Assembly: GCA_001778695.1 (NCBI GenBank)
Contig: MFHU01000017.1
Coordinates: 21,214 to 69,202 of the forward strand
Direction: 5' to 3'
Source of the DNA: Candidatus Giovannonibacteria bacterium RIFCSPHIGHO2_12_FULL_44_22
GTDB taxonomy: Bacteria > Patescibacteriota > Minisyncoccia > UBA11713 > 2-01-FULL-45-33
DNA: 47,989 nucleotides
Shown: positions 1 through 47,989 of the stretch, piece after piece
Layout: each line of letters starts with the position of its first letter
Numbering within the stretch: position 1 is the stretch's first letter
Program-made: the position numbers and the translations under genes
Notes under the pieces: model-generated
The model's database searches: none
Seen by the model: only the letters and a program-made list of their open reading frames with translations
Told to the model about the DNA's origin: nothing

Positions 1-171
1 GCTTTTTCTAAATGCTCGCATTGCAGCGAGATCAAACTTCCGCACGTAATTTGCACCAACTGCGGGTATTATAATGACCGGCAGGTTGTCGACGTTTTAA
101 AGAAATTAGACAAAAAAGAACGCAAGAAAAAAGAAAAAGAGCTCGCCGTGAAAGAAGAGGCGAAGGCTTAA
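1..171 (+). CDS. rpmF: 50S ribosomal protein L32, 3' part (truncated by window edge)
   Basis: Frame 1 reads AFSKCSHCSEIKLPHVICTNCGYYNDRQV..., the CxxC...PHxxCxxCGYY zinc-ribbon motif of L32, upstream of nusB-rnc. Confidence 0.9.
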   Translation, partial: AFSKCSHCSEIKLPHVICTNCGYYNDRQVVDVLKKLDKKERKKKEKELAVKEEAKA

Positions 172-223
172 TAAAAAAATTAGCAGATTAGTTCTTTATC
201 CCAAGTAGTTTTGAAAAATAAAT

Positions 224-1123
224 ATGGCAAATAGGCACCTCGCGAGATCTGTGGCAATGCAATCTCTTTTCCAGTGGGACTTCAATGGAAGAAAGGACGA
301 GGAGATTGAAAAAGTTTTAGAGGCGAATTTAAAAGAATTCGCGCCTGGTTTGGACGACCGCCAATTTGTCAAAGAGCTAGTGGAGGGCGTTCTTAAGAAT
401 CGAGATAGGATAGACTCGATTATTGAGAAGGCTGCTCCGGAATGGCCCTTGGAACAGGTTGCAATGGTGGACCGCAATGTTTTAAGGATCGGGCTTTACG
501 AACTCCTGTTCGGTTCCCGAAAAGAAGTTCCGCCTAAAGTCGCCATTAACGAAGCAATTGAACTCGCTAAAACCTTTGGCTCGGAATCTTCCGGGCGTTT
601 TGTTAACGGAGTCTTGGGGACGGTGTATCGCGAAATCGGCGAGCCGGGACGGGATGAGACTTCCAAGAAAAAAGCGACGCTCGAAGATTTGGAAAACCTT
701 CCGGTAGAGGCGAAGGCCGGCGGGATAGTTTACCGCAAGGAAGGAAAAAATTTGCAGTTTGCCCTCGTGCACGATGTTTTCGGATACTGGACGCTATCTA
801 AAGGAAGCCCATTGGAAAACGAAGAAGCGACGGGCGCGGCGGAGCGGAAGGTTAAAGAAGAATTAGGGATTAAAAGCGCGAAAGTCATTGAAAAATTAGG
901 GCAGAACGAATATATCGCGAAGGACCCGGAAAAAGGGCAGGTCCGGCGCAAGGTGGATTATTTCCTGCTCGAGACCGAAGACCGGGATTTAAATTTGGAA
1001 CCCTCCGGCGGCCTCGACGACGCCAAGTGGTTTAAGGTGGACGAGTTGAAAGACATCAAGACTTATCCGGATATCAAGCCTCTTTTTTCGAAAGCCCTCG
1101 AAATCATAAACAAGCAATCATGA
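224..1123 (+). CDS. nusB: Transcription antitermination factor NusB fused to a C-terminal Nudix-like domain
   Basis: N-terminal R..AMQSLFQWD, DRNVLRIG, VAINEAIELAK.FG, FVNGVL motifs; C-terminal WTLSKG...ERKVKEELGI is Nudix-box-like. Confidence 0.9.
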   Translation: MANRHLARSVAMQSLFQWDFNGRKDEEIEKVLEANLKEFAPGLDDRQFVKELVEGVLKNRDRIDSIIEKAAPEWPLEQVAMVDRNVLRIGLYELLFGSRKEVPPKVAINEAIELAKTFGSESSGRFVNGVLGTVYREIGEPGRDETSKKKATLEDLENLPVEAKAGGIVYRKEGKNLQFALVHDVFGYWTLSKGSPLENEEATGAAERKVKEELGIKSAKVIEKLGQNEYIAKDPEKGQVRRKVDYFLLETEDRDLNLEPSGGLDDAKWFKVDELKDIKTYPDIKPLFSKALEIINKQS

Positions 1124-1812
1124 GCGAACTCGCTTTGTTAGAAGAAAAACTAAATATAAAATTCCAGAATAAAAAACTTTTAGAAGAGGCTTTTACGCAC
1201 CGCTCGTATTTAAACGAAAACCCGGACTGGGCGGGAAACCATAACGAGCGCTTGGAATTTTTAGGAGACGCGGTCTTGGAGTTGGCGGTGACGGAACATC
1301 TTTATTCAAATTTTCCGGATAAAACGGAAGGGGATTTGACGAGCTATCGCGCGGCTTTGGTTAACTCCAACATGCTCGCGGAGTTGGCGCAGGAAATCGG
1401 CTTAAACGATTATTTAATGCTTTCCCGCGGCGAAGCCAAGGATTTGGGGCGCGCCCGGCAATATATTTTGGCAAATACTTTCGAAGCCTTGGTCGGCGCG
1501 ATTCATCTGGACCAGGGTTATCTCGCGGCGGAAAAATTTATCAAAGAAACCGTACTCACTAAAGTAAGCGATGTCATCGCAAAAAAGCTTTTCCGTGACC
1601 CAAAAAGCGTTTTTCAGGAACGGGCGCAGGAAGCCGTCGGGATCACGCCGACATACGAAGTCATGAAAGAATGGGGCCCGGACCACAATAAACATTTCAT
1701 CGTCGGCGTGTATTTGGGCAAGGAGCTTATCGCGGAGGGCGAAGGGCCGTCCAAACAGGAAGCCCAGCTCCGCGCGGCGGAAGAAGGCTTGCGTGTAAAA
1801 AATTGGGCGTAA
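1120..1812 (+). CDS. rnc: Ribonuclease III
   Basis: NERLEFLGDAVL signature plus C-terminal dsRBD (DPKS.FQE...GEGPSKQEAQ). Confidence 0.97.
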   Translation: MSELALLEEKLNIKFQNKKLLEEAFTHRSYLNENPDWAGNHNERLEFLGDAVLELAVTEHLYSNFPDKTEGDLTSYRAALVNSNMLAELAQEIGLNDYLMLSRGEAKDLGRARQYILANTFEALVGAIHLDQGYLAAEKFIKETVLTKVSDVIAKKLFRDPKSVFQERAQEAVGITPTYEVMKEWGPDHNKHFIVGVYLGKELIAEGEGPSKQEAQLRAAEEGLRVKNWA

Positions 1813-1813
1813 A

Positions 1814-3976
1814 ATGAGGCTCACCCGTCTTGAACTAAACGGTTTTAAATCCTTCGGGAGCCAAACGGTCCTGGAGTTTCCGCACGCGATTTCCGGCGTG
1901 GTTGGCCCGAACGGTTCGGGAAAATCAAACGTCGCGGATTCGATCCGCTGGGTTTTGGGCGAGCAATCTATAAAAAGCCTTCGTGGAAAGCGCGGGGAAG
2001 ACATGATTTTTGCGGGCTCCTCGACGCAGTCCAAAATGTCTCGGGCGTCCGTAGTTTTAGTTTTTGATAATAAAAAACGCGAATTTCCTTTGGAATTTGA
2101 CGAAGTGCAGATCGAGCGCCGAGTTTATCGCGACGGCGTAAACGAATATTTGATAAATAAATCCGACGTGCGCCTGCGCGATATAATAGAACTTCTCGCG
2201 AAAGTTGGTTTCGGTTCAACTCGCCACCACATAATCGGGCAAGGCGAGGCCGACCGGATTTTGTACGCTTCCCCTTCGGAAAGAAAAGAGATGATAGAGG
2301 ACGCGCTCGGTTTAAAAATTTTCCACTTGAAGCGCGAAGAGGCGGAAAGAAAGCTTTCACGGACAGAGGAAAATATAAAGCAAATCGTCGCGTTGCAGAA
2401 AGAAATTCAGCCGCATTTAAAGTTTTTAAAATCGCAAGCCGAGAAATTCCAGATTTCTTCCGCCCTTCGCGAGGAATTGAAGGGCTTGCTCGAGGAATAT
2501 CTTTCGAAAAAACTCGCAACAATCGAAGAAAAAACCGACGAAATACACCTCCGGAAGAAACGGCCGTTTTCGGAATTGCGCGAGGTTGAAGCCGAGATTT
2601 TGAATTTGCGTAGAAGGATTGAGAAAGAAGATAAAAAGGAAACGCACGATTCCGGCAGGGACCGGGAGCTCGAGGAAAAACTGCGCAAGGTCCGCGAGGA
2701 TGAAATGAATTCACTCCGGGAATTGGGGAAGCTCGAAGGGATGATCGCGGCCGAAGAACGGGCGGCGCGAGCTTCCGCGGGTGAAGTCATCGCAAAAAAA
2801 GAAGCCGAGAGAATGCTCAAAGTTATCGCCGAGGCGATTGATAAAATCACGAGCCTCGAGATGTTGAAAAGTCTGAAGCATAAAGTTCTGGAATTCCTGG
2901 AAAATTTATCTCCCGCGAAAAAAGAAGAAATAAATTTGGAAGAAAAAAAGAAAGAGTTGGCCCTGCTTAAAGAGAAAATTGATAAGCTCGCCCTTGAGGC
3001 AAAAGAACTTTCGCGAAGATACGAAGAGGAAATTTCCAAGGCGCGGACGGAAGCGGAGGAGACGCGAAAAGACGAAAAAAGGGTTTACCAGTTGGAACTC
3101 GAAGCGGGAAAATTGAAGGACGTCCTGCGCTCGATCGAACTTGAAGAGGAGAAAATTAAACTTCTGCGGGAGGAATTTCATCGCGAGATAGAAGAAGCAA
3201 AACCGCACATGGACGCACGAATCGAGAAGGGAAAAGCCTTTGAGTCCGGGGAAGAGATGGAGGTACTCCGCAAAAAAGTTGAACGCACGCGCGTTAAACT
3301 CGAAGAGGCTGGCGGGATTGATCCGGACGTGATCAAAGAATTTAACGAAGTTTCCTCGCGCGACGAATTTTTGGTAAAAGAGCTTGGGGACCTGGACGAG
3401 TCGCATAAAAAACTCGAAGAGGTTATGGATGATTTAGAGGCGCGGCTTGAATTGGATTTCAAGTCCGGGATCTCCAAAATTAATTCCGAGTTTCAGGAAT
3501 TTTTCGCGACGATGTTCGGCGGAGGAAACGCGGCGTTGAAAATTATCAAACAGGACAAAAGAAGGCCCGCCGACCTGCCCGACGAAGCTTTAGCGGAGGC
3601 GGGAAGTCCGGATGAAATTGAATCAGGTATTGATATCAACGTCGATCTTCCGCGGAAAAAAGTCCGCTCGCTCGACGCGCTTTCGGGAGGGGAGAGAGCT
3701 TTGACCTCGATCGCCCTCCTGTTCGCGATGTCCGCGGTAAACCCTCCGCCGTTCTTGGTTTTGGACGAAACAGACGCCGCGCTCGACGAAGCGAATTCCC
3801 ACCGCTACGCCAAAATGCTCGAGAATCTTTCAAAAACAACCCAGTTGGTTTTAATAACCCACAACCGCAATACGATGAAGTGCGCGGGAATTTTGTACGG
3901 CGTCACGATGGGCTCCGACGGAGTTTCGAAACTGCTTTCGATTAAGTTTGAAGAAGCGGGAGCCTTAGTGGCCTAG
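1814..3976 (+). CDS. smc: SMC-family ATPase, shortened (720 aa)
   Basis: GFKSF, Walker A GPNGSGKS, coiled coil, LSGGE signature, Walker B LVLDETDAALD; rnc-smc synteny. Confidence 0.88.
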   Translation: MRLTRLELNGFKSFGSQTVLEFPHAISGVVGPNGSGKSNVADSIRWVLGEQSIKSLRGKRGEDMIFAGSSTQSKMSRASVVLVFDNKKREFPLEFDEVQIERRVYRDGVNEYLINKSDVRLRDIIELLAKVGFGSTRHHIIGQGEADRILYASPSERKEMIEDALGLKIFHLKREEAERKLSRTEENIKQIVALQKEIQPHLKFLKSQAEKFQISSALREELKGLLEEYLSKKLATIEEKTDEIHLRKKRPFSELREVEAEILNLRRRIEKEDKKETHDSGRDRELEEKLRKVREDEMNSLRELGKLEGMIAAEERAARASAGEVIAKKEAERMLKVIAEAIDKITSLEMLKSLKHKVLEFLENLSPAKKEEINLEEKKKELALLKEKIDKLALEAKELSRRYEEEISKARTEAEETRKDEKRVYQLELEAGKLKDVLRSIELEEEKIKLLREEFHREIEEAKPHMDARIEKGKAFESGEEMEVLRKKVERTRVKLEEAGGIDPDVIKEFNEVSSRDEFLVKELGDLDESHKKLEEVMDDLEARLELDFKSGISKINSEFQEFFATMFGGGNAALKIIKQDKRRPADLPDEALAEAGSPDEIESGIDINVDLPRKKVRSLDALSGGERALTSIALLFAMSAVNPPPFLVLDETDAALDEANSHRYAKMLENLSKTTQLVLITHNRNTMKCAGILYGVTMGSDGVSKLLSIKFEEAGALVA

Positions 3977-4230
3977 AAAGCTATGAATGGACCTGGTTGG
4001 CTCAAGATTAAAACTACAAAAGTTGAAACGATAACTAAGAAAGACCAAAGTAGAAAAGACCATTTTCTTCGCATGATGCTCATGCCAATGCCCCAGCCAA
4101 AAAGAGCAGCATAAACAAAAAGTAAAATAGGCAAAACCACATCGATATATTTTGAAAGCCATATAAAAATAACAAGGCCGATGAGTATCAGAAAGAAAAT
4201 AGAAAGTCGTGTCTGAACTATGTCGAGCAT
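3973..4230 (-). CDS. Small multi-pass membrane protein, unknown function
   Basis: About three hydrophobic segments; ATG at 4230 lies 6 nt after TGcTATTGT, a -10-like box. Confidence 0.6.
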   Translation of the reverse strand: MLDIVQTRLSIFFLILIGLVIFIWLSKYIDVVLPILLFVYAALFGWGIGMSIMRRKWSFLLWSFLVIVSTFVVLILSQPGPFIAF

Positions 4231-4284
4231 ATATTTACAATAGCACACTTGATTATTTTTTAGCTGTTAGTTACAATATAGACC

Positions 4285-4617
4285 ATGTTAATGATTCGGT
4301 TACAGAGAGTAGGGAGGCGGAATGACCCATCGTTTCGGGTGGTTATTACTGATTCCAGGAACTCCACTAAAAGCGGCAAATTTGTTGAAATTGTCGGCAA
4401 TTATGATACGCGGCATAAAGACAAAGTTCAGCTAGATAAAGAACGCATTCTGCATTGGATAAAGAATGGCGCCCGTACGTCAGATACTATGAATAACCTT
4501 TTGATTTCTAATGGGGTTATAACTGGCAAGAAGATAAACGTATCTTCGAAATCGAAGATTCCGGCCGGAGCGTCGGAACCGAAGGCAGAGGCCAAAACGG
4601 AGACGCCCGCCTCTTGA
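4285..4617 (+). CDS. rpsP: 30S ribosomal protein S16
   Basis: MIRLQRVGRRNDPSFRVVITDSR...GKFVEIVGNYD. Confidence 0.97.
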   Translation: MLMIRLQRVGRRNDPSFRVVITDSRNSTKSGKFVEIVGNYDTRHKDKVQLDKERILHWIKNGARTSDTMNNLLISNGVITGKKINVSSKSKIPAGASEPKAEAKTETPAS

Positions 4618-4689
4618 CCAGAAGCGTAAAATTTGCTATACTTATCATAGCGGTCGAGATTATTGGGAAGTATTTACGATATTAAAGAG

Positions 4690-5013
4690 ATGGCAGAAAA
4701 ATTCGGAGACCAGGATTTTCTAGAGTTTGTAGTTAAATCCCTGGTTGATAATCCGTCTGACGTCAAAGTCGGCCGAACGGTTGACGAGATGGGGGTTCTT
4801 TTGAACCTCAAGTTGAACCCAACAGATATGGGCAAGATAATCGGACGAAACGGAAATACTGCGAAAGCTATCCGCACTCTTTTGCGCGTAGTCGGGATGA
4901 AGAATCACGCTCGCGTGAACTTGAAGATCGAGGAACCGGAAGGATCCACGAGGCCTCAAAGAACTCCGGGAGCCGGCAGTATGGACCAGGTCATGGAAGA
5001 CCTTAAACTTTAA
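4690..5013 (+). CDS. khpA: KH-domain RNA-binding protein (KhpA/YlqC)
   Basis: DMGKIIGRNGNTAKAIRTLL KH motif, directly after rpsP; start placed at ATG 4690. Confidence 0.88.
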   Translation: MAEKFGDQDFLEFVVKSLVDNPSDVKVGRTVDEMGVLLNLKLNPTDMGKIIGRNGNTAKAIRTLLRVVGMKNHARVNLKIEEPEGSTRPQRTPGAGSMDQVMEDLKL

Positions 5014-5036
5014 TTAGATTTTAGTCTTTATGACGA

Positions 5037-5072
5037 CAAAAGCCCCAAGGGTCGGACCCGAGGGGCTTTTTG
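5037..5072. terminator. Bidirectional intrinsic terminator
   Basis: AAAAGCCCC...GGGGCTTTTT hairpin between convergent genes. Confidence 0.7.
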
Positions 5073-5089
5073 TTAGTTGGTGGGCGTAC

Positions 5090-5668
5090 TTAGTTGCGCC
5101 GGCTATCCAGGAACCCATTAATCTGGCCATGAATGCTTAGCGCACCCAAAAACAAAGCTGCTATCAGAACTATTTCCGATATAAGGTGCCAGCCACCGAA
5201 GATAGGAATAAGTGCCATTGACTGAACGACCATTTTAATTTTGCCGTATAAGTTCGCGCGCGCATCATACTTGAGTGCAAATCCGGCAAAGCGCATCACG
5301 ACGGACAAAAGTTCACCACCAAGAATTGCACCAACCAGTAATGGCAATTGAGCATAAAGCTCGAAACCAAAAACGGTCAGAATTATTAACTTATCAGCGA
5401 TGGGATCGATATTTGCTCCGCAAGCTGATTCTTGTTTTCGCTCTCGGGCTAACGGGCCATCAAACAAATCACTCATTACCGCAAAACATACAAGAAGAGG
5501 TATTAGTCTTGGAGCGAGTCCCGTAACGTATAAATACCAGACGCACGAGGCGACTAGAATCCTAAGATAAGTTATATGATTCGCAGTCACCCAGGAGGGG
5601 AGAAAGCGAACCAGTTCACGAAGATAGGACTCTTTAAGCGCCCACCCATAGTTAAAAAGTGCTTCCAT
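5090..5668 (-). CDS. CDP-alcohol phosphatidyltransferase (PgsA-like)
   Basis: ANHITYLR...DLFDGPLAR...GANIDPIADK matches the DG..AR...G...D...D motif; SD AAGGAGG. Confidence 0.85.
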   Translation of the reverse strand: MEALFNYGWALKESYLRELVRFLPSWVTANHITYLRILVASCVWYLYVTGLAPRLIPLLVCFAVMSDLFDGPLARERKQESACGANIDPIADKLIILTVFGFELYAQLPLLVGAILGGELLSVVMRFAGFALKYDARANLYGKIKMVVQSMALIPIFGGWHLISEIVLIAALFLGALSIHGQINGFLDSRRN

Positions 5669-5736
5669 TTTTCCCTCCTTTCTGCGAGAACTCTACCTTA
5701 CAAAAAGAAGCGGGGCAAGGGATTATTTTAAGACGT

Positions 5737-5777
5737 AAACAGCCCAGAAATCATTCCGATTTCTGGGCTGTTTTTTT
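5737..5777. terminator. Intrinsic terminator hairpin
   Basis: AAACAGCCCAGAAATC / GATTTCTGGGCTGTTT followed by a T-run. Confidence 0.7.
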
Positions 5778-5804
5778 TGCGACTAACTAGCCGCTATTTA
5801 CTGT

Positions 5805-6053
5805 TCACGATGGCTTACTTTCTCCGTGAAGTTTTCTCTGGAGGTCCTCGAATGCATCCAAAATTCTTTTTGGGGGATTGTCAGACTCTCCAAGGACAAC
5901 AACCTTGCCACTCCAAATGTCAGTCGCCAAAATTATTTCCAGATCCTCTAACAGCATCAAGGTCTGCGGACTGTTTTTGATATCCATCTTAGTGCAATAT
6001 CCTACCGTGCCTTTTCTGCTACCTTCCATCCAAAGAATTTTTATAATTTTCAC
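5805..6053 (-). CDS. Hypothetical protein, 82 aa
   Basis: ORF with GTG start after GGGG, directly downstream of the 6063-6218 ORF; no recognised motif. Confidence 0.5.
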   Translation of the reverse strand: MKIIKILWMEGSRKGTVGYCTKMDIKNSPQTLMLLEDLEIILATDIWSGKVVVLGESDNPPKRILDAFEDLQRKLHGESKPS

Positions 6054-6062
6054 ATACGCCCC

Positions 6063-6218
6063 CTAGGTTAATTCCGCTTGGATCTTGTGTTTTTTTCTTC
6101 CACCCTGAAGGGCGAGAAGTAAAACAACAACAGCACCAGCAGCAAGGACAATGATAGCTAAGGGTAGAATCCAACCAGTCAGCAGCCAAAGAATAATATT
6201 TTTTATTTTTTTAAGCAT
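6063..6218 (-). CDS. Small single-pass membrane peptide, 51 aa (not in ORF track)
   Basis: GGAGGAGG SD then MLKKIKNIILWLLTGWILPLAIIVLAAGAVVVLLLALQGGRKKHKIQAELT*. Confidence 0.65.
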   Translation of the reverse strand: MLKKIKNIILWLLTGWILPLAIIVLAAGAVVVLLLALQGGRKKHKIQAELT

Positions 6219-6286
6219 ATAGCCTCCTCCATTGTGAAGTAAAAGGACGCTTTTATCTAAGGTGATTTTGCATTATAATAACCACA

Positions 6287-7045
6287 ATGTCAAAGATTCG
6301 GTTCAATGTCATCACAATATTTCCCAAAATTTTCGACTCTTACTTTGGCGAGTCGATTATTAAGCGCGCTATCAAAAAGAAAAAAGCGGAGATTAAAGTC
6401 CATAACCTGCGGGATTTTTCGAACGATAAAAAACACCAAAAAGCCCGCCCGACCAAACCAGCCCAAAAGATTCATTCTGGCGGGTGGTCATTCGGGCGGG
6501 TTGACGATAAGCCGTACGGCGGGGGCGCGGGGATGGTTTTGATGGCCGGACCAATTTTGCGCGCGGTTAAATCACTTGGACGCTCGGCGTCCAAGTCAAA
6601 GCAGAAGGTTGTTATATTCTCCGCGAAAGGGAAGCCGTTTAACCAGAAAATGGCACATGATTGGTCTAAAAAATATAACAATTTTATTTTCGTGACCGGT
6701 AGATACGAAGGGATAGACGAACGCGTTGCAAAAATTTTGAAGGCTGAAGAAATTTCTATCGGGCCGTATATAACGACCGATGGTGATGTCGCGGCCATGG
6801 TTGTCGTCTCCGCGTTGACCCGCTTAATTCCGGATGTAATAAATTGGTCTTCGCTCGAAGACGAATCTTTTTTGCGTCAAGAATTAAAAAAGGAAGCGAA
6901 GCTCAAGGAAAAACAGCTCGAGTACCCGCATTACACCCGGCCGGAAATTTTAAGCTGGGGCGGCAAGAAATATAAAGTGCCGAGTGTCCTGTTATCGGGA
7001 GATCACGCAAAAATTAATTCCTGGCGCGACAGGCAGAGAAAATAG
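6287..7045 (+). CDS. trmD: tRNA (guanine-N1)-methyltransferase TrmD
   Basis: VDDKPYGGGAGMVL, GRYEGIDERV, LEYPHYTRP, VPSVLLSGDHA. Confidence 0.97.
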   Translation: MSKIRFNVITIFPKIFDSYFGESIIKRAIKKKKAEIKVHNLRDFSNDKKHQKARPTKPAQKIHSGGWSFGRVDDKPYGGGAGMVLMAGPILRAVKSLGRSASKSKQKVVIFSAKGKPFNQKMAHDWSKKYNNFIFVTGRYEGIDERVAKILKAEEISIGPYITTDGDVAAMVVVSALTRLIPDVINWSSLEDESFLRQELKKEAKLKEKQLEYPHYTRPEILSWGGKKYKVPSVLLSGDHAKINSWRDRQRK

Positions 7046-7089
7046 TCGAGCGGCCGCCTTGGGCGACCGCTCTTTATGTCTTGTGGCTG

Positions 7090-7197
7090 TCAAAATTTGA
7101 TTAAGATGATCATCCCGGCGAATGCTAGGAGAAATACGGCGTAGACCAGTAAGGCCAATGGAAAGGTATCTGGGGCCGGCTCTTCATCTTTTGACAT
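7090..7197 (-). CDS. Small single-pass membrane peptide, 35 aa
   Basis: SD TAAGGAGGTG before ATG; MSKDEEPAPDTFPLALLVYAVFLLAFAGMIILIKF*; hairpin at 7048-7072 downstream. Confidence 0.6.
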   Translation of the reverse strand: MSKDEEPAPDTFPLALLVYAVFLLAFAGMIILIKF

Positions 7198-7241
7198 AAA
7201 CCACCTCCTTATTGGCTTTATTTTAAGGCCTATTTTGTCTA

Positions 7242-7269
7242 TTGACAATGAATAAATGGCGGCTAGAAT
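7242..7269 (+). promoter_or_regulatory. Putative sigma70 promoter of the 16S rRNA gene
   Basis: TTGACA-N16-TAGAAT about 220 nt upstream of the 16S gene. Confidence 0.65.
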
Positions 7270-7370
7270 GGAGTGATGCTTGTGCCACCCAGTATGGTGG
7301 CACTTTAGAATCGGAAAGAAACTTAACAATTTACGAAGAATCACACAAATACCACTCCATACTTATTAAC

Positions 7371-7462
7371 TTAATTATGGTCTGGTACAAGTAAAATATA
7401 AAAAGTCCAAACGGACAGAAGCACCATTCCATTTTTATCAATTAATTATGGTCTGGTATAAG
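7371..7462 (+). repeat. 21-nt direct repeat in the 16S leader
   Basis: TTAATTATGGTCTGGTACAAG (7371-7391) and TTAATTATGGTCTGGTATAAG (7442-7462). Confidence 0.8.
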
Positions 7463-7498
7463 AAAATAAATTTTCTCTTTTGTCCCGTTCATTCATAA

Positions 7499-7538
<40 letters not shown>

Positions 7539-8456
7539 GATAAGGCATGCAAGTCAAACGGAACTTATTTTGAAGGAGTTGCGATTACATCAAGACAACG
7601 GATTCATAGGTTTAGTGGCAGACGGGGTAGTAACACGTAGGAACATCCCCCAGAGACGGGTATAACTAGCCGAAAGGTTAGCTAATCCCCGATAGTCTCG
7701 TAAGAGTAAATCACTTAGATTGGCTCTGGGAATGGCCTGCGGGATATCAGCTTGTTGGCGAGGTAATTGCTCACCAAGGCTATGACGTCTAGGGGGCGTG
7801 AGAGCGCGACCCCCACCAATGGAACTGAGACACGGTCCATACACCTACGGGTGGCTGCAGTCAAGAACATTTGTCAATGGGCGAAAGCCTGAACAAGCGA
7901 CGCCGCGTGCGGGATGAAGCTCTTCGGAGTGTAAACCGCTTTTATAGGGGAGGAACTAAAGTGACGTTACCCTATGAATAAGGCCTTGCTAACCTCGTGC
8001 CAGCAGCCGCGGTAATACGAGGAGGCCAAGCGTTATCCGGATTTATTGGGCGTAAAGGGTGTGTAGGGGGCATGGTTAGTCTCCGCTTAAATTTTCGGGC
8101 TCAACCCGGAATCCGGCGGAGAAACGGCCAAGCTAAGAGGGTGCCAGAGGCAAATGGAACTCATGGTGTAGGGGTGAAATCCGTTGATATCATGGGGAAC
8201 ACCAAAGGCGAAGGCAATTTGCTGGGGCATTCCTGACCCTGAAACACGAAAGCGTGGGGATCAAAAAGGATCGAAAAGTTCCGTTTACAAGGCGGACTGG
8301 TCCAATTGTGAAGTAATTCGCAATATAAAAACTTGGCTATATCGGGGAACATCTCGCGAAGCGAGACAATCCCGAGGGAAGTTGTGTGTTCAAATTTCTG
8401 GAAAAAGAAAAAGGCGCAGCTGTGCCGAGCCTTGGGAAATCACTGATCGATCTAAG

Positions 8457-8609
8457 TCATCGCTTGGTAGTAGACTCAAGCTTAGCGCATGCCAGAGCTG
8501 TTAGAAAACAGCCTAGTAGCAGCATCGCAAGAGTTGCGAGGGGTCCATACGCGAGGACGGGCTTACTTAGAGCGGTCAAAAGTGTTATTAGAACTCCAAT
8601 TATAACCAT
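8457..8609 (-). CDS. 50-aa hydrophobic peptide encoded antisense in the intron P6 extension (not in ORF track)
   Basis: TTGACA-N17-TATTCT promoter (8655-8627), SD GGAGGT, MVIIGVLITLLTALSKPVLAYGPLATLAMLLLGCFLTALACAKLESTTKR*, then hairpin and U-tract. Confidence 0.75.
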   Translation of the reverse strand: MVIIGVLITLLTALSKPVLAYGPLATLAMLLLGCFLTALACAKLESTTKR

Positions 8610-8854
8610 GGTTCACCTCCGATGCAAGAATACCATGATGGGATTAGAATGTCAAGAAAATTGACTCCAGAAATTTGAACATACAACCCCGTAGAGACTA
8701 TACGCCGAGCTCCTGATTAATTTCAGGATGATGATATAGTCCGAACTCTGCAGCGATGCAGAGAAGCAGATAGAAATATTCTGCTCACTCAAGAATGAAA
8801 ATCGGTGCTAATTTTTGGAAAAAGAAAGGCCACCACTATTAAGTGATGGCGTTC

Positions 8855-8934
8855 GCAAGACGAGAGATCAGATTCGAACTGACATCTAGCAGGGGGTACC
8901 CCGTCGCCTTACCGTTAGACCACTCCCGACTTGC
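8855..8934 (-). ncRNA. tRNA-like RNA encoded antisense in the intron P9 extension
   Basis: 12-bp acceptor-like stem with one mismatch, D-arm GTCT-AACGGTA-AGGC, T-arm GTCAG-TTCGAAT-CTGAT, non-canonical anticodon arm; own promoter and terminator. Confidence 0.75.
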
Positions 8935-9655
8935 ATAAAAAGATTAGCACTAAATACAGTCTATTGTCAATAGACTCCAAAAATTAGCACCGATTACAGA
9001 ATTTCTTGAGGTCCGCCGTCGCTAAAGCTATGGCGGACACAGTAACAAAATGTAGATACCCTTGTAGTCCACGCCCTAAACGTTGATGACTAGGCATCCG
9101 AAGTATCGACCCTTCGGGAGCCGCAAGCTAACGCGTTAAGTCATCCGCCTGGGAAGTACGATCGCAAGATTAAAACTCAAAGGAATAGACGGGGACTCGC
9201 ACAAGCGGTGGAGCATGTGGTTCAATTCGATGGTAAACGAAAAACCTTACCAGGGCTTGAAATGGTTTTGACATTCCAGCGAAAGCTGGACTTCTCACAA
9301 GGACAAAATCACAGGTGCTGCATGGCTGTCGTCAGTTCGTGGCTTGAGTTGTTCCCTTAAGTGGGGTAACGAACGCAACCCCTATCGTGTGTTACAAGTG
9401 TCACGCGAGACTGCCCCGCTCAGCGGGGAGGAAGGCGGGGATGACGCCAAGTCAGCATGGCCCTCTGATGCCCTGGGCTACACACGTGCTACAATGCCGG
9501 TTACAATGGGTCGCGATGCCGTAAGGCGAAGCAAATCCCATCAAAAGCCGGCCCAGTTCAGATTGAGGTCTGCAATTCGACCTCATGAAGTCGGAATCGC
9601 TAGTAATCGCAGGTCAGCTATACTGCGGTGAATACGTTCTCGAGTCTTGTACTCA

Positions 9656-10514
9656 AAATTAAAAGCGCCCGGCAGCTTATATTTCTAGGCCGTTAAAATC
9701 GGTCCCTCCGATTAAAATCGGAGCGTAGCAAACGGATAAGTCCTTGGCCGCGAGGTTGTGGACTGAAGGATCCTATTAGCAAAAAGCAGCCTTATTAGTC
9801 CCCGGCTTGAGTCGGGGAAAGGCCGCGCGACCCATTCGGTGAGTAATGGGGAAGCGCCAAGAAAAGCTTAATGAGGATGTTTGGAAAAGAAATACAAGTG
9901 ACCCGCGGGAGATCTCATAACGCCACTGGAATTATTGCGTTTTGAGAAGTCAGCTGAATCATAGTACTGTGCGTCAACTTATTTTTATGTTAAAATAGGC
10001 GCATGGGAAGGATGAAACCGACGGTTGCAAAAGAATATATTGTTGGGCTTACTGATGGAGAAGGATGTTTCTATGTAAACATATGGAAATCTTCTTTATA
10101 TCGAGCAGGGTTCGGTGTTCAAATGCATTTTCATATAAAGATGCAGGAGAAAGACAGGATGTTGCTCGAAAAAGTGCGAAATACATTAAAGTGCGGCGCA
10201 GTTTATTTTCAAAAAGAACAGCGCCGAAACCACGTTCAATGTTATCGCTATACCGTCAGTGCGCAGCGGGATATCTTCAATACGATAATTCCATTCTTTC
10301 AGCAAAATTCTTTGGAGAGCGCAACAAAGCGCAAAAGTTTTAAGATCTTTTGCCGAATTGCTAATTTGCTTCAAGCAAAAGCGCATTTAACCAAAAGAGG
10401 TTTAAAACGAATATGGAAGCTAAAAAAGCTTATGAATCAAAGAACCGTCGGGCTCGCGTAGTGCGGGAAATCCGCCCGCTACGTGGGAACGCGAAGCATT
10501 CTAACTATCGCAAT
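9656..10514 (+). mobile_element. Group II-like intron near 16S position 1398 (859 nt) carrying a LAGLIDADG ORF
   Basis: Domain V-like CGCGTAGTGCGG-GAAA-TCCGC-CC-GCTACGTG; 3' terminal AT; loop GGTGAGTA (9838-9845) complementary to the ligated exon junction TACTCA|CC. Confidence 0.8.
10003..10461 (+). CDS. Single-motif LAGLIDADG homing endonuclease
   Basis: EYIVGLTDGEGCFYV motif; later IIPFF..N.L...KRKSF.IF and HLT..GL..I..LK..MN are typical of the family. Confidence 0.93.
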   Translation: MGRMKPTVAKEYIVGLTDGEGCFYVNIWKSSLYRAGFGVQMHFHIKMQEKDRMLLEKVRNTLKCGAVYFQKEQRRNHVQCYRYTVSAQRDIFNTIIPFFQQNSLESATKRKSFKIFCRIANLLQAKAHLTKRGLKRIWKLKKLMNQRTVGLA

Positions 10515-10759
10515 CCGCCCGTCAACTCAAGGGAGCCGGGAGTAGATGAAGCCAGCGATTTTCGCTGATTAGTCTAAGCTCGGTGACAGGGAGTAAGTCG
10601 TAACAAGGCACGGCTAGCGGAAGCTGGTCGTGGAGTTTAATTTTTAATTTTTGTGATAAACAAAAGTTAATGTGTCGATTATGCCGTTTCGGCATAGGGT
10701 ATTGGTCCCGCAACCCTAATGCGGGACTGGGACAAAAGAAAAAGTGCTTTAACAAAATC

Positions 10760-10791
10760 AAAAAATCCGAATTTACAAATTCGGATTTTTT
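10760..10791. terminator. Terminator after the 16S gene
   Basis: AAAAAATCCGAATTT-AC-AAATTCGGATTTTTT perfect hairpin. Confidence 0.75.
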
Positions 10792-10831
10792 GTGTTATTA
10801 TTTGGATAGATAATATGCAAAAGGAGAGCTT

Positions 10832-11056
10832 ATGCCACATAGAAAATGGTCGGAAAGCGTTCTTTTAAAGTTAAAGCAAGCAAAAATGGAAACAGGCGCG
10901 CTCCCTGGAGCAAGCACTAGGGTGCCATTAAGCGGATATGAAATCGCGCAACTTATTGAGGTTCTCGAACCTTCTGAAATATTGCCGCTATTCCGGTGGC
11001 ATAATCATGATGAAATTTATTTACCAAATAGCAGAGAATCGACCGTCAAGAAATAG
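10832..11056 (+). CDS. Hypothetical protein, 74 aa
   Basis: SD AAGGAG before ATG; followed by terminator-like CGCC..CCGCA/TGCGG.GGCG and a T-run. Confidence 0.5.
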   Translation: MPHRKWSESVLLKLKQAKMETGALPGASTRVPLSGYEIAQLIEVLEPSEILPLFRWHNHDEIYLPNSRESTVKK

Positions 11057-11116
11057 CGCCTGTCCGCAAACCTGCGGAGGCGTTTTTTATTTTATTCACA
11101 TCAAGCGAAGTCGAAT

Positions 11117-11188
11117 TGCGTGTGGGAGGGATCGAACCTCCGGCCTCTGTCTTATCAGGACAGCGTTCTACCACTGAACTACACACGC
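11117..11188 (-). tRNA. tRNA-Ile(GAT)
   Basis: Cloverleaf with anticodon arm CTGTC-CTGATAA-GACAG; CCA not encoded. Confidence 0.93.
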
Positions 11189-11318
11189 GAAATTTACTAA
11201 TTTTAAGCCTAGCAATTTTTTAGACGTTTGTGAATAACTGATTAGTATTTAAAGCTAAATTATGTTAGAATACGCCTAAAGGTCAAAATATATTATTATA
11301 TAAGCGTTTTTTAATACT

Positions 11319-11501
11319 ATGCTAGCAAACAACAAACCAGAGCCAGTTGTGGCCTATTGCGTAAAGTGCCGCGAAAAAAGAGAGATGACCAACCCTCGAG
11401 AGGTTTCTATGAAAGGAAAAGGAGGTGTGGAGCGCCGCGCGATGACAGGCACTTGCGGGAAATGCGGAACAAAGATGTTTAGAATCATGGGCAAGAAATA
11501 A
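11319..11501 (+). CDS. Small zinc-ribbon protein (DUF5679-like)
   Basis: AYCVKCREKREM...GTCGKCGTKMFRI, two CxxC pairs. Confidence 0.75.
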   Translation: MLANNKPEPVVAYCVKCREKREMTNPREVSMKGKGGVERRAMTGTCGKCGTKMFRIMGKK

Positions 11502-11511
11502 ATCGTGCCCG

Positions 11512-11582
11512 GGGCCCGTAGCTTAGTGGTAGAGCATCCGGTTTGCATCCGGAAAATAGGGGTTCGATTCCCCTCGGGTCCA
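11512..11582 (+). tRNA. tRNA-Ala(TGC)
   Basis: TCCGG-TTTGCAT-CCGGA anticodon arm and G3:U70 identity pair. Confidence 0.93.
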
Positions 11583-11600
11583 AAATATTAATAAACCTTA

Positions 11601-11828
11601 CTAATCCTCCAGAATCTTTATTACCAATTTCTTGGCTGGTTTGGGCATACCTAGTTTTTTAAGCAATGATTCAATTTGTTCCAAAGTATAGATACGATAA
11701 TTATTTATAGGGTGTCTTGCGGCTTGGAATTTTCTATGATTATCCCAATTTCTAAGCGTAAGAGGAGTCACACCTATCAATCTGGCTGCTTGATGTATAT
11801 TTAGATATTTCTTTTGCATTAAATTCAT
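11601..11828 (-). CDS. MerR-family HTH protein
   Basis: LNIHQAARLIGVTPLTLRNWD...RHPINNYRIY. Confidence 0.85.
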   Translation of the reverse strand: MNLMQKKYLNIHQAARLIGVTPLTLRNWDNHRKFQAARHPINNYRIYTLEQIESLLKKLGMPKPAKKLVIKILED

Positions 11829-11885
11829 AACTATAAGTTTACTAAACATATAAGAAGTCGTCAATCTTGGCTAGGCGAGTAAGTG

Positions 11886-12812
11886 TTATCTGGGCAATGA
11901 GATTTCAAAATAATTGTTTCCATTGTCCAATAAAATCAGTTGGCCGGCTTCAGCCGAAATGATTTTAGGCGCTTTGCCTTTATAAATCGGAGAAATATTT
12001 TGTCCGCCGGTCCGCTCCATTTCTACCACGTAAATAGCGTCTCCGCTCGCGACTAGCAGATAATCTGGCCAATCAGGATAAAATTTCACATCTCGGATAG
12101 GCGAGGCCGACAAAATATGCAGTCCTCTTTCAGGATTTGTTGTTGAGTTCCTTTCCCATTCAGGTATTTTGTCTAAATCGGAAATCCAGTAGGAATCGAT
12201 ATTTTCTTCATCCCAATAAATAATTCTTGAAAAATTTTCGTCAAAAAAACTGTTTTTTTTGCTTTTTAAAATCTTAAAAGTCGTGGTGCTCCATTGGCCG
12301 ATAACGTCAAAAATATCCTTGTTTTTATAAAAGCCGCCGTCATCTCCCAAAATTAAAAAATCGTCAGTTTTCGGAATAACCCAGAATTTCTTTACGCCAG
12401 GAAATTTTGGCTTTTTTATTTCCAAGGCAGGAGTTGTGGTACCTAGAATTTTTATCTCGGCATTTTTTGGCACCAAAAGCACGGATCTATTCGCAACTAT
12501 TTCCGGCAGAATCATGAGCGTCTTTGTCCACCTCCAAAAGCCGTCTTTTTCAACGGTTGTTTGGTACGTGCCGGGGAGCAGATTTTTTATTAGAGTGGAA
12601 TTTGCCAAGAGTGATGTTTTTTTTGTTTTTTTATCAATGATCACTACGGCGCCGGCCTCGGAGGTTTTTATGAAAACGCCCCCAGTTTTATGAAGCTTGA
12701 AATCGCTGCCGATGCCATAGCCCAAACTGTAAAGAATCACCGGAAACAAAAGTAGTAAAAATATAAGTATGGCGAGATAAAACAGCACCCGCCTTTTGGT
12801 TTTGGTAAACAT
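11886..12812 (-). CDS. Membrane-anchored PEGA-like domain protein
   Basis: N-terminal TM, then TGGVFIKT...NLLPGTYQTTVEKDGFWRW. Confidence 0.65.
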   Translation of the reverse strand: MFTKTKRRVLFYLAILIFLLLLFPVILYSLGYGIGSDFKLHKTGGVFIKTSEAGAVVIIDKKTKKTSLLANSTLIKNLLPGTYQTTVEKDGFWRWTKTLMILPEIVANRSVLLVPKNAEIKILGTTTPALEIKKPKFPGVKKFWVIPKTDDFLILGDDGGFYKNKDIFDVIGQWSTTTFKILKSKKNSFFDENFSRIIYWDEENIDSYWISDLDKIPEWERNSTTNPERGLHILSASPIRDVKFYPDWPDYLLVASGDAIYVVEMERTGGQNISPIYKGKAPKIISAEAGQLILLDNGNNYFEISLPR

Positions 12813-12857
12813 AGCATCAATTTGATTTATCGTCTAAAATAGCATAAATTTAAACTA

Positions 12858-14114
12858 ATGGCAAAATTTTTGATAAAAGGGGGCCGGGCGCTGGAAGGCG
12901 AGATCAAAATCAATGGCAGTAAAAATGCGGCGCTGCCTGTTTTAGCCTCCTCTATTTTGTTTTCCGCCCTAGGCGGACCAGCCTCTGGCTGGAAAAATAT
13001 AATTGAAATTGAAAATCTGCCAAATATTGAAGACACAAAAAGGATGAAAGAGCTTCTTGATAAATTGGATGCGGACGGGAAGATTGATTATGAAATAGCA
13101 AAAAAATTTCGCGCGTCAATTTTACCGGTTGGCGGAGCTCTTGCGCGCTTTGGTAAAGTTTCGTTTCCTCACCCCGGCGGATGCGTCATTGGAGAACGTC
13201 CAATTGATGTATTTTTAGATGGCTGGAAAGCCATGGGAGCAAAAACTAAATTGTCGGAGAATGTTCCGACGGATTATGTAATTACCGCTCCGGAAGGGCT
13301 TTTCGGGGTTGATTACACATTTAAAATTCCTTCGGTAACTGGAACGGAGGCCTTGATTATGACCGCTGTTTTGGCAAGAGGGACTACTATTTTAAGAAAT
13401 GCTGTGCTTGAACCCGAAATTAAATATTTAGCTGATTTTCTTAATGCCAATGGCGCTAAAATCGCGGGTGCCGGCACTACAACTATAAAAATAGAAGGAC
13501 GATCCGGTGAGCTTCTTAAATATAGCGCGCGATTTACCGCGCCGCCGGATAGAATTGAAGCCGGGAGCTTTGCTATTTTAGGGGCGCTTCTTGGAAAAAA
13601 TTTAAGAATAAAAAATTTTGTCGCGGAGGAATTGCCGACCTTTTTGGCTTTACTTTCTAATGTGGGCGCGGAATATATTATAGAAAACAAAGATTTAATT
13701 TTTATAAATTCTTATAAAAAAACTTTGCGCGCGAGCAATGTTATCACCAAAGAATTTCCCGGTTTTCCCACGGATCTTCAAGCTCCATTTACCGTTTTAC
13801 TGACTCAGGCCGATGGGCAAAGCTTGGTGCACGAAACTGTTTTTGAAGGCAGGTTGAATTATATTCAAGATTTGAATAAAATGGGTTCACGGATAACGCT
13901 TTGCGACCCTCATAGAGCCATAATTTACGGGCCAGCTAAACTATTCGGAAGAACCATGGAAAGCCCTGATATTCGCGCTGGTTTGGCGTTTATTATCGCT
14001 GCACTTATTGCCGAAGGGGAGTCTACTATAGAAAATATTTATCAAATCGACCGCGGATACGAAAATATAGATTATAGGCTTTGCTCCATCGGAGCGGATA
14101 TAAAGCGGGTTTAA
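12858..14114 (+). CDS. murA: UDP-N-acetylglucosamine 1-carboxyvinyltransferase
   Basis: GSKNAALP, PGGCVIGERPID, DRIEAG, FPGFPTDLQ, IDRGYE. Confidence 0.96.
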   Translation: MAKFLIKGGRALEGEIKINGSKNAALPVLASSILFSALGGPASGWKNIIEIENLPNIEDTKRMKELLDKLDADGKIDYEIAKKFRASILPVGGALARFGKVSFPHPGGCVIGERPIDVFLDGWKAMGAKTKLSENVPTDYVITAPEGLFGVDYTFKIPSVTGTEALIMTAVLARGTTILRNAVLEPEIKYLADFLNANGAKIAGAGTTTIKIEGRSGELLKYSARFTAPPDRIEAGSFAILGALLGKNLRIKNFVAEELPTFLALLSNVGAEYIIENKDLIFINSYKKTLRASNVITKEFPGFPTDLQAPFTVLLTQADGQSLVHETVFEGRLNYIQDLNKMGSRITLCDPHRAIIYGPAKLFGRTMESPDIRAGLAFIIAALIAEGESTIENIYQIDRGYENIDYRLCSIGADIKRV

Positions 14115-14132
14115 ATATTTAAAAATATAAAA

Positions 14133-15146
14133 ATGAATTTCTTTATTAAAAAAATCGGAATAGATTTGGGAACGGCCAACACTTTGGTCTACGTGCCGGG
14201 GCAGGGAATAATTTTGAACGAGCCTTCGGTGGTGGCCGTTTCTTTGCCGGAAAATCGAATACTGGCGGTGGGCAATGAAGCTAAAGTTATGATTGGCAGA
14301 ACGCCCGAAAGCATTATCGCGTATCGCCCAATGAAGGACGGCGTGATCGCGGATTACCGCGTGACGGAAGCGATGCTTCGCTATTTTATTTCAAAAACGG
14401 TGGGCAAGTGGAATTTGATAAAGCCGGAAGTTTTGATTTCGGTTCCGGCCGGAGTCACTTCCACAGAAAGAAGATCTGTGGTGGAAGCCGCGATAAAAGC
14501 CGGCGCCAAATCGGCCTTCGTGGTAAAAGAGCCGGTGCTTGCGGCAATCGGCGCGGGGATTCCTATTCACGAGCCCAGGGGCCACATGGTTGTGGACATC
14601 GGCGGAGGGACGACGGATACAGCCGTGATTTCTTTGGGAGGAATCGTGAGTTCTATTTCTGTTAAAGTCGCGGGAAATAAAATTGATCAGGCCATTGCAG
14701 ATTATATTAAAAAACAATTTAACTTAGCGATAGGCGACACGACTGCCGAACAGATTAAAATAAATATAGGCTCGGCGATTCCAATTGAAGAAGAGTTGGT
14801 GACAACCATCAAGGGGCGCGATTTTTTGACCGGGCTTCCCAGGTCCATAGACATACGCACCAACGAAGTGGTGAAAGCGATTGACGGCGAATTGCGCGAT
14901 ATTATAAAAGCCATCAAGCAGGTTTTGCATAACACTCCGCCGGAGCTGGCTTCCGATATTATAGAAAATGGAATCGTGATGACCGGAGGAGGTTCGCTTC
15001 TCCGCAATTTAAACGTTTTGGTCACGCGCTCCACGGGCGTGCCCGCGACCGTAGCCAAAGACGCGCTTTACTGCGTGGCCAAAGGCACGGGCATCGCGCT
15101 GGAACATTTGGACGCCTACAAAAAAAGCATCGTGGCTAAAAGATAA
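14133..15146 (+). CDS. mreB: Rod shape-determining protein MreB/Mbl, copy 1
   Basis: IGIDLGTAN, EPSVVA, RPMKDGVIAD, VDIGGGTTD, TGGGSLL. Confidence 0.93.
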   Translation: MNFFIKKIGIDLGTANTLVYVPGQGIILNEPSVVAVSLPENRILAVGNEAKVMIGRTPESIIAYRPMKDGVIADYRVTEAMLRYFISKTVGKWNLIKPEVLISVPAGVTSTERRSVVEAAIKAGAKSAFVVKEPVLAAIGAGIPIHEPRGHMVVDIGGGTTDTAVISLGGIVSSISVKVAGNKIDQAIADYIKKQFNLAIGDTTAEQIKINIGSAIPIEEELVTTIKGRDFLTGLPRSIDIRTNEVVKAIDGELRDIIKAIKQVLHNTPPELASDIIENGIVMTGGGSLLRNLNVLVTRSTGVPATVAKDALYCVAKGTGIALEHLDAYKKSIVAKR

Positions 15147-15153
15147 AGATAAT

Positions 15154-15792
15154 ATGCCAGAAAAACCGCCGGAAAATTCAAAATTATCACTTTTAAAACG
15201 TCAAATTAAATGCGGAATGTTGCCGCAGGCGTATTTATTTTACGGAAATGATGAAAAAGCAAAGGACGAGGCGGTTCATTTGCTTTCGATTCATTTTTTG
15301 GGGGAAAATTACGCGCATAGCCCAGATTTTTTTAAAATTGAAGAAGACCCCATTACTATAGAAGAGGTAAGGTTGCTTAAAATGAAAAGTTCGCAGAGTT
15401 CCGTCTCCGGCAAAAAAAACGTTTTTCTGATAAAAAATATTGAAAATTTGAGTCGCGAAGCGTCTCCCGCCATGCTCAAGCTCTTGGAGGAGCCTTCAAT
15501 AAGCAGTATAATTATAGCGACCACCAAAAACAAATCTTTTTTGCTCGGCACGATAAAATCACGTTTTTCCAGTTTTAGATTTTGGACTCCGGAGCCGGAG
15601 TTGGAAAAATCAGGCGACGAGTTAGAAACAAAATTAATTAAGTCGCTCGCTAGGGCTGAAATTGCCGTAAGAAAGAATCCGAACTCGGGCAATATTTTAA
15701 AATTTGAAAAAACGCTCGGAATTTATAAAATTATAAACGACCCGACCATCAACAAAAGACTTTTGGGCGAATATTTAAATTTAATTTCATGA
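15154..15792 (+). CDS. holB: DNA polymerase III delta-prime-like subunit
   Basis: QAYLFYG, HSPDF, ITIEEVR, AMLKLLEEP, LGTIKSRF. Confidence 0.75.
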   Translation: MPEKPPENSKLSLLKRQIKCGMLPQAYLFYGNDEKAKDEAVHLLSIHFLGENYAHSPDFFKIEEDPITIEEVRLLKMKSSQSSVSGKKNVFLIKNIENLSREASPAMLKLLEEPSISSIIIATTKNKSFLLGTIKSRFSSFRFWTPEPELEKSGDELETKLIKSLARAEIAVRKNPNSGNILKFEKTLGIYKIINDPTINKRLLGEYLNLIS

Positions 15793-16340
15793 TTGATTTT
15801 TCAAAAGAAGAAAAAGAATTTCAAAAAATAATTTTATGGTTCGCGGAAGAGCTTAAAAAAATCCGCACCGGTAGGGCTACATCTTCGGTTTTGGAGGGGG
15901 TCATGGTTGAATCCTACGGCGCCTTGTCGCCTTTGGCGCACGCGGCGGCCCTGTCTTCGCCGGATCCAAAAAGCGTGCTAATCCGCCCGTGGGACAAAAA
16001 CTTGCTTCCGGCCATTGAACAGGCGCTTACGAGGGCTAATTTGGGGCTTTCTATAATTTCTGAAATGGACCAGGTTAGAGCGATTTTTCCGGCGCTTACC
16101 GAAGAGCGCAGGAAAGAATTTACGAAAATCGTTGGCCAAAAAGCCGAAGAGGCGCGAATATCGGTAAGGAAACGCCGGGACGAAATCTGGAAAACGATTC
16201 AGGAAGAAGAATGCGCCAAAATCATATCAGAAAATCAAAAGTTTTCCCAAAAAGAAAAAATGGAGAAAATTGCCGAAGAAACAAATAAAAAAATCGCGGA
16301 GCTCGCCGCAAAAAAAGAAAAAGAACTAATGGAATTATAA
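15789..16340 (+). CDS. frr: Ribosome recycling factor
   Basis: IRTGRAT, V..YG..., PWD, PALTEERRKE, EEARISVR. Confidence 0.95.
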   Translation: MIDFSKEEKEFQKIILWFAEELKKIRTGRATSSVLEGVMVESYGALSPLAHAAALSSPDPKSVLIRPWDKNLLPAIEQALTRANLGLSIISEMDQVRAIFPALTEERRKEFTKIVGQKAEEARISVRKRRDEIWKTIQEEECAKIISENQKFSQKEKMEKIAEETNKKIAELAAKKEKELMEL

Positions 16341-16349
16341 ACTAGAACC

Positions 16350-17411
16350 ATGCTTTTAACTCTTTTTATTTTCCTGATTATTCTTTTGGTTCTTGTGCTT
16401 TCCCACGAAGCGGGGCATTTTTTTACGGCGCGTTTTTTTGGCGTCAAAGTTGAAGAATTCGGCTTTGGGATTCCTCCGCGGATTTGGAGCTTGTGGCGCG
16501 ACAAGCATGATACTCTTTATTCTTTAAATCTTCTGCCTTTCGGCGGATTCGTAAAAATATTTGGCGAAGAGGGCGAGGATGGCGATAGCTCTGGAAGTTT
16601 TGGGTCAAAATCCGCCTCAAAAAGAGCCGTGATACTGGCCAGCGGAGTATTAGCAAATATTATTTTGGCTTTTCTCGCCCTTACTTTGGTAAGCGGTTTG
16701 GGCGTGCCACAAGCCGTTTCCGAAGAAGAAAGCGGCAATTATCTCGACGCCAAAATAACCATTATGGATGTGGCGCCGGATTCGCCGGCGGCACGCGCCG
16801 GAATTATGCCTGGAGACCAGATTTTCGGCTTTCAAAAAATAGAAGACGTGCAGAATTTTATTAAACAAAATAAAGGCAAAAATATCTCACTTTCTCTAAT
16901 TCGGGGAAAAAAGTCGCTTGAAGTGAGCGCGCTTTCCCGCCAAAATCCGCCGGAAGGGGAGGGGCCTTTGGGGGTTGCTCTCGGGCTAGTGCGCGTGAAA
17001 AAATCTCCGTGGTATCTTGCTCCAATAGACGGTGCACGATTTACTTGGGAAATTTTAAAAGGAACAGTTTTGGGATTATGGGATCTTATCCAAAGCCTTT
17101 TTAAAAAAGAGGCCTTGCCTGTTGAAGTTGCCGGTCCAGTGGGAATTTTCAACATAACTTCTTCGGCCATCAATCTGGGTTTTGGCACGCTTCTTATATT
17201 ACTTGCGGTTTTGTCCATTAATCTTTCGTTAATTAATATTTTGCCGTTTCCGGGTTTGGACGGCGGAAGATTATTTTTTCTTTTGATTGAAACTTTGCGC
17301 GGCCGGCGGATTTCTCCAAAAACCAGCGCTCTGGCGCACAGCCTCGGCCTCGCGATTTTAATTATGCTGATGCTAGTGGTAACTTATCACGACATTGCTA
17401 GGACGTTCTGA
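16350..17411 (+). CDS. rseP: Site-2 protease RseP (M50 with PDZ)
   Basis: HEAGH, PDZ DSPAARAG..PGD, NILPFPGLDGG. Confidence 0.92.
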   Translation: MLLTLFIFLIILLVLVLSHEAGHFFTARFFGVKVEEFGFGIPPRIWSLWRDKHDTLYSLNLLPFGGFVKIFGEEGEDGDSSGSFGSKSASKRAVILASGVLANIILAFLALTLVSGLGVPQAVSEEESGNYLDAKITIMDVAPDSPAARAGIMPGDQIFGFQKIEDVQNFIKQNKGKNISLSLIRGKKSLEVSALSRQNPPEGEGPLGVALGLVRVKKSPWYLAPIDGARFTWEILKGTVLGLWDLIQSLFKKEALPVEVAGPVGIFNITSSAINLGFGTLLILLAVLSINLSLINILPFPGLDGGRLFFLLIETLRGRRISPKTSALAHSLGLAILIMLMLVVTYHDIARTF

Positions 17412-17429
17412 CTAAGCTAACATATTCCT

Positions 17430-18668
17430 ATGCGACTTTCGGAATTATTCGCAAAAACAGAGAGGCGGCCTCCTAAAAACGAAGAGTCAAAAAACGCCAA
17501 ACTTTTGGAGCAGGCAGGTTTTATTCAGAAGCTCTCCGCTGGAGTTTATACTTTTTTGCCGTTGGGCCTTCGGGTTTTAAATAAGATAGAAAATATTGTG
17601 CGGGGGGAAATGAATAAAGCCGGCGGGGTTGAAATTTTAATGCCGTCTCTGCATCCCAAAGAAAATTGGGAGATTACCGGCAGATGGCAGGCCTTTGACG
17701 CGCTTTTTAAAACCAAAAGTAATTTCGGCGGAGAATACGCACTAGGGCCCACGCACGAAGAGGTGCTTTATTCTTTACTTAAAAAACACATCAGCTCTTA
17801 TCGCGACCTTCCCGTTTATATTTATCAAATCCAAACAAAATTCAGAGATGAAAAAAGGCCCAAGGCCGGGCTTTTGCGCGCGCGGGAATTTCGTATGAAA
17901 GACCTTTACAGTTTTCACGCGAACGATGAAGACCGTGATAAATATTACGAGGTGATGAAAAAATCTTATGTAGAAATTTTTAAAAAATTGGGTTTAGCGG
18001 CCATTCCCACCACTGCTTCCGGCGGAACTTTTTCGGAGCTTTCTCTGGAATTTCAAGTTGCCTCCGATGCCGGCGAAGACACTATTTATTTTTGCAAGAA
18101 ATGTAATTTAGCAATTAATAAAGAGATTGTCGGTTTAAACTCGCCGAAATGCTCAAATTGCGCGGGGCCGACTAAAGAAATAAAAGCCATAGAAGCCGGA
18201 AATATTTTCCCGCTGAAAGAAAAATACGCCAATGATTTTAATCTGAATTTTAAAGGCGAAGCAGGAAAGGAAAAATTGGTTTCAGCCGGATGCTACGGCT
18301 TTGGAACGTCACGGGTGATGGGAATTATTGCCGAAGTTATGAGCGACGAAAAAGGGCTTATTTGGCCGAATGAGGTCGCGCCTTTCACTCTCCATTTAAT
18401 AGCTGTAGGCGAGTCGCCTAAAGTAAAAAAAGCCGGCGAAAAACTTTACGCCGATCTTATTGCAAGAGGCGGGGAAGCATTGTACGATGATCGCGCGGAA
18501 AGAACCGCCGGAGAAAAATTTGCCGAAGCCGACCTTTTGGGAATTCCATTAAGAGCTGTTGTGAGCGAGAAAACTTTGGAAAAAGACAGCGTGGAACTGA
18601 AAGAAAGAAATTCCGAAACGATTCGGCTGGAAGTTATAAAAACATTTTTAGAAAAATATGATAAATAA
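17430..18668 (+). CDS. proS: Proline--tRNA ligase, short form without editing domain
   Basis: LGPTHEE, YQIQTKFRDE.RP..GLLR.REF.MKD.YSF, GCYGFG.SR. Confidence 0.95.
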   Translation: MRLSELFAKTERRPPKNEESKNAKLLEQAGFIQKLSAGVYTFLPLGLRVLNKIENIVRGEMNKAGGVEILMPSLHPKENWEITGRWQAFDALFKTKSNFGGEYALGPTHEEVLYSLLKKHISSYRDLPVYIYQIQTKFRDEKRPKAGLLRAREFRMKDLYSFHANDEDRDKYYEVMKKSYVEIFKKLGLAAIPTTASGGTFSELSLEFQVASDAGEDTIYFCKKCNLAINKEIVGLNSPKCSNCAGPTKEIKAIEAGNIFPLKEKYANDFNLNFKGEAGKEKLVSAGCYGFGTSRVMGIIAEVMSDEKGLIWPNEVAPFTLHLIAVGESPKVKKAGEKLYADLIARGGEALYDDRAERTAGEKFAEADLLGIPLRAVVSEKTLEKDSVELKERNSETIRLEVIKTFLEKYDK

Positions 18669-19710
18669 ACTTTTCGGCATGTTTTCAAAAGACCTGGGAA
18701 TTGATTTGGGTACGGCCAATATTTTGGTTTACGTAAGGGGCGAGGGCATTTTAATCAACGAACCTTCGGTAGTGGCCATCAACCAAAAAACTGGGCAGGT
18801 GGTGGCCATCGGCCATGACGCCAAAAAAATGCTCGGCAGGACCCCCGGCCATATTACAGCTTTACGCCCCTTGGTTGACGGCGTTATCTCGGATTTTGAA
18901 GTTACGGCGGAAATGCTAAATTATTTCATAAAAAAGGTGCACAGCCCTTCGGCCCAGCTTTTCGCGCGCCCGCGCGTAGTGATTGGAATTCCTTCAAGTA
19001 TCACGGAAGTTGAGCGCCGAGCGGTAAGGGACGCAGCTTCCAACGCCGGAGCCAGGGAAGTTTATCTGGTGGAGGAGCCGATGGCCGCGGCCATCGGCGT
19101 GAGGCTCCCGATTCAGGAAGCGGTGGGGAGCATGGTTATAGATGTGGGCGGCGGGACGACGGATATCGCCGTGATTTCTTTGGGCGGTATTGTGACTTCG
19201 CGGAATTTAAGAATAGCCGGAGACAGATTTAACGATGATATTGCAAACTACGCTCGGGATGAATTCAAACTTTTAATAGGAGAGCGTACGGCCGAAGACA
19301 TAAAAATTTCAATCGGATCGGTTTGGAAAACCAACGATATTTTTGAAGGAACCTTGCGCGGGAGGGATTTGGTGACCGGACTGCCAAGGGAAGTTTTGGT
19401 AACAGATAGCGATGTGCGCGCGGCTTTGGCTAAATCCATCCGTCTGATCGTGGACGGAGTGAAGGGCACTATAGAAGACACTCCGCCTGAATTGGTTGCT
19501 GATATCATGCACCGCGGAATATTATTGGTGGGCGGAGGAAGTTTAATTCGTGGTCTAGACAAGCTTTTGGAGCGCGAAACAAAAATGCCGGTTTATTTGG
19601 CAGAAGACCCTTTGACAGCCGTGGTGCGCGGAACTGGAATAATTTTGGAAGATATAGACAGCCTCCGCGAAGTTTTTATTGAAGATGATTATGATATCCC
19701 TCCAAAATAA
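18658..19710 (+). CDS. mreB: Rod shape-determining protein MreB, copy 2
   Basis: GIDLGTAN, DGVISDF, EEPMAAAIG, DVGGGTTD; precedes mreC. Confidence 0.95.
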   Translation: MINKLFGMFSKDLGIDLGTANILVYVRGEGILINEPSVVAINQKTGQVVAIGHDAKKMLGRTPGHITALRPLVDGVISDFEVTAEMLNYFIKKVHSPSAQLFARPRVVIGIPSSITEVERRAVRDAASNAGAREVYLVEEPMAAAIGVRLPIQEAVGSMVIDVGGGTTDIAVISLGGIVTSRNLRIAGDRFNDDIANYARDEFKLLIGERTAEDIKISIGSVWKTNDIFEGTLRGRDLVTGLPREVLVTDSDVRAALAKSIRLIVDGVKGTIEDTPPELVADIMHRGILLVGGGSLIRGLDKLLERETKMPVYLAEDPLTAVVRGTGIILEDIDSLREVFIEDDYDIPPK

Positions 19711-20389
19711 GATTTTTTGGGCGGCGCTTTTGGCGCTGATTTTTTTTAGCGGCAGTCGAGCTTTCGTAAAAAATTTAATTATCAAAGCATCGCTTTTTTT
19801 GGCTCCCGAAAGAGAATCTCGGCAAGCCGGCAATCAGGCTTTGGCGTTGCTTATTAAAATCCGGGATCTTGAAAAAGAAAATTTAAGATTACAAAAAGCG
19901 CTGGGCGTAAATGCCAAAACAAGGCTGATACCGGCTAACGCGGTTTTTGGAGGAGGTTATCTTTTTTCCGATATTCTTTTGATAAATCAGGGCTGGAACG
20001 CGGGAATAAAAATCGGCGATATGGTCACTTATCAAAATGAGGTTTTTCTCGGGCGGATTACGGAAGTTGGCGCGGATTGGAGCAAGATTGGTCTTTTGGG
20101 GCGTTTGGGAAATAAAATTATTCTGCGCCAAGATGCGCCTGAGAATATTCAATCCATTCCCATTGAAGCCATAGGCCTGGGCGGGGGAGAGTTTCAAATA
20201 GAGATGCCGGCGGAGACAAATTTAAAAATAGGAGATATTTTCCGTTCAGCCGAAAATCCCGAATATATCGCTGGCATGGTTGATAAGATTTCGTTCAAAT
20301 CCGGAGACCAGTTTAAGGAAATCGGCTTAATTTCTCCGCTGTCGCCGGTTTTGCTTAATGAAGTAGATATAGTTTCAAAAAATGATTAA
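19691..20389 (+). CDS. mreC: Rod shape-determining protein MreC
   Basis: TM, coiled coil LEKENLRLQKAL, INQG..AGIKIG, GRITEV; synteny with mreB. Confidence 0.82.
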   Translation: MISLQNKIFWAALLALIFFSGSRAFVKNLIIKASLFLAPERESRQAGNQALALLIKIRDLEKENLRLQKALGVNAKTRLIPANAVFGGGYLFSDILLINQGWNAGIKIGDMVTYQNEVFLGRITEVGADWSKIGLLGRLGNKIILRQDAPENIQSIPIEAIGLGGGEFQIEMPAETNLKIGDIFRSAENPEYIAGMVDKISFKSGDQFKEIGLISPLSPVLLNEVDIVSKND

Positions 20390-20933
20390 GCAATTTATTA
20401 AAGGTAGGGTGTATGTTTTTATTGACGCGGCGAATATATTTTATTCGCAACGAACTTTAAAATGGCGTATTTCATACGAAAAATTAAAAAAATATTTTGA
20501 GAAAGAATGTAGCCCAGGACAAATTTTTATTTATACAGCCAATGATTCGAAGAGGCCAAATCAAGAAAAGTTTATAAAAATGCTTGAAGGCGCTGGTTTT
20601 AAGGTGCGCACTAAACCTGTTAAACAAATTCGTTTATCTAGCGGTGTGTATCAGTGGAAAGGAGATTTTGATGTAGAATTGACTATGGATATGCTGGACT
20701 CGATGGATAAATATGACACAGCTATTTTAATGTCCGGCGACAGCGATTTTGCACCGGTTGTCGATAGAATTAAATCCCATGGGAAGCTAATAATAGTAAT
20801 GTCTGTAAAAGGCCATATATCTAAAGAATTACTTGAAAGAGCAAAATATATAAATCTTAAGAAGCTAAGAAAAGAAATCGAGCTTATAAACAAAATCCCC
20901 CTCGCAAGCGAGGGAGAGGTTCGTCATGGCTAA
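20382..20933 (+). CDS. NYN-domain (LabA/DUF88, PIN-like) protein
   Basis: VFIDAANI, KGDFDVELTMD, LMSGDSDFAP. Confidence 0.9.
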   Translation: MIKQFIKGRVYVFIDAANIFYSQRTLKWRISYEKLKKYFEKECSPGQIFIYTANDSKRPNQEKFIKMLEGAGFKVRTKPVKQIRLSSGVYQWKGDFDVELTMDMLDSMDKYDTAILMSGDSDFAPVVDRIKSHGKLIIVMSVKGHISKELLERAKYINLKKLRKEIELINKIPLASEGEVRHG

Positions 20934-20994
20934 GCTTAGCAAACCTAATATAAATGTCAATATCGCTGCCAATTAGTAGATGTGAATAACTAAT

Positions 20995-21795
20995 ATGCCC
21001 GAAAAACCACCAGAAAATAATACAGAAAATAATCCCGAGCCGAAATCTCCCGAATCCGAACTTTCTCAGGAAGTCTTGGAGAGGGTGATGGCTAAAGTGC
21101 AGGATATTGGATCGTATCCCACAGCATTTACTGCAATAGAAGATGACAAGACTCTGGACACTACAAAAAATGTTTTACAGTACGGACTTCTTGGGTCACA
21201 ACGCCCTAGTCTTGATACTGGTGATCGCGGTGACAGATCTAAGGAGAAGTGGGCTTATTTGGCGCGAAAAACAAAAAAAAACATTGTTCATTTCAATATT
21301 GTTGGAAGAACTATACTTGGCGCCGGACAGGAGGAACGAAACCCAGTAATGCGCCATATAGGTAGAAGTTATTGGACAAGAATAGTGTCTGGTTCTGAAA
21401 AAGGATTTGTTATATTATTCAATTCAAAAGAATTTGCGGATGGTTGGGAAAATGATGGGGAAAAAGACGGCTTAAAACGGCGCACCTATTATCAAAGAGG
21501 AGGCTTTCATGAGTGGGAAACCCGAAGAGATCCTTCCGATGAATGGTATGGCGTCGGGCCAATTCCGGATAGTGGATTTGTGATGCGCGACAGAATTGCG
21601 CCTCGTTTTTTTAAAGGCATTATTCCAGTGGGGAAAACACTTAGTTTAGAAGAACTTGTATTGCTTATGTTTGAAATTAAGACATTTCTACCGATATTTG
21701 ATTCAAATGGCAATTTGCTTTGGCCGCAAAAAATGAGCTACGAAGAAGTTAAAAAGTTTGTGGAGGAGAGGGATAAGAATAAAGAAAAAAAATGA
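20995..21795 (+). CDS. Hypothetical protein, 266 aa
   Basis: Long ORF whose stop overlaps the mreD start; no recognised family. Confidence 0.75.
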   Translation: MPEKPPENNTENNPEPKSPESELSQEVLERVMAKVQDIGSYPTAFTAIEDDKTLDTTKNVLQYGLLGSQRPSLDTGDRGDRSKEKWAYLARKTKKNIVHFNIVGRTILGAGQEERNPVMRHIGRSYWTRIVSGSEKGFVILFNSKEFADGWENDGEKDGLKRRTYYQRGGFHEWETRRDPSDEWYGVGPIPDSGFVMRDRIAPRFFKGIIPVGKTLSLEELVLLMFEIKTFLPIFDSNGNLLWPQKMSYEEVKKFVEERDKNKEKK

Positions 21796-22103
21796 TTAAG
21801 CAGAAATTTTTAATAACCGGTTTTTTTTACGGCTTGATATTTGAAAGCCTCGGGGCGGATGTTCTGGGTTTTTATTTACTGCCGGCGATGGCGGTAACAT
21901 TTTTATATGCCAAACTTCCTTTTACGCTTAGGGCAGTTAACGCGTTCTCGGCTTTTGTTTTTGGATTTTTTTTAATGATATTTTGGGCCTCCTTCAAAAA
22001 CGGCTGGAAAGCGCCATCATTAAAATTTACTTGGCATATTTTCATCTATGTTTCTTTGCTTTTAATTTTGCTTTATACTTTCAGCCATGCGGAGAAAAAA
22101 TAA
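21792..22103 (+). CDS. mreD: MreD-like membrane protein, short
   Basis: Hydrophobic 103-aa ORF at the mreD position between mreC and the PBP2 gene. Confidence 0.55.
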   Translation: MIKQKFLITGFFYGLIFESLGADVLGFYLLPAMAVTFLYAKLPFTLRAVNAFSAFVFGFFLMIFWASFKNGWKAPSLKFTWHIFIYVSLLLILLYTFSHAEKK

Positions 22104-23766
22104 CAAAGAGATAGAAGTTGACGAGATATTCTTGGACCAAAAAAACACCCCGGGATTTCATCAGGAAAACATGGAGGGCATGCTGGAAAATCCCATAAAA
22201 AATAAGATTTTTTGGTTTTTGGGCGTTTTTTTGATCTCTATGCTTACTGTTTTTGGTTTACGCGTGGGATATCTTCAGTTAGCGCGCGGGGAAGAATTAA
22301 AAGAACGCTCCGAAAAAAATTATTTGAGGGTGGTAAGCTTGAGCGCCCAACGCGGAATTATTTACGACAAAGACGGCAATCCGCTGGCTTATAACGATAC
22401 AACCGAAACGGAGAGCTTAAGAAAATATCCGCCAGCCGGATTTTTACACGTTTTGGGATTTTTAACGGCTCCGGAAAAAGAAGGCGACGCGCCCAAAGGA
22501 GCCAGCGGTTTGGAAGCTACCTATGACGAAATACTGCGCGGCACTCCGGATAAAAATATAGAAGAAGTGGATGCTAAAGGAAATGTTGTTGAGCTGGGTA
22601 TTTTAGAAAAAGGTCAGGAGGGCAAAAATATTTTAACAGGAATTTCCAAGGGCCTTAATATAAAACTTGCCGAAGCCATAAACGGCACCAAAGAAGAAAG
22701 GGGATTTAAAGGAGGCGCGGGCGTTTTTATGGATATAAAAAGCGGAGAAATTCTGGCTTTGGCCAGCGCGCCGGAATTTGACCCTAATTTACTCTCCAAA
22801 AAAAACACTTCGGAAGAAATCAATAAATTGCTTTATGATGAAGGCAAGCCGTTTTTAAACAGAGCCGTCTCCGGCCTTTACGCGCCCGGGTCCATAGTGA
22901 AGCCGGCTCTAGCCATTGGCGCTCTTTTGGAAAATATTATTACGCCTGACAAAAAAATAATGAGCACCGGCTCAATCAGTCTGCCCAATCCCTACGACCC
23001 AGCGCGCCCTAACATATTTTTGGATTGGAAAGCGCACGGCCTGGTGGATATGAGGCAAGCCTTGGCGGTTTCCAGCGACGTTTATTTTTATGAAATCGGC
23101 GGAGGATATCAAGACCAAAAAGGTTTGGGGCCGTGGAATATAAAAAAATATTTTTCCATGTTCGGTTTTGAAGAAAAAAGCGGGATTGACCTTCCGGGAG
23201 AAAAGTCGGGCCATTTGCCTGACCCTTCGGAAAAACAAGGCGGGAGAGATTGGACAATAGGAAATACTTATCACATGGCTATCGGTCAGGGAGATGTCAC
23301 GGTCACGCCGATCGGGATGATTTCTTACGTGTCCGCGATCGCTTCCGATGGAATTATACGATATCCCCACTTAGTCCGCGCTGTAGTTGATAAAAACAAA
23401 AAACCTTTGCAGATTTTTTCTTATCCTTCCAGGCGCGTTTTACCGATATCGCCGGATATTTTTAAAGTTATAAAAGAAGGCATGCGGGATTCCGCGAAAT
23501 TCGGCACTGCCCAGGGGCTGTCCGGCCTGCCGATTGAGATTGCCGCCAAAACCGGAACGGCCGAAGTCGGCGGGACAAACACGGTGCATTCCTGGTCCAT
23601 CGGTTTTTTCCCTTACGAAAACCCGCGCGTGGCTTTTGTTATTTTAATGGAGGGCGGCCCGAGACAAAACACCGTGGGCGCCACTTATGTTGCTACCCAG
23701 GTCATCCGCTGGATAACAGATACCGGGTTTCTTTCCAAACTGGATAATGATATACTGCCCAAATAG
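22087..23766 (+). CDS. mrdA: Penicillin-binding protein 2
   Basis: RGIIYD, SxxK (GSIVK), SSDVYFY, KTGTAE; follows mreBCD. Confidence 0.9.
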   Translation: MRRKNNKEIEVDEIFLDQKNTPGFHQENMEGMLENPIKNKIFWFLGVFLISMLTVFGLRVGYLQLARGEELKERSEKNYLRVVSLSAQRGIIYDKDGNPLAYNDTTETESLRKYPPAGFLHVLGFLTAPEKEGDAPKGASGLEATYDEILRGTPDKNIEEVDAKGNVVELGILEKGQEGKNILTGISKGLNIKLAEAINGTKEERGFKGGAGVFMDIKSGEILALASAPEFDPNLLSKKNTSEEINKLLYDEGKPFLNRAVSGLYAPGSIVKPALAIGALLENIITPDKKIMSTGSISLPNPYDPARPNIFLDWKAHGLVDMRQALAVSSDVYFYEIGGGYQDQKGLGPWNIKKYFSMFGFEEKSGIDLPGEKSGHLPDPSEKQGGRDWTIGNTYHMAIGQGDVTVTPIGMISYVSAIASDGIIRYPHLVRAVVDKNKKPLQIFSYPSRRVLPISPDIFKVIKEGMRDSAKFGTAQGLSGLPIEIAAKTGTAEVGGTNTVHSWSIGFFPYENPRVAFVILMEGGPRQNTVGATYVATQVIRWITDTGFLSKLDNDILPK

Positions 23767-23778
23767 ATAAATTAAATT

Positions 23779-24249
23779 ATGGCAGAACTGGATTCAACAT
23801 ATTTTTCAAAAGAAGGCCTGGCCAAGCTTAAAAAAGAGCTGGAAAGCCTCAAAACCAAAAAACGCAAGGAAATCGCGGGTCGCTTGGAGTACGCCAAAAG
23901 CTTAGGTGATCTTTCGGAAAACTCCGAATATCAAGAGGCAAAAGAATCCCAAATAATGAACGAAGCCAAAATAGCGGAGCTGGAAGATATGCTCCGCCGG
24001 GCGGTTGTGGTGGAACATTCCGCGTCTCGCGGCCAAGTGGATATTGGCTCACAAGTCGCCGTGGAGGATATTTCTGGCAAAAGATTAAATTTTACGATTG
24101 TCGGCGCCAACGAGGCGTCTCCCGCGGAAAATAAAATTTCAAACGAATCTCCTTTGGGCAAAGCTCTTTTAAACCACAAAAAAGGCGAAACCGTTTCTGC
24201 CCACACGCCAAAGGGCGTACTGGAATATAAAATCGTTGATATAATATAA
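23779..24249 (+). CDS. greA: Transcription elongation factor GreA
   Basis: GDLSENSEY..AK, ISNESPLGKAL. Confidence 0.96.
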   Translation: MAELDSTYFSKEGLAKLKKELESLKTKKRKEIAGRLEYAKSLGDLSENSEYQEAKESQIMNEAKIAELEDMLRRAVVVEHSASRGQVDIGSQVAVEDISGKRLNFTIVGANEASPAENKISNESPLGKALLNHKKGETVSAHTPKGVLEYKIVDII

Positions 24250-24252
24250 AGT

Positions 24253-25725
24253 ATGGCTTCATCCGGAGAAGAAATTAGGAATTACCGCGTAAAAAAATTA
24301 GAGACCATACAAGGGGCTGGAATAGTTCCTTATCCCAGCAAAATTTCTTTTGCAATTTTGGCGGCGGAAGACATAAAAAAGAATTTTAAAAAATTAGTTT
24401 CCAATAAAAAAAATATTGGCGTTGCCGGAAGGATTTTGGCTAAACGCGAACATGGTGGCTCAACCTTTTTAGATTTATTTGATGGAACAGACAAGCTCCA
24501 AGTTTTTTTAAGTAAAGATAAGATTGGCACCGATTCTTATAATCTGTTTTCTGAAGCCGTGGATATCGGGGATTTTATCGCTGTTTATGGAAAACCATTT
24601 TTTACCAAACGTGCCGAACTGACGCTGGAAGTTTCGCGCTGGGAGATGCTGGCAAAATCGCTTTTGCCTTTGCCAGAAAAATGGCACGGCCTTCAGGATA
24701 TAGAGGAGCGCTTCCGCAAGCGTTATCTGGATTTACTGATGAACAGCGGAGTTAAAGAGAGATTTTTATTCCGAAGCCGGCTTATTTATAAATTGCGCGC
24801 GCTTTTAAATAAAGAGGGATTTTTGGAAGTTGAAACTCCTGTGCTCCAGACCTCGGCGGGAGGCGCTTCGGCGCGGCCTTTCAAAACGCGCCACAACGCT
24901 TTGGATATCGACCTTTGGCTGAGAATAGCCACGGAAATCCATCTGAAATATTTGCTAATCGGCGGGTTCAATAAAGTTTATGAAATCGGCCGTATTTTCA
25001 GAAACGAAGGCATAGACGCAATTCATAATCCGGAATTTACAACCGCAGAACTTTATATCGCTTATTCCGACCATGAAAGTTTGATGAAATTTATTGAAAA
25101 ATTGCTCGGAGACTTAGCCACTTTAATTGCCAAGAATAAAACTATAGCTTTCGGCGGGCAAAAAATTTCTTTTAAAACTCCGTTTAAAAAAATAACTTTT
25201 ATTGAGGCATTGGAGCGGCACGCTTTAATTACCGACTATCCTAAAAAATCGCGGGGGGATTTGGTGACAATCGCAATGCGCTTCGGCGTTAATCCGGAGA
25301 GCCACGAATCCAAAGATAAAATCGCGGAAAAAATATTCGCTAAGGTTTGCCGGCCGAAATTTATCCAGCCGATTTTTGTTACAGATTATCCCGCGAGCAT
25401 TTTGCCTTTAGCCAAGCGCTCGCCCAAAAATCCTGATACGGCTCTGTCTTTTCAGGTTGTCGCAGGAGGAATAGAAATAGTGAAGGCCTTTAATGAGTTA
25501 AACGACCCCATAGATCAACGGGAAAGGCTCAAAAAAGAAGCGGCGGCCGGCGCGGAAGGAGACGCCGAAGCCCAGCCCTTGGATGAGGAGTTTATTGAGG
25601 CCTTGGAATATGGCATGCCGCCGGCTGCCGGATTGGGGATAGGCCTGGACAGATTGGTCATGCTTTTCACCGATACTGACAATATCAAAGAAGTCATTCT
25701 TTTCCCCACAATGAAGCCGAAATAA
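24253..25725 (+). CDS. lysS: Lysine--tRNA ligase, class II
   Basis: RYLDL, GGASARPF.T.HN, FRNEG.D..HNPEFT, YGMPP.AG.GIG.DRL. Confidence 0.97.
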   Translation: MASSGEEIRNYRVKKLETIQGAGIVPYPSKISFAILAAEDIKKNFKKLVSNKKNIGVAGRILAKREHGGSTFLDLFDGTDKLQVFLSKDKIGTDSYNLFSEAVDIGDFIAVYGKPFFTKRAELTLEVSRWEMLAKSLLPLPEKWHGLQDIEERFRKRYLDLLMNSGVKERFLFRSRLIYKLRALLNKEGFLEVETPVLQTSAGGASARPFKTRHNALDIDLWLRIATEIHLKYLLIGGFNKVYEIGRIFRNEGIDAIHNPEFTTAELYIAYSDHESLMKFIEKLLGDLATLIAKNKTIAFGGQKISFKTPFKKITFIEALERHALITDYPKKSRGDLVTIAMRFGVNPESHESKDKIAEKIFAKVCRPKFIQPIFVTDYPASILPLAKRSPKNPDTALSFQVVAGGIEIVKAFNELNDPIDQRERLKKEAAAGAEGDAEAQPLDEEFIEALEYGMPPAAGLGIGLDRLVMLFTDTDNIKEVILFPTMKPK

Positions 25726-25731
25726 ATACGC

Positions 25732-25878
25732 TGTGAATAAGCTGTGAGTAAATAAGCTGATTTAGCTTTATTTTGTCCCGCTGAAAGCGGGACGTTTTTA
25801 TTTGCATGAGCGCGAGCTGTGGATTACAATGTATATGAAGTGGGAAAATGTGGATAAACCTGTGGATAGTGTGGATAA
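25732..25878. promoter_or_regulatory. Cluster of DnaA-box-like and GTGG repeats upstream of mraZ
   Basis: TGTGAATAA 25732, TGTGAGTAA 25743, TGTGGATTA 25818, TGTGGATAA 25849, TGTGGATAG 25861, TGTGGATAA 25870. Confidence 0.7.
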
Positions 25879-25888
25879 CTTTAAATAT

Positions 25889-26323
25889 ATGTTAATAGGC
25901 GAATATTTACATACCATAGACCAGAAAAATCGTGTTTCAGTACCTTCAAAATTTCGCAAAGACTTGGGGAAGATTGTTGTGCTTACCCGCGGATTGGATA
26001 AATGCCTTTTTCTTTACCCTTTGGCCCAGTGGAAAGAGCTCGCCGAAAAATTAGCCAAACTGCCTTGGGGCAAAGCCGAGCATCGCAGTTTTATCCGCGC
26101 GATGATTGCCGGAGCAACCGATATAGAAGTGGATTCGCTGGGGCGGATTCTTTTGCCGGATTATCTGAAAGTTTATTCAAAATTGTCGGACACGGCCATG
26201 ATCGTCGGACTTTATAACCGCGTGGAAATTTGGAATCCGGAACTTTGGGCGCGTTATAGCGAAGCTACAAAAGATAATGTTGAAGTAATTGCCGAAAAAT
26301 TAGGAGAGCTGGGACTTTACTGA
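25889..26323 (+). CDS. mraZ: Division/cell-wall cluster transcriptional regulator MraZ
   Basis: MLIGEYLHTIDQKNRVSVP, RGLDKCL, DSLGRILLP; start at ATG 25889. Confidence 0.95.
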   Translation: MLIGEYLHTIDQKNRVSVPSKFRKDLGKIVVLTRGLDKCLFLYPLAQWKELAEKLAKLPWGKAEHRSFIRAMIAGATDIEVDSLGRILLPDYLKVYSKLSDTAMIVGLYNRVEIWNPELWARYSEATKDNVEVIAEKLGELGLY

Positions 26324-27162
26324 TGCAAGAGATTCACACGCCAGTTTTAGTAAAAGAATTGAGAGTACTTTTAAATCTTAAGTCGGGGGATAACGCGGTA
26401 GACGCCACTTTGGACGGAGGAGGGCACGCGCGGATGATGCTGGAGTTTATAAAACCGAACGGCAAAGTGCTGGGAATAGACCAGGATAAAAATATGGTTG
26501 AAAAAATGGCAGGAGAAAAAAATATCACTGCCGTCCTGGGCAATTTCAAGGATATTGATGAAATCATAAAAAAACGCGGGTTTAAAAAAATACGGGCCAT
26601 ACTTTTTGATCTGGGCATGTCGCGGTGGCACATAGAAGGAAGCGGCAGGGGATTTTCTTTCGGGAGACCGGAAGAGCCGATTTTGATGCAGATGGACGCG
26701 AGGTCTCAAAAAAATGCCGCGCTAATCTTAAACACTTGTCCGGAAAGCGAACTTGTGAGGATTTTTAAAGAATTCGGCGAGGTGCGCGCTCCATGGGAGC
26801 TCGCAAAAAAAATAATTTTGGCAAGAAAAGCAAAGCGTATTTATTCGGTGGGGGATTTGCTTTCCGCGTTAGGCATCAAAAATAAAAAAAGCCTTGCCAA
26901 AATTTTCCAAGCTTTGCGGATAGCGGTAAATAACGAGCTGGAAGCTTTAACGGAGGCCTTGCCCAAAGCGTTTGGCGCGCTGGACGTGGGAGGAAGGCTG
27001 GCGGTTATCTCTTATCATTCTCTGGAAGATAGAATCGTAAAAAATTTCTTTTCCACCAGAGGAAAAATTTTAACCAAAAAACCCCAAACCGCGTCCCAGG
27101 AAGAAATTACCAAAAACTCCAGTTCCAGGTCAGCCAAATTAAGAGTCTTAGAAAAAATTTAA
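26323..27162 (+). CDS. rsmH: 16S rRNA m4C1402 methyltransferase
   Basis: HTPVL, DATL.GGGH, FQALRIAVN.EL, ISYHSLEDRIVK, SRSAKLR. Confidence 0.96.
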   Translation: MQEIHTPVLVKELRVLLNLKSGDNAVDATLDGGGHARMMLEFIKPNGKVLGIDQDKNMVEKMAGEKNITAVLGNFKDIDEIIKKRGFKKIRAILFDLGMSRWHIEGSGRGFSFGRPEEPILMQMDARSQKNAALILNTCPESELVRIFKEFGEVRAPWELAKKIILARKAKRIYSVGDLLSALGIKNKKSLAKIFQALRIAVNNELEALTEALPKAFGALDVGGRLAVISYHSLEDRIVKNFFSTRGKILTKKPQTASQEEITKNSSSRSAKLRVLEKI

Positions 27163-27166
27163 TATT

Positions 27167-27547
27167 ATGAGCGTGCTCAATTTAACATTTTCATACGTCA
27201 GGCCCTATATCTACCAAGCCAGCGGAGCATTGGAAGATTTGAATTTCAGAAAGAAAAAAAATCTTTTGAAAAATTTGGCGATTATTTTTATTGTTTTGAC
27301 CGCTTTTTACGTTTATCTTACGGGTACGATTGTTGCCAAAAATCTTCAACGGGAGAATTTGGTAAACTTGCTGAATAAAACCGAGTTTGAGAACGCCGAA
27401 GCCGAAAGCATATTTATTAATGAAGGCTACGGCAAAGGCATGGCATATTTCATAGCGCGTGGCTACGAAGAGCCAAAAAATATAAGAGTTATAAAAAAAG
27501 CAGGAAATGTCGCCGTCAAGAATGTGGAAAAGCAAAATTTTTACTAG
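27167..27547 (+). CDS. FtsL-like single-pass membrane protein
   Basis: TM plus coiled coil, located between rsmH and ftsI. Confidence 0.55.
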   Translation: MSVLNLTFSYVRPYIYQASGALEDLNFRKKKNLLKNLAIIFIVLTAFYVYLTGTIVAKNLQRENLVNLLNKTEFENAEAESIFINEGYGKGMAYFIARGYEEPKNIRVIKKAGNVAVKNVEKQNFY

Positions 27548-29219
27548 CTCCGACAGGCTGAAACTTACGGTAATTTTTATTATTTTAATAGTCGCGGCCG
27601 TGGCCAGCCGCCTTTTTTTTATTCAGATTATCAGCCATCAGGCTTATCTGGATTTGGCCAAGAAACAGCAGGGATTCAGCAGGATTTTGGAGCCGAAACG
27701 CGGGGATATTTACTACAAAAATAAAAACGGCGAGCTCGCCAAAGCGGCCACTACGAAAGTAGGCTCTCTTTTATATTTAAATACCAAATTGTTAAAAGAA
27801 TCGGAAAATACGTTTAATAAGTTAAACGCCGTAACGTCAATAGACCGCGATTTATTTAATAAGATTGTAAAAAAAATAAACGACCCTTATGAAATTCTTA
27901 AACACCGCATAAGTCGGGAGGAAGCCGATAAAATCGCCGTTTTGAATCTTCCCGGCGTCGGGTTAGATGAAGAAAGATGGCGGGATTATCCGGCAGGAGC
28001 TCTCGGTAGCCATATTTTAGGATTTATTTCGGCGTTGTCGGCAGATGAAAGCGCTACCGGAAAATACGGCGCGGAAAAATATTACGACGGTATTTTAAAA
28101 GGCGCGCCGGGAAAAATCTCCGGCGACAGCGATCCCAAAGGAATTTTGATCGCTTTGAGCGAAGCCTCGCAAGTGAATCCAACCGAAGGGCAAGATTTGG
28201 TTTTAACCATAGAACCGATTGTTCAGCGCGCCGCCGAAGAGGAGCTTAAAAAATTAAAAGAAAAATGGCGCGCCACAGCCGGAGGGATTTTAATTATTGA
28301 CCCGAAAACCGGCGCTATAAAAGCTTTAGCCGGCTCTCCGGATTTTGACCCCAATAAATATCAAACTGAAAACAATCTCGGAGTTTTTTTGAATCCATAT
28401 GTGGAAAAAATATTTGAAATGGGGTCGGTTTTTAAGCCGCTCACAATGTCCGCGGCCCTTGACCAGGGAGTCCTTACTCCCGATACCGCCTATGTGGATA
28501 TGGGCCAGATTAAAATCGGTGACCGCATCATTAAAAATTTTGACGGCAAGGCGCACGGAACGCGCACCATGACTCAAGTTTTAGAGGAATCTTTAAACAC
28601 CGGCGCGGTGTTTGCCATGCAAAGCGTAGGCGAAGAAAAATTGAAAGAATATTTTCATAAATTCGGCTTGGCTGATAAAACCGGCGTAGATTTGCCGGGG
28701 GAGCTTAGGGGCGATCTTAGCAATCTTGAATCGGGCCGGGAGGTGGAGTTTGCCACGGCGTCTTTCGGCCAAGGAGTGGCCGTGACGCCTCTGGGATTTG
28801 CCATGGCGCTTTCCGCGCTAGCCAACGGCGGACATTTAATGAAACCTTTTATAAAAGACGGCACCGCTCCGCAAATCGTCCGCGACGTAATTAAACCGCA
28901 AACTTCCGAAACCATTACAAAAATGCTTGTTGACGTAGTAGATATGTCTTTAGCTGGAGGAAAACTCAAAATGCCTCGCATGAGCATCGCGGCTAAAACC
29001 GGAACAGCGCAAGTTGCCAACATCGGCGGCAAAGGCTACTCCGACCAATTTCTGCATTCTTTTTTCGGATATTTTCCGGCGTACGACCCAAAATTTTTGA
29101 TTCTAATATTTTTAGAAAAGCCCCAGGGCGTCAAGTATGCTTCGCAATCAATAACCGATACCTTCAAGGCCTTGGTTGAGTTTTTAATAAATTATTATAC
29201 AATTCCACCTGACCGATGA
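27507..29219 (+). CDS. ftsI: Class B penicillin-binding protein (FtsI/PBP3)
   Basis: RGDIY, GSVFK (SxxK), SLN (SxN), KTGTAQ; dcw cluster. Start uncertain. Confidence 0.88.
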   Translation: MSPSRMWKSKIFTSSDRLKLTVIFIILIVAAVASRLFFIQIISHQAYLDLAKKQQGFSRILEPKRGDIYYKNKNGELAKAATTKVGSLLYLNTKLLKESENTFNKLNAVTSIDRDLFNKIVKKINDPYEILKHRISREEADKIAVLNLPGVGLDEERWRDYPAGALGSHILGFISALSADESATGKYGAEKYYDGILKGAPGKISGDSDPKGILIALSEASQVNPTEGQDLVLTIEPIVQRAAEEELKKLKEKWRATAGGILIIDPKTGAIKALAGSPDFDPNKYQTENNLGVFLNPYVEKIFEMGSVFKPLTMSAALDQGVLTPDTAYVDMGQIKIGDRIIKNFDGKAHGTRTMTQVLEESLNTGAVFAMQSVGEEKLKEYFHKFGLADKTGVDLPGELRGDLSNLESGREVEFATASFGQGVAVTPLGFAMALSALANGGHLMKPFIKDGTAPQIVRDVIKPQTSETITKMLVDVVDMSLAGGKLKMPRMSIAAKTGTAQVANIGGKGYSDQFLHSFFGYFPAYDPKFLILIFLEKPQGVKYASQSITDTFKALVEFLINYYTIPPDR

Positions 29220-30490
29220 TAAAAAAAATTATAACAATGATTCTTGCTTGGGAAGCCAGAATCGCGCTGAAGCGCCATTCTCCGAAAGTCATAGGCATAA
29301 CAGGATCCGTTGGCAAGTCGTCCGCCAAAGAAGCCGTGGCTGCGGTTTTGGAAAGTAGGTTTAATGTCAGAAAAAGCATCAAAAGCTACAATAGCGAGCT
29401 AGGCATGGCGCTGGCTATTTTAGGATTAAAGACAGCTTGGAATAACCCTTTAAGCTGGATTAAAAATATCATTTACGGATTTAAAGAAGCTTTTAATCTG
29501 CCTGCCGGCAAGGCGGGCAAAAACTTCCCAAAAATATTGATTCTGGAAATGGGCGTGGATAGGCCGCATGACTTTGATAAATTGCTTAAAATCGCGCGTC
29601 CGGACATCGGAATAGTTACGGCTATCGGAGAAGTTCCGGTACATGTTGAATTTTTCGCCGGGCCGGAAGAAATTGCCAGCGAAAAAGCCAAACTTATAAA
29701 AAACTCAAGTTGGGCTATTTTAAATTTTGATGATGAAACAGTTTGGAACATGAAGCCAAAGGCCGGAGCGGAGATAATTGGTTTCGGCTTCGGAAACGGC
29801 GCGGATATTCTGGCTTCCAATTATAAAATTTCCGATGACGGTATTTCTTTTAAAATGGATTATAAAGGTTCCTCGGTGCCGGTGCGCCTTAAAAATGTTT
29901 TTGGAAAACATTCTGTGTACGCCGCTTTGTCCGCCGCGGCGGTGGGAATAATTTTTGAGATGAACCTTATAGAAATTTCGGAAGCGCTTTCAAAATACCA
30001 GGCGCCTCCCGGCAGATTAAGACTGCTTCCGGGAATTAAAAAAAGTTTGATTCTTGACGATTCATATAACGCTTCGCCGTTGGCTACCAATGCCGCTCTG
30101 GACACTCTTCAAGAATTAGATGGAGGAAGAAAAATTGTGGCTTTCGGCGATATGCTGGAGATCGGTAAATTTACCATTTTGGCTCATCAAACGGTGGGGG
30201 AGAAAATCGCTAAAATCGCGGATTATTTTGTCGCAGTCGGCCCGCGCTCAAAATTCGCCGCCGAAGAAGCTATCGTTCAAGGCATGGATGAATCTAAAGT
30301 GATAAATTTTTCAACTTCCCAAGAGGCAGCTATTCATTTAAAATCAAAAATTCAAGAAGGCGATTTAATTTTAGTTAAAGGATCGCAATCCATGCGTATG
30401 GAAAAAATAGTCGAAGAAATTATTGCCGAACCGGAAAGGGCTGGGGAACTACTTGCCAGGCAGGACGAATACTGGAAGAATAAAAAATAA
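29216..30490 (+). CDS. murF: UDP-MurNAc-tripeptide--D-Ala-D-Ala ligase
   Basis: GITGSVGKSS.KE, DDSYNASP, GDMLEIG, LVKGSQ.MRME. Confidence 0.9.
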   Translation: MIKKIITMILAWEARIALKRHSPKVIGITGSVGKSSAKEAVAAVLESRFNVRKSIKSYNSELGMALAILGLKTAWNNPLSWIKNIIYGFKEAFNLPAGKAGKNFPKILILEMGVDRPHDFDKLLKIARPDIGIVTAIGEVPVHVEFFAGPEEIASEKAKLIKNSSWAILNFDDETVWNMKPKAGAEIIGFGFGNGADILASNYKISDDGISFKMDYKGSSVPVRLKNVFGKHSVYAALSAAAVGIIFEMNLIEISEALSKYQAPPGRLRLLPGIKKSLILDDSYNASPLATNAALDTLQELDGGRKIVAFGDMLEIGKFTILAHQTVGEKIAKIADYFVAVGPRSKFAAEEAIVQGMDESKVINFSTSQEAAIHLKSKIQEGDLILVKGSQSMRMEKIVEEIIAEPERAGELLARQDEYWKNKK

Positions 30491-30508
30491 GCCTGCCTGC
30501 ACAGACAA

Positions 30509-30583
30509 GCCCCTGTCGTCTAGCTTGGTCTAGGACGCATGGTTCTCATCCATGTAACCCGGGTTCAAATCCCGGCGGGGGCA
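30509..30583 (+). tRNA. tRNA-Glu(CTC)
   Basis: CATGG-TTCTCAT-CCATG anticodon arm; T-arm CCGGG-TTCAAAT-CCCGG. Confidence 0.93.
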
Positions 30584-30596
30584 TAAAATCGGTTTT

Positions 30597-30965
30597 TTAT
30601 AATAGTATTCTATCAATGTCCTGTTCAATTGTTAAAAAATTTTCTTCAGATTTTATAATATACCCTCGCACCCCTAAAGCTATACCCTCACTGATCTTTT
30701 CCGTATCATCTAAATTAGAAACAATTAAAATAGGAATTGGCAACTCACCCGTTTGATTACCCGTCTGTATTTTTTTTAAAAATTCAATCCCGTTCATTTT
30801 CGGCATTTTCAGATCGAGTATAATTAAATCCGGCTTTATTTCATTTGTTTTTAATAACCCCTCTTCGCCGTCATAAGCCGCAAAAATTTTGTATTTTTTG
30901 GACAATAAACCAATCAATAATCGTGAAAAATCTCGGTCATCATCTATGATAAGTATCTTTTTCAT
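30597..30965 (-). CDS. Stand-alone response regulator receiver
   Basis: KILIIDDD, PDLIILDLKMPKMNG, GYIIK. Confidence 0.92.
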   Translation of the reverse strand: MKKILIIDDDRDFSRLLIGLLSKKYKIFAAYDGEEGLLKTNEIKPDLIILDLKMPKMNGIEFLKKIQTGNQTGELPIPILIVSNLDDTEKISEGIALGVRGYIIKSEENFLTIEQDIDRILL

Positions 30966-30966
30966 A

Positions 30967-32745
30967 TTATTCAAAGGGTATCATAAAGTAAAAAATACTA
31001 CCAACCTTCTCTTTTGAAATAGCGCCGACTGTTCCTTTATGCGCTTCTATTAGGGCTTTCGCAATAGAAAGCCCGAGTCCGGTTCCCTTTTTCCCATCCA
31101 AAGAAGCGGGGTAGAGTTGTTTGAATTTACCAAAAAGCTGGCTTATACTTTCAAGCGCTATGCCTATGCCGGTGTCATAAACGGCTATCGCAATCGCATT
31201 TGGGTAGTCTCGCGCCAAATCCGCGTTAATAGGAATTCCGGAGGAAACCCCGAGTGTTAAAAACTCATCGCTCAAAGAAAATCCTTTCTTATGCAAGAAA
31301 GCTATAATCTTAACCTCCCCTCCGCTTTTGGTGAATTTTAAAGCGTTGGAAATAAAATTATTTAAAACCTGCTGTATTGCCCGCGGATCAAGCCGCAACG
31401 CATCCGGCAGATCATTGCCGAATAGCGGATTCAATTTAATGCCTGCATCTTTGGCGGCTAACTCATAAAAGGAGATTCTGTTATTAATAATATCCTTAAT
31501 ATCCGCCGCTTCAAGCCTTATTTCGAATTTTCCGGCTTCAAGCTTCGCTAAATCCAAGATATCGTTGACTAAATCAAGCATGCGGGAAGCGTTTTGATAA
31601 ACCATCTGCAAATATTCCTGCGTATTCGCGCTGTTAACATCCGTCTCTTTATTTCGCAAAAGCTCGCTAATTTTTTTAATTCCGTCTAGCGGAGAGCGAA
31701 GTTCATGCACTATCATTGAAGTAAAATCCTTTCTGATGCGTTCAAGTTCAATCTCGTGCGTAATATCATGAAAAATCACAACGCCGCCCAAGACCTCCCC
31801 GGCTTTAAGGGAATATTTGTTTAAAACTGGAAATGTGAAAATTTGGAAAAATTTATCATTGATTAAAATTTTATCCAAAATATAAGACTTGTTAAGTTTG
31901 ACGCTTTCTTCCAGTTTTCCGCGAATATCAAATGTATTGCCGAGTTTGTCTATAAAATCAAAGATTGTGACTTCATTTTTCCCCTGCCAGCCGATTATAT
32001 TTTTCGCGGATGGATTCACGACCATAACGCGATAGTCTAAATCGGTCATAACCACGCCGTCCGCCATACTTTCTACCATGGCATTTAATTTGCTTTGCTC
32101 TGTTTTTACAACCTCTTGCAGTTTGGTTACAGCTTTAGAAGCTTGGCTCGTAATTTTATATAAAATTGTCATTTCCTCTTCTTTATACAATCCAGCTTTC
32201 GTATCGGACACTGTTAAAACGCCGACAACTCTATCTCCTATAGCCAATGGAATGTTGAAAAACGAGCGCACGGGCTCCTCAACTTCATCAACAATAATAG
32301 CTCCGGATAAAATCTCATTGACCTGTTCTCGCTTGAATTCTTTTTCTAAAAGGGCGGATAGCGATTTCAACATCCTGTCGCGCACTTCATCTATGAATCC
32401 GCGGTGCACGGATTTTTCCAAATGAACCTTAAAAAGCACTTTTTCAGGCTCAATGAGCATATAGGAAACCGCGCTATATTCAATAAATTGGTGAAGCGAC
32501 CCCGTGATTACATCAACAATTTGATGGACATCCAGAGAATATCCGACTCGATCACCTAATTCTTTTAAAATAGCTAATTCATACATTCTCTGGTGCATCT
32601 TACTTTCGCGATCTTCCAATTCCGCGCGGCGTACTTCAAACTGGGCGCGTACTTTGCGTTCACGCCTATACAAAAACAATCCAACCGCAAAAGCGGATGA
32701 AATTAACAAAAGAAACACAATAATACCTGCCGTTTCAGCAAACAT
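30967..32745 (-). CDS. Sensor histidine kinase (TM-GAF-PAS-HisKA-HATPase)
   Basis: HELRSPL, NFISNALKFT, DTGIGI, GTGLGL boxes. Confidence 0.93.
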   Translation of the reverse strand: MFAETAGIIVFLLLISSAFAVGLFLYRRERKVRAQFEVRRAELEDRESKMHQRMYELAILKELGDRVGYSLDVHQIVDVITGSLHQFIEYSAVSYMLIEPEKVLFKVHLEKSVHRGFIDEVRDRMLKSLSALLEKEFKREQVNEILSGAIIVDEVEEPVRSFFNIPLAIGDRVVGVLTVSDTKAGLYKEEEMTILYKITSQASKAVTKLQEVVKTEQSKLNAMVESMADGVVMTDLDYRVMVVNPSAKNIIGWQGKNEVTIFDFIDKLGNTFDIRGKLEESVKLNKSYILDKILINDKFFQIFTFPVLNKYSLKAGEVLGGVVIFHDITHEIELERIRKDFTSMIVHELRSPLDGIKKISELLRNKETDVNSANTQEYLQMVYQNASRMLDLVNDILDLAKLEAGKFEIRLEAADIKDIINNRISFYELAAKDAGIKLNPLFGNDLPDALRLDPRAIQQVLNNFISNALKFTKSGGEVKIIAFLHKKGFSLSDEFLTLGVSSGIPINADLARDYPNAIAIAVYDTGIGIALESISQLFGKFKQLYPASLDGKKGTGLGLSIAKALIEAHKGTVGAISKEKVGSIFYFMIPFE

Positions 32746-32763
32746 ATTATACCGATTTACTTA

Positions 32764-33159
32764 TTAATTCAAAACTTTTGCGAGGAGCTCTTTGCGAGTC
32801 TTGTAGAAAGTAACTGCCATTAATGAAGCGAAAACTGTTTCCGCAACATCTCCAAATCCTCCGATGTGTAGGATTTTTAGGCCAGAAAGCGTTCCGTAGA
32901 CCTCCAGTACTGCAAATGCAAGCGATGCCATTGCCAACATATTCCATGTTTTTTCAAGCGAACCTCCTTGCGACAAAGCTGCCAGCTTCACTGCAAAAAA
33001 AGCGCCGAAAAGCGCCAAGATTAAATTTAATCCTTCTAAGCCAATCTCCAAATTTTCCGGGATAAGCGAAAAATCGTATAAATAGCCGCTTTCTCCGGCC
33101 GCCAAAAGCATAATTGGCATAGCGAGCAAAAGCGCCCCAAAAATTATTTTATTTTTCAT
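32764..33159 (-). CDS. Membrane protein with signal peptide and about 3 TM segments
   Basis: Hydrophobic ORF co-oriented with the kinase. Confidence 0.7.
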   Translation of the reverse strand: MKNKIIFGALLLAMPIMLLAAGESGYLYDFSLIPENLEIGLEGLNLILALFGAFFAVKLAALSQGGSLEKTWNMLAMASLAFAVLEVYGTLSGLKILHIGGFGDVAETVFASLMAVTFYKTRKELLAKVLN

Positions 33160-33187
33160 ATTTTTGATTTTAAGATTAATTCTAAAA

Positions 33188-33463
33188 CTAATTATTAACG
33201 CTGACTTTGATTTCAGGATATTTGCTCATAATGGTTCCTACTATATTTTTTACGATAAGACCAGATAAACTCACGTATTCATCAATGAGCTTCTTTAATA
33301 CTTGCTGTGGATCGCCGTCTATCGCAGTAACGGCGCCGTCGTTTTCCACAGATATCTCTTTTATATTGCGCGCCTTTAAGACAGCGATATCCGGACCTAA
33401 TATGACGATTTGCTTCTTTATTATTTCAGTTAAAAGTTCTTTGTATTGTTCTGATGTAGCCAT
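33188..33463 (-). CDS. Hypothetical protein, 91 aa, first gene of the kinase cluster
   Basis: ORF with typical composition; TGgTATAAT promoter-like motif upstream. Confidence 0.7.
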   Translation of the reverse strand: MATSEQYKELLTEIIKKQIVILGPDIAVLKARNIKEISVENDGAVTAIDGDPQQVLKKLIDEYVSLSGLIVKNIVGTIMSKYPEIKVSVNN

Positions 33464-33603
33464 AAACTTTAATTTATAATTTTATTTTTAATTTTCGACC
33501 TTATGCTATTATACCACGCTACGCATATATAGGCATTGTGAACAATTTTATACCGATAGTCGTATTTTGTAAATTCTTTGAGTTCTGCTATTATTTGATT
33601 TAA

Positions 33604-34821
33604 ATGCTTGATATAAAATTCATCAGAGAAAATAAGGATCTAATCAAAGAAGCGGCTAGGAAGAAGCACGTGAAAGTTGATATTGACCGGATTTCGGCAA
33701 TTGATGAAAAAAGGCGGGCGTTGATTCAAGAAGTAGACGCGCTAAGGCAGGAACATAAAAAATTTACCGGAGTTTCGGATGAAGCCAAAATCTCAAAAGA
33801 TAAAATTTCCCATAAAGAATTTGAGCTGAAGGCGGTTGAGGATGAATTTAATGAATTGATGCTTCAAGTGCCAAACGTGCCAGACCCATCGGTGCCGGAA
33901 GGAGAATCTGACGCGGAAAATCAGGAAATTAGAAAGGTAAGAGAACCTAAAAAATTTTCCGGCCAAGATTATCTTTCCATTATGAAGCGGTTAGATATGG
34001 TGGATTTGGAGCGCGGAGTAAAAGTCTCTGGATTTCGCGGATATTTTTTAAAAAATGAAGGAGCGCTACTCTCTTTAGCTCTTTGGCACTTTGTGTTTGA
34101 TTTTTTGGTAAAAAAAGGGTTTGCGCCTTTTTTGGCTCCGGTTTTAATAAGAAGAGAAAATATGGTCGGCACAGGCTGGTTCCCGCAAGTTGAAGAGGAT
34201 ATTTATAAAACGCAGGATGATCTTTATCTTTCCGGCACCGCCGAAGTGCCGATGATGGGCTACCACGCGGACGAAATTTTAAAAGAAGAAGACCTTCCAA
34301 AAAAATACGTGGCATTTTCCCCTTGTTATAGAAGAGAGGTCGGGTCTTACGGTAAAGATACGAAGGGTATTTTTCGGGTTCATGAATTTTATAAAATTGA
34401 GCAAGTGGTGCTTTGCAGGGCTGATCATCAGGAATCAGTAAAGTGGCATGAAGAACTTACAAAAAATTCGGAAGAAATTATGCAAGCGTTGGAAATTCCT
34501 TACCGCGTAGTGATAAATTGCGGAGGCGATTTGGGGTTGGGGCAGGTCAAAAAATACGATATTGAGGGCTGGATCCCATCGGAGGGTCGGTACCGCGAAA
34601 CACATTCGGCGTCTTATTTTCATGATTTTCAAGCCAGGCGCCTTAATATAAAATATAAAGATAACGCCGGGAAAATTCATTTTATTCATTCCCTAAACAA
34701 CACCGCCATCGCCACGCCCAGAATCTTGGAAGCTTTTTTGGAAAATAATCTGCGGGAAGACGGCTCCATAAAAATTCCGGAGGCTCTGCAAAAATATTAT
34801 GGAGCTCGCGGATTATTATAA
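33604..34821 (+). CDS. serS: Serine--tRNA ligase
   Basis: MLDIKFIREN, GTAEVP, CYRRE.G..GKDT.G..RVHEF.K, HSLNNT. Confidence 0.96.
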   Translation: MLDIKFIRENKDLIKEAARKKHVKVDIDRISAIDEKRRALIQEVDALRQEHKKFTGVSDEAKISKDKISHKEFELKAVEDEFNELMLQVPNVPDPSVPEGESDAENQEIRKVREPKKFSGQDYLSIMKRLDMVDLERGVKVSGFRGYFLKNEGALLSLALWHFVFDFLVKKGFAPFLAPVLIRRENMVGTGWFPQVEEDIYKTQDDLYLSGTAEVPMMGYHADEILKEEDLPKKYVAFSPCYRREVGSYGKDTKGIFRVHEFYKIEQVVLCRADHQESVKWHEELTKNSEEIMQALEIPYRVVINCGGDLGLGQVKKYDIEGWIPSEGRYRETHSASYFHDFQARRLNIKYKDNAGKIHFIHSLNNTAIATPRILEAFLENNLREDGSIKIPEALQKYYGARGLL

Positions 34822-35575
34822 AAAAAGAAGAAGGCGGCAATTTATCGGCAAAGCTGTTATTTTTGGCTGGGGATTGTTATTGATTTTCTTTTTGGTTTGG
34901 GGATTTTTTTGGATACCGTATTTGCGAGTGGCGAATATTAAAGTAGAGGGCTATCAGGATGAAAATAGCGTAAAAATCGCTCTCGCGGATTATTTATCTT
35001 CACGCGGTAAATTTTTTCTGCCGCAAAATAATTTTTTTCTGCTAAACATTGGAGATGTCAAGCGAATTTTAAAAGAAAAAGGATTTGATCTGCAGGATGT
35101 AAGCAAGCAAATTCCCAACACACTTTTAATCCGTTTTATTTCAATGCCTTCGCTTTTTATTTTCTGCCAAGATAAAAGCTCCTGTTTTTACGTTAACAGC
35201 TCTGGCGTTTTGGGTGAGCGTGCTCCGCGTTTCAGCGAAAGCCCATTGCTAGAATTAGCAATCGCGGAGCAAATCTTCCCTAAAATAGGCGACCAAATTT
35301 TTTCGGAACAACAGGCCAGATTTTTGGGAGTGTTTCTTGATTCTCTAAAAAATTTAAATTTGGCGCTCTCAAAAATAGAAATCTCTGGAAACAAAGACAT
35401 CAAAATATTTACAAAAGAAGGATGGCATATTTTAACTTCATCGGATCTTGACGCGGACCGCGTTTCCCAAGATCTGCAATTGCTCATCTCTCAAAAAATC
35501 GCCGACAATCGCTCGCGACTAGAATACATAGACATGCGTTTTCCGAATAAGGCATTTTATAAATTGAAAAATTAG
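34799..35575 (+). CDS. ftsQ: FtsQ/DivIB-like cell division protein
   Basis: Basic N-terminus, TM, POTRA-like region, C-terminal EYIDMRF. Confidence 0.75.
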   Translation: MELADYYKKRRRRQFIGKAVIFGWGLLLIFFLVWGFFWIPYLRVANIKVEGYQDENSVKIALADYLSSRGKFFLPQNNFFLLNIGDVKRILKEKGFDLQDVSKQIPNTLLIRFISMPSLFIFCQDKSSCFYVNSSGVLGERAPRFSESPLLELAIAEQIFPKIGDQIFSEQQARFLGVFLDSLKNLNLALSKIEISGNKDIKIFTKEGWHILTSSDLDADRVSQDLQLLISQKIADNRSRLEYIDMRFPNKAFYKLKN

Positions 35576-37263
35576 AATTTATAAATAAAAATCGAGCTTC
35601 CGCCCCGAGCAATCGGGGTTTTATTTTTGAGCCAGGAATACGCATCTTCCGGTTTTATTTTTATGTCGCCGATTGGTTTGGCTTGGTTGCCGATTAATGA
35701 ATTAAGCGATACGGCAAAATAAGAATCTTTTGGCGGTGGGCCAAATGACGACCACCAACCTTCGTATCCGTTTCCTAAATAATAATGTGGTGAACCTCCT
35801 CCAAAGTAATCTAAATATATTTTCTGAATATGATTTTTTTCTCTCCATTTGGCTAATCGCCTTAAATCCTGCCCCCAGTCGTAGTTTGAATCTGTCGCAA
35901 TTTTATAACCATTTTGCAATCCTCTGCCCAATTCATTGTAGTAAGAAAGATAATATGGGAAAGTAAAAATAACTTCCGCAAGCATCCAAACCATTATGAG
36001 GGCCGTAAAAATATGCTGTTTAAAATTTACAATTCCCAGCGCAACAAGCAAATAAATAAACGGGAAAGTTGGCAAAACATGCCGGACGCCAATGTTTAAT
36101 GGATTTAAAATAGAAGAAAGCCAGTAAAAGATTATAAAAACTATCGCGGCGATAACGTAAAAATTTTTCTGTTTCCAGATTTTCTCTTTGGTGCTCGTAA
36201 AAATAGCGATTAATGCTAAAAGATATAGTCCCAGTTGTTCTTTGACCAAAGTCAAGATTGGGAAATAAGACCACCAGCCTTTGGAGGAAACTTCGCCCAT
36301 AAAATAAGCTGTGTTCCCACCGGCCGTCCGTCGGGCTACCATCAAAAATCCATAAAAATACTGTCCCAGCGGACGCGTCAGACTATGCTCTACCAGCCAA
36401 AAATCCAGTTTAGCTAGAGACGGATATTTATAGTCGGAAAGAATATAACGGACGTCTTTGATTTGCTGGTCCATCGGATAATTCCACACTTGCCAAATGT
36501 AAACAAAATAAATCACGGCAAATCCAACAAGGCCAATTAAAAAAATCTGGCCGATGAGCTCAGCAAATTCGTAAGTAATTTTGGAGTATTTAAACCAAAT
36601 CCAAAGAAAACCTAAAATTAGATAAAGTGGAGCGAGCAAGAACAATGAAAATTTAAATAAATTAACCAGACCAAAAATAAGTCCGCAATAAATAAGAGAT
36701 TTTTTATCACGCCGCTCCAAAAATTTTAAAAAGAAAATAATTCCCAAAAAAAATCCGAGCGCCGCGCCAATATCAGTCGTCACAAACCTTGAATGCGCCA
36801 AAAAAGTGGGGGAGGTGGCGTAGAAAAATAAAGTCAGAAGCGCGGCTTTATCGCCGAAATTTTTGCGCGCCCACCAAAAAATCAGCCAGCCGAAAAGAAT
36901 CGCCAACAGCATAAATGGCAGCCGCGACCAAAAAAGAATCCGGTCTGCGTTGTTGCCGGCTTCATATAGAAGATAATTGCCGGTGGTCCATTGGCGGTCG
37001 TTGACGTTTTCCATCGTCCAAAATGGCTGTACCGTGATATTTCCTTTCAAGTTTAAAAATATAAGCGGCAACGCGGCCAGGTTTTTTAAAAGTGGGGGAT
37101 GCTCTGGGTTTAATCTGCCATCTTTAAGCATAAGCGAAGTGTATCCAGCCGGAATATGCGCCACTTCGTCAAAAATCGCAGAATCGTTCCATGACGAACC
37201 GAGCATTAGTCCAAACATCACAACCAGCATCAAAACGGCCAAAGTATTCGCAAATTTATCCAT
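35572..37263 (-). CDS. GT-C fold glycosyltransferase (PMT/ArnT-like)
   Basis: DE..HI.AG, NPEHPPL, DSNYDWGQD, many TM segments. Confidence 0.8.
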   Translation of the reverse strand: MDKFANTLAVLMLVVMFGLMLGSSWNDSAIFDEVAHIPAGYTSLMLKDGRLNPEHPPLLKNLAALPLIFLNLKGNITVQPFWTMENVNDRQWTTGNYLLYEAGNNADRILFWSRLPFMLLAILFGWLIFWWARKNFGDKAALLTLFFYATSPTFLAHSRFVTTDIGAALGFFLGIIFFLKFLERRDKKSLIYCGLIFGLVNLFKFSLFLLAPLYLILGFLWIWFKYSKITYEFAELIGQIFLIGLVGFAVIYFVYIWQVWNYPMDQQIKDVRYILSDYKYPSLAKLDFWLVEHSLTRPLGQYFYGFLMVARRTAGGNTAYFMGEVSSKGWWSYFPILTLVKEQLGLYLLALIAIFTSTKEKIWKQKNFYVIAAIVFIIFYWLSSILNPLNIGVRHVLPTFPFIYLLVALGIVNFKQHIFTALIMVWMLAEVIFTFPYYLSYYNELGRGLQNGYKIATDSNYDWGQDLRRLAKWREKNHIQKIYLDYFGGGSPHYYLGNGYEGWWSSFGPPPKDSYFAVSLNSLIGNQAKPIGDIKIKPEDAYSWLKNKTPIARGGSSIFIYKF

Positions 37264-37359
37264 AGTTTTAGTTTAATCCAAAAAACTTCAATATAAAAAT
37301 TGGGTTTGACGTGTTAAATTACTTATGATATTTTAGCAACAGAGAAAGGAGGATAGTAT

Positions 37360-37596
37360 ATGTGGGAAGAAAAAACGCTATACGCGGTATTTTTCAACAG
37401 GCATCACAGGCGTTGCGGTTTTAGAACGGTGCTCGAGAGAGATTATTTTATGAAAGAGGGCATTGAGCAGGAAACAGAAAATAGAAAGGTTTCAAAATAT
37501 CGCGTGTACAAAGAACATCTGCGCCAATACGTTCAGGAGAAAGGTTACGACGCGAAAGTTACCCGCGCGCTGTACCTAAACCAAGAGGCTACGTAA
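37360..37596 (+). CDS. Hypothetical protein, 78 aa
   Basis: TTGACG upstream, SD AAGGAGG, terminator-like hairpin near 37628-37668. Confidence 0.6.
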   Translation: MWEEKTLYAVFFNRHHRRCGFRTVLERDYFMKEGIEQETENRKVSKYRVYKEHLRQYVQEKGYDAKVTRALYLNQEAT

Positions 37597-37698
37597 GCAT
37601 ATCGATTTTATCTTCTTAGAACCACGAATCCCGGGCTTATATCCAAACGGAGGCCTGGGATTTTTTTATTTTTTTAGAATTGATTAATAAAATCAGTT

Positions 37699-37736
37699 GT
37701 CTATACAACCTTTAACGATCGTGTAAAAGTGTATAG
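37699..37736. repeat. Left dyad repeat flanking the PaaX/Cas2-like gene
   Basis: CTATACA-N7-ACGATCGT-N7-TGTATAG. Confidence 0.85.
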
Positions 37737-37765
37737 TATGCTAATATTAGAAATAGTATGAAAAT

Positions 37766-38287
37766 ATGAGTAAATTAAATCTTACTAAATTAGTGTTAAA
37801 AACCATCGACGATTTGGGTATTGCGACCTTAGATTCTTTCTTCCCTAAAAAGTATCCACAAGTGAGAGCGTGGAGGCAACTTTTAGGATTAGATTCGGAT
37901 TATCAATTTAAGCGCCAAACTTTTTCAGTCATTTTAACTAGATTGCAAAAACAAGGCCTAGTAGAGAGAAAAAGTAATAAATGGGGGATAACGAATTTTG
38001 GCAAAAAATTTATCAAAAATATAAAAAAAATTAATGCGCCTACTCTCCCTAAAAAAGATGGGGTTTTAAGGCTTGTAATATTTGATGTTCCAGAGCGTGA
38101 GCGGAGAAAACGCGATTGGCTAAGATTAGAATTGATCGCCTGTGATTTTAAGCCGCTACAGAAAAGCGTGTGGATTGGAAATCGGCCGTTACCTCAAGAT
38201 TTTTTAGAAAATTTAGCTGAATTAAATTTATTACCAAATATTCATATTTTCACAGTACAAAACAAGGGCACTATAAACATTAATTAA
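37766..38287 (+). CDS. PaaX-like protein (winged helix plus Cas2-like domain)
   Basis: LTRLQKQGLVE...ITNFGK winged helix; LVIFDVPE..RRKRD.LR..L....F..LQKSVW. Confidence 0.8.
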   Translation: MSKLNLTKLVLKTIDDLGIATLDSFFPKKYPQVRAWRQLLGLDSDYQFKRQTFSVILTRLQKQGLVERKSNKWGITNFGKKFIKNIKKINAPTLPKKDGVLRLVIFDVPERERRKRDWLRLELIACDFKPLQKSVWIGNRPLPQDFLENLAELNLLPNIHIFTVQNKGTININ

Positions 38288-38292
38288 AACGC

Positions 38293-38330
38293 GTCTATAC
38301 AAATTTATACGATCGTGTGTAAATGTATAG
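38293..38330. repeat. Right dyad repeat flanking the PaaX/Cas2-like gene
   Basis: CTATACA-N7-ACGATCGT-N7-TGTATAG; 31/38 identical to the left copy. Confidence 0.85.
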
Positions 38331-38372
38331 ATAGTATATAGTTATAATTTATTATTTTAGCTCCTGTAGATT

Positions 38373-39917
38373 TTAATAATTTTTTAATACTACAAATCCA
38401 GGACTTATATCTAAGCGAAGATTCGGGATTTTTTGTTTTAAAGTTTTATAAATAGTCGGTTTGGCGTCAATTGGAACTATGATGCATTTTGGGTCGCATT
38501 CTTTAGAGCCGATTTGATTTGCGGTTAAATAATAAATATTTTTCTCCTTCTGTTTTTTCGCAAAAAAAGTGTCAGTAATAAAAATAATCGGCTGAAAAGA
38601 CATCGGCGCCCCGCGCACATCAACTTTGTCCACGGAATCCGTGACAACATATTTTTTAATATCCTTCGGCTGGCCATTTAACCAATTTGCCCTTTCGGTA
38701 ATATCGGTCTCAAAAGCTTCATAAACATTGAAATTGGGCGCCCAGCGGAAAAAATACTGATTAAAAATATAAATTGTGGCGACAATAAAAAAAAGAAAAA
38801 TAAAAATTTTAAGGCTGGATCTGATTTTTCCCCAAAACCACTCTAGCCCCAGAGCGACAAAAATCATGACCGGAGGGATTAAAACAATCGCGCGGAGCGC
38901 GTGCGGAAGAGATTCGTTGGAAAGCGCGACTGGCAAAATCATAACGACAAACCATAATAAAAGAAAAGATTCCGGCCATTTTATTTTTTTTAAAGATAAC
39001 CAAATTCCAATCAAAAATAAAATTCCTATCGGCCACCAGAGCTGTGGAGAACCGGCAAAATTGTGTCGCCAGTTAAAATCTCCAACAAAATTGAACATTC
39101 CCAGAGTTTTTACTAAATTTTCTGAAAATTGGCCAAGCCCCCACACCAATTTGATTGGTGTGGGGGCAAGCGGCTGGGGAATATTAAATATTGATATTGC
39201 TGAAGTGCGCCCTAAAAAATCAGCTGGATTTTGGGCGTAATACCAAAGCAAAGGAAGCGCAGCCAAAAACGCCATAAAAATAAAAAGACCGATTAGGCAG
39301 GGGGCGCAGTAGTTAGATGTCGGACGTCTAAGTTGCCAATTTTTATAAAACTTCCACAATGGCAGTAGCGCGATAATCGGCGTGACGCGGTAGGCGATAT
39401 AACTATGCGCGCCCAAGCCAAGAAGCAATCCGGCTAAAATAAAAATGGATTCTCTTTTTTTTCTTATGCCTAAAAATAAAAAATAAAAACTCCAGATCAA
39501 GAAAAACGGCGCCATAATCGCGCGAAAACCCATCCGCGAAAAATTAATATGCCAAAAAGAAGTTGCCAGAAAAAAAGAAGCAAACAACGCAACGCGCCCT
39601 GAAAACAATTCTTTTGTTAAAAAATAAAGCCCCAGGACTGTAAGTAAGCCAAAAATCGCGCTGGGGAGTCTCAACGCCCAAGGCGTGTGCCCAAAGACCG
39701 CGACTGATAGAGACTGAATATTTATAAAAAGGCCTTCTCTCCCGAAATTTTCAGGATAAAAAATTTTCCATTTATTGCCTTCTAGGGCCTGAATAGTATT
39801 GGTTCCGTTCATGGCTTCGTCGGACCAAAGCCCCGGCGGAGTATTTTTCAGATCATAAAATCTTAAAAAACCGGCAATTAAAATAATCAAAATCAGCCAA
39901 TAAACGGAGTTTTTCAT
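38373..39917 (-). CDS. GT-C fold glycosyltransferase (PMT/ArnT-like)
   Basis: LRFY.L...PPGL..DEA, LRLPSA.FG, WHINFSR; multi-TM. Confidence 0.8.
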   Translation of the reverse strand: MKNSVYWLILIILIAGFLRFYDLKNTPPGLWSDEAMNGTNTIQALEGNKWKIFYPENFGREGLFINIQSLSVAVFGHTPWALRLPSAIFGLLTVLGLYFLTKELFSGRVALFASFFLATSFWHINFSRMGFRAIMAPFFLIWSFYFLFLGIRKKRESIFILAGLLLGLGAHSYIAYRVTPIIALLPLWKFYKNWQLRRPTSNYCAPCLIGLFIFMAFLAALPLLWYYAQNPADFLGRTSAISIFNIPQPLAPTPIKLVWGLGQFSENLVKTLGMFNFVGDFNWRHNFAGSPQLWWPIGILFLIGIWLSLKKIKWPESFLLLWFVVMILPVALSNESLPHALRAIVLIPPVMIFVALGLEWFWGKIRSSLKIFIFLFFIVATIYIFNQYFFRWAPNFNVYEAFETDITERANWLNGQPKDIKKYVVTDSVDKVDVRGAPMSFQPIIFITDTFFAKKQKEKNIYYLTANQIGSKECDPKCIIVPIDAKPTIYKTLKQKIPNLRLDISPGFVVLKNY

Positions 39918-39947
39918 GATTTAATTATAGCATGTTATCATAAACAT

Positions 39948-40352
39948 ATGGTTCAGGAAGCGGTTAATGAAGAAATAAAATGGCTGGAGGAGCGGCTGGA
40001 GGCTAAAAAGAAAGAGCTGGCCGTCGGTGGCGTTGAAGGGCCTGAAAAAGAAATGGTGCGCGAGGTCATAAAAGACGTTTCTTTGGAAAAAACGCCTCCG
40101 CCAACTGGTCCCCATGGCGCTGTCGTAGCTGTTTCGGATGACGCCGCCCAAAAGACGGCTTACGCTCTGAAAGAAAAAGAGCACCGGCAGATTATAGAAG
40201 GGCTGATAAGTTTGGCGTTCGCCCAGGGGCTGGCTATCGCCGTCAAAGCCGCCAATCATTTAAAAAATCCGCATCTCTTGGATGAATTTCACGACGCGCT
40301 GGCAGACAAATATTACGAAAAATTGCTTGCGGCCAGAAAACTTAAAGCATGA
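39948..40352 (+). CDS. Hypothetical protein, 134 aa
   Basis: Stop overlaps the start of the next gene; C-terminal PHLLDEFHDAL. Confidence 0.75.
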   Translation: MVQEAVNEEIKWLEERLEAKKKELAVGGVEGPEKEMVREVIKDVSLEKTPPPTGPHGAVVAVSDDAAQKTAYALKEKEHRQIIEGLISLAFAQGLAIAVKAANHLKNPHLLDEFHDALADKYYEKLLAARKLKA

Positions 40353-42778
40353 ATTCTTTCACTTTTTTTTATATTATTTTGCCGATAGTTTTAGCTTTAG
40401 TCCTCTGGCTTTTGCTTTTTTTCTCTTACCAAAAAAATAAAAAATTGCGAGGCGTGAGTTCGGGGCTGGGGCTGGCGCTTTATTTAATCAGCGCGCCGGA
40501 GAATATCAAGGCCCAAGAAGGCGATGAAATCCAGGCGCTGAAAAATTTCATTACGCAGATGGAGCAATTTTTGAGCGGCCTGGCGACTTTTCAAAGAAAA
40601 GGGCTGGCGGAGAAATTATGGGGCAACCCTTCTTTCGCTTTGGAAATCGCATCGCATAATCGCGGGAGCGAAATTTTTTTCTATATTGCTTTTCCCAGAA
40701 TATACGAAACACTTTTGGCAAATCAGTTGCACGGCGCCTTTCCGGACGCCAAAATGGAAAAAGTTCCTGATTATAATATTTTTAATGTTGAGGGAGCTAC
40801 TGCTGGAGCTCTTGTGTTAAGCGCAGAATCCCAAATCCTGCCGATAAAAACATACGCTAAATTGGGGGTTGACCCATTGGGAGCAATTACCGCGGCGTTT
40901 TCTAAAATAAAAGAATATGGCGAGGGAGCGGCGCTTCAGATAACGCTAAGAGCTGGCGGCGAAAGCATAAAAAAACGTGCGCACATGGCGGCCCAAAAAA
41001 TAAAAGAAGGGATTTCCCGCAAAGATGTTTTGGGCGGAAAAGGCCTGTGGGGCGCGTTTATAGATATACTTTCCGGAAAAATGGAGAAAGGAAAAGAATC
41101 CGCCGGCGGGCGGACTTCGGCTTACGACGAAGAATTGGCTAAGCTCTTTGAGGAGAAAGCCGGCAAGATAATTTTTGAATGCAATATCCGCATTCTGGCT
41201 TCGGCCGCCAAAAGCCGAGAGGCCGACGGGCTTTTAAAAAACATTGGCGCGAGCTTTCTACAATTTAACAATCCGGAAGGCAGCGGTTTTAAAATAAAGG
41301 AGCTTTCAGGAAAAGCTTTGAGAAAATTAGTTGAAAATTTTTCTTTTAGGTTGTTTGACGAAAAAAATATTGTAAATTTGAATGTTGAAGAAATCGCGAG
41401 CATTTATCATTTGCCTTTTTCAACAAAATCGGCTCCAATGGTGCGCACCCTAAAAGCGCGCGAGGCGGCTCCGCCGGTTAATCTTCCAAAAGACGGCCTT
41501 TCAATCGGCGTGAGCAAATACCGCGACGAAGAGCGCGAGGTGCGGATTAAAAAAGACGACAGACGCAGGCATTTTTATTCAATCGGCCAGACTGGCACTG
41601 GTAAATCCACGTTAATGCAAAAAATGATTATTCAAGATATTCAAAACGGGGAGGGAGTTTGCGTCATTGATCCGCACGGGGATTTGATTGATAAAATTTT
41701 AGGGCATGTACCGAAGGAGCGCGCGAATGATGTTATTGTTTTTGATCCGGGAGACATACAGCATCCGATGGGCCTCAATATGCTTGAATATGATCCAAAA
41801 TATCCAGAACAAAAAAGCCTGATAGTCAACGAACTTTTTGAGATTTTCAACAAGCTTTTTAATATGTCTGTCGCCGGAGGCCCGATGTTTGAGCAATATT
41901 TCAGAAATTCCACATCGCTCGTTATGGAAGACCCGGAAAGCGGGAACACGCTTTTGGAAATTTCAAGAGTTTTGTCGGATAAAACGTTTAGGGATTATAA
42001 GATTTCAAAATCAAAAAATATCGTTGTCAACGCGTTTTGGCAGCAGATCGCGGAAAAAGCAAGCGGCGAATCGGCTCTCGCCAGCATGGTGCCTTACGTC
42101 GTATCAAAAATAGACACGTTTTTGTCAAATGAAATTTTGCGGCCGATTATCGCTCAGGAAAAATCAGCTTTTAATATTCGCGACGTTATGGACCAAAGAA
42201 AAATTTTGTTTTTGAATCTTTCCAAGGGAAAATTGGGAGAGCTCAATTCAAGCCTTTTGGGGCTCATTATGGTGGGGAAAATTTTGATGGCGTCGCTTTC
42301 GCGCGTTGACACGCCGGAGGACGAACGAAAAGACTTTTATCTTTATATTGATGAATTCCAAAATGTTACGACGAAATCAATCGCTACAATTCTTTCCGAA
42401 GCAAGAAAATATAAATTGAATATGACAATTACACACCAATTTATCGGACAGTTGGAAGAAGACATAAAAAAAGCGGTTTTTGGAAACGTCGGCACGATGT
42501 GTTCATTCCGCATCGGTTCGGACGACGGAGAATATATGGAAAAACAATTCGCGCCCGTGTTTGCGGCGAACGACTTGCTCAATATTGATAATCTGAACGC
42601 TTATGTTAAGCTTTTAATTGACGGCCAAACCTCAAAGCCGTTTAATATGTTTATTCCTTTTCCTCCAAAGGGTTCGGCCGAAATCGCGCAATATCTTAAA
42701 GACCTCTCCCGCCAAAAATACTCCCGCCCGAGAGAGGAGGTGGAAGAAGAAATCAGGCGTAGGCATCAGGCTTTATGA
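40349..42778 (+). CDS. Membrane-anchored VirD4/TraD/HerA-like ATPase
   Basis: N-terminal TM; DRRRH.Y.IGQTGTGKST Walker A, IDPHGDL, LYIDEFQN, LSEARKY, HQF..QL. Confidence 0.85.
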   Translation: MNSFTFFYIILPIVLALVLWLLLFFSYQKNKKLRGVSSGLGLALYLISAPENIKAQEGDEIQALKNFITQMEQFLSGLATFQRKGLAEKLWGNPSFALEIASHNRGSEIFFYIAFPRIYETLLANQLHGAFPDAKMEKVPDYNIFNVEGATAGALVLSAESQILPIKTYAKLGVDPLGAITAAFSKIKEYGEGAALQITLRAGGESIKKRAHMAAQKIKEGISRKDVLGGKGLWGAFIDILSGKMEKGKESAGGRTSAYDEELAKLFEEKAGKIIFECNIRILASAAKSREADGLLKNIGASFLQFNNPEGSGFKIKELSGKALRKLVENFSFRLFDEKNIVNLNVEEIASIYHLPFSTKSAPMVRTLKAREAAPPVNLPKDGLSIGVSKYRDEEREVRIKKDDRRRHFYSIGQTGTGKSTLMQKMIIQDIQNGEGVCVIDPHGDLIDKILGHVPKERANDVIVFDPGDIQHPMGLNMLEYDPKYPEQKSLIVNELFEIFNKLFNMSVAGGPMFEQYFRNSTSLVMEDPESGNTLLEISRVLSDKTFRDYKISKSKNIVVNAFWQQIAEKASGESALASMVPYVVSKIDTFLSNEILRPIIAQEKSAFNIRDVMDQRKILFLNLSKGKLGELNSSLLGLIMVGKILMASLSRVDTPEDERKDFYLYIDEFQNVTTKSIATILSEARKYKLNMTITHQFIGQLEEDIKKAVFGNVGTMCSFRIGSDDGEYMEKQFAPVFAANDLLNIDNLNAYVKLLIDGQTSKPFNMFIPFPPKGSAEIAQYLKDLSRQKYSRPREEVEEEIRRRHQAL

Positions 42779-43452
42779 TTATTAAAAAGGATTATTTAAT
42801 CGGGGCGGTTGCGGGGTTTTTTACGGGAGCGCTCGCGCTGGTTATTTTAAGTTTTTTGAAAATTTCTTTCCCTTATCAGTATATTATCGCTTTGGTTTTT
42901 ATTCCGATTCTTTGGGCGGCGGGGGTCTGGTTTGGCGATTTTCTTGGGGCGCGCGCCAAGCCGTTTTTCTCGCAATTCGGGCGCTACGCGGCCGCCGGAT
43001 TTCTCTCTACCGCGATTGATTTTTCGGTCTTAAATTTTACAAGCTATATCACGGGCGTAACGGCCGGCGTCATAGTCGGCTGGGTTAACGCGCCGGGGTT
43101 TTTAATCGCGGTTATAAACGGCTATTTATGGAATAAGCTTTGGGTTTTCGCGCCCCAAACCAGGTTTAGGTCACTTACTGACCCAAACCTGGTTTGGGTC
43201 AAAACCGGGCTTTTTGCGGATTTCCCGAAATTTCTCGCCGTTGGCATCGGCGGGCTTATCATCAACAGTGTTCTTATTATAGCGCTTACAACCTACGCGC
43301 CCGTTTCAATAATTTCCGCTGTAGGGCCGTCAAAATGGCTGAATGTTGCAAAATTTATCGCCAATATCGCGGTGATTATCTGGAATTTTCTTGGTTTTAA
43401 ATTTTTTGTATTTTCCGCCAAAGGTGGATCCGCCTCTGGCGGAAAAAAATAA
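42775..43452 (+). CDS. GtrA-family membrane protein
   Basis: QFGRY...GF..T.IDF, NGYLWNKLWVF, WNFLGFKFFVF. Confidence 0.85.
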   Translation: MIIKKDYLIGAVAGFFTGALALVILSFLKISFPYQYIIALVFIPILWAAGVWFGDFLGARAKPFFSQFGRYAAAGFLSTAIDFSVLNFTSYITGVTAGVIVGWVNAPGFLIAVINGYLWNKLWVFAPQTRFRSLTDPNLVWVKTGLFADFPKFLAVGIGGLIINSVLIIALTTYAPVSIISAVGPSKWLNVAKFIANIAVIIWNFLGFKFFVFSAKGGSASGGKK

Positions 43453-43453
43453 T

Positions 43454-44479
43454 ATGTCACAAGTTTTTTACAGGAAATATCGTCCGCAGAGTTTTGAAGA
43501 TGTGGCGGGGCAGGAAAACACCGTCAAAATTTTAAAAAACGCTGTTGCAAAAAAGCGGATTGCTCACGCCTATCTTTTTTCCGGCCCCCGAGGCACCGGA
43601 AAAACCACTGTGGCCAGAATTTTAGCCCGTGAAGCAGGCTCGGCTGAAGAAGATATTATTGAAATTGACGCCGCCTCTTCGCGCGGAATAGACGAAGCAA
43701 GGGCTTTACGGGAGGCCGTGCGCATGGTTCCGTTCCGCTCTCAATATAAAACTTATATCATTGACGAAGTGCATATGCTGACCAAGGAATCTTTCAACGC
43801 GCTTTTAAAAACTTTGGAGGAGCCGCCGGAGCACGCCATTTTTATTTTGGCCACCACCGAGCTCGCCAAAGTTCCGGATACGATTGTCTCTCGCACCCAG
43901 CATTTTCAATTTAATAAAATCGCGATTCCGGATATAGTCGGAGAGCTTAAAAAAATATCTTCGGAAGAAAAACTCGTAGCAGAAGACGACGCTTTAAAAC
44001 TTATCGCTTTTTTCGCGGACGGCTCCTTGCGGGACGCCGAAAATATTTTATTCCAAATAGCGAGCGGGGGAGAAAAAAATATCAAAGAGAAGGATGCGCG
44101 GATGCTTTTGGGGGCGCCGGAGGAGGAAAGCGTGGAAAAAATAATAAAAGCCGCTTTTGGGAAAAATGTTGAAGAAGTTTTGAAACTTTTGGATAAAGTT
44201 TTGGAGGAGGGGATTGATCCGGCGCTTTTGGGCAAGTTGCTTTTGCGGAGTTTGCGGGCAATTTATTTTTTGGCGCTTGACCCTAAAACGGAGCGTTTTT
44301 TGGAACGCGAATTTTCTTCCGATGAGATTGAGTCATTTAAATCAATGGTTCCGGCGGATGCGGGATGCGCCGAACAAGCCCTTCGTCAAATAATGGAATC
44401 ATTAGACATCCACACCGACGACTATTCCGCTTCTTTGCCTCTGGAACTCGCGTTAATTAAAATCGCGACGTATAAATAA
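43454..44479 (+). CDS. dnaX: DNA polymerase III subunit gamma/tau
   Basis: YRKYRPQSF, GPRGTGKTT, IIDEVHML, NALLKTLEEPP; start at ATG 43454. Confidence 0.95.
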   Translation: MSQVFYRKYRPQSFEDVAGQENTVKILKNAVAKKRIAHAYLFSGPRGTGKTTVARILAREAGSAEEDIIEIDAASSRGIDEARALREAVRMVPFRSQYKTYIIDEVHMLTKESFNALLKTLEEPPEHAIFILATTELAKVPDTIVSRTQHFQFNKIAIPDIVGELKKISSEEKLVAEDDALKLIAFFADGSLRDAENILFQIASGGEKNIKEKDARMLLGAPEEESVEKIIKAAFGKNVEEVLKLLDKVLEEGIDPALLGKLLLRSLRAIYFLALDPKTERFLEREFSSDEIESFKSMVPADAGCAEQALRQIMESLDIHTDDYSASLPLELALIKIATYK

Positions 44480-45091
44480 CTAGTAACTAACAAAACGGCC
44501 GATAGATGCTTTTCCGCGGAGATCAGTGATAAAAGTGTTGGCTTCAGCGCTGAATTTTTGCTGGCGGAGCTGATTTTGGACATTTTTCCTAAAATCGGCT
44601 TCCTGGCCCTTCGGCGGGGTGAGTTTGTTATCTGTAATAAATTTATCTATATCCGCATCAGCAACTTGAACTTTATCCGAAAGTATTTTTTCCAGCTCTT
44701 TCTGAGTTGTTACCTGTTTGATTAAATCGTCTTTCGTCATATTTCTCATAGAAAGCGCTTGATCCAATGTTTGACCTTGGGTTTTTACCTGCCCCTCTAT
44801 ATCTTTTAAAACAGCGTCTATTTCTTCTTGTGGAACGAAAATACCCTTTCTTTTAGCTTCGCCGTTAATAAGCTTCTCTGTAATAAGATTATCAAGAACT
44901 GCCTTTCCGGATTGTTTTTCAAGCATACTGATAACTGACAACCTGCTGATAGGCGAACCATTCACCGTTGCTGCGATAAAGAGTCCCTTATACATATATC
45001 CGAGCACGGCTATAATTACTGCCGCCAAGACAAGAAAAGACCTAAAATTAATAATCTTTTTGCTAAAAACAGACTTTATATAGTTGTTCAT
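44480..45091 (-). CDS. SurA N-terminal-domain / PrsA-like chaperone
   Basis: TM then AATVNGSPIS, LDNLITEKLI..EAK..GI, L..KA.I; no PPIase domain evident. Confidence 0.75.
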   Translation of the reverse strand: MNNYIKSVFSKKIINFRSFLVLAAVIIAVLGYMYKGLFIAATVNGSPISRLSVISMLEKQSGKAVLDNLITEKLINGEAKRKGIFVPQEEIDAVLKDIEGQVKTQGQTLDQALSMRNMTKDDLIKQVTTQKELEKILSDKVQVADADIDKFITDNKLTPPKGQEADFRKNVQNQLRQQKFSAEANTFITDLRGKASIGRFVSY

Positions 45092-45236
45092 AGGTATTAG
45101 TATACTATATATAAAAAAATGAAGAGTGTGCATAGCGTGATGCAAAACTATTGAACCATGACGCGGTCTAGATATTTTTAGAAACATATGTTAAACTTAT
45201 ATTAGAAAAATTGAGATTGAAACCCAAAAAGAGGAG

Positions 45237-45602
45237 GTGAGTTTAATGCGCGATTATAAAGATGCGGAAAATGCATTCATTTTTCTGGCTTGCAATGGAC
45301 TGCGATTAAGGCTGCTTAATTTTCAATATGAAGCATACCGTTGCGATCAAAAATTTTCCGACCAGAAATGGATTACTGAAAATTTCGGCAAAGATTCACG
45401 GATTTTTACGCTCATGTGCCAATTTAAATGGTTTGAGCTTTTCTCAAATGAAGAGTGGCTAGATCTCCTCAAAATTGCTGAAAAATTTAATGAACTTTTA
45501 GATAGGAGTCTCGCCAAGCATATTGAAATCATCGCAAAATATTTTCCAACCGAAGTGCTGGAAGTTCCGGGCTTTCGTCCGCCAATAGGATTTATGCATT
45601 AA
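45237..45602 (+). CDS. Hypothetical protein, 121 aa
   Basis: GAGGAGG near the start; terminator-like hairpin follows. Confidence 0.55.
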   Translation: MSLMRDYKDAENAFIFLACNGLRLRLLNFQYEAYRCDQKFSDQKWITENFGKDSRIFTLMCQFKWFELFSNEEWLDLLKIAEKFNELLDRSLAKHIEIIAKYFPTEVLEVPGFRPPIGFMH

Positions 45603-45673
45603 TTAGCGCGCCTATTTTTCGCGAATCGCGGAGGACGGGCTTTTTTATTTTATCAATTATATGAATCTGGGAT

Positions 45674-46636
45674 TTATTTTTGAGCTTTTATTATGTTGAG
45701 TATTTTTTCTACTTTTTTAATGCTTTCCGAATCGTATATTGAAATCGCTAGGGCTTGCGGATTTATTTTTTTGAGCGCCGATAATTTTTCTTTCACTTCC
45801 TTTTCGCCCCACAAATCGTTTTTTGTAAGAAACAGATATTCCTGTTTTTCCAAAAGTTCTTTTTTGTAGGCGCCCAGTTCTTTGCGTATTATTTCGTAAT
45901 CTTTTTTAGGATTCGCGGACTCCGCCGAAATAAAATGAAAAAGTATCCGGGTGCGCTCAATATGGCGCAAAAATTGTATGCCCAGCCCTTTCCCGTCAGA
46001 AGACCCTTCAATTAGTCCGGGAATATCCGCCAAAATAAGCTCATAGTAGGCGCCGAGAGAAGGTTCCAGAGTCGTGAAGGGATAATTAGCGACCTTGCTC
46101 CGCGCTTTGGTGAGAACATTCAACAAGCTTGATTTGCCGGCGTTAGGCAGGCCCACAAATCCGACATCGGCAATAAGCTTAAGTTCCAGCCGGAGTTCAA
46201 AACTTTCGCCAAGGATGCCCGGCTGAAATTCTTTTGGCGAAGTATTAACGGAAGAACGAAAATGAAAATTGCCTCTGCCGCCCAGCCCGCCTTTCGCGAG
46301 CAAGATTCGCGCGCCGATCTTTTCTATTTCAATATCCTTGCCGGTCGCGAGATTATGAATAATTGTTCCCATGGGAAGTTTTAATATCAAATCTTTTCCG
46401 GCGTTGCCGTCGCGAAATTGCCCGCGGCCGTCTATGCCGTCCTCTGCCGCGGATTCTTTTTTGAAACGGAACTGGCCCAAAGCGCCGAGGTCCGATACTC
46501 CCACCGCGTAAACATTTCCTCCATCGCCGCCTCTTCCTCCGACTGGCCCCAGGCTATTTACATTTTTATTAAAAGCCACAGAGCCCTTGCCGCCTTTGCC
46601 GGCGGAAATTTTTATTGTAATTTCGTCAATCAGCAT
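45674..46636 (-). CDS. obg: GTPase Obg/CgtA without C-terminal extension
   Basis: Gly-rich Obg domain, GLPNAGKSS, YPFTT, DIPGLIEG, FLRHIER. Confidence 0.96.
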   Translation of the reverse strand: MLIDEITIKISAGKGGKGSVAFNKNVNSLGPVGGRGGDGGNVYAVGVSDLGALGQFRFKKESAAEDGIDGRGQFRDGNAGKDLILKLPMGTIIHNLATGKDIEIEKIGARILLAKGGLGGRGNFHFRSSVNTSPKEFQPGILGESFELRLELKLIADVGFVGLPNAGKSSLLNVLTKARSKVANYPFTTLEPSLGAYYELILADIPGLIEGSSDGKGLGIQFLRHIERTRILFHFISAESANPKKDYEIIRKELGAYKKELLEKQEYLFLTKNDLWGEKEVKEKLSALKKINPQALAISIYDSESIKKVEKILNIIKAQK

Positions 46637-46687
46637 AGATACGCCCATCCTAGCTTAAAAACGGATAAGGTGGTAGAATAGAAACCT

Positions 46688-47047
46688 ATGAAACTGTCGG
46701 AAACAATGAAACTGGAGCTGGACAGGAGATTTCAAAAAGTGCTGGCAACTCCGGCGAGCTTTGATTTTCTCGTGGCTATTCATGATTTTGTCCAATATAT
46801 TGAACTTAGCTCTCTTTCAAAACGGCTTCCCATACAATACGCGCATTTGAAACAAATTTATCAGGGAGTGAAAGATTCTGGCGCTAAATCAAAAGGCGAC
46901 TTGGGGCACGCGAGATATATGGTCATCCATGATTTGAACCGGATACAGAATAACGAATTTTCTCAAAATAATTTATTTTGGCGAAAGCAGGAATTCTTCC
47001 GGAAACTGGCGATTGAAATCCACGAAAAACTAAATCCGAGTTTTTAA
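46688..47047 (+). CDS. Hypothetical protein, 119 aa
   Basis: ORF preceded by TGgTAGAAT -10-like box. Confidence 0.6.
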   Translation: MKLSETMKLELDRRFQKVLATPASFDFLVAIHDFVQYIELSSLSKRLPIQYAHLKQIYQGVKDSGAKSKGDLGHARYMVIHDLNRIQNNEFSQNNLFWRKQEFFRKLAIEIHEKLNPSF

Positions 47048-47112
47048 TAACTGTGTATCCTGAATAAAATCCGAACTTTTTACCAAAACAATCCGAGCGA
47101 GGACTAATCTGC

Positions 47113-47323
47113 GCGCCTCGTCCGCTCCCTGCGGTCGCGGGAGCAAAAACCAAAAATTTTCCTTACCTTTCTTCTTTTTCTCGGCGGGGGGTGTGGGGGG
47201 AGCCGACAAAAAATGGAAAGGAAATTTTTGGTTTTGCTTCGCTGTTTCAGACTACTAAAAGAGCAATCTTATTTCAATATTTTTGTTTGCTCTTTTCTCC
47301 GTCCTCACGGCGAGACGAGGCGC
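47113..47323. other. Multi-stem structured non-coding element
   Basis: Closing stem GCGCCTCGTC/GACGAGGCGC enclosing several hairpins. Confidence 0.6.
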
Positions 47324-47503
47324 TTCCTCTCCGCGTTTGGTGGTAGCTTGAAACTCTGTGCCTTCGACAACGGACAGTGATAACTCATAAAGCGGATTGT
47401 GCTAAGCACAAACAAATCTATATGTGCTTGCCCCGCCCGCCCTGTGCGCGCACAACCCCCCGCCGTTTTTAGGAAATATTATAAAACGGCGGGGATTGCT
47501 CCC

Positions 47504-47887
47504 TTAAAAGATAAAGCTTATTAAAATTCCGTACACCGCGAACTGAATTGCTAGATAAACAGTCTCCATCCAAAAAAATTCAAAATGTCGGACTGCAGAA
47601 CTTTTTCCCATCGTGGCTAAAACATGTGCGCTCCAGAGAAATAGACCCATCACGAGTGCATAGCTAATACCTGCGAGCATTGAAGCGTGATTGACCGTAA
47701 GAACAGAATAGCCATACGAAAGCACTATGCCTTGCACAACCATAGAACTAAGACCGAGTATCGGCTTCACATCCTCTCCGAAATACTTCCACGCCATATA
47801 CTTCGTTCTAAATATCTTCATGTGCCACAAAACAGCCAAAGGAAATGTGACGACGATATATGCAATTGTTCCAAGTAAAATTTGCAT
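47504..47887 (-). CDS. Four-TM membrane protein
   Basis: Hydrophobic 127-aa ORF; hairpin CCCCGCCGTTTT/AAAACGGCGGGG downstream. Confidence 0.75.
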   Translation of the reverse strand: MQILLGTIAYIVVTFPLAVLWHMKIFRTKYMAWKYFGEDVKPILGLSSMVVQGIVLSYGYSVLTVNHASMLAGISYALVMGLFLWSAHVLATMGKSSAVRHFEFFWMETVYLAIQFAVYGILISFIF

Positions 47888-47892
47888 ATGTT

Positions 47893-47988
47893 TTAGGCAG
47901 CTTCAAATCTTGCCTTATTTTCAACCATCCACTTCTGCTGTTCTGCCTTCTTCTCCTCGTCGGAGAGTCCAGCCTTGCCCTTCATCAC
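47893..47988 (-). CDS. 3' end of a CDS truncated by the window edge
   Basis: ...VMKGKAGLSDEEKKAEQQKWMVENKARFEAA*, ending 5 nt before the next ATG. Confidence 0.55.
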   Translation of the reverse strand: MMKGKAGLSDEEKKAEQQKWMVENKARFEAA

Positions 47989-47989
47989 G

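What the first reader, a model, noticed from the sequence alone, without database searches (positions are those of the whole stretch)
8272..9052. 16S group I intron used as a carrier for two self-contained antisense expression cassettes with shared borders
Seen: two peripheral helices of the intron are long near-perfect stems. P6 pairs 8381-8402 with 8666-8687 (22 bp, one G.U); a P9-region helix pairs 8800-8819 with 8976-8995 (20 bp, perfect). Each loop holds a full minus-strand unit: exact TTGACA -35, extended TGn -10, payload, hairpin and U-tract. The payloads are unrelated, yet both cassettes have the same borders: GGAAAAAGAAA(AA)GGC on the left (8400, 8817) and GACTCC on the right (8663, 8973). 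Established: group I introns tolerate insertions in peripheral loops, usually homing endonuclease ORFs, and CPR rRNA introns often contain ORFs. Inference: this is a cassette system that parks small genes at helix tips, where splicing removes them from the rRNA. The abundant pre-rRNA or excised intron would then be a built-in antisense regulator, tying cassette expression inversely to ribosome synthesis. I do not know of a described equivalent but cannot exclude one.
Basis: partly seen in the sequence, partly recalled or inferred. Interest (0 to 1): 0.92.

Follow-up and report, generated by a model that had tools for sequence, protein, structure and literature searches.

The report
Swappable antisense mini-genes inside rRNA introns
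A self-splicing intron in this bacterium's 16S rRNA gene carries two tiny stand-alone genes on the opposite strand, each closed off by a long stem, and the same stem-and-promoter frame holding quite different small genes recurs in the rRNA genes of related uncultured bacteria.

Summary
The 16S gene has a group I intron (8273-9052). Its P6 helix and a P9 extension end in 22-bp and 20-bp stems. Each stem encloses a minus-strand unit: TTGACA, TG-extended -10, payload and U-tract. The P6 payload is a 50-aa hydrophobic ORF with a GGAGGTG ribosome site; the P9 payload is a tRNA-like RNA that cannot decode.

It belongs to a family. I collected 45 distinct units from related genomes and metagenomes. 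They share a 20-bp inverted repeat, a -35 box inside a hairpin-forming palindrome, GGAGG plus a small ORF (37 of 45) and a one-way terminator. Payloads are almost all unrelated: 3 of 946 pairs are alike.

All 39 units with rRNA exon sequence nearby are antisense to the rRNA, at seven or more sites: the 16S leader, several 16S and 23S introns. One contig with identical flanking 16S exons and identical P9 arms holds a different unit exactly between GGAAAAAGAAAG and GACTCC.

The "cassette" reading is well supported. Antisense control by pre-rRNA is untested, because no RNA data exist, and six copies outside rRNA genes show it cannot be obligatory. I found no description in print.

The parts
7493..8272 (+). 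16S rRNA exon 1 (ends ...AGGAT)
   Evidence: Rfam SSU_rRNA_bacteria; exon end read
8273..9052 (+). Group I intron (780 nt), ends in G before TAGATACCC
   Evidence: Intron_gpI 42.9 bits, E 9.5e-9. Homologous introns in L003 (65.1 bits) and L012 (56 bits) score above the cut-off.
8381..8402 (+). P6 extension, 5' arm of the 22-bp stem
   Evidence: I1; forms in the fold
8666..8687 (+). P6 extension, 3' arm
   Evidence: I1
8403..8426 (-). P6 unit: U-tract (8403-8412) and weak hairpin (8413-8426)
   Evidence: Read. Not listed by the scan (A.C mismatch on the minus strand).
8457..8609 (-). P6 payload: 50-aa ORF with two hydrophobic segments
   Evidence: (hydrophobic segments); no homologue other than itself; no Pfam, PADLOC or PHROG family
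8614..8620 (-). Ribosome-binding site GGAGGTG
   Evidence: read
8627..8655 (-). P6 unit promoter: TTGACA, 17 nt, TG-TATTCT
8656..8668 (-). GGAGTC border and the 5' half of the palindrome GTCAA..TTGAC that overlaps the -35 box
8788..8795 (+). Outer helix of the P9 extension (CUCAAGAA), pairs with 9003-9010
   Evidence: fold; conserved in relatives
8800..8819 (+). P9 extension, 5' arm of the 20-bp stem
   Evidence: I2
8819..8850 (-). P9 unit intrinsic terminator: hairpin 8829-8850, tail 8819-8828
8858..8930 (-). P9 payload: tRNA-like RNA with an 8-bp acceptor stem (one U.U), GG in the D loop, TTCGAAT T loop, and an anticodon arm 3 nt too short
8941..8970 (-). P9 unit promoter: TTGACA (8965-8970), 18 nt, TGC-TAATCT (8941-8946)
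   Evidence: read
8973..8978 (+). GACTCC border (GGAGTC on the minus strand)
   Evidence: homology with L103 resumes here
8976..8995 (+). P9 extension, 3' arm
   Evidence: I2
9003..9010 (+). Outer helix of the P9 extension, 3' strand (UUCUUGAG)
9053..9655 (+). 16S rRNA exon 2

Best explanation
The two inserts are members of a family of autonomous small-gene cassettes. The family lives at the tips of RNA helices in rRNA operons of Parcubacteria/Paceibacteria-type CPR bacteria.

Each cassette is a fixed expression frame:
- a 20-bp inverted repeat;
- GGAG(T/C)C;
- a -35 box embedded in a hairpin-forming palindrome;
- a TG-extended -10 box;
- usually GGAGG plus ATG;
- a one-way intrinsic terminator whose U-tract abuts the other arm.

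The frame surrounds a payload that differs in nearly every copy: a 36-76-aa orphan protein, often membrane-type, or occasionally a small structured RNA such as the tRNA-like RNA here.

Shown:
- the architecture and its recurrence;
- payload diversity at one orthologous site;
- replacement of the whole promoter-payload-hairpin segment between the two border motifs in a contig with identical 16S exon sequence;
- strictly antisense orientation in rRNA operons;
- base-pair covariation in the outer 8 bp of the stem.

Inferred:
1. On the rRNA strand the stem closes the insert off, so that the intron (or leader) still folds and splicing removes the cassette from the rRNA.
2. Only the antisense orientation survives, because a sense terminator would abort rRNA synthesis.
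3. Payloads are exchanged by recombination through the conserved borders.
4. Head-on rRNA transcription, together with the perfectly complementary intron or pre-rRNA and RNase III (gene present), damps cassette expression while ribosomes are being made.
For: Same intron, same stem, other payloads. G003, G013 and G010 carry the same P9 stem, each around a different promoter-GGAGG-small ORF-terminator unit. P6 is a short empty hairpin in G003 and G013.

Catalogue. 45 distinct cassettes were collected: from family genomes; from 18 of the 52 genome contigs pattern hits that have the second arm; and from 31 of 40 metagenome pattern occurrences, giving 22 distinct sequences, one of them read in both directions. 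They were pooled.

Signals not imposed by the search patterns:
- exact TTGACA in 41 of 45;
- a -35/-10 pair in 39 of 45, TG-extended in 30 of those 39, and a 17-nt spacer in 23;
- an RBS plus an ORF of at least 25 aa in 37 of 45;
- a terminator-like site on the cassette strand in 35 of 45, against 5 of 45 on the host strand.

Orientation. rRNA exon sequence lies within 3.5 kb of 39 of the 45 cassettes. All 39 are antisense to it, at the 16S leader, a 16S ~340 insertion, P6 and P9 of the 788 intron, the 16S ~1400 intron and several 23S introns (Rfam).

Payload diversity. 3 of 946 payload pairs show any nucleotide similarity. Among 38 ORFs, 2 pairs match by blastp, and one of those is a duplicate. 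None of 37 ORFs matches a Pfam, PADLOC or PHROG family better than E 0.002.

Coding signal:
- c16 and c30 differ by 6 synonymous substitutions and 5 conservative residue changes over 50 codons, and the ORF is better conserved than the promoter-to-RBS spacer.
- The payloads of c21 (leader) and c29 (P6) are homologous Cys-containing proteins held in cassettes with different arms.

Replacement. L103 is identical to the window over 73 and 108 nt of flanking 16S exon and over the P9 arms. It differs entirely between GGAAAAAGAAAG| and |GACTCC.

Empty or deleted forms. Metagenome contigs hold the P9 stem with only 18 nt between the borders, a P6 with only the palindrome plus U-tract, an empty P6, and introns with no P9 arm (L112/L131).

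Stem. It is 20 bp long. Positions 13-20 covary; position 13, for example, is G-C in 30, A-T in 13 and T-A in 1. Three of the 6 copies outside rRNA genes have stems of 16 bp or less, against 0 of 39 inside rRNA operons.

Other points. Both stems form in the fold. An RNase III gene is present.
Against: - No transcript evidence of any kind: no RNA run holds the stretch. Promoter, terminator, translation and antisense control are all predictions.
- The P6 terminator hairpin is weak on the minus strand and was not found by the scan.
- Six cassettes lie outside rRNA genes. In two of them (L119, L133) both flanking open frames are co-directional with the cassette, so antisense control by a host transcript is not general.
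- The exchange mechanism is unknown. L103 also differs from the window in the whole 5' half of the intron, so the region may simply be a general recombination mosaic rather than a site-specific cassette system.
- The cassettes were found with patterns that contain the inner arm and, for one scan, GGAGTCAAG. Conservation of those letters is therefore partly by construction, and more divergent members are missed.
- 10 of 37 payload proteins have no hydrophobic segment, and 8 of 45 cassettes have no RBS-ORF by my rule, so there is no single payload function.
- G.U pairs favour the host strand only weakly: 11 against 7 A.C within the 20-bp stem.
Confidence: 0.75

Rival explanations
1. The units are non-autonomous transposable elements (MITE or mobile-insertion-cassette type). 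The 20-bp inverted repeat is a pair of terminal repeats recognised by a transposase supplied in trans, and intron helices are merely tolerated landing sites.
For: - 20-bp inverted repeats with a nearly invariant inner 12 bp across distant lineages.
- At least seven kinds of site.
- A payload-less unit with P9-type arms sits in a different 16S insertion of the same contig, L112.
- Homologous payloads occur in a leader cassette and a P6 cassette.
Against: - No target-site duplication was seen at any junction I read.
- The outer 8 bp of the arms are specific to each site and covary, as expected for vertically inherited RNA helices.
- All six copies outside rRNA genes carry flanking pieces of the 788 intron 3' end, so they arose as intron fragments and not by excision at the repeats.
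- In the 20 family genomes every true match to the arm pattern is a cassette, and none flanks a transposase-sized gene.
- Three of 6 copies outside rRNA genes have decayed arms, against 0 of 39 inside rRNA operons.
Confidence: 0.15
2. The membrane-peptide cassettes are type I toxin-antitoxin-like modules. The small hydrophobic protein is toxic, and the abundant complementary intron or pre-rRNA acts as the antitoxin RNA. The module would arrest growth when rRNA synthesis stops, or stabilise the intron.
For: - 27 of 37 payload ORFs have one or two hydrophobic segments. Many have a charged C-terminus, among them the window's 50-aa ORF and the 38-aa and 40-aa ORFs of G010 and G003.
- A fully complementary host transcript is a geometric certainty in 39 of 39 rRNA-borne cassettes.
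- An RNase III gene is present.
Against: - No similarity to any Pfam or PADLOC family, known toxin families included.
- 10 of 37 payloads are soluble, and some cassettes encode RNAs.
- Copies outside rRNA genes lack an obvious antisense partner.
- Toxicity and RNA levels are untested.
Confidence: 0.2
3. The stems are ordinary peripheral helices of the intron, and the minus-strand promoter, ORF and terminator look-alikes are chance or decayed remnants of homing-endonuclease genes.
For: - Group I introns commonly carry long peripheral extensions.
- The simple promoter scan finds 14 sites in 5 kb where shuffles give 8.9, so single matches mean little.
Against: - The full ordered set of signals recurs in 45 units with unrelated payloads.
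- RBS plus ATG is present in 37 of 45.
- Terminators are strand-asymmetric, 35 against 5.
- No payload matches LAGLIDADG, GIY-YIG or any other Pfam family, whereas the true LAGLIDADG gene of the second intron scores E 4.5e-21.
- A conserved payload pair shows synonymous change.
Confidence: 0.03

Closest known systems
Homing-endonuclease genes in peripheral loops of group I introns, including antisense ones in nuclear rDNA introns (PMC9548176: search listing and abstract only) and the CPR rRNA insertions surveyed in PMC11270868 (abstract, passages from 'find', outline)
   Same: A protein gene nested in a peripheral helix (P6, P9 and others) of a self-splicing rRNA intron. The ORF can be gained or lost independently of the ribozyme.
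   Different: - The payloads are not endonucleases: 0 of 37 match a Pfam family convincingly.
- Every unit has its own sigma-70-type promoter, ribosome site and terminator.
- All units are antisense.
- Payloads are hypervariable inside a conserved frame.
- The same unit also sits in rRNA leaders.
- In PMC11270868 only Pfam-annotated ORFs were classified, and its main text has 0 occurrences of 'antisense', 'promoter' or 'tRNA'. Such introns would count there as ORF-less. Its supplementary tables could not be seen.
Phage morons (a promoter-gene-terminator unit inserted between unrelated genes; concept recalled, not searched)
   Same: A self-contained transcription unit with its own promoter and terminator. 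It is inserted as an extra into a host context that does not need it, and its passengers are diverse and often small membrane proteins.
   Different: - It resides in rRNA introns and leaders, not in prophages.
- It is bounded by a 20-bp inverted repeat.
- The promoter frame is conserved across units.
- Neither of the 2 viral-contig pattern hits is a cassette.
Mobile insertion cassettes and promoter-bearing MITEs such as Neisseria Correia elements (recalled, not searched)
   Same: Short units bounded by terminal inverted repeats. When co-transcribed with a host gene they fold into a hairpin. Some carry promoters (Correia elements) or passenger genes (mobile insertion cassettes).
   Different: - No target-site duplication and no cognate transposase were found.
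- The outer arms are site-specific and covary.
- Copies outside rRNA genes are intron fragments.
Integron gene cassettes (recalled)
   Same: A fixed platform with exchangeable, mostly orphan, small passenger genes. The recombination-site analogue is a structure-forming inverted repeat with a variable loop.
   Different: - Integron cassettes lack promoters and are expressed from the platform; here each cassette brings its own promoter and terminator.
- There are no attC/attI-type sites.
- No integrase link was tested.
- Sites hold single units, not arrays.
Type I toxin-antitoxin modules (PMC2887945 and PMC8309996: search listing and abstracts only)
   Same: A small hydrophobic protein gene overlapped by a complementary RNA made from the other strand.
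   Different: - The complementary RNA would be an rRNA precursor or intron, not a dedicated small RNA.
- There is no sequence relation to known toxins.
- Many payloads are not hydrophobic.

Membership tests
Group I intron (host element) | Match to the Rfam Intron_gpI covariance model at the curated threshold | tested here: inconclusive
   42.9 bits against a cut-off of 50, E 9.5e-9. The 275-nt P6 insert depresses the score. The homologous intron with an empty P6 (L003) scores 65.1 bits.
Group I intron (host element) | The 5' exon ends in U, the intron ends in G, and the exons rejoin to a continuous conserved 16S sequence | tested here: met
   ...AGGAT | intron ...AAAATG | TAGATACCC. Intron-less alleles join 8271 to 9053 in metagenome contigs.
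Group I intron (host element) | Self-splicing activity | not testable with these tools
   Needs in vitro transcription and splicing.
Bacterial sigma-70 transcription unit (each cassette) | -35 and -10 hexamers at 16-19 nt spacing, and a downstream hairpin plus U-tract on the same strand | tested here: met
   Window units. Family: a -35/-10 pair in 39 of 45, and terminator-like sites in 35 of 45 on the cassette strand against 5 of 45 on the host strand. The P6 terminator of the window is weak.
Bacterial sigma-70 transcription unit (each cassette) | Transcript start and end observed | not testable with these tools
   No RNA run is listed.
tRNA (P9 payload) | Cloverleaf with conserved D-loop GG and a T-loop of TTCGAAT type | tested here: met
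   ARAGORN drawing; Rfam tRNA 31.6 bits against a cut-off of 29; RNAfold gives a cloverleaf.
tRNA (P9 payload) | 5-bp anticodon stem with a 7-nt loop presenting a 3-nt anticodon | tested here: not met
   The arm is 14 nt instead of 17. ARAGORN reports a 2-base 'anticodon' in a 6-nt loop; RNAfold gives GGGG-UAC-CCCC. It is therefore tRNA-like and not a decoding tRNA.
tRNA (P9 payload) | Relatives in other genomes | tested here: not met
   Among the 399 other genomes of the class sample there are only two marginal matches of 20-25 nt, E about 0.009. No resident tRNA is close: the best is 50 of 73 identities.
Type I toxin-antitoxin | Small hydrophobic protein | tested here: met
   The window ORF is 50 aa with two hydrophobic segments. 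27 of 37 family ORFs have at least one such segment.
Type I toxin-antitoxin | Membership of a known toxin family; toxicity; an antitoxin RNA that represses it | tested here: not met
   No Pfam or PADLOC match. Toxicity and repression cannot be tested here.
MITE / mobile insertion cassette | Terminal inverted repeats | tested here: met
   20-22 bp.
MITE / mobile insertion cassette | Target-site duplication, and a cognate transposase-bearing element with the same ends | tested here: not met
   No duplication at the junctions read. In the 20 family genomes every true match to the arm pattern is a cassette.
Integron cassette | Promoterless ORF with an attC site, next to an integrase and attI | tested here: not met
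   Each unit has its own promoter and terminator. Presence of an integrase was not tested.
Homing endonuclease gene | LAGLIDADG, GIY-YIG, HNH or His-Cys domain | tested here: not met
   0 of 37 payloads. Positive control: the ORF of the second intron, 10003-10458, matches LAGLIDADG_1 at E 4.5e-21.

The most novel reading that the evidence does not exclude
CPR bacteria of the Parcubacteria/Paceibacteria type use the removable parts of their rRNA operon (intron helices and leaders) as a dedicated platform for exchangeable mini-genes.

A conserved frame of stem, promoter, ribosome site and terminator expresses whatever short sequence is swapped in. Expression is wired inversely to rRNA transcription through head-on transcription and a perfectly complementary, abundant RNA.

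This would be a new kind of gene-cassette system. It would resemble an integron in logic and a phage moron in anatomy, and be unrelated to either. It could also be a nursery for orphan small proteins and small RNAs in genomes of about 0.6-1 Mb.
Probability: 0.35. Interest if true: 0.92.

Novelty: new variant of a known kind. Interest (0 to 1): 0.82.

Why it matters
Insertions in CPR rRNA genes have been read as introns with or without homing endonucleases. Introns like this one would be scored ORF-less in the survey I read (PMC11270868: passages and outline; supplements not seen).

The data here show a second, hidden layer. A conserved expression frame carries dozens of unrelated orphan mini-genes, always antisense to the rRNA. 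It has been swapped between organisms whose flanking 16S exon sequence is identical.

If the units are expressed, three things follow:
- Ultra-small genomes gain a hypervariable small-protein and small-RNA repertoire that current annotation misses.
- Gene expression may be coupled to ribosome synthesis by pure geometry.
- Gene turnover, and possibly gene birth, can be followed in a natural system with defined borders.

A practical point also follows. 16S and 23S insertions in these lineages should be searched on both strands for small genes.

Tried and rejected
Expression. The look-up of sequencing runs listed 20 DNA runs and no RNA holder, so nothing can be said about transcription.

Homology of payloads:
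- The window's 50-aa ORF finds only itself.
- The 73-aa payload of L023 finds only itself.
- The 66-aa payload of L112 finds 3 small relatives.
- Pfam, PADLOC and PHROG scans of 37 payloads gave only scattered hits at E 0.002 or weaker. I treat these as chance.

Phage origin. The 18-nt pattern hit 2 viral contigs. Both hits lie in coding sequence without a second arm.

Wider taxonomic reach of the 15-nt pattern. Eight genomes outside the family matched in the 400-genome class sample, but only 1 of those 8 loci (L043) is a real cassette, and the reversed-pattern control hit 5 genomes. The pattern is therefore too short to count genomes outside the family.

A general operator? The palindromic -35 box is not a genome-wide motif: 4 hits in the 643-kb genome, one of them the P6 cassette.

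Pairwise identity of payloads by global alignment was uninformative: the median was 0.67 for both real and shuffled pairs. I replaced it with the all-against-all blastn.

A resident-tRNA origin for the tRNA-like RNA is rejected: the best of 36 resident tRNAs shares 50 of 73 positions.

Literature. Four searches found no description of antisense promoter-bearing cassettes in rRNA introns. Only one paper (PMC11270868) was opened, and its supplements are closed. Brown et al. 2015 on CPR rRNA insertions is recalled, not read.
Full report
**What is in the window**

Rfam places a bacterial 16S rRNA gene at 7493 onward. The gene is interrupted after ...AGGAT (8272) and resumes at TAGATACCC (9053). 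By recalled E. coli numbering this is between U788 and U789.

The 780-nt insert matches the group I intron model at 42.9 bits, E 9.5e-9, below the curated 50 bits. The alignment shows a 275-nt insertion inside P6. Homologous introns in relatives that lack this insertion score above the threshold: L003 at 65.1 bits and L012 at 56 bits.

A second intron (about 9656-10510) carries a LAGLIDADG gene. It is not part of the finding.

- The repeat finder returns the two stems exactly as described: 8381-8402/8666-8687 (22 nt, one G.T) and 8800-8819/8976-8995 (20 nt, perfect).
- Both stems form in the minimum-energy fold of the intron RNA. So do an outer 8-bp helix (8788-8795/9003-9010) and small hairpins at the inner ends (z -8.7 against 20 shuffles).
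- The border motifs lie at the stated coordinates. They are part of longer direct repeats, 87% over 23 nt and 82% over 22 nt.

**The two minus-strand units**

The P6 loop reads TTGACA, 17 nt, TG-TATTCT, then GGAGGTG, then the ATG of a 50-aa ORF with two hydrophobic segments. A hairpin and U-tract follow. This hairpin is weak on the minus strand and was not listed by the terminator scan.

The P9 loop reads TTGACA, 18 nt, TGC-TAATCT, then a 73-nt tRNA-like RNA, then a clean terminator, 8850-8829 plus CTTTCTTTTT.

The tRNA-like RNA has:
- an 8-bp acceptor stem with one U.U;
- GG in the D loop;
- a TTCGAAT T loop.

Its anticodon arm is 3 nt short, so there is no normal anticodon loop. It resembles none of the 36 resident tRNAs closely. 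It has no relative in the other 399 genomes of the class sample. I call it tRNA-like, not a tRNA.

**It is a family**

In three family genomes (G003, G013, G010) the same intron has the same P9 stem. Each stem encloses a different promoter-GGAGG-small ORF-terminator unit. P6 is a short empty hairpin in G003 and G013.

The stem-plus-frame unit also turned up elsewhere in family genomes. A pattern scan of species-representative genomes gave 52 loci. Of these, 18 have the matching second arm. All 18 are in records titled Giovannonibacteria, Zambryskibacteria, Paceibacterota, Parcubacteria, Minisyncoccia, unnamed bacterium or (by label) Saccharibacteria. The remaining 34 lack the second arm, and nearly all of them lie in unrelated phyla.

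A metagenome scan with the P9 arm gave 36 loci and 40 occurrences of the pattern. Of these, 31 have the second arm, giving 22 distinct sequences, one of them read in both directions.

Pooled and de-duplicated, this makes 45 distinct cassettes, one of them without a payload.

**Shared anatomy**

The search patterns fix only the inner arm and, in one scan, GGAGTCAAG. The features below were not imposed by the patterns:

| Feature | Count |
|---|---|
| Exact TTGACA | 41 of 45 |
| A -35/-10 pair | 39 of 45 |
| TG-extended -10 among those pairs | 30 of 39 |
| 17-nt spacer | 23 |
| GTCAAG-N-CTTGAC palindrome over the -35 | 39 of 45 |
| RBS plus ORF of at least 25 aa | 37 of 45 |
| Terminator-like site, cassette strand | 35 of 45 |
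| Terminator-like site, host strand | 5 of 45 |

The loop of the palindrome varies from 4 to 8 nt. That fits a hairpin rather than a binding site for a dimeric protein.

The stem is 20 bp long. Its inner 12 bp are nearly invariant, partly because of how the units were found. Its outer 8 bp covary: position 13, for example, is G-C in 30 units, A-T in 13 and T-A in 1.

**Payloads**

- Of 946 payload pairs, 3 show any nucleotide similarity.
- Of 38 ORFs, 2 pairs match by blastp, and one pair is the window's own duplicate.
- No convincing Pfam, PADLOC or PHROG family was found for 37 ORFs.
- 27 of 37 have one or two hydrophobic segments; 10 have none.
- A few cassettes (the window's P9, L078, L053 and others) seem to encode small RNAs.

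Two observations speak for real coding:
- c16 and c30 differ by 6 synonymous changes and 5 conservative residue changes over 50 codons.
- The payload of a leader cassette (c21) and that of a P6 cassette (c29) are homologous Cys-containing proteins, with two further relatives in the protein collection.

**Where the cassettes sit**

rRNA exon sequence lies within 3.5 kb of 39 of the 45 cassettes. All 39 are antisense to the rRNA (Rfam). The sites are:
- the 16S leader;
- an insertion near 16S position 340;
- P6 and the P9 extension of the 788 intron;
- the intron near 16S position 1400;
- several 23S introns.

The pattern scans covered both strands, so the orientation result is not imposed by the search.

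The other six cassettes lie between protein genes. All six keep flanking pieces of the 788 intron's 3' end, and two (L119, L133) also keep 16S exon 2 sequence, so these are relics of intron fragments. Two pairs of them occupy the same locus in different genomes with different payloads. Three of these six have decayed stems (16 bp or less), against none of the 39 in rRNA operons.

**Replacement at the borders**

Contig L103 is identical to the window over 73 nt of exon 1, 108 nt of exon 2 (including a variable helix), the intron 3' end and the P9 arms. It carries a 62-aa membrane-protein unit where the window has the tRNA-like unit. Identity stops at GGAAAAAGAAAG| and resumes at |GACTCC.

The 5' half of the intron also differs between the two, so recombination in this region is not confined to the cassette.

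Metagenome contigs from four DNA runs add more forms:
- an empty P6;
- a P9 stem with only 18 nt between the borders, which is a deletion derivative of another cassette;
- a P6 holding only the palindrome and U-tract;
- introns without the P9 arm;
- intron-less alleles.

The window's own genome holds a third, decayed cassette remnant on another contig.

**How it most likely works**

Shown: the units have every sequence signal of independent sigma-70 genes. They sit at helix tips of rRNA-operon RNAs. They are always antisense there. They are replaced as a block between two short border motifs.

Inferred:
1. The stem closes the insert off so that the ribozyme or leader can fold. This is supported by covariation and by decay of the stem outside rRNA operons.
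2. The antisense orientation is what purifying selection leaves, because the terminators work one way only.
3. Exchange goes through the conserved borders by homologous recombination.
4. Expression is damped by head-on rRNA transcription and by complementary RNA. An RNase III gene is present.

**Comparison with known systems and novelty**

The nearest known arrangements are homing-endonuclease genes in intron loops, phage morons, mobile insertion cassettes and Correia-type MITEs, integron cassettes and type I toxin-antitoxin modules. Each shares one or two features and fails on a defining one (see the membership table).

The systematic survey of CPR rRNA insertions that I could read (PMC11270868; abstract, outline and passages) classifies only Pfam-annotated ORFs and does not mention antisense units, promoters or tRNAs in its main text. 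Four literature searches found no description. Supplements and non-open papers could not be checked.

I rate it a new variant of a known kind (genes nested in intron helices), with a fair chance that it deserves to be called a new kind of cassette system.

**Verdict**

The cassette interpretation is supported and broadened. Antisense regulation is untested. Interest is high.

Noticed in passing
window 9656-10510: A second 16S insertion lies after ...CTTGTAC, near E. coli position 1400. It carries a 152-aa LAGLIDADG_1 gene on the sense strand (10003-10461; E 4.5e-21) and a weak group-II-D1D4 match (27.9 bits, below the cut-off). The exon resumes near 10511 (CCGCCCGTCA...).
   Followed up: partly
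window 10600-10660: After helix 45 the 16S reads ...GCTGGTCGTGGAGTTTAATTTTT, with no recognisable anti-Shine-Dalgarno CCUCC. No match to GATCACCTCCTT (up to 2 mismatches) lies downstream. Yet the cassette ORFs have strong GGAGG sites. Either a further insertion separates a tiny last exon, or the 3' tail is unusual.
   Followed up: partly
G000:C9 about 17370-17520 (L029): A decayed third cassette in the window's own genome. It has one arm (CCGATGCTAATTTTTGGA), a U-tract and hairpin, and a TTGACA/TG-TATAAT promoter with almost nothing between them. There is no second arm. It lies upstream of a protein gene.
   Followed up: partly
L053 1740-2060: In a 23S rRNA gene of another CPR genome, a long stem encloses two sense-strand tRNA-like units with CCA ends. 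One has an aberrant anticodon loop and the other an enlarged one (Rfam tRNA 39.2 and 51.6 bits). tRNA-like RNAs in CPR rRNA insertions are therefore not unique to this window.
   Followed up: partly
L112 (three cassettes on one contig); L125/L135 (two): One metagenome contig has cassettes in the 16S leader, in an insertion near 16S position 340 (payload-less, with P9-type arms) and in P9 of the 788 intron. Another has both P9 and P6 filled, like the window.
   Followed up: partly
G010 intron (L004) and L103 intron, P6 region: In these relatives the 5' half of the 788 intron carries sense-strand small ORFs with GGAG sites instead of an antisense cassette. One is a basic ~60-aa ORF in G010.
   Followed up: no
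window 1138-1788 and G000:C2:11928-12605: There are two full-length RNase III matches in a 643-kb genome (245.0 and 245.9 bits). This is either a true duplication or the 4.93% contamination of the bin.
   Followed up: no
G000 whole genome: ARAGORN finds 36 ordinary tRNAs and none for Trp or Tyr. Lys-UUU, Gln-UUG, Gly-UCC and Pro-UGG are also missing. The likely causes are assembly gaps or tRNAs that contain introns.
   Followed up: no
window 11117-11188 (-) and 11512-11582 (+): tRNA-Ile(GAT) lies on the strand opposite to the 16S gene and tRNA-Ala(TGC) on the same strand. They are separated by a 60-aa DUF5679 gene. This is an unusual layout for the 16S-23S spacer region.
   Followed up: no

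Follow-up and report, generated by a model that had tools for sequence, protein, structure and literature searches.

On balance, and with modest confidence, we regard the 50-codon open reading frame (ORF) on the minus strand of a group I intron in the 16S rRNA gene of Candidatus Giovannonibacteria bacterium RIFCSPHIGHO2_12_FULL_44_22 as a real, self-contained mini-gene, carried as cargo by an expression cassette that is bounded by inverted repeats and inserted backwards in the P6 loop. The gene probably belongs to a recurring and apparently undescribed family of such cassettes, and we look upon the encoded peptide as accessory or selfish cargo, without regarding it as a proven toxin. Taken by itself, the ORF is weak evidence; it is the comparison with sister cassettes that makes the mini-gene convincing. 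The window, i.e. the whole stretch of 47,989 nucleotides that was analyzed, belongs to contig C17 in a 17-contig genome of 643 kb, a size typical for CPR/Patescibacteria, and the relatives that carry the same element are named as Candidatus Giovannonibacteria and Zambryskibacteria.

The host intron and its two cassettes

Exon 1 of the 16S rRNA gene occupies positions 7493-8272 on the plus strand (Rfam SSU_rRNA_bacteria, 1178 bits; the junction was read in the sequence). The gene is interrupted after ...AAAAAGGAT at 8272 and continues with TAGATACCC at 9054. The 781 nt in between (8273-9053, plus strand) constitute a group I intron residing between GGAT and TAGATACCC, a site in 16S rRNA which we take to lie at about E. 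coli position 788/789. The break in the conserved gene is precise and of the kind made by group I introns, with the upstream exon ending in U (GGAT) and the intron ending in AAAATG with G as its last base, and an intron-less form in which 8271 is joined to 9053 is present in DNA contigs. Rfam Intron_gpI is matched at 8300-8763 over the full model length (1-253) with 42.9 bits and an E value of 1e-9, the gathering score being 50, and Rfam at its gathering threshold gave 0 matches on 8180-9120. The Intron_gpI alignment contains a 275-nt insertion at the apex of the P6 hairpin. Since the group I model is matched and the insertion sits at this apex, an earlier sequence-only reading of the window was correct in placing the ORF in an intron P6 loop. 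When the intron DNA was used as a query against 400 genomes of the class, homologous introns at the identical 16S junction were found in five other genomes. The window's 16S gene harbors a second intron, which contains a LAGLIDADG ORF.

The P6 insert, here termed cassette A, is delimited by a 22-nt inverted repeat with 95% complementarity (left arm 8381-8402, right arm 8666-8687) that extends P6, and the two arms are paired in the minimum free energy fold of the intron RNA (z -6.05). On the sense strand, folding of the 261-nt interior is not more stable than that of its shuffles (z -0.71), and the insert is therefore not merely a structured extension of P6. Reading the minus strand inward from the right arm, one meets a promoter-like site at 8627-8655 that consists of TTGACA (8655-8650), a spacer of 17 nt and TGnTATTCT with the -10 at 8632-8627 (10/12 matches, TG present). 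The -35 is embedded in a small palindrome (GTCAA-N5-TTGAC), which sister cassettes possess as well and which could be conserved for an RNA or DNA-binding reason and not as a promoter. The Shine-Dalgarno sequence GGAGGT (8615-8620), read directly in the sequence, is found 6 nt 5' of the ATG at 8609. The ORF itself (8457-8609) comprises 50 codons plus a stop codon at 8459-8457. It is followed by a terminator-like hairpin (8432-8412, fold of -8.8 kcal/mol) and then TTTTTCTTTTT, the whole feature spanning 8401-8432; the hairpin is absent from the terminator scan because of a T.C mismatch (8428/8416) in its stem. Promoter, Shine-Dalgarno sequence, start codon, 50-aa frame, stop codon and hairpin with T-rich tail had all been pointed out before, and each of them could be located on the minus strand at the positions proposed. 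The predicted 5' untranslated region of the peptide mRNA has a length of only ~10 nt and does not comprise a folded leader.

The encoded peptide (MVIIGV...STTKR) is indeed, as previously described, hydrophobic in two segments and charged in its tail, with a GRAVY value of 1.37 and two 17-aa windows with a Kyte-Doolittle (KD) mean of at least 1.6, and the ORF is hydrophobic in its own frame only. With 50 aa, it has the size and character of type I toxin peptides, which stay under ~60 aa and are usually hydrophobic. A 92-aa ORF on the sense strand (8386-8664, plus) was also considered and rejected: it lacks a Shine-Dalgarno sequence, starts within an arm, has no Pfam match and is without a consistent counterpart in sister cassettes.

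The 16S transcription unit, which runs on the opposite strand, encloses the ORF completely, in agreement with the earlier statement that the rRNA transcript spans the whole peptide mRNA. Pre-rRNA and intron RNA are thus fully complementary to the predicted mRNA, and complementary RNA must therefore exist if rRNA is made. The RNase III that had been noted in the window is confirmed by a domain match at ~1168-1563, and a second RNase III copy resides on another contig of the genome. What goes beyond the earlier reading are the boundaries formed by the 22-bp inverted repeat, a paralogous cassette in P9 and a wider family of cassettes.

The P9 region contains cassette B (8800-8995, minus strand), which emerged from inverted-repeat, promoter, tRNA-model and terminator scans. 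Its arms (8800-8819 and 8976-8995) form an inverted repeat of 20 bp with 100% complementarity and are paired in the fold. Promoter-like elements (TTGACA at 8970-8965, a -10-like TAATCT at 8946-8941) and a terminator (8850-8829) are arranged on the minus strand, and in place of an ORF the unit encodes a tRNA-like RNA (8930-8858, minus) that scores 31.6 bits with the tRNA model (gathering score 29) and has an aberrant anticodon arm. The ends of cassettes A and B are alike in sequence (23 nt at 87% and 22 nt at 82%), and the inner end of the right arm of cassette A resembles an arm of cassette B (direct repeats D2 and D3).

Sister cassettes, their coding signals and their distribution

Further cassettes were gathered via their arms and not via their ORFs. 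An exact-arm scan of the species genomes yielded 10 stretches, six of which have both arms, and the arm pattern was found in 9/20 genomes of the window's order. The metagenome arm scan returned 119 stretches, of which 80 loci were listed; 10 of those listed have an inverted partner, and among these 10 there are six real cassettes and four chance occurrences. After removal of duplicates, the collection comprises at least 20 cassettes, drawn in part from the metagenome matches listed, and all counts given below refer to these 20. Matches of the exact 15-mer arm pattern in G340 and G107, two of the 400 class genomes, are chance matches in coding DNA and were discarded; the reversed-pattern control gave 3. 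The P6 insert DNA, compared with 60 relatives, matches in its own genome only, and that 643-kb genome contains no copies other than the pair in the intron; what else it matches is a single arm-like site on contig C9 and low-complexity sequence.

Four of the five introns that share the 16S junction possess P9 arms nearly identical to those of the window, and on the strand opposite to the rRNA each of these four P9 units has a short ORF with its ATG behind GGAGG and a TTGACA-type promoter, followed by a hairpin with T-run. In G003/L003 and G013/L004, two of the five, P6 is a short hairpin only and lacks a cassette.

The architecture seen in the window recurs throughout the collection. A GGAGG-type Shine-Dalgarno sequence with a spacer of 5-9 nt, an ATG and an ORF of 38-89 codons are present in 17/20 cassettes, and in these 17 the ORF starts 17-30 nt downstream of the -10. 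Promoter scores reach at least 9/12 in 18/20 cassettes, and a hairpin with T-run adjoins the 3' arm in 18/20 by script and additionally in L136 by eye; such counts are not fully independent because the cassettes are related via their arms. On the rRNA-sense strand, 0 of the 20 cassettes contain an ORF with a strong Shine-Dalgarno sequence (GGAGG), and ORFs of at least 15 aa after a weaker one (GGAG, GAGG or AGGAG) occur in 4/20. The three cassettes without a Shine-Dalgarno-ATG-ORF combination are the tRNA-like P9 unit of the window, L080 (66 nt) and L132 (131 nt), the last two being empty or minimal. Two of the 17 sister ORFs (G203 and G005b) have no stop codon ahead of the terminator.

All 16 cassettes for which the orientation is determinable are antisense to the rRNA. 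They are located in P9 and P6 of 16S introns, in 23S introns and in 16S leaders. Rfam analysis of the host loci places the cassettes of L072 and G308/L014 in 23S group I introns, with G308/L014 containing a cassette at the P6 position that has related arms and cargo with two transmembrane (TM) segments. In three genomes, a cassette is found upstream of the 16S 5' end; that of G018 can be assigned to the 16S leader because a near-consensus promoter on the rRNA strand is located farther upstream. Across the cassettes, arms and promoter palindrome are better conserved than the cargo.

The frames behave as if they were coding. In all 17 ORFs, the frame after the ATG is open for longer than in most shuffles (27-254/2000 each; Fisher combined p ~7e-8). 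TM-like windows (17 residues, Kyte-Doolittle mean of at least 1.6) occur in 12/17 ORF frames, compared with 2, 0, 1, 1 and 0/17 in the other five frames. Five of the 17 cargos are hydrophilic and mutually unrelated. A variant of the L136 cargo, 90% identical and equal in length, differs by five changes, all of which are hydrophobic-for-hydrophobic or small-residue replacements. L136 stems from an intron with flanks matching those of the window, and its cargo provides the sole, weak similarity of the cassette A peptide (39% over 33 aa, E 0.002 in a tiny database). All-versus-all blastp of the cargos resulted in weak and composition-prone matches only, among them one between G005b and G203; a kinship of the L032 and L072 cargos suggested by eye was not supported by this comparison.

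The peptide of the window found itself only among 5.8 billion proteins, and itself plus one spurious 536-aa repeat protein among 1.84 billion representatives. Its best Pfam match is LapA_dom with an E value of 0.38, so that no family was assigned. Neither Pfam and PADLOC, applied to all 17 cargo peptides, nor the ESM Atlas returned anything above thresholds. One sister cargo shows a sub-threshold, holin-like similarity to Phage_holin_3_6 (19.8 bits vs a cut-off of 28.4).

DNA contigs of four runs, from groundwater and soil, contain the cassette of the window at low depth. The sole population variant, 8428 A>C (plus), is situated outside the ORF and restores the pair in the terminator stem; C at 8428 is found in contigs of three of the four runs, the fourth run having zero depth over this stretch. 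Many related introns in the same runs differ from this state in that P6 is a short hairpin, the P9 unit is empty or the cargo is a different one. The cassettes are therefore optional and exchangeable, because they are absent, empty or equipped with different cargo in related introns. None of the RNA runs checked for the intron sequence contains a match.

Possible function and alternative explanations

The elements of the cassette are ordered as arm, promoter, Shine-Dalgarno sequence, small ORF, intrinsic terminator and arm. As the arms are outside the minus-strand transcription unit, they should function at the level of DNA or of the sense RNA. In pre-rRNA, they would form a helix of 20-22 bp from which the insert hangs off P6 or P9, and because of this pairing the ribozyme core would be left undisturbed. 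Antisense orientation would keep the hairpin-U-run terminator and the strong ribosome-binding site out of the rRNA precursor, and with backward placement the cassette terminator should be unable to stop rRNA synthesis. Transcription and translation from the minus strand would give rise to a small helical peptide, which is predicted to insert into the membrane. The output of the gene is probably inverse to rRNA transcription, because the gene is positioned head-on in the rRNA unit and its mRNA is wholly complementary to the intron RNA; it would be low at high rRNA synthesis and go up when rRNA synthesis stops. Polymerase collision and duplex formation would establish this coupling, possibly together with cutting by RNase III.

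It is tempting to go one step further and to assume a strict type I toxin-antitoxin system, in which a membrane-damaging peptide is held in check by pre-rRNA or excised intron RNA as cis-antisense antitoxin and the resulting duplex is cleaved by RNase III. Production of the peptide would then set in when rRNA synthesis stops, be it upon starvation, phage shut-off or intron loss, and would lead to dormancy, abortive infection or post-segregational killing, thereby stabilizing an intron without endonuclease. Judged from sequence features, the toxin reading of the peptide is plausible, and it agrees with the hydrophobic 50-aa peptide and its charged tail, the small TM peptides that make up 12/17 sister cargos, the complete coverage of the mRNA by the rRNA unit on the opposite strand, the two RNase III genes in the genome, an intron without an endonuclease ORF of its own (according to Pfam on the two P6 ORFs and to the ORF list) and the sub-threshold Phage_holin_3_6 match. 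The explanation as a whole nevertheless stays tentative and we give it clearly less credit than a mini-gene of accessory or selfish nature. The peptide could not be assigned to a described type I toxin family with Pfam, PADLOC and two protein libraries. Cargo is varied, with five hydrophilic and mutually unrelated peptides among 17, one tRNA-like RNA and two empty units among 20 cassettes, and cassettes are often missing or replaced in related introns. Furthermore, a dedicated antitoxin promoter is lacking, since plus strand promoter-like sites do not occur near the ORF and the only one in 7400-9800 is at 9479, and the very short 5' untranslated region offers no folded leader.

A second alternative accepts the DNA element as real and holds that its product is an RNA, for example one that controls, by antisense action, how intron or rRNA is processed, or that there is no product at all, the ORF being disused in a decaying selfish insertion. 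Cassette B with nothing but a tRNA-like RNA, the ORF-less units L080 and L132, the two ORFs that extend through the terminator and the better conservation of arms and promoter palindrome than of cargo all fit this idea. The window's peptide, with no relatives, adds to this, as does its ambiguous codon usage: at -0.007 bits/codon the ORF scores lower than 97% of the genome's real gene pieces and about equal to the shadow frame on the opposite strand (0.052), which leaves it between coding and non-coding. We still consider this explanation unlikely, because a Shine-Dalgarno sequence at fixed spacing plus ATG is found in 17/17 cargo-bearing cassettes, the open frames exceed chance length, hydrophobicity is specific to the ORF frame and the 90% identical variant differs by conservative changes only.

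Much less credible is a chance ORF with chance signals within a structured P6 extension. ORFs as long as this one are admittedly common: 68 ORFs of at least 30 aa overlap 6000-12000, and an ATG ORF of at least 50 codons arose on the same strand in 379/5000 dinucleotide shuffles of the insert (7.6%). Promoter-like sites are not enriched either, with 3 sites in 7400-9800 vs 2.5 expected from shuffles. The combination is what speaks against chance, as only 5/5000 shuffles contained GGAGG followed after 4-10 nt by an ATG that opens a frame of 30 codons or more, and the same ordered architecture reappears in 17/20 cassettes that had been defined by their arms; in addition, the interior of the insert is not more stably folded on the sense strand than its shuffles. 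Group I introns frequently carry homing-endonuclease genes in P6 or P9 loops, and the other intron of this 16S gene contains a LAGLIDADG ORF, but a degenerate remnant of such a gene is the least probable explanation of all, given that neither the 8457-8609 (minus) nor the 8386-8664 (plus) ORF belongs to a Pfam family, be it LAGLIDADG, GIY-YIG, HNH or His-Cys box, that the insert measures only ~260 nt and that it forms a compact unit with promoter, Shine-Dalgarno sequence and terminator of its own, following a design common to sister cassettes with unrelated cargo.

A backward mini-gene as exchangeable cargo thus remains the explanation that we prefer. It implies that some "ORF-less" CPR rRNA introns and some rRNA leaders carry complete backward mini-genes as swappable cargo, which opens up a new place for small-protein searches in minimal CPR genomes. 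It also offers a natural design by which the output of a gene could be inversely wired to ribosome synthesis. On the practical side, the inserts complicate 16S-based surveys, and annotation pipelines overlook them or call them without context. Should the peptides be toxins, the cassette would represent the first type I-like module with an rRNA precursor as antitoxin and would offer selfish introns a route to addictiveness. As a speculation that we advance with considerable reserve, CPR bacteria may maintain a whole family of backward cassettes with inverted-repeat ends, exclusively in the discarded parts of their rRNA units, with the rRNA precursor serving as a growth-rate-coupled antisense silencer of mostly pore-forming, type I-toxin-like cargo. 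Such cargo would be made only upon a collapse of rRNA transcription, caused by starvation, phage shut-off or intron loss, and a role in dormancy, abortive infection or addiction would explain why introns without endonuclease persist.

Comparison with known systems

Type I toxin-antitoxin systems are exemplified by hok/sok, tisB/istR, fst/RNAII and ldr/rdl, and type I toxin mRNAs typically have a folded leader. The window resembles these systems in that a gene for a short hydrophobic peptide is overlapped by complementary RNA from the other strand, so that silencing via duplex formation and RNase III appears plausible. It differs from them because the putative "antitoxin" is the rRNA precursor or intron instead of a small RNA that is dedicated to this task and has a promoter to itself, the mRNA is complementary over its whole length, its 5' untranslated region is very short and the sisters include hydrophilic or RNA cargo.

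To our knowledge, CPR rRNA introns have so far been described with homing endonucleases or nothing. In its main text, the survey of CPR rRNA insertions by Tsurumaki et al. (2024; PMC11270868) annotates ORFs with Pfam domains only and classes 49 16S group I introns as ORF-less, and the words "antisense" and "promoter" are absent from that main text. The introns treated there share with ours the host group, the kind of intron and, as far as the main text goes, the location of ORFs in peripheral loops. Full-text literature searches, with the main text of PMC11270868 included, yielded no description of antisense promoter-ORF-terminator cassettes or type I modules in bacterial rRNA introns; the supplementary tables of PMC11270868 might list unannotated ORFs.

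Intervening sequences (IVS) provide another obvious reference. That in the 23S rRNA gene of Coxiella burnetii, which contains an S23p ORF, is an optional rRNA-gene insert that is regarded as selfish and whose protein is apparently not made (PMC4990558). The stems of known IVS are cut by RNase III, and known IVS ORFs are of the S23p/23S_rRNA_IVP family and have sense orientation and neither a promoter of their own nor a good Shine-Dalgarno sequence (PMC4990558). The cassettes are like IVS in being optional inserts in rRNA genes, in having inverted repeats that give long stems in the precursor (22 bp at 95% and 20 bp at 100%) and in containing a small ORF, and they are unlike IVS in being antisense and in having their own promoter, a strong Shine-Dalgarno sequence, a terminator and varied cargo. 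In addition, the cassettes of the window are nested in P6 and P9 of an intron and their sisters in intron loops or leaders, and not in a helix of mature rRNA, the site from which an IVS is removed by RNase III without ligation. An IVS-type sense ORF (S23p/23S_rRNA_IVP) is not indicated in the window's P6 insert, where the ORFs of both strands have no Pfam match and the gene signals are antisense.

Finally, the cassettes are reminiscent of MITEs and integron-type gene cassettes, as they are short units bounded by inverted repeats, with presence/absence polymorphism, variable cargo and conserved ends. A MITE or insertion sequence would be expected in multiple copies, and this is not what is observed in the 643-kb genome even though inverted repeats are present. 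Unlike MITEs and integron cassettes, the cassette is single-copy in its genome, a target-site duplication was not seen and there is no linked integrase or transposase; instead, each cassette is equipped with its own promoter and terminator, and all of them reside in discarded parts of the rRNA unit.

Cargo of the P9 cassette

The cassette in the P9 region of the 16S group I intron (window 8800-8995, minus strand), a sister of the P6 cassette and like it an arm-bounded unit antisense to the rRNA, carries no ORF. Its cargo is a tRNA-like RNA (8930-8858, minus strand), recognized both by ARAGORN, which labels it tRNA-???, and by the Rfam tRNA model with 31.6 bits. Acceptor, D and T arms are good and the T loop reads TTCGAAT, but where an anticodon arm would be expected there is a GC stem closed by a tiny loop. 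The RNA starts about 10 nt downstream of a -10-like TAATCT and ends at a strong terminator. A single arm-like sequence with two mismatches to the P9 arm was also noted outside any rRNA gene, on contig C9 of the same genome (~17380-17480; ~1500-1600 of stretch L059). On the opposite strand it is preceded by TTGACA-17-TATAAT, a putative transcript of ~45 nt and a hairpin with a T-run. The site may represent a half-cassette, or else a gene for a small RNA that has the same terminator-arm end.

Small ORFs, terminators and the -35 palindrome

Two of the ORF-carrying sister cassettes, from genomes G203 (L038 2188-2415) and G005b (L054 322-588), have no stop codon ahead of the terminator, and the frame enters the 3' arm. 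Unless transcription continues further downstream, both ORFs would be expected to give non-stop mRNAs. In the P6 cassette of the window, position 8428 (plus strand) is C instead of A in DNA contigs from three of four runs, with no depth there in the fourth; with this exchange, a G-C pair replaces the T.C mismatch in the stem of the minus-strand terminator. At this position the assembled window may have a minority allele or an error. The -35 hexamer lies inside a conserved palindrome, present at 8649-8665 (minus strand) as GTCAA-N5-TTGAC and, in most sister cassettes, on their promoter side as GTCAAG-N5-7-CTTGAC. This palindrome could serve as an operator or a recombination site, or form an RNA hairpin, instead of or besides being a promoter element. 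Two RNase III domain genes are encoded in the 643-kb genome, one in the window (~1168-1563, plus strand; 139.9 bits) and one on contig C2 (11958-12368; 128.2 bits).

Small sense-strand ORFs also occur in the P5/P6 regions of a related intron at the same 16S site (L099, ~320-520 and ~560-810, plus strand) and of those in L010, L015 and L008. All are preceded by a strong SD (AAGGAGG + ATG), so that this group of related 16S introns carries putative mini-genes on both strands.

A second interruption of the 16S gene

The 16S gene is interrupted once more at 9647-10514 (plus strand): the rRNA sequence stops after ...CTTGTACTCA and continues from CCGCCCGTCAA (10515). The 16S end given by Rfam at 9687 is therefore a forced-alignment artefact. 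The insert contains a LAGLIDADG_1 ORF (10003-10461, plus strand; E 4.5e-21), and its segment 9914-10013 weakly matches group II D1-D4. It agrees with the position-1400 insertion type of CPR, as described in PMC11270868.

Follow-up and report, generated by a model that had tools for sequence, protein, structure and literature searches.

The analyzed stretch of DNA (47,989 nt of a Candidatus Giovannonibacteria contig, hereafter the window) contains a 16S rRNA gene at positions 7493–9687 of the plus strand (Rfam SSU_rRNA_bacteria, 1178.2 bits, model positions 1–1533). The gene hosts a probable group I intron of 781 nt on the same strand (8272–9052), as can be read from the exon junctions. The 5' exon ends with ...AAAAAGGAU, with U at 8271, the 3' exon starts with UAGAUACCC, and the last intron base before the 3' splice site is G at 9052, so that the U and the G of the splice sites are both present. 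The Rfam model Intron_gpI (RF00028) matches 8300–8763 with 42.9 bits, below the gathering score of 50, the alignment containing a 275-nt insert; introns of relatives with the identical exon junction score 57–72.6 bits. The P9 hairpin is the last element covered by the match (to 8763), and the 3' splice site follows at 9052; the tRNA-like gene described below lies in the P9 extension, where the original prediction had placed it.

The P9 extension contains a perfect 20-bp inverted repeat, comprised of the terminator-side arm at 8800–8819 (AATCGGTGCTAATTTTTGGA on the plus strand) and the promoter-side arm at 8976–8995, 100% complementary to it, with 156 nt between the arms. On the minus strand this interval carries, in order, a promoter-like site, an 80-nt tRNA-like fold, and an intrinsic terminator. 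All sequence features of the original prediction were recovered at the coordinates given there. The promoter-like site (8970–8941, minus strand) has the predicted −35 box TTGACA at 8970–8965, an 18-nt spacer, TG at 8949–8948, and the −10 box TAATCT at 8946–8941; the −35 box sits in the loop of a small hairpin (8958–8966/8968–8976). A generic consensus scanner did not call this site, as TAATCT matches TATAAT in three of six positions. The terminator, predicted as GCCATCACT-TAAT-AGTGGTGGC followed by CTTTCTTTTT, was recovered by the consensus scanner at 8850–8829 of the minus strand (9-bp stem, loop UAAU), with the T-tract CUUUCUUUUU continuing into the arm (to 8819). On the plus strand, the same hairpin is preceded by an A-run and is not followed by a U-run, so transcription of the pre-rRNA should not stop here. 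Neither promoters nor terminators are in excess in the region compared with shuffled sequences (2 vs. 1.1 ± 1.0 and 1 vs. 0.8 ± 1.0, respectively). These signals are not significant alone, and their weight comes from the comparison with sister cassettes (see below).

The tRNA-like RNA occupies 8855–8934 of the minus strand (80 nt), as indicated by ARAGORN, the Rfam tRNA model, the fold, and its energies. Its 12-bp stem was predicted correctly: GCAAGTCGGGAG (8934–8923) pairs with CTCTCGTCTTGC (8866–8855) with one U-U mismatch, which is U1-U72 of the acceptor stem, and the length of 12 bp is reached via G-1:C73. The 4-bp D-stem has the loop AACGGUA and the T-arm has the loop UUCGAAU, in agreement with the GG and the TTCGAAT noticed in these loops originally. 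Searching the reverse complement for tRNAs, the check suggested together with the prediction, yielded tRNA matches with both ARAGORN and Rfam. ARAGORN reports 8858–8930 of the minus strand as "tRNA-???" with an "anticodon" of two bases. The Rfam tRNA model (RF00005) matches 8859–8929 of the same strand over model positions 1–71 with 31.6 bits, which exceeds the gathering score of 29 (E-value 4.6e-4 over 2.6 kb and 3.7e-5 over 211 nt); this match is absent from the list of the whole-window gathering run, and the real tRNAs of the window score 58–75 bits. Every position from the established list of tRNA core and tertiary positions (U8, A14, R15-Y48, G18 G19, A21, G26, G53-C61, UUCRANY) is present in the Rfam alignment, which reads U8, A14, A15/U48, G18 G19, A21, G26/A44, G45, G53-C61, and the T-loop UUCGAAU, and also shows A46 with U13-A22. 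ARAGORN found no tmRNA, and no YrlA-like or tmRNA families are among the Rfam matches up to E-value 10.

The minus-strand RNA 8934–8822 folds with −44.2 kcal/mol (z = −3.53), and none of 200 shuffled sequences folds as well. The 26 pairs of the fold read from the minus strand include four G-U and zero A-C pairs. On the intron strand, the G-U pairs would be mismatches. The tRNA likeness of 8934–8855 is thus strand-specific as well as real.

The anticodon arm is the part that departs from a tRNA. It pairs as CGGGG/CCCUG, that is, 5 bp closed by the loop UACC. Thus, the arm originally described as CGGGG-TACC-CCCTG with a 4-nt loop holds as read, but its length is normal (17 nt), and what differs is the pairing, which follows a slipped register. 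The energy of the standard cloverleaf, in which the anticodon loop comprises 7 nt, is −9.6 kcal/mol, compared with −19.0 kcal/mol for the slipped form with the 5-bp stem and 4-nt loop. In the standard register the stem contains mismatches C28-C42 and G29-G41, and position 37 is C; hence, the arm does not conform to the tRNA standard of a 5-bp stem and a loop of 7 nt that includes U33 and has a purine as residue 37. As the arm is closed by 5 bp and the UACC loop, codon reading should be impossible. Both the alignment and the register energies support the original proposal that decoding has been lost while the tRNA body has been kept.

The frame of inverted repeats, promoter, and terminator is not unique to this locus. 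In relatives and metagenomes we found 69 loci representing 26 unique cassettes, which we define here as a family of antisense mini-gene cassettes. Twenty-four of them carry an ORF of 38–104 aa in the same antisense orientation as the tRNA-like gene, one is empty, and one, described here, holds an RNA. A Shine-Dalgarno sequence precedes the ORF in 23 of the 24 ORF-bearing cassettes, and the promoter pattern TTGACA-16..18-TGn-TAnnnT is seen in 21 of the 25 non-empty ones, including the tRNA-like cassette (20 of the 24 others), both features being counted by our own rule. The terminator-side arm is conserved in the sister cassettes, where it comes after a common T-tract and a hairpin specific to each cassette. 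The cassette with the tRNA-like RNA has all features of the family: the arms AATCGRTGCTRATTTTTGGA, the TTGACA/TGnTAnnnT promoter, and a cargo hairpin with the T-tract abutting the arm. Fifteen of the 26 cassettes, this one included, share their position within this intron, and each of the other fourteen encloses a minus-strand protein gene of unrelated sequence; five of the 26 are located just upstream of 16S genes. This distribution suggests that the cassettes may be mobile. The predicted gene-like unit with its own signals on the minus strand is therefore upheld, as the same frame heads Shine-Dalgarno-led ORFs in 23 of the 26 cassettes, while its reading as a tRNA mimic is supported in part.

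The cargo of the sister cassettes includes hydrophobic peptides of 38–76 amino acids, encoded fully antisense to an RNA that is abundantly made and discarded. In one pair of cassettes (k8 and k17) the ORFs differ by seven synonymous and five conservative codon changes with zero indels; the whole cassettes align with 12 gap openings at 84% identity. Among ten cargo proteins, Pfam identified DUF397 in one and nothing significant in the remainder, and an NCBIfam search of ten hydrophobic cargo proteins also yielded nothing significant. The cargo has been deleted from the empty cassette (k0). We considered k0 as proof that the cargo is dispensable for splicing and dropped this argument, as the site of k0 is not P9 of this intron.

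The P5/P6 region of this intron contains a second, related cassette (8381–8687, minus strand), framed by inverted-repeat arms at 8381–8402 and 8666–8687, and the ends of the two cassettes are similar (direct repeats). Its promoter TTGACA-17-TATTCT (8655–8627) fits the family pattern and is called by the scanner (10 of 12 positions, with TG). It is followed by GGAGGTG, an ORF of a 50-aa hydrophobic peptide (8609–8457) with no Pfam or NCBIfam family, and a terminator-like hairpin with a T-tract. We also considered the tRNA-like RNA as a trans-antisense regulator of the mRNA of this cassette and rejected this role, as the duplex energy was matched or beaten by 149 of 200 shuffles.

An independent metagenome contig carries an identical 196-nt cassette inside 4.5 kb of 99% identity to the window; of the 43 differing alignment columns, 40 are in 7422–7496, and none are in the cassette. 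Contigs of three runs from three studies have no differences over 8799–9002 or 8800–8931, and the cargo copies in contigs of four runs are all identical. Given these independent identical copies, the sequence is not an assembly accident. The 20 sequencing runs listed as containing it are all DNA. In 150 genomes of the class, BLAST with 8850–8938 produced only one 25-nt match (E-value 0.0095), and the D-arm pattern with at most one mismatch produced none. A covariance model built for the RNA (R1) retrieved only ordinary tRNAs from the 19 other genomes of the family and 150 genomes of the class, the best matches being tRNA-Ala, Gln, and Gly with 27–52 bits, compared with 121 bits for the RNA itself. 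Viral contigs had no matches to the D-arm/T-arm pattern or to the arm pattern. Hence, the tRNA-like form appears to be limited to one lineage among the genomes and metagenomes searched.

The genome has 36 other tRNAs, and none is a close paralogue: global alignments have at most 50 identical positions, and this only with long class II tRNAs and with gaps, so the RNA has not been copied recently from a tRNA of the host. One candidate homologue, tRNA-Ser(gga), shares an 11-nt identity and was rejected, as its structural register is different. The D-arm GTCTAACGGTA is identical in 11 of 11 positions to that of a tRNA-Gln from the class, and both RNAs start with U1. Pairing of the leader and trailer extends the acceptor stem by at least 4 bp in two of the 36 ordinary tRNAs of the genome, in one of them by at least 12 bp, and a tRNA-Gln of another genome has five extra pairs. 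We therefore do not regard the 12-bp stem as a unique trait.

The reading that we tentatively prefer, at slightly less than an even chance and from sequence-based evidence, is that of an expressed, non-decoding, tRNA-derived small-RNA gene in the cargo slot of an antisense cassette in the P9 extension. The weak −10 box, the U1-U72 mismatch, the extended stems of some ordinary tRNAs, and the occurrence in a single lineage count against it. The original prediction had reasoned that intact expression signals argue against a decayed tRNA. This argument is weak, as the promoter, the T-tract, and the arms belong to the conserved frame, which stays intact whatever the cargo does. It is possible, if doubtful, that the cargo is a disabled tRNA, that is, a genuine gene nearest in format to the compact Gln/Gly/Ala tRNAs of the class that has lost its anticodon loop and persists as a functionless relic, transcribed or not. 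The standard 71-nt tRNA frame with the normal 17-nt anticodon arm agrees with such an origin, as do the best covariance-model matches, which are real tRNA-Gln, Gly, and Ala, and the D-arm and U1 shared with tRNA-Gln. Restriction to one lineage is what a recent accident would leave, the empty cassette k0 shows that cargo decay does occur, and U1-U72 may be a second lesion. Still, all checked stems and tertiary positions other than the anticodon arm and 1-72 are intact, and the genome has no close source tRNA. Moreover, the arm has kept its 17 nt and re-pairs perfectly into 5 bp and a tetraloop that is 9.4 kcal/mol better, which is not expected from random decay.

Two further explanations deny either the gene or the loss of decoding. 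If only the plus-strand P9 extension mattered, as a structural module of the intron, the tRNA likeness and the minus-strand signals would be incidental. Indeed, the 20-bp arms close a long plus-strand helix, 8796–8999 folds with −69.1 kcal/mol (z = −7.4), and the complement of the cloverleaf folds as well. However, the four G-U pairs of the minus strand would each be a C-A mismatch in the plus-strand RNA, with no case of the reverse, and the T-loop, the D-loop, and the tertiary positions are canonical on the minus strand only. In addition, the fourteen other cassettes at this position are unrelated minus-strand protein genes, and a cassette is missing altogether from a related intron (L013), making this explanation very unlikely. 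A working decoder with an odd anticodon loop, in which the standard register would present U33 followed by ACC, is scarcely credible. U33 and the normal arm length are there, and several anticodons lack an ARAGORN-predicted tRNA in the assembly of 17 contigs. On the other hand, this register suffers from the two stem mismatches and costs 9.4 kcal/mol relative to the slipped pairing, a pyrimidine occupies position 37, U1-U72 is mismatched, ARAGORN could not assign an anticodon, and the Rfam score is far below those of the real tRNAs of the window.

If the preferred reading of an expressed, non-decoding small RNA is correct, the cassette would provide a sigma-70-type promoter (TTGACA-18-TGcTAATCT), and the cargo would bring its own intrinsic terminator. 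The primary transcript would be ca. 113 nt long, from ca. 8934 to ca. 8822 on the minus strand, with its 5' end at the base of the 12-bp acceptor-type stem. As all checked D-, T-, and core tertiary positions are present, a normal tRNA L-shape is expected, with the anticodon arm capped by 5–6 bp and the UACC tetraloop and thus presumably unable to read codons. Most likely, the tRNA body, comprised of the elbow and the acceptor stem, would then be recognized by a partner that binds tRNAs, for example, a synthetase, a processing enzyme, the CCA-adding enzyme, or a protein targeting tRNAs, and the RNA would act as a substrate mimic or a sponge; both the partner and the sponge role are conjecture. 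Two roles from the original prediction did not fare well: a decoy for anticodon nucleases is unlikely, as there is no anticodon loop to present, and no Y-RNA-like features of a scaffold were seen among Rfam matches up to E-value 10. As the cargo, similar to that of the protein-coding sister cassettes, is perfectly complementary to a discarded part of the pre-rRNA, here the intron, its accumulation would be expected to be inversely coupled to rRNA transcription.

A broader scenario is speculative and rather unlikely as a whole: ultra-small CPR bacteria could park mini-genes antisense to discarded pre-rRNA, so that rRNA synthesis silences the cargo, and the tRNA mimic could be a stress decoy or regulator. 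The discarded parts used would be the intron loops and the 16S leader, and the mini-genes would be interchangeable. The cargo RNA would pair with an RNA made in proportion to growth and would be freed once rRNA synthesis stops. The RNA described here would then imitate a tRNA by design, its anticodon arm capped and its acceptor stem extended, and would serve in starvation or stress as a decoy or regulator for a tRNA-binding enzyme or toxin.

Bacteria rarely have tRNA look-alikes that do not decode, and roles are known for few of them. One that occupies a dedicated expression slot would be a clean candidate for testing. The larger point is the slot itself, a conserved backward-facing cassette of promoter, cargo, and terminator with highly variable cargo, found repeatedly in 16S introns and shortly before 16S genes of uncultured ultra-small bacteria. 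Should the cassettes be expressed, the rRNA introns of these bacteria would harbor genes, host-relevant or selfish, beyond homing endonucleases, and antisense pairing with the pre-rRNA may regulate them.

Non-decoding, separately expressed tRNA-like RNAs include "tRNA-Other" of Bacillus cereus and the tRNA-like domain of YrlA. Similar to these, the RNA described here keeps the tRNA body and the elbow without decoding and is predicted to be a separate small RNA. Unlike them, it has a tetraloop-capped anticodon arm and is encoded antisense in an rRNA intron; it lacks the Ro-binding stem of YrlA, and the likeness extends to no demonstrated sequence relation. A type I toxin-antitoxin locus consists of a gene of a small hydrophobic peptide overlapped by an antisense RNA. 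The sister cassettes resemble such loci, as they encode small hydrophobic peptides antisense to an abundant discarded RNA; however, these peptides match no known toxin family, and the P9 cargo here is an RNA. With MITEs and integron cassettes the family shares 20-bp terminal inverted repeats, variable cargo between conserved ends, and copies at several kinds of site (the intron P9, upstream of 16S, and elsewhere), although we identified no transposase, recombination site, or target-site duplication.

The tRNA-like RNA with its terminator (8822–8934) aligns over the whole model of SpF41_sRNA (RF02435) from Streptococcus, with the shared acceptor-like stem, T-arm GGUUCGAAUCC, and intrinsic terminator. 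The score of 28.7 bits (E-value 0.0072 to 0.088) is below the gathering score of 52, so the architecture is shared and homology is not demonstrated. SpF41 is reported to be sporadic, located in strain-exclusive regions, and uncharacterized (PMC6064168, PMC9569102). Group I introns in rRNA genes of CPR/Patescibacteria, with or without LAGLIDADG genes, have been described (Tsurumaki et al., 2024, PMC11270868). The main text of that paper, supplements aside, does not contain the words "antisense," "tRNA," "promoter," or "opposite," and the antisense cassette slot is described neither there nor in the literature searched. The intron described here is of the same kind, a self-splicing-type insertion into a conserved position of the 16S gene in an ultra-small bacterium, with a peripheral loop accommodating the cargo, but its cargo is an antisense unit of promoter, gene, and terminator instead of a homing endonuclease.

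The genome holding the window comprises 643 kb in 17 contigs. Its bacterial 16S rRNA gene, found by Rfam at 7493-9687 (plus strand), is interrupted by an insert: as read from the sequence, the 5' exon ends in ...GGGGAUCAAAAAGGAU at 8271 and the 3' exon starts with UAGAUACCCUUGUAGUCC at 9053, base 9052, just before it, being G. The junctions delimit a group I intron of 781 nt (8272-9052, plus strand), with the Rfam match at 8300-8763. Its score of 42.9 bits falls short of the gathering score (50), and the alignment contains a 275-nt insert. Introns of other genomes at the same junction score 57-72.6 bits. In the numbering of E. coli 16S rRNA, the intron site falls at about 788. P9, the last helix of the Rfam model, ends at 8763, and therefore 8819-8976, which the original prediction placed in the P9 region, lies in the 3' peripheral extension of the intron beyond it.

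Several features were observed around the 16S gene. Compared to the second assembly carrying the tRNA-like cassette (L107), the window is near-identical except for a replaced stretch of ∼70 nt (7422-7496) directly upstream of the 16S 5' end; of the 43 alignment columns that differ, 40 fall into this stretch. A LAGLIDADG_1 homing endonuclease ORF (10003-10461, plus strand, Pfam 4.5e-21) lies outside every rRNA match of the window, ∼316 nt downstream of where the Rfam 16S match ends; at the Rfam gathering threshold, the window gave no 23S rRNA match. At 11117-11582, a 60-aa DUF5679 ORF (11319-11501, Pfam 1.2e-10) separates tRNA-Ile(gat), encoded on the minus strand and so opposed to the 16S gene, from tRNA-Ala(tgc), encoded on the plus strand; for an rRNA-linked tRNA-Ile/tRNA-Ala pair, such an arrangement is unusual.

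On the minus strand of the intron extension, both proposed checks returned a tRNA-like RNA: ARAGORN reports "tRNA-???" at 8858-8930, and the Rfam tRNA model matches 8859-8929 with 31.6 bits (gathering score 29). In the Rfam alignment the sequence fits the standard 71-nt frame, with the acceptor stem UCGGGAG/CUCUCGU (a U1-U72 mismatch and G4-U69), U8 and G9, the D-stem GUCU/AGGC and D-loop AACGGUA (A14, A15, G18, G19, A21), G26, an anticodon arm of normal length (17 nt), the variable loop AGAU, the T-stem GUCAG/CUGAU with the T-loop UUCGAAU, and C73. The elbow and core of tRNAs are built by U8-A14, R15-Y48, G18/G19 with U55/C56, G26-A44, G10-C25-G45, U13-A22-A46, and G53-C61, and the alignment contains the full set of these positions. 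The standard register of the anticodon arm contains two clashes, C28-C42 and G29-G41, and places C at position 37. Slipping by one position allows CGGGG to pair with CCCUG and leaves UACC as the loop; the cloverleaf energies are -9.6 kcal/mol for the standard and -19.0 kcal/mol for the slipped form. As the core is intact and the slipped arm is energetically better, the predicted fold has the body of a tRNA with a closed decoding end, in line with the claim that the elbow is kept and decoding lost. The fold contains four G-U and no A-C pairs, hence it is a structure of the minus strand, since on the intron strand the same pairs are mismatches.

The cloverleaf is enclosed by a 12-bp minus-strand stem (8934-8923 with 8866-8855, one U-U mismatch), in which G-1:C73 and four further leader-trailer pairs extend the acceptor stem; the first base of the 12-bp stem coincides with the expected transcription start. 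Among the 36 ordinary tRNAs identified by ARAGORN in the genome, the leader and trailer of tRNA-Ser(tga) (G000:C16:10827-10915) pair without a mismatch over at least 12 bp, and tRNA-Leu(caa) (G000:C4:73652-73736) has 4 extra pairs including the encoded CCA, the other 34 having fewer than four. Since two host tRNAs have such stems, the extended stem does not discriminate between a mimic and a disabled tRNA. ARAGORN found no tRNA for Trp, Tyr, Lys(ttt), Gly(tcc), Pro(tgg), Gln(ttg), and Thr(ggt) in this assembly, which is 100% complete by marker genes; these tRNAs may be unassembled, interrupted or atypical.

The predicted expression signals are present in the sequence of the minus strand. The promoter-like site consists of TTGACA (8970-8965), an 18-nt spacer, and TGC-TAATCT ending at 8941, seven bases from the 12-bp stem. 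Downstream, GAAC links this stem to a 9-bp terminator hairpin (8850-8829, loop UAAU) followed by CUUUCUUUUU, and the unit is flanked by perfect 20-bp inverted-repeat arms (8800-8819 and 8976-8995). The predicted transcript (8934-8822) folds with -44.2 kcal/mol (z = -3.5 relative to shuffles). A generic scanner also called the terminator, but passed over the promoter, as TAATCT has only three of six matches; moreover, sites of both types are no commoner in this region than in shuffles. Taken alone, the signals are therefore weak evidence.

Much better support for a transcription unit comes from relatives with the same intron, in which the same arms surround unrelated sequence with a promoter, Shine-Dalgarno sequence, small ORF, and terminator on the minus strand. 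Searching for the arms yielded matches in 27 of 400 genomes of the class (about ten with paired arms), 37 stretches in a set of one genome per species, and 26 loci in metagenome contigs. Script extraction reduced 69 loci to 26 unique cassettes: 24 with an ORF of 38-104 aa, one empty 65-nt remnant, and the window's own, with the tRNA-like RNA and no ORF, identical in L107 and in contigs from three studies. By our own rules, a Shine-Dalgarno sequence precedes 23 of the 24 ORFs, and the pattern TTGACA-16..18-TGn-TAnnnT fits 21 of the 25 non-empty cassettes, including the tRNA-like one (20 of the 24 others); TAATCT serves as -10 in one other cassette. Ahead of the common T-tract and arm, every cassette carries a terminator hairpin of its own. 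The promoter, T-tract, and arms thus form a conserved expression frame. Two related cargo ORFs differ by seven synonymous and five conservative codon changes and align without any indel, whereas the alignment of the cassettes contains 12 gap openings; judging by sequence, the cargo ORFs look real.

Fifteen cassettes occupy the same intron position as the tRNA-like one, five are found 137-267 nt ahead of the 5' end of a 16S gene and antisense to it, and the remaining six have other or unresolved locations. Protein cargos at the intron position number 14, and all but one are rich in hydrophobic residues (fraction 0.53-0.85). Family searches (Pfam for ten cargo proteins, NCBIfam for ten hydrophobic ones) identified only DUF397 in one cargo. 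Cargos upstream of 16S (L101, L104, L106, L116, L118, L096, L061) include soluble, zinc-ribbon-like, and Cys-rich proteins as well as the DUF397 protein; the L104 locus carries three cassettes in and around one 16S gene. The window intron itself holds a second minus-strand cassette in the P5/P6 region (8381-8687), its ends related to those of the tRNA-like one, with a scanner-called promoter that fits the family pattern (TTGACA-17-TATTCT, 8655-8627), GGAGGTG, a 50-aa hydrophobic ORF (8609-8457), and a hairpin with a T-tract. In relatives, this site (joint 8382/8686) is occupied by a short hairpin alone. In addition, an intergenic locus outside any rRNA gene (L004, G000:C9:17380-17475, minus strand) contains TTGACA-17-TATAAT, followed after ∼20 nt by a hairpin, its T-tract, and the single arm CCAAAAATTAGCATCGGTT, and looks like a half or empty cassette beside a gene. 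Exact single 19-nt arm matches in cyanobacterial contigs (Oscillatoriales, Microcoleus, Acaryochloris, Lusitaniella; L062, L063, L075, L084, L092, L094) may be due to chance, as we estimate ∼17 chance matches in the whole collection.

The tRNA-like RNA has no close paralogue among the 36 other tRNAs of the genome, and no homologue was found in 150 genomes of the class by BLAST or by D-arm pattern, nor by a covariance model built from it in the 19 other genomes of the family and 150 of the class. The best matches of the model (27-52 bits; self-score 121) are ordinary tRNA-Ala, Gln, and Gly, and in format the RNA comes closest to the compact Gln/Gly/Ala tRNAs. Features in common with one tRNA-Gln of the class are U1, an 11-nt string in the D-arm (GTCTAACGGTA), the T-loop, and the 4-nt length of the variable loop; an overall identity of only about 55% is too low to assign an isotype of origin.

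The antisense tRNA-like unit is thus confirmed as an observation, and its interpretation as a mimic is partly supported. We tentatively favor, at somewhat less than even chances, an expressed, non-decoding tRNA-derived RNA that would act by being taken for a tRNA body, because no part of the core is missing, because the anticodon arm keeps its length and is not just damaged but closed again by stable pairing in another register, and because in other cassettes real genes are driven from the slot that this RNA fills. It could be mistaken for a tRNA by a processing enzyme, the CCA-adding enzyme, a synthetase, or a tRNA-targeting protein, and pairing of the cargo RNA with the intron RNA could tie the cargo level inversely to rRNA synthesis. 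The main rival, a recently disabled cargo tRNA, is a serious possibility at a lower probability: it agrees with the occurrence in a single lineage, the U1-U72 mismatch, and the evidence for decay of cassettes. The argument that intact signals prove function is weakened, since a cargo that had died would still be surrounded by an intact conserved frame. A structural role on the plus strand alone is improbable given the G-U asymmetry and the protein-coding sister cassettes, and a working decoder, at odds with the fold energies and position 37, is the least credible explanation.

As a non-decoding RNA taken for a tRNA body, it would work like pseudo-tRNAs and tRNA-like small RNAs. Although its score exceeds the Rfam threshold for tRNAs, it lacks the anticodon loop that defines them, and hence it is not classed as a tRNA. 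Its architecture (acceptor-like stem, T-arm, terminator) resembles that of Rfam SpF41, described as uncharacterized in the sources consulted (PMC6064168, PMC9569102), but at 28.7 bits versus 52 it is not a member. The host intron belongs to the CPR rRNA introns, and a survey of these is silent in its main text on antisense genes, promoters, and tRNAs (Tsurumaki et al., 2024; PMC11270868). Full-text literature searches gave no account of cassettes of this type, nor of an rRNA intron containing a tRNA-like gene. Non-decoding tRNA look-alikes are already known as a kind, and the tRNA-like RNA is a variant of them; its setting, antisense mini-gene cassettes that recur where the pre-rRNA is discarded, was not found described.
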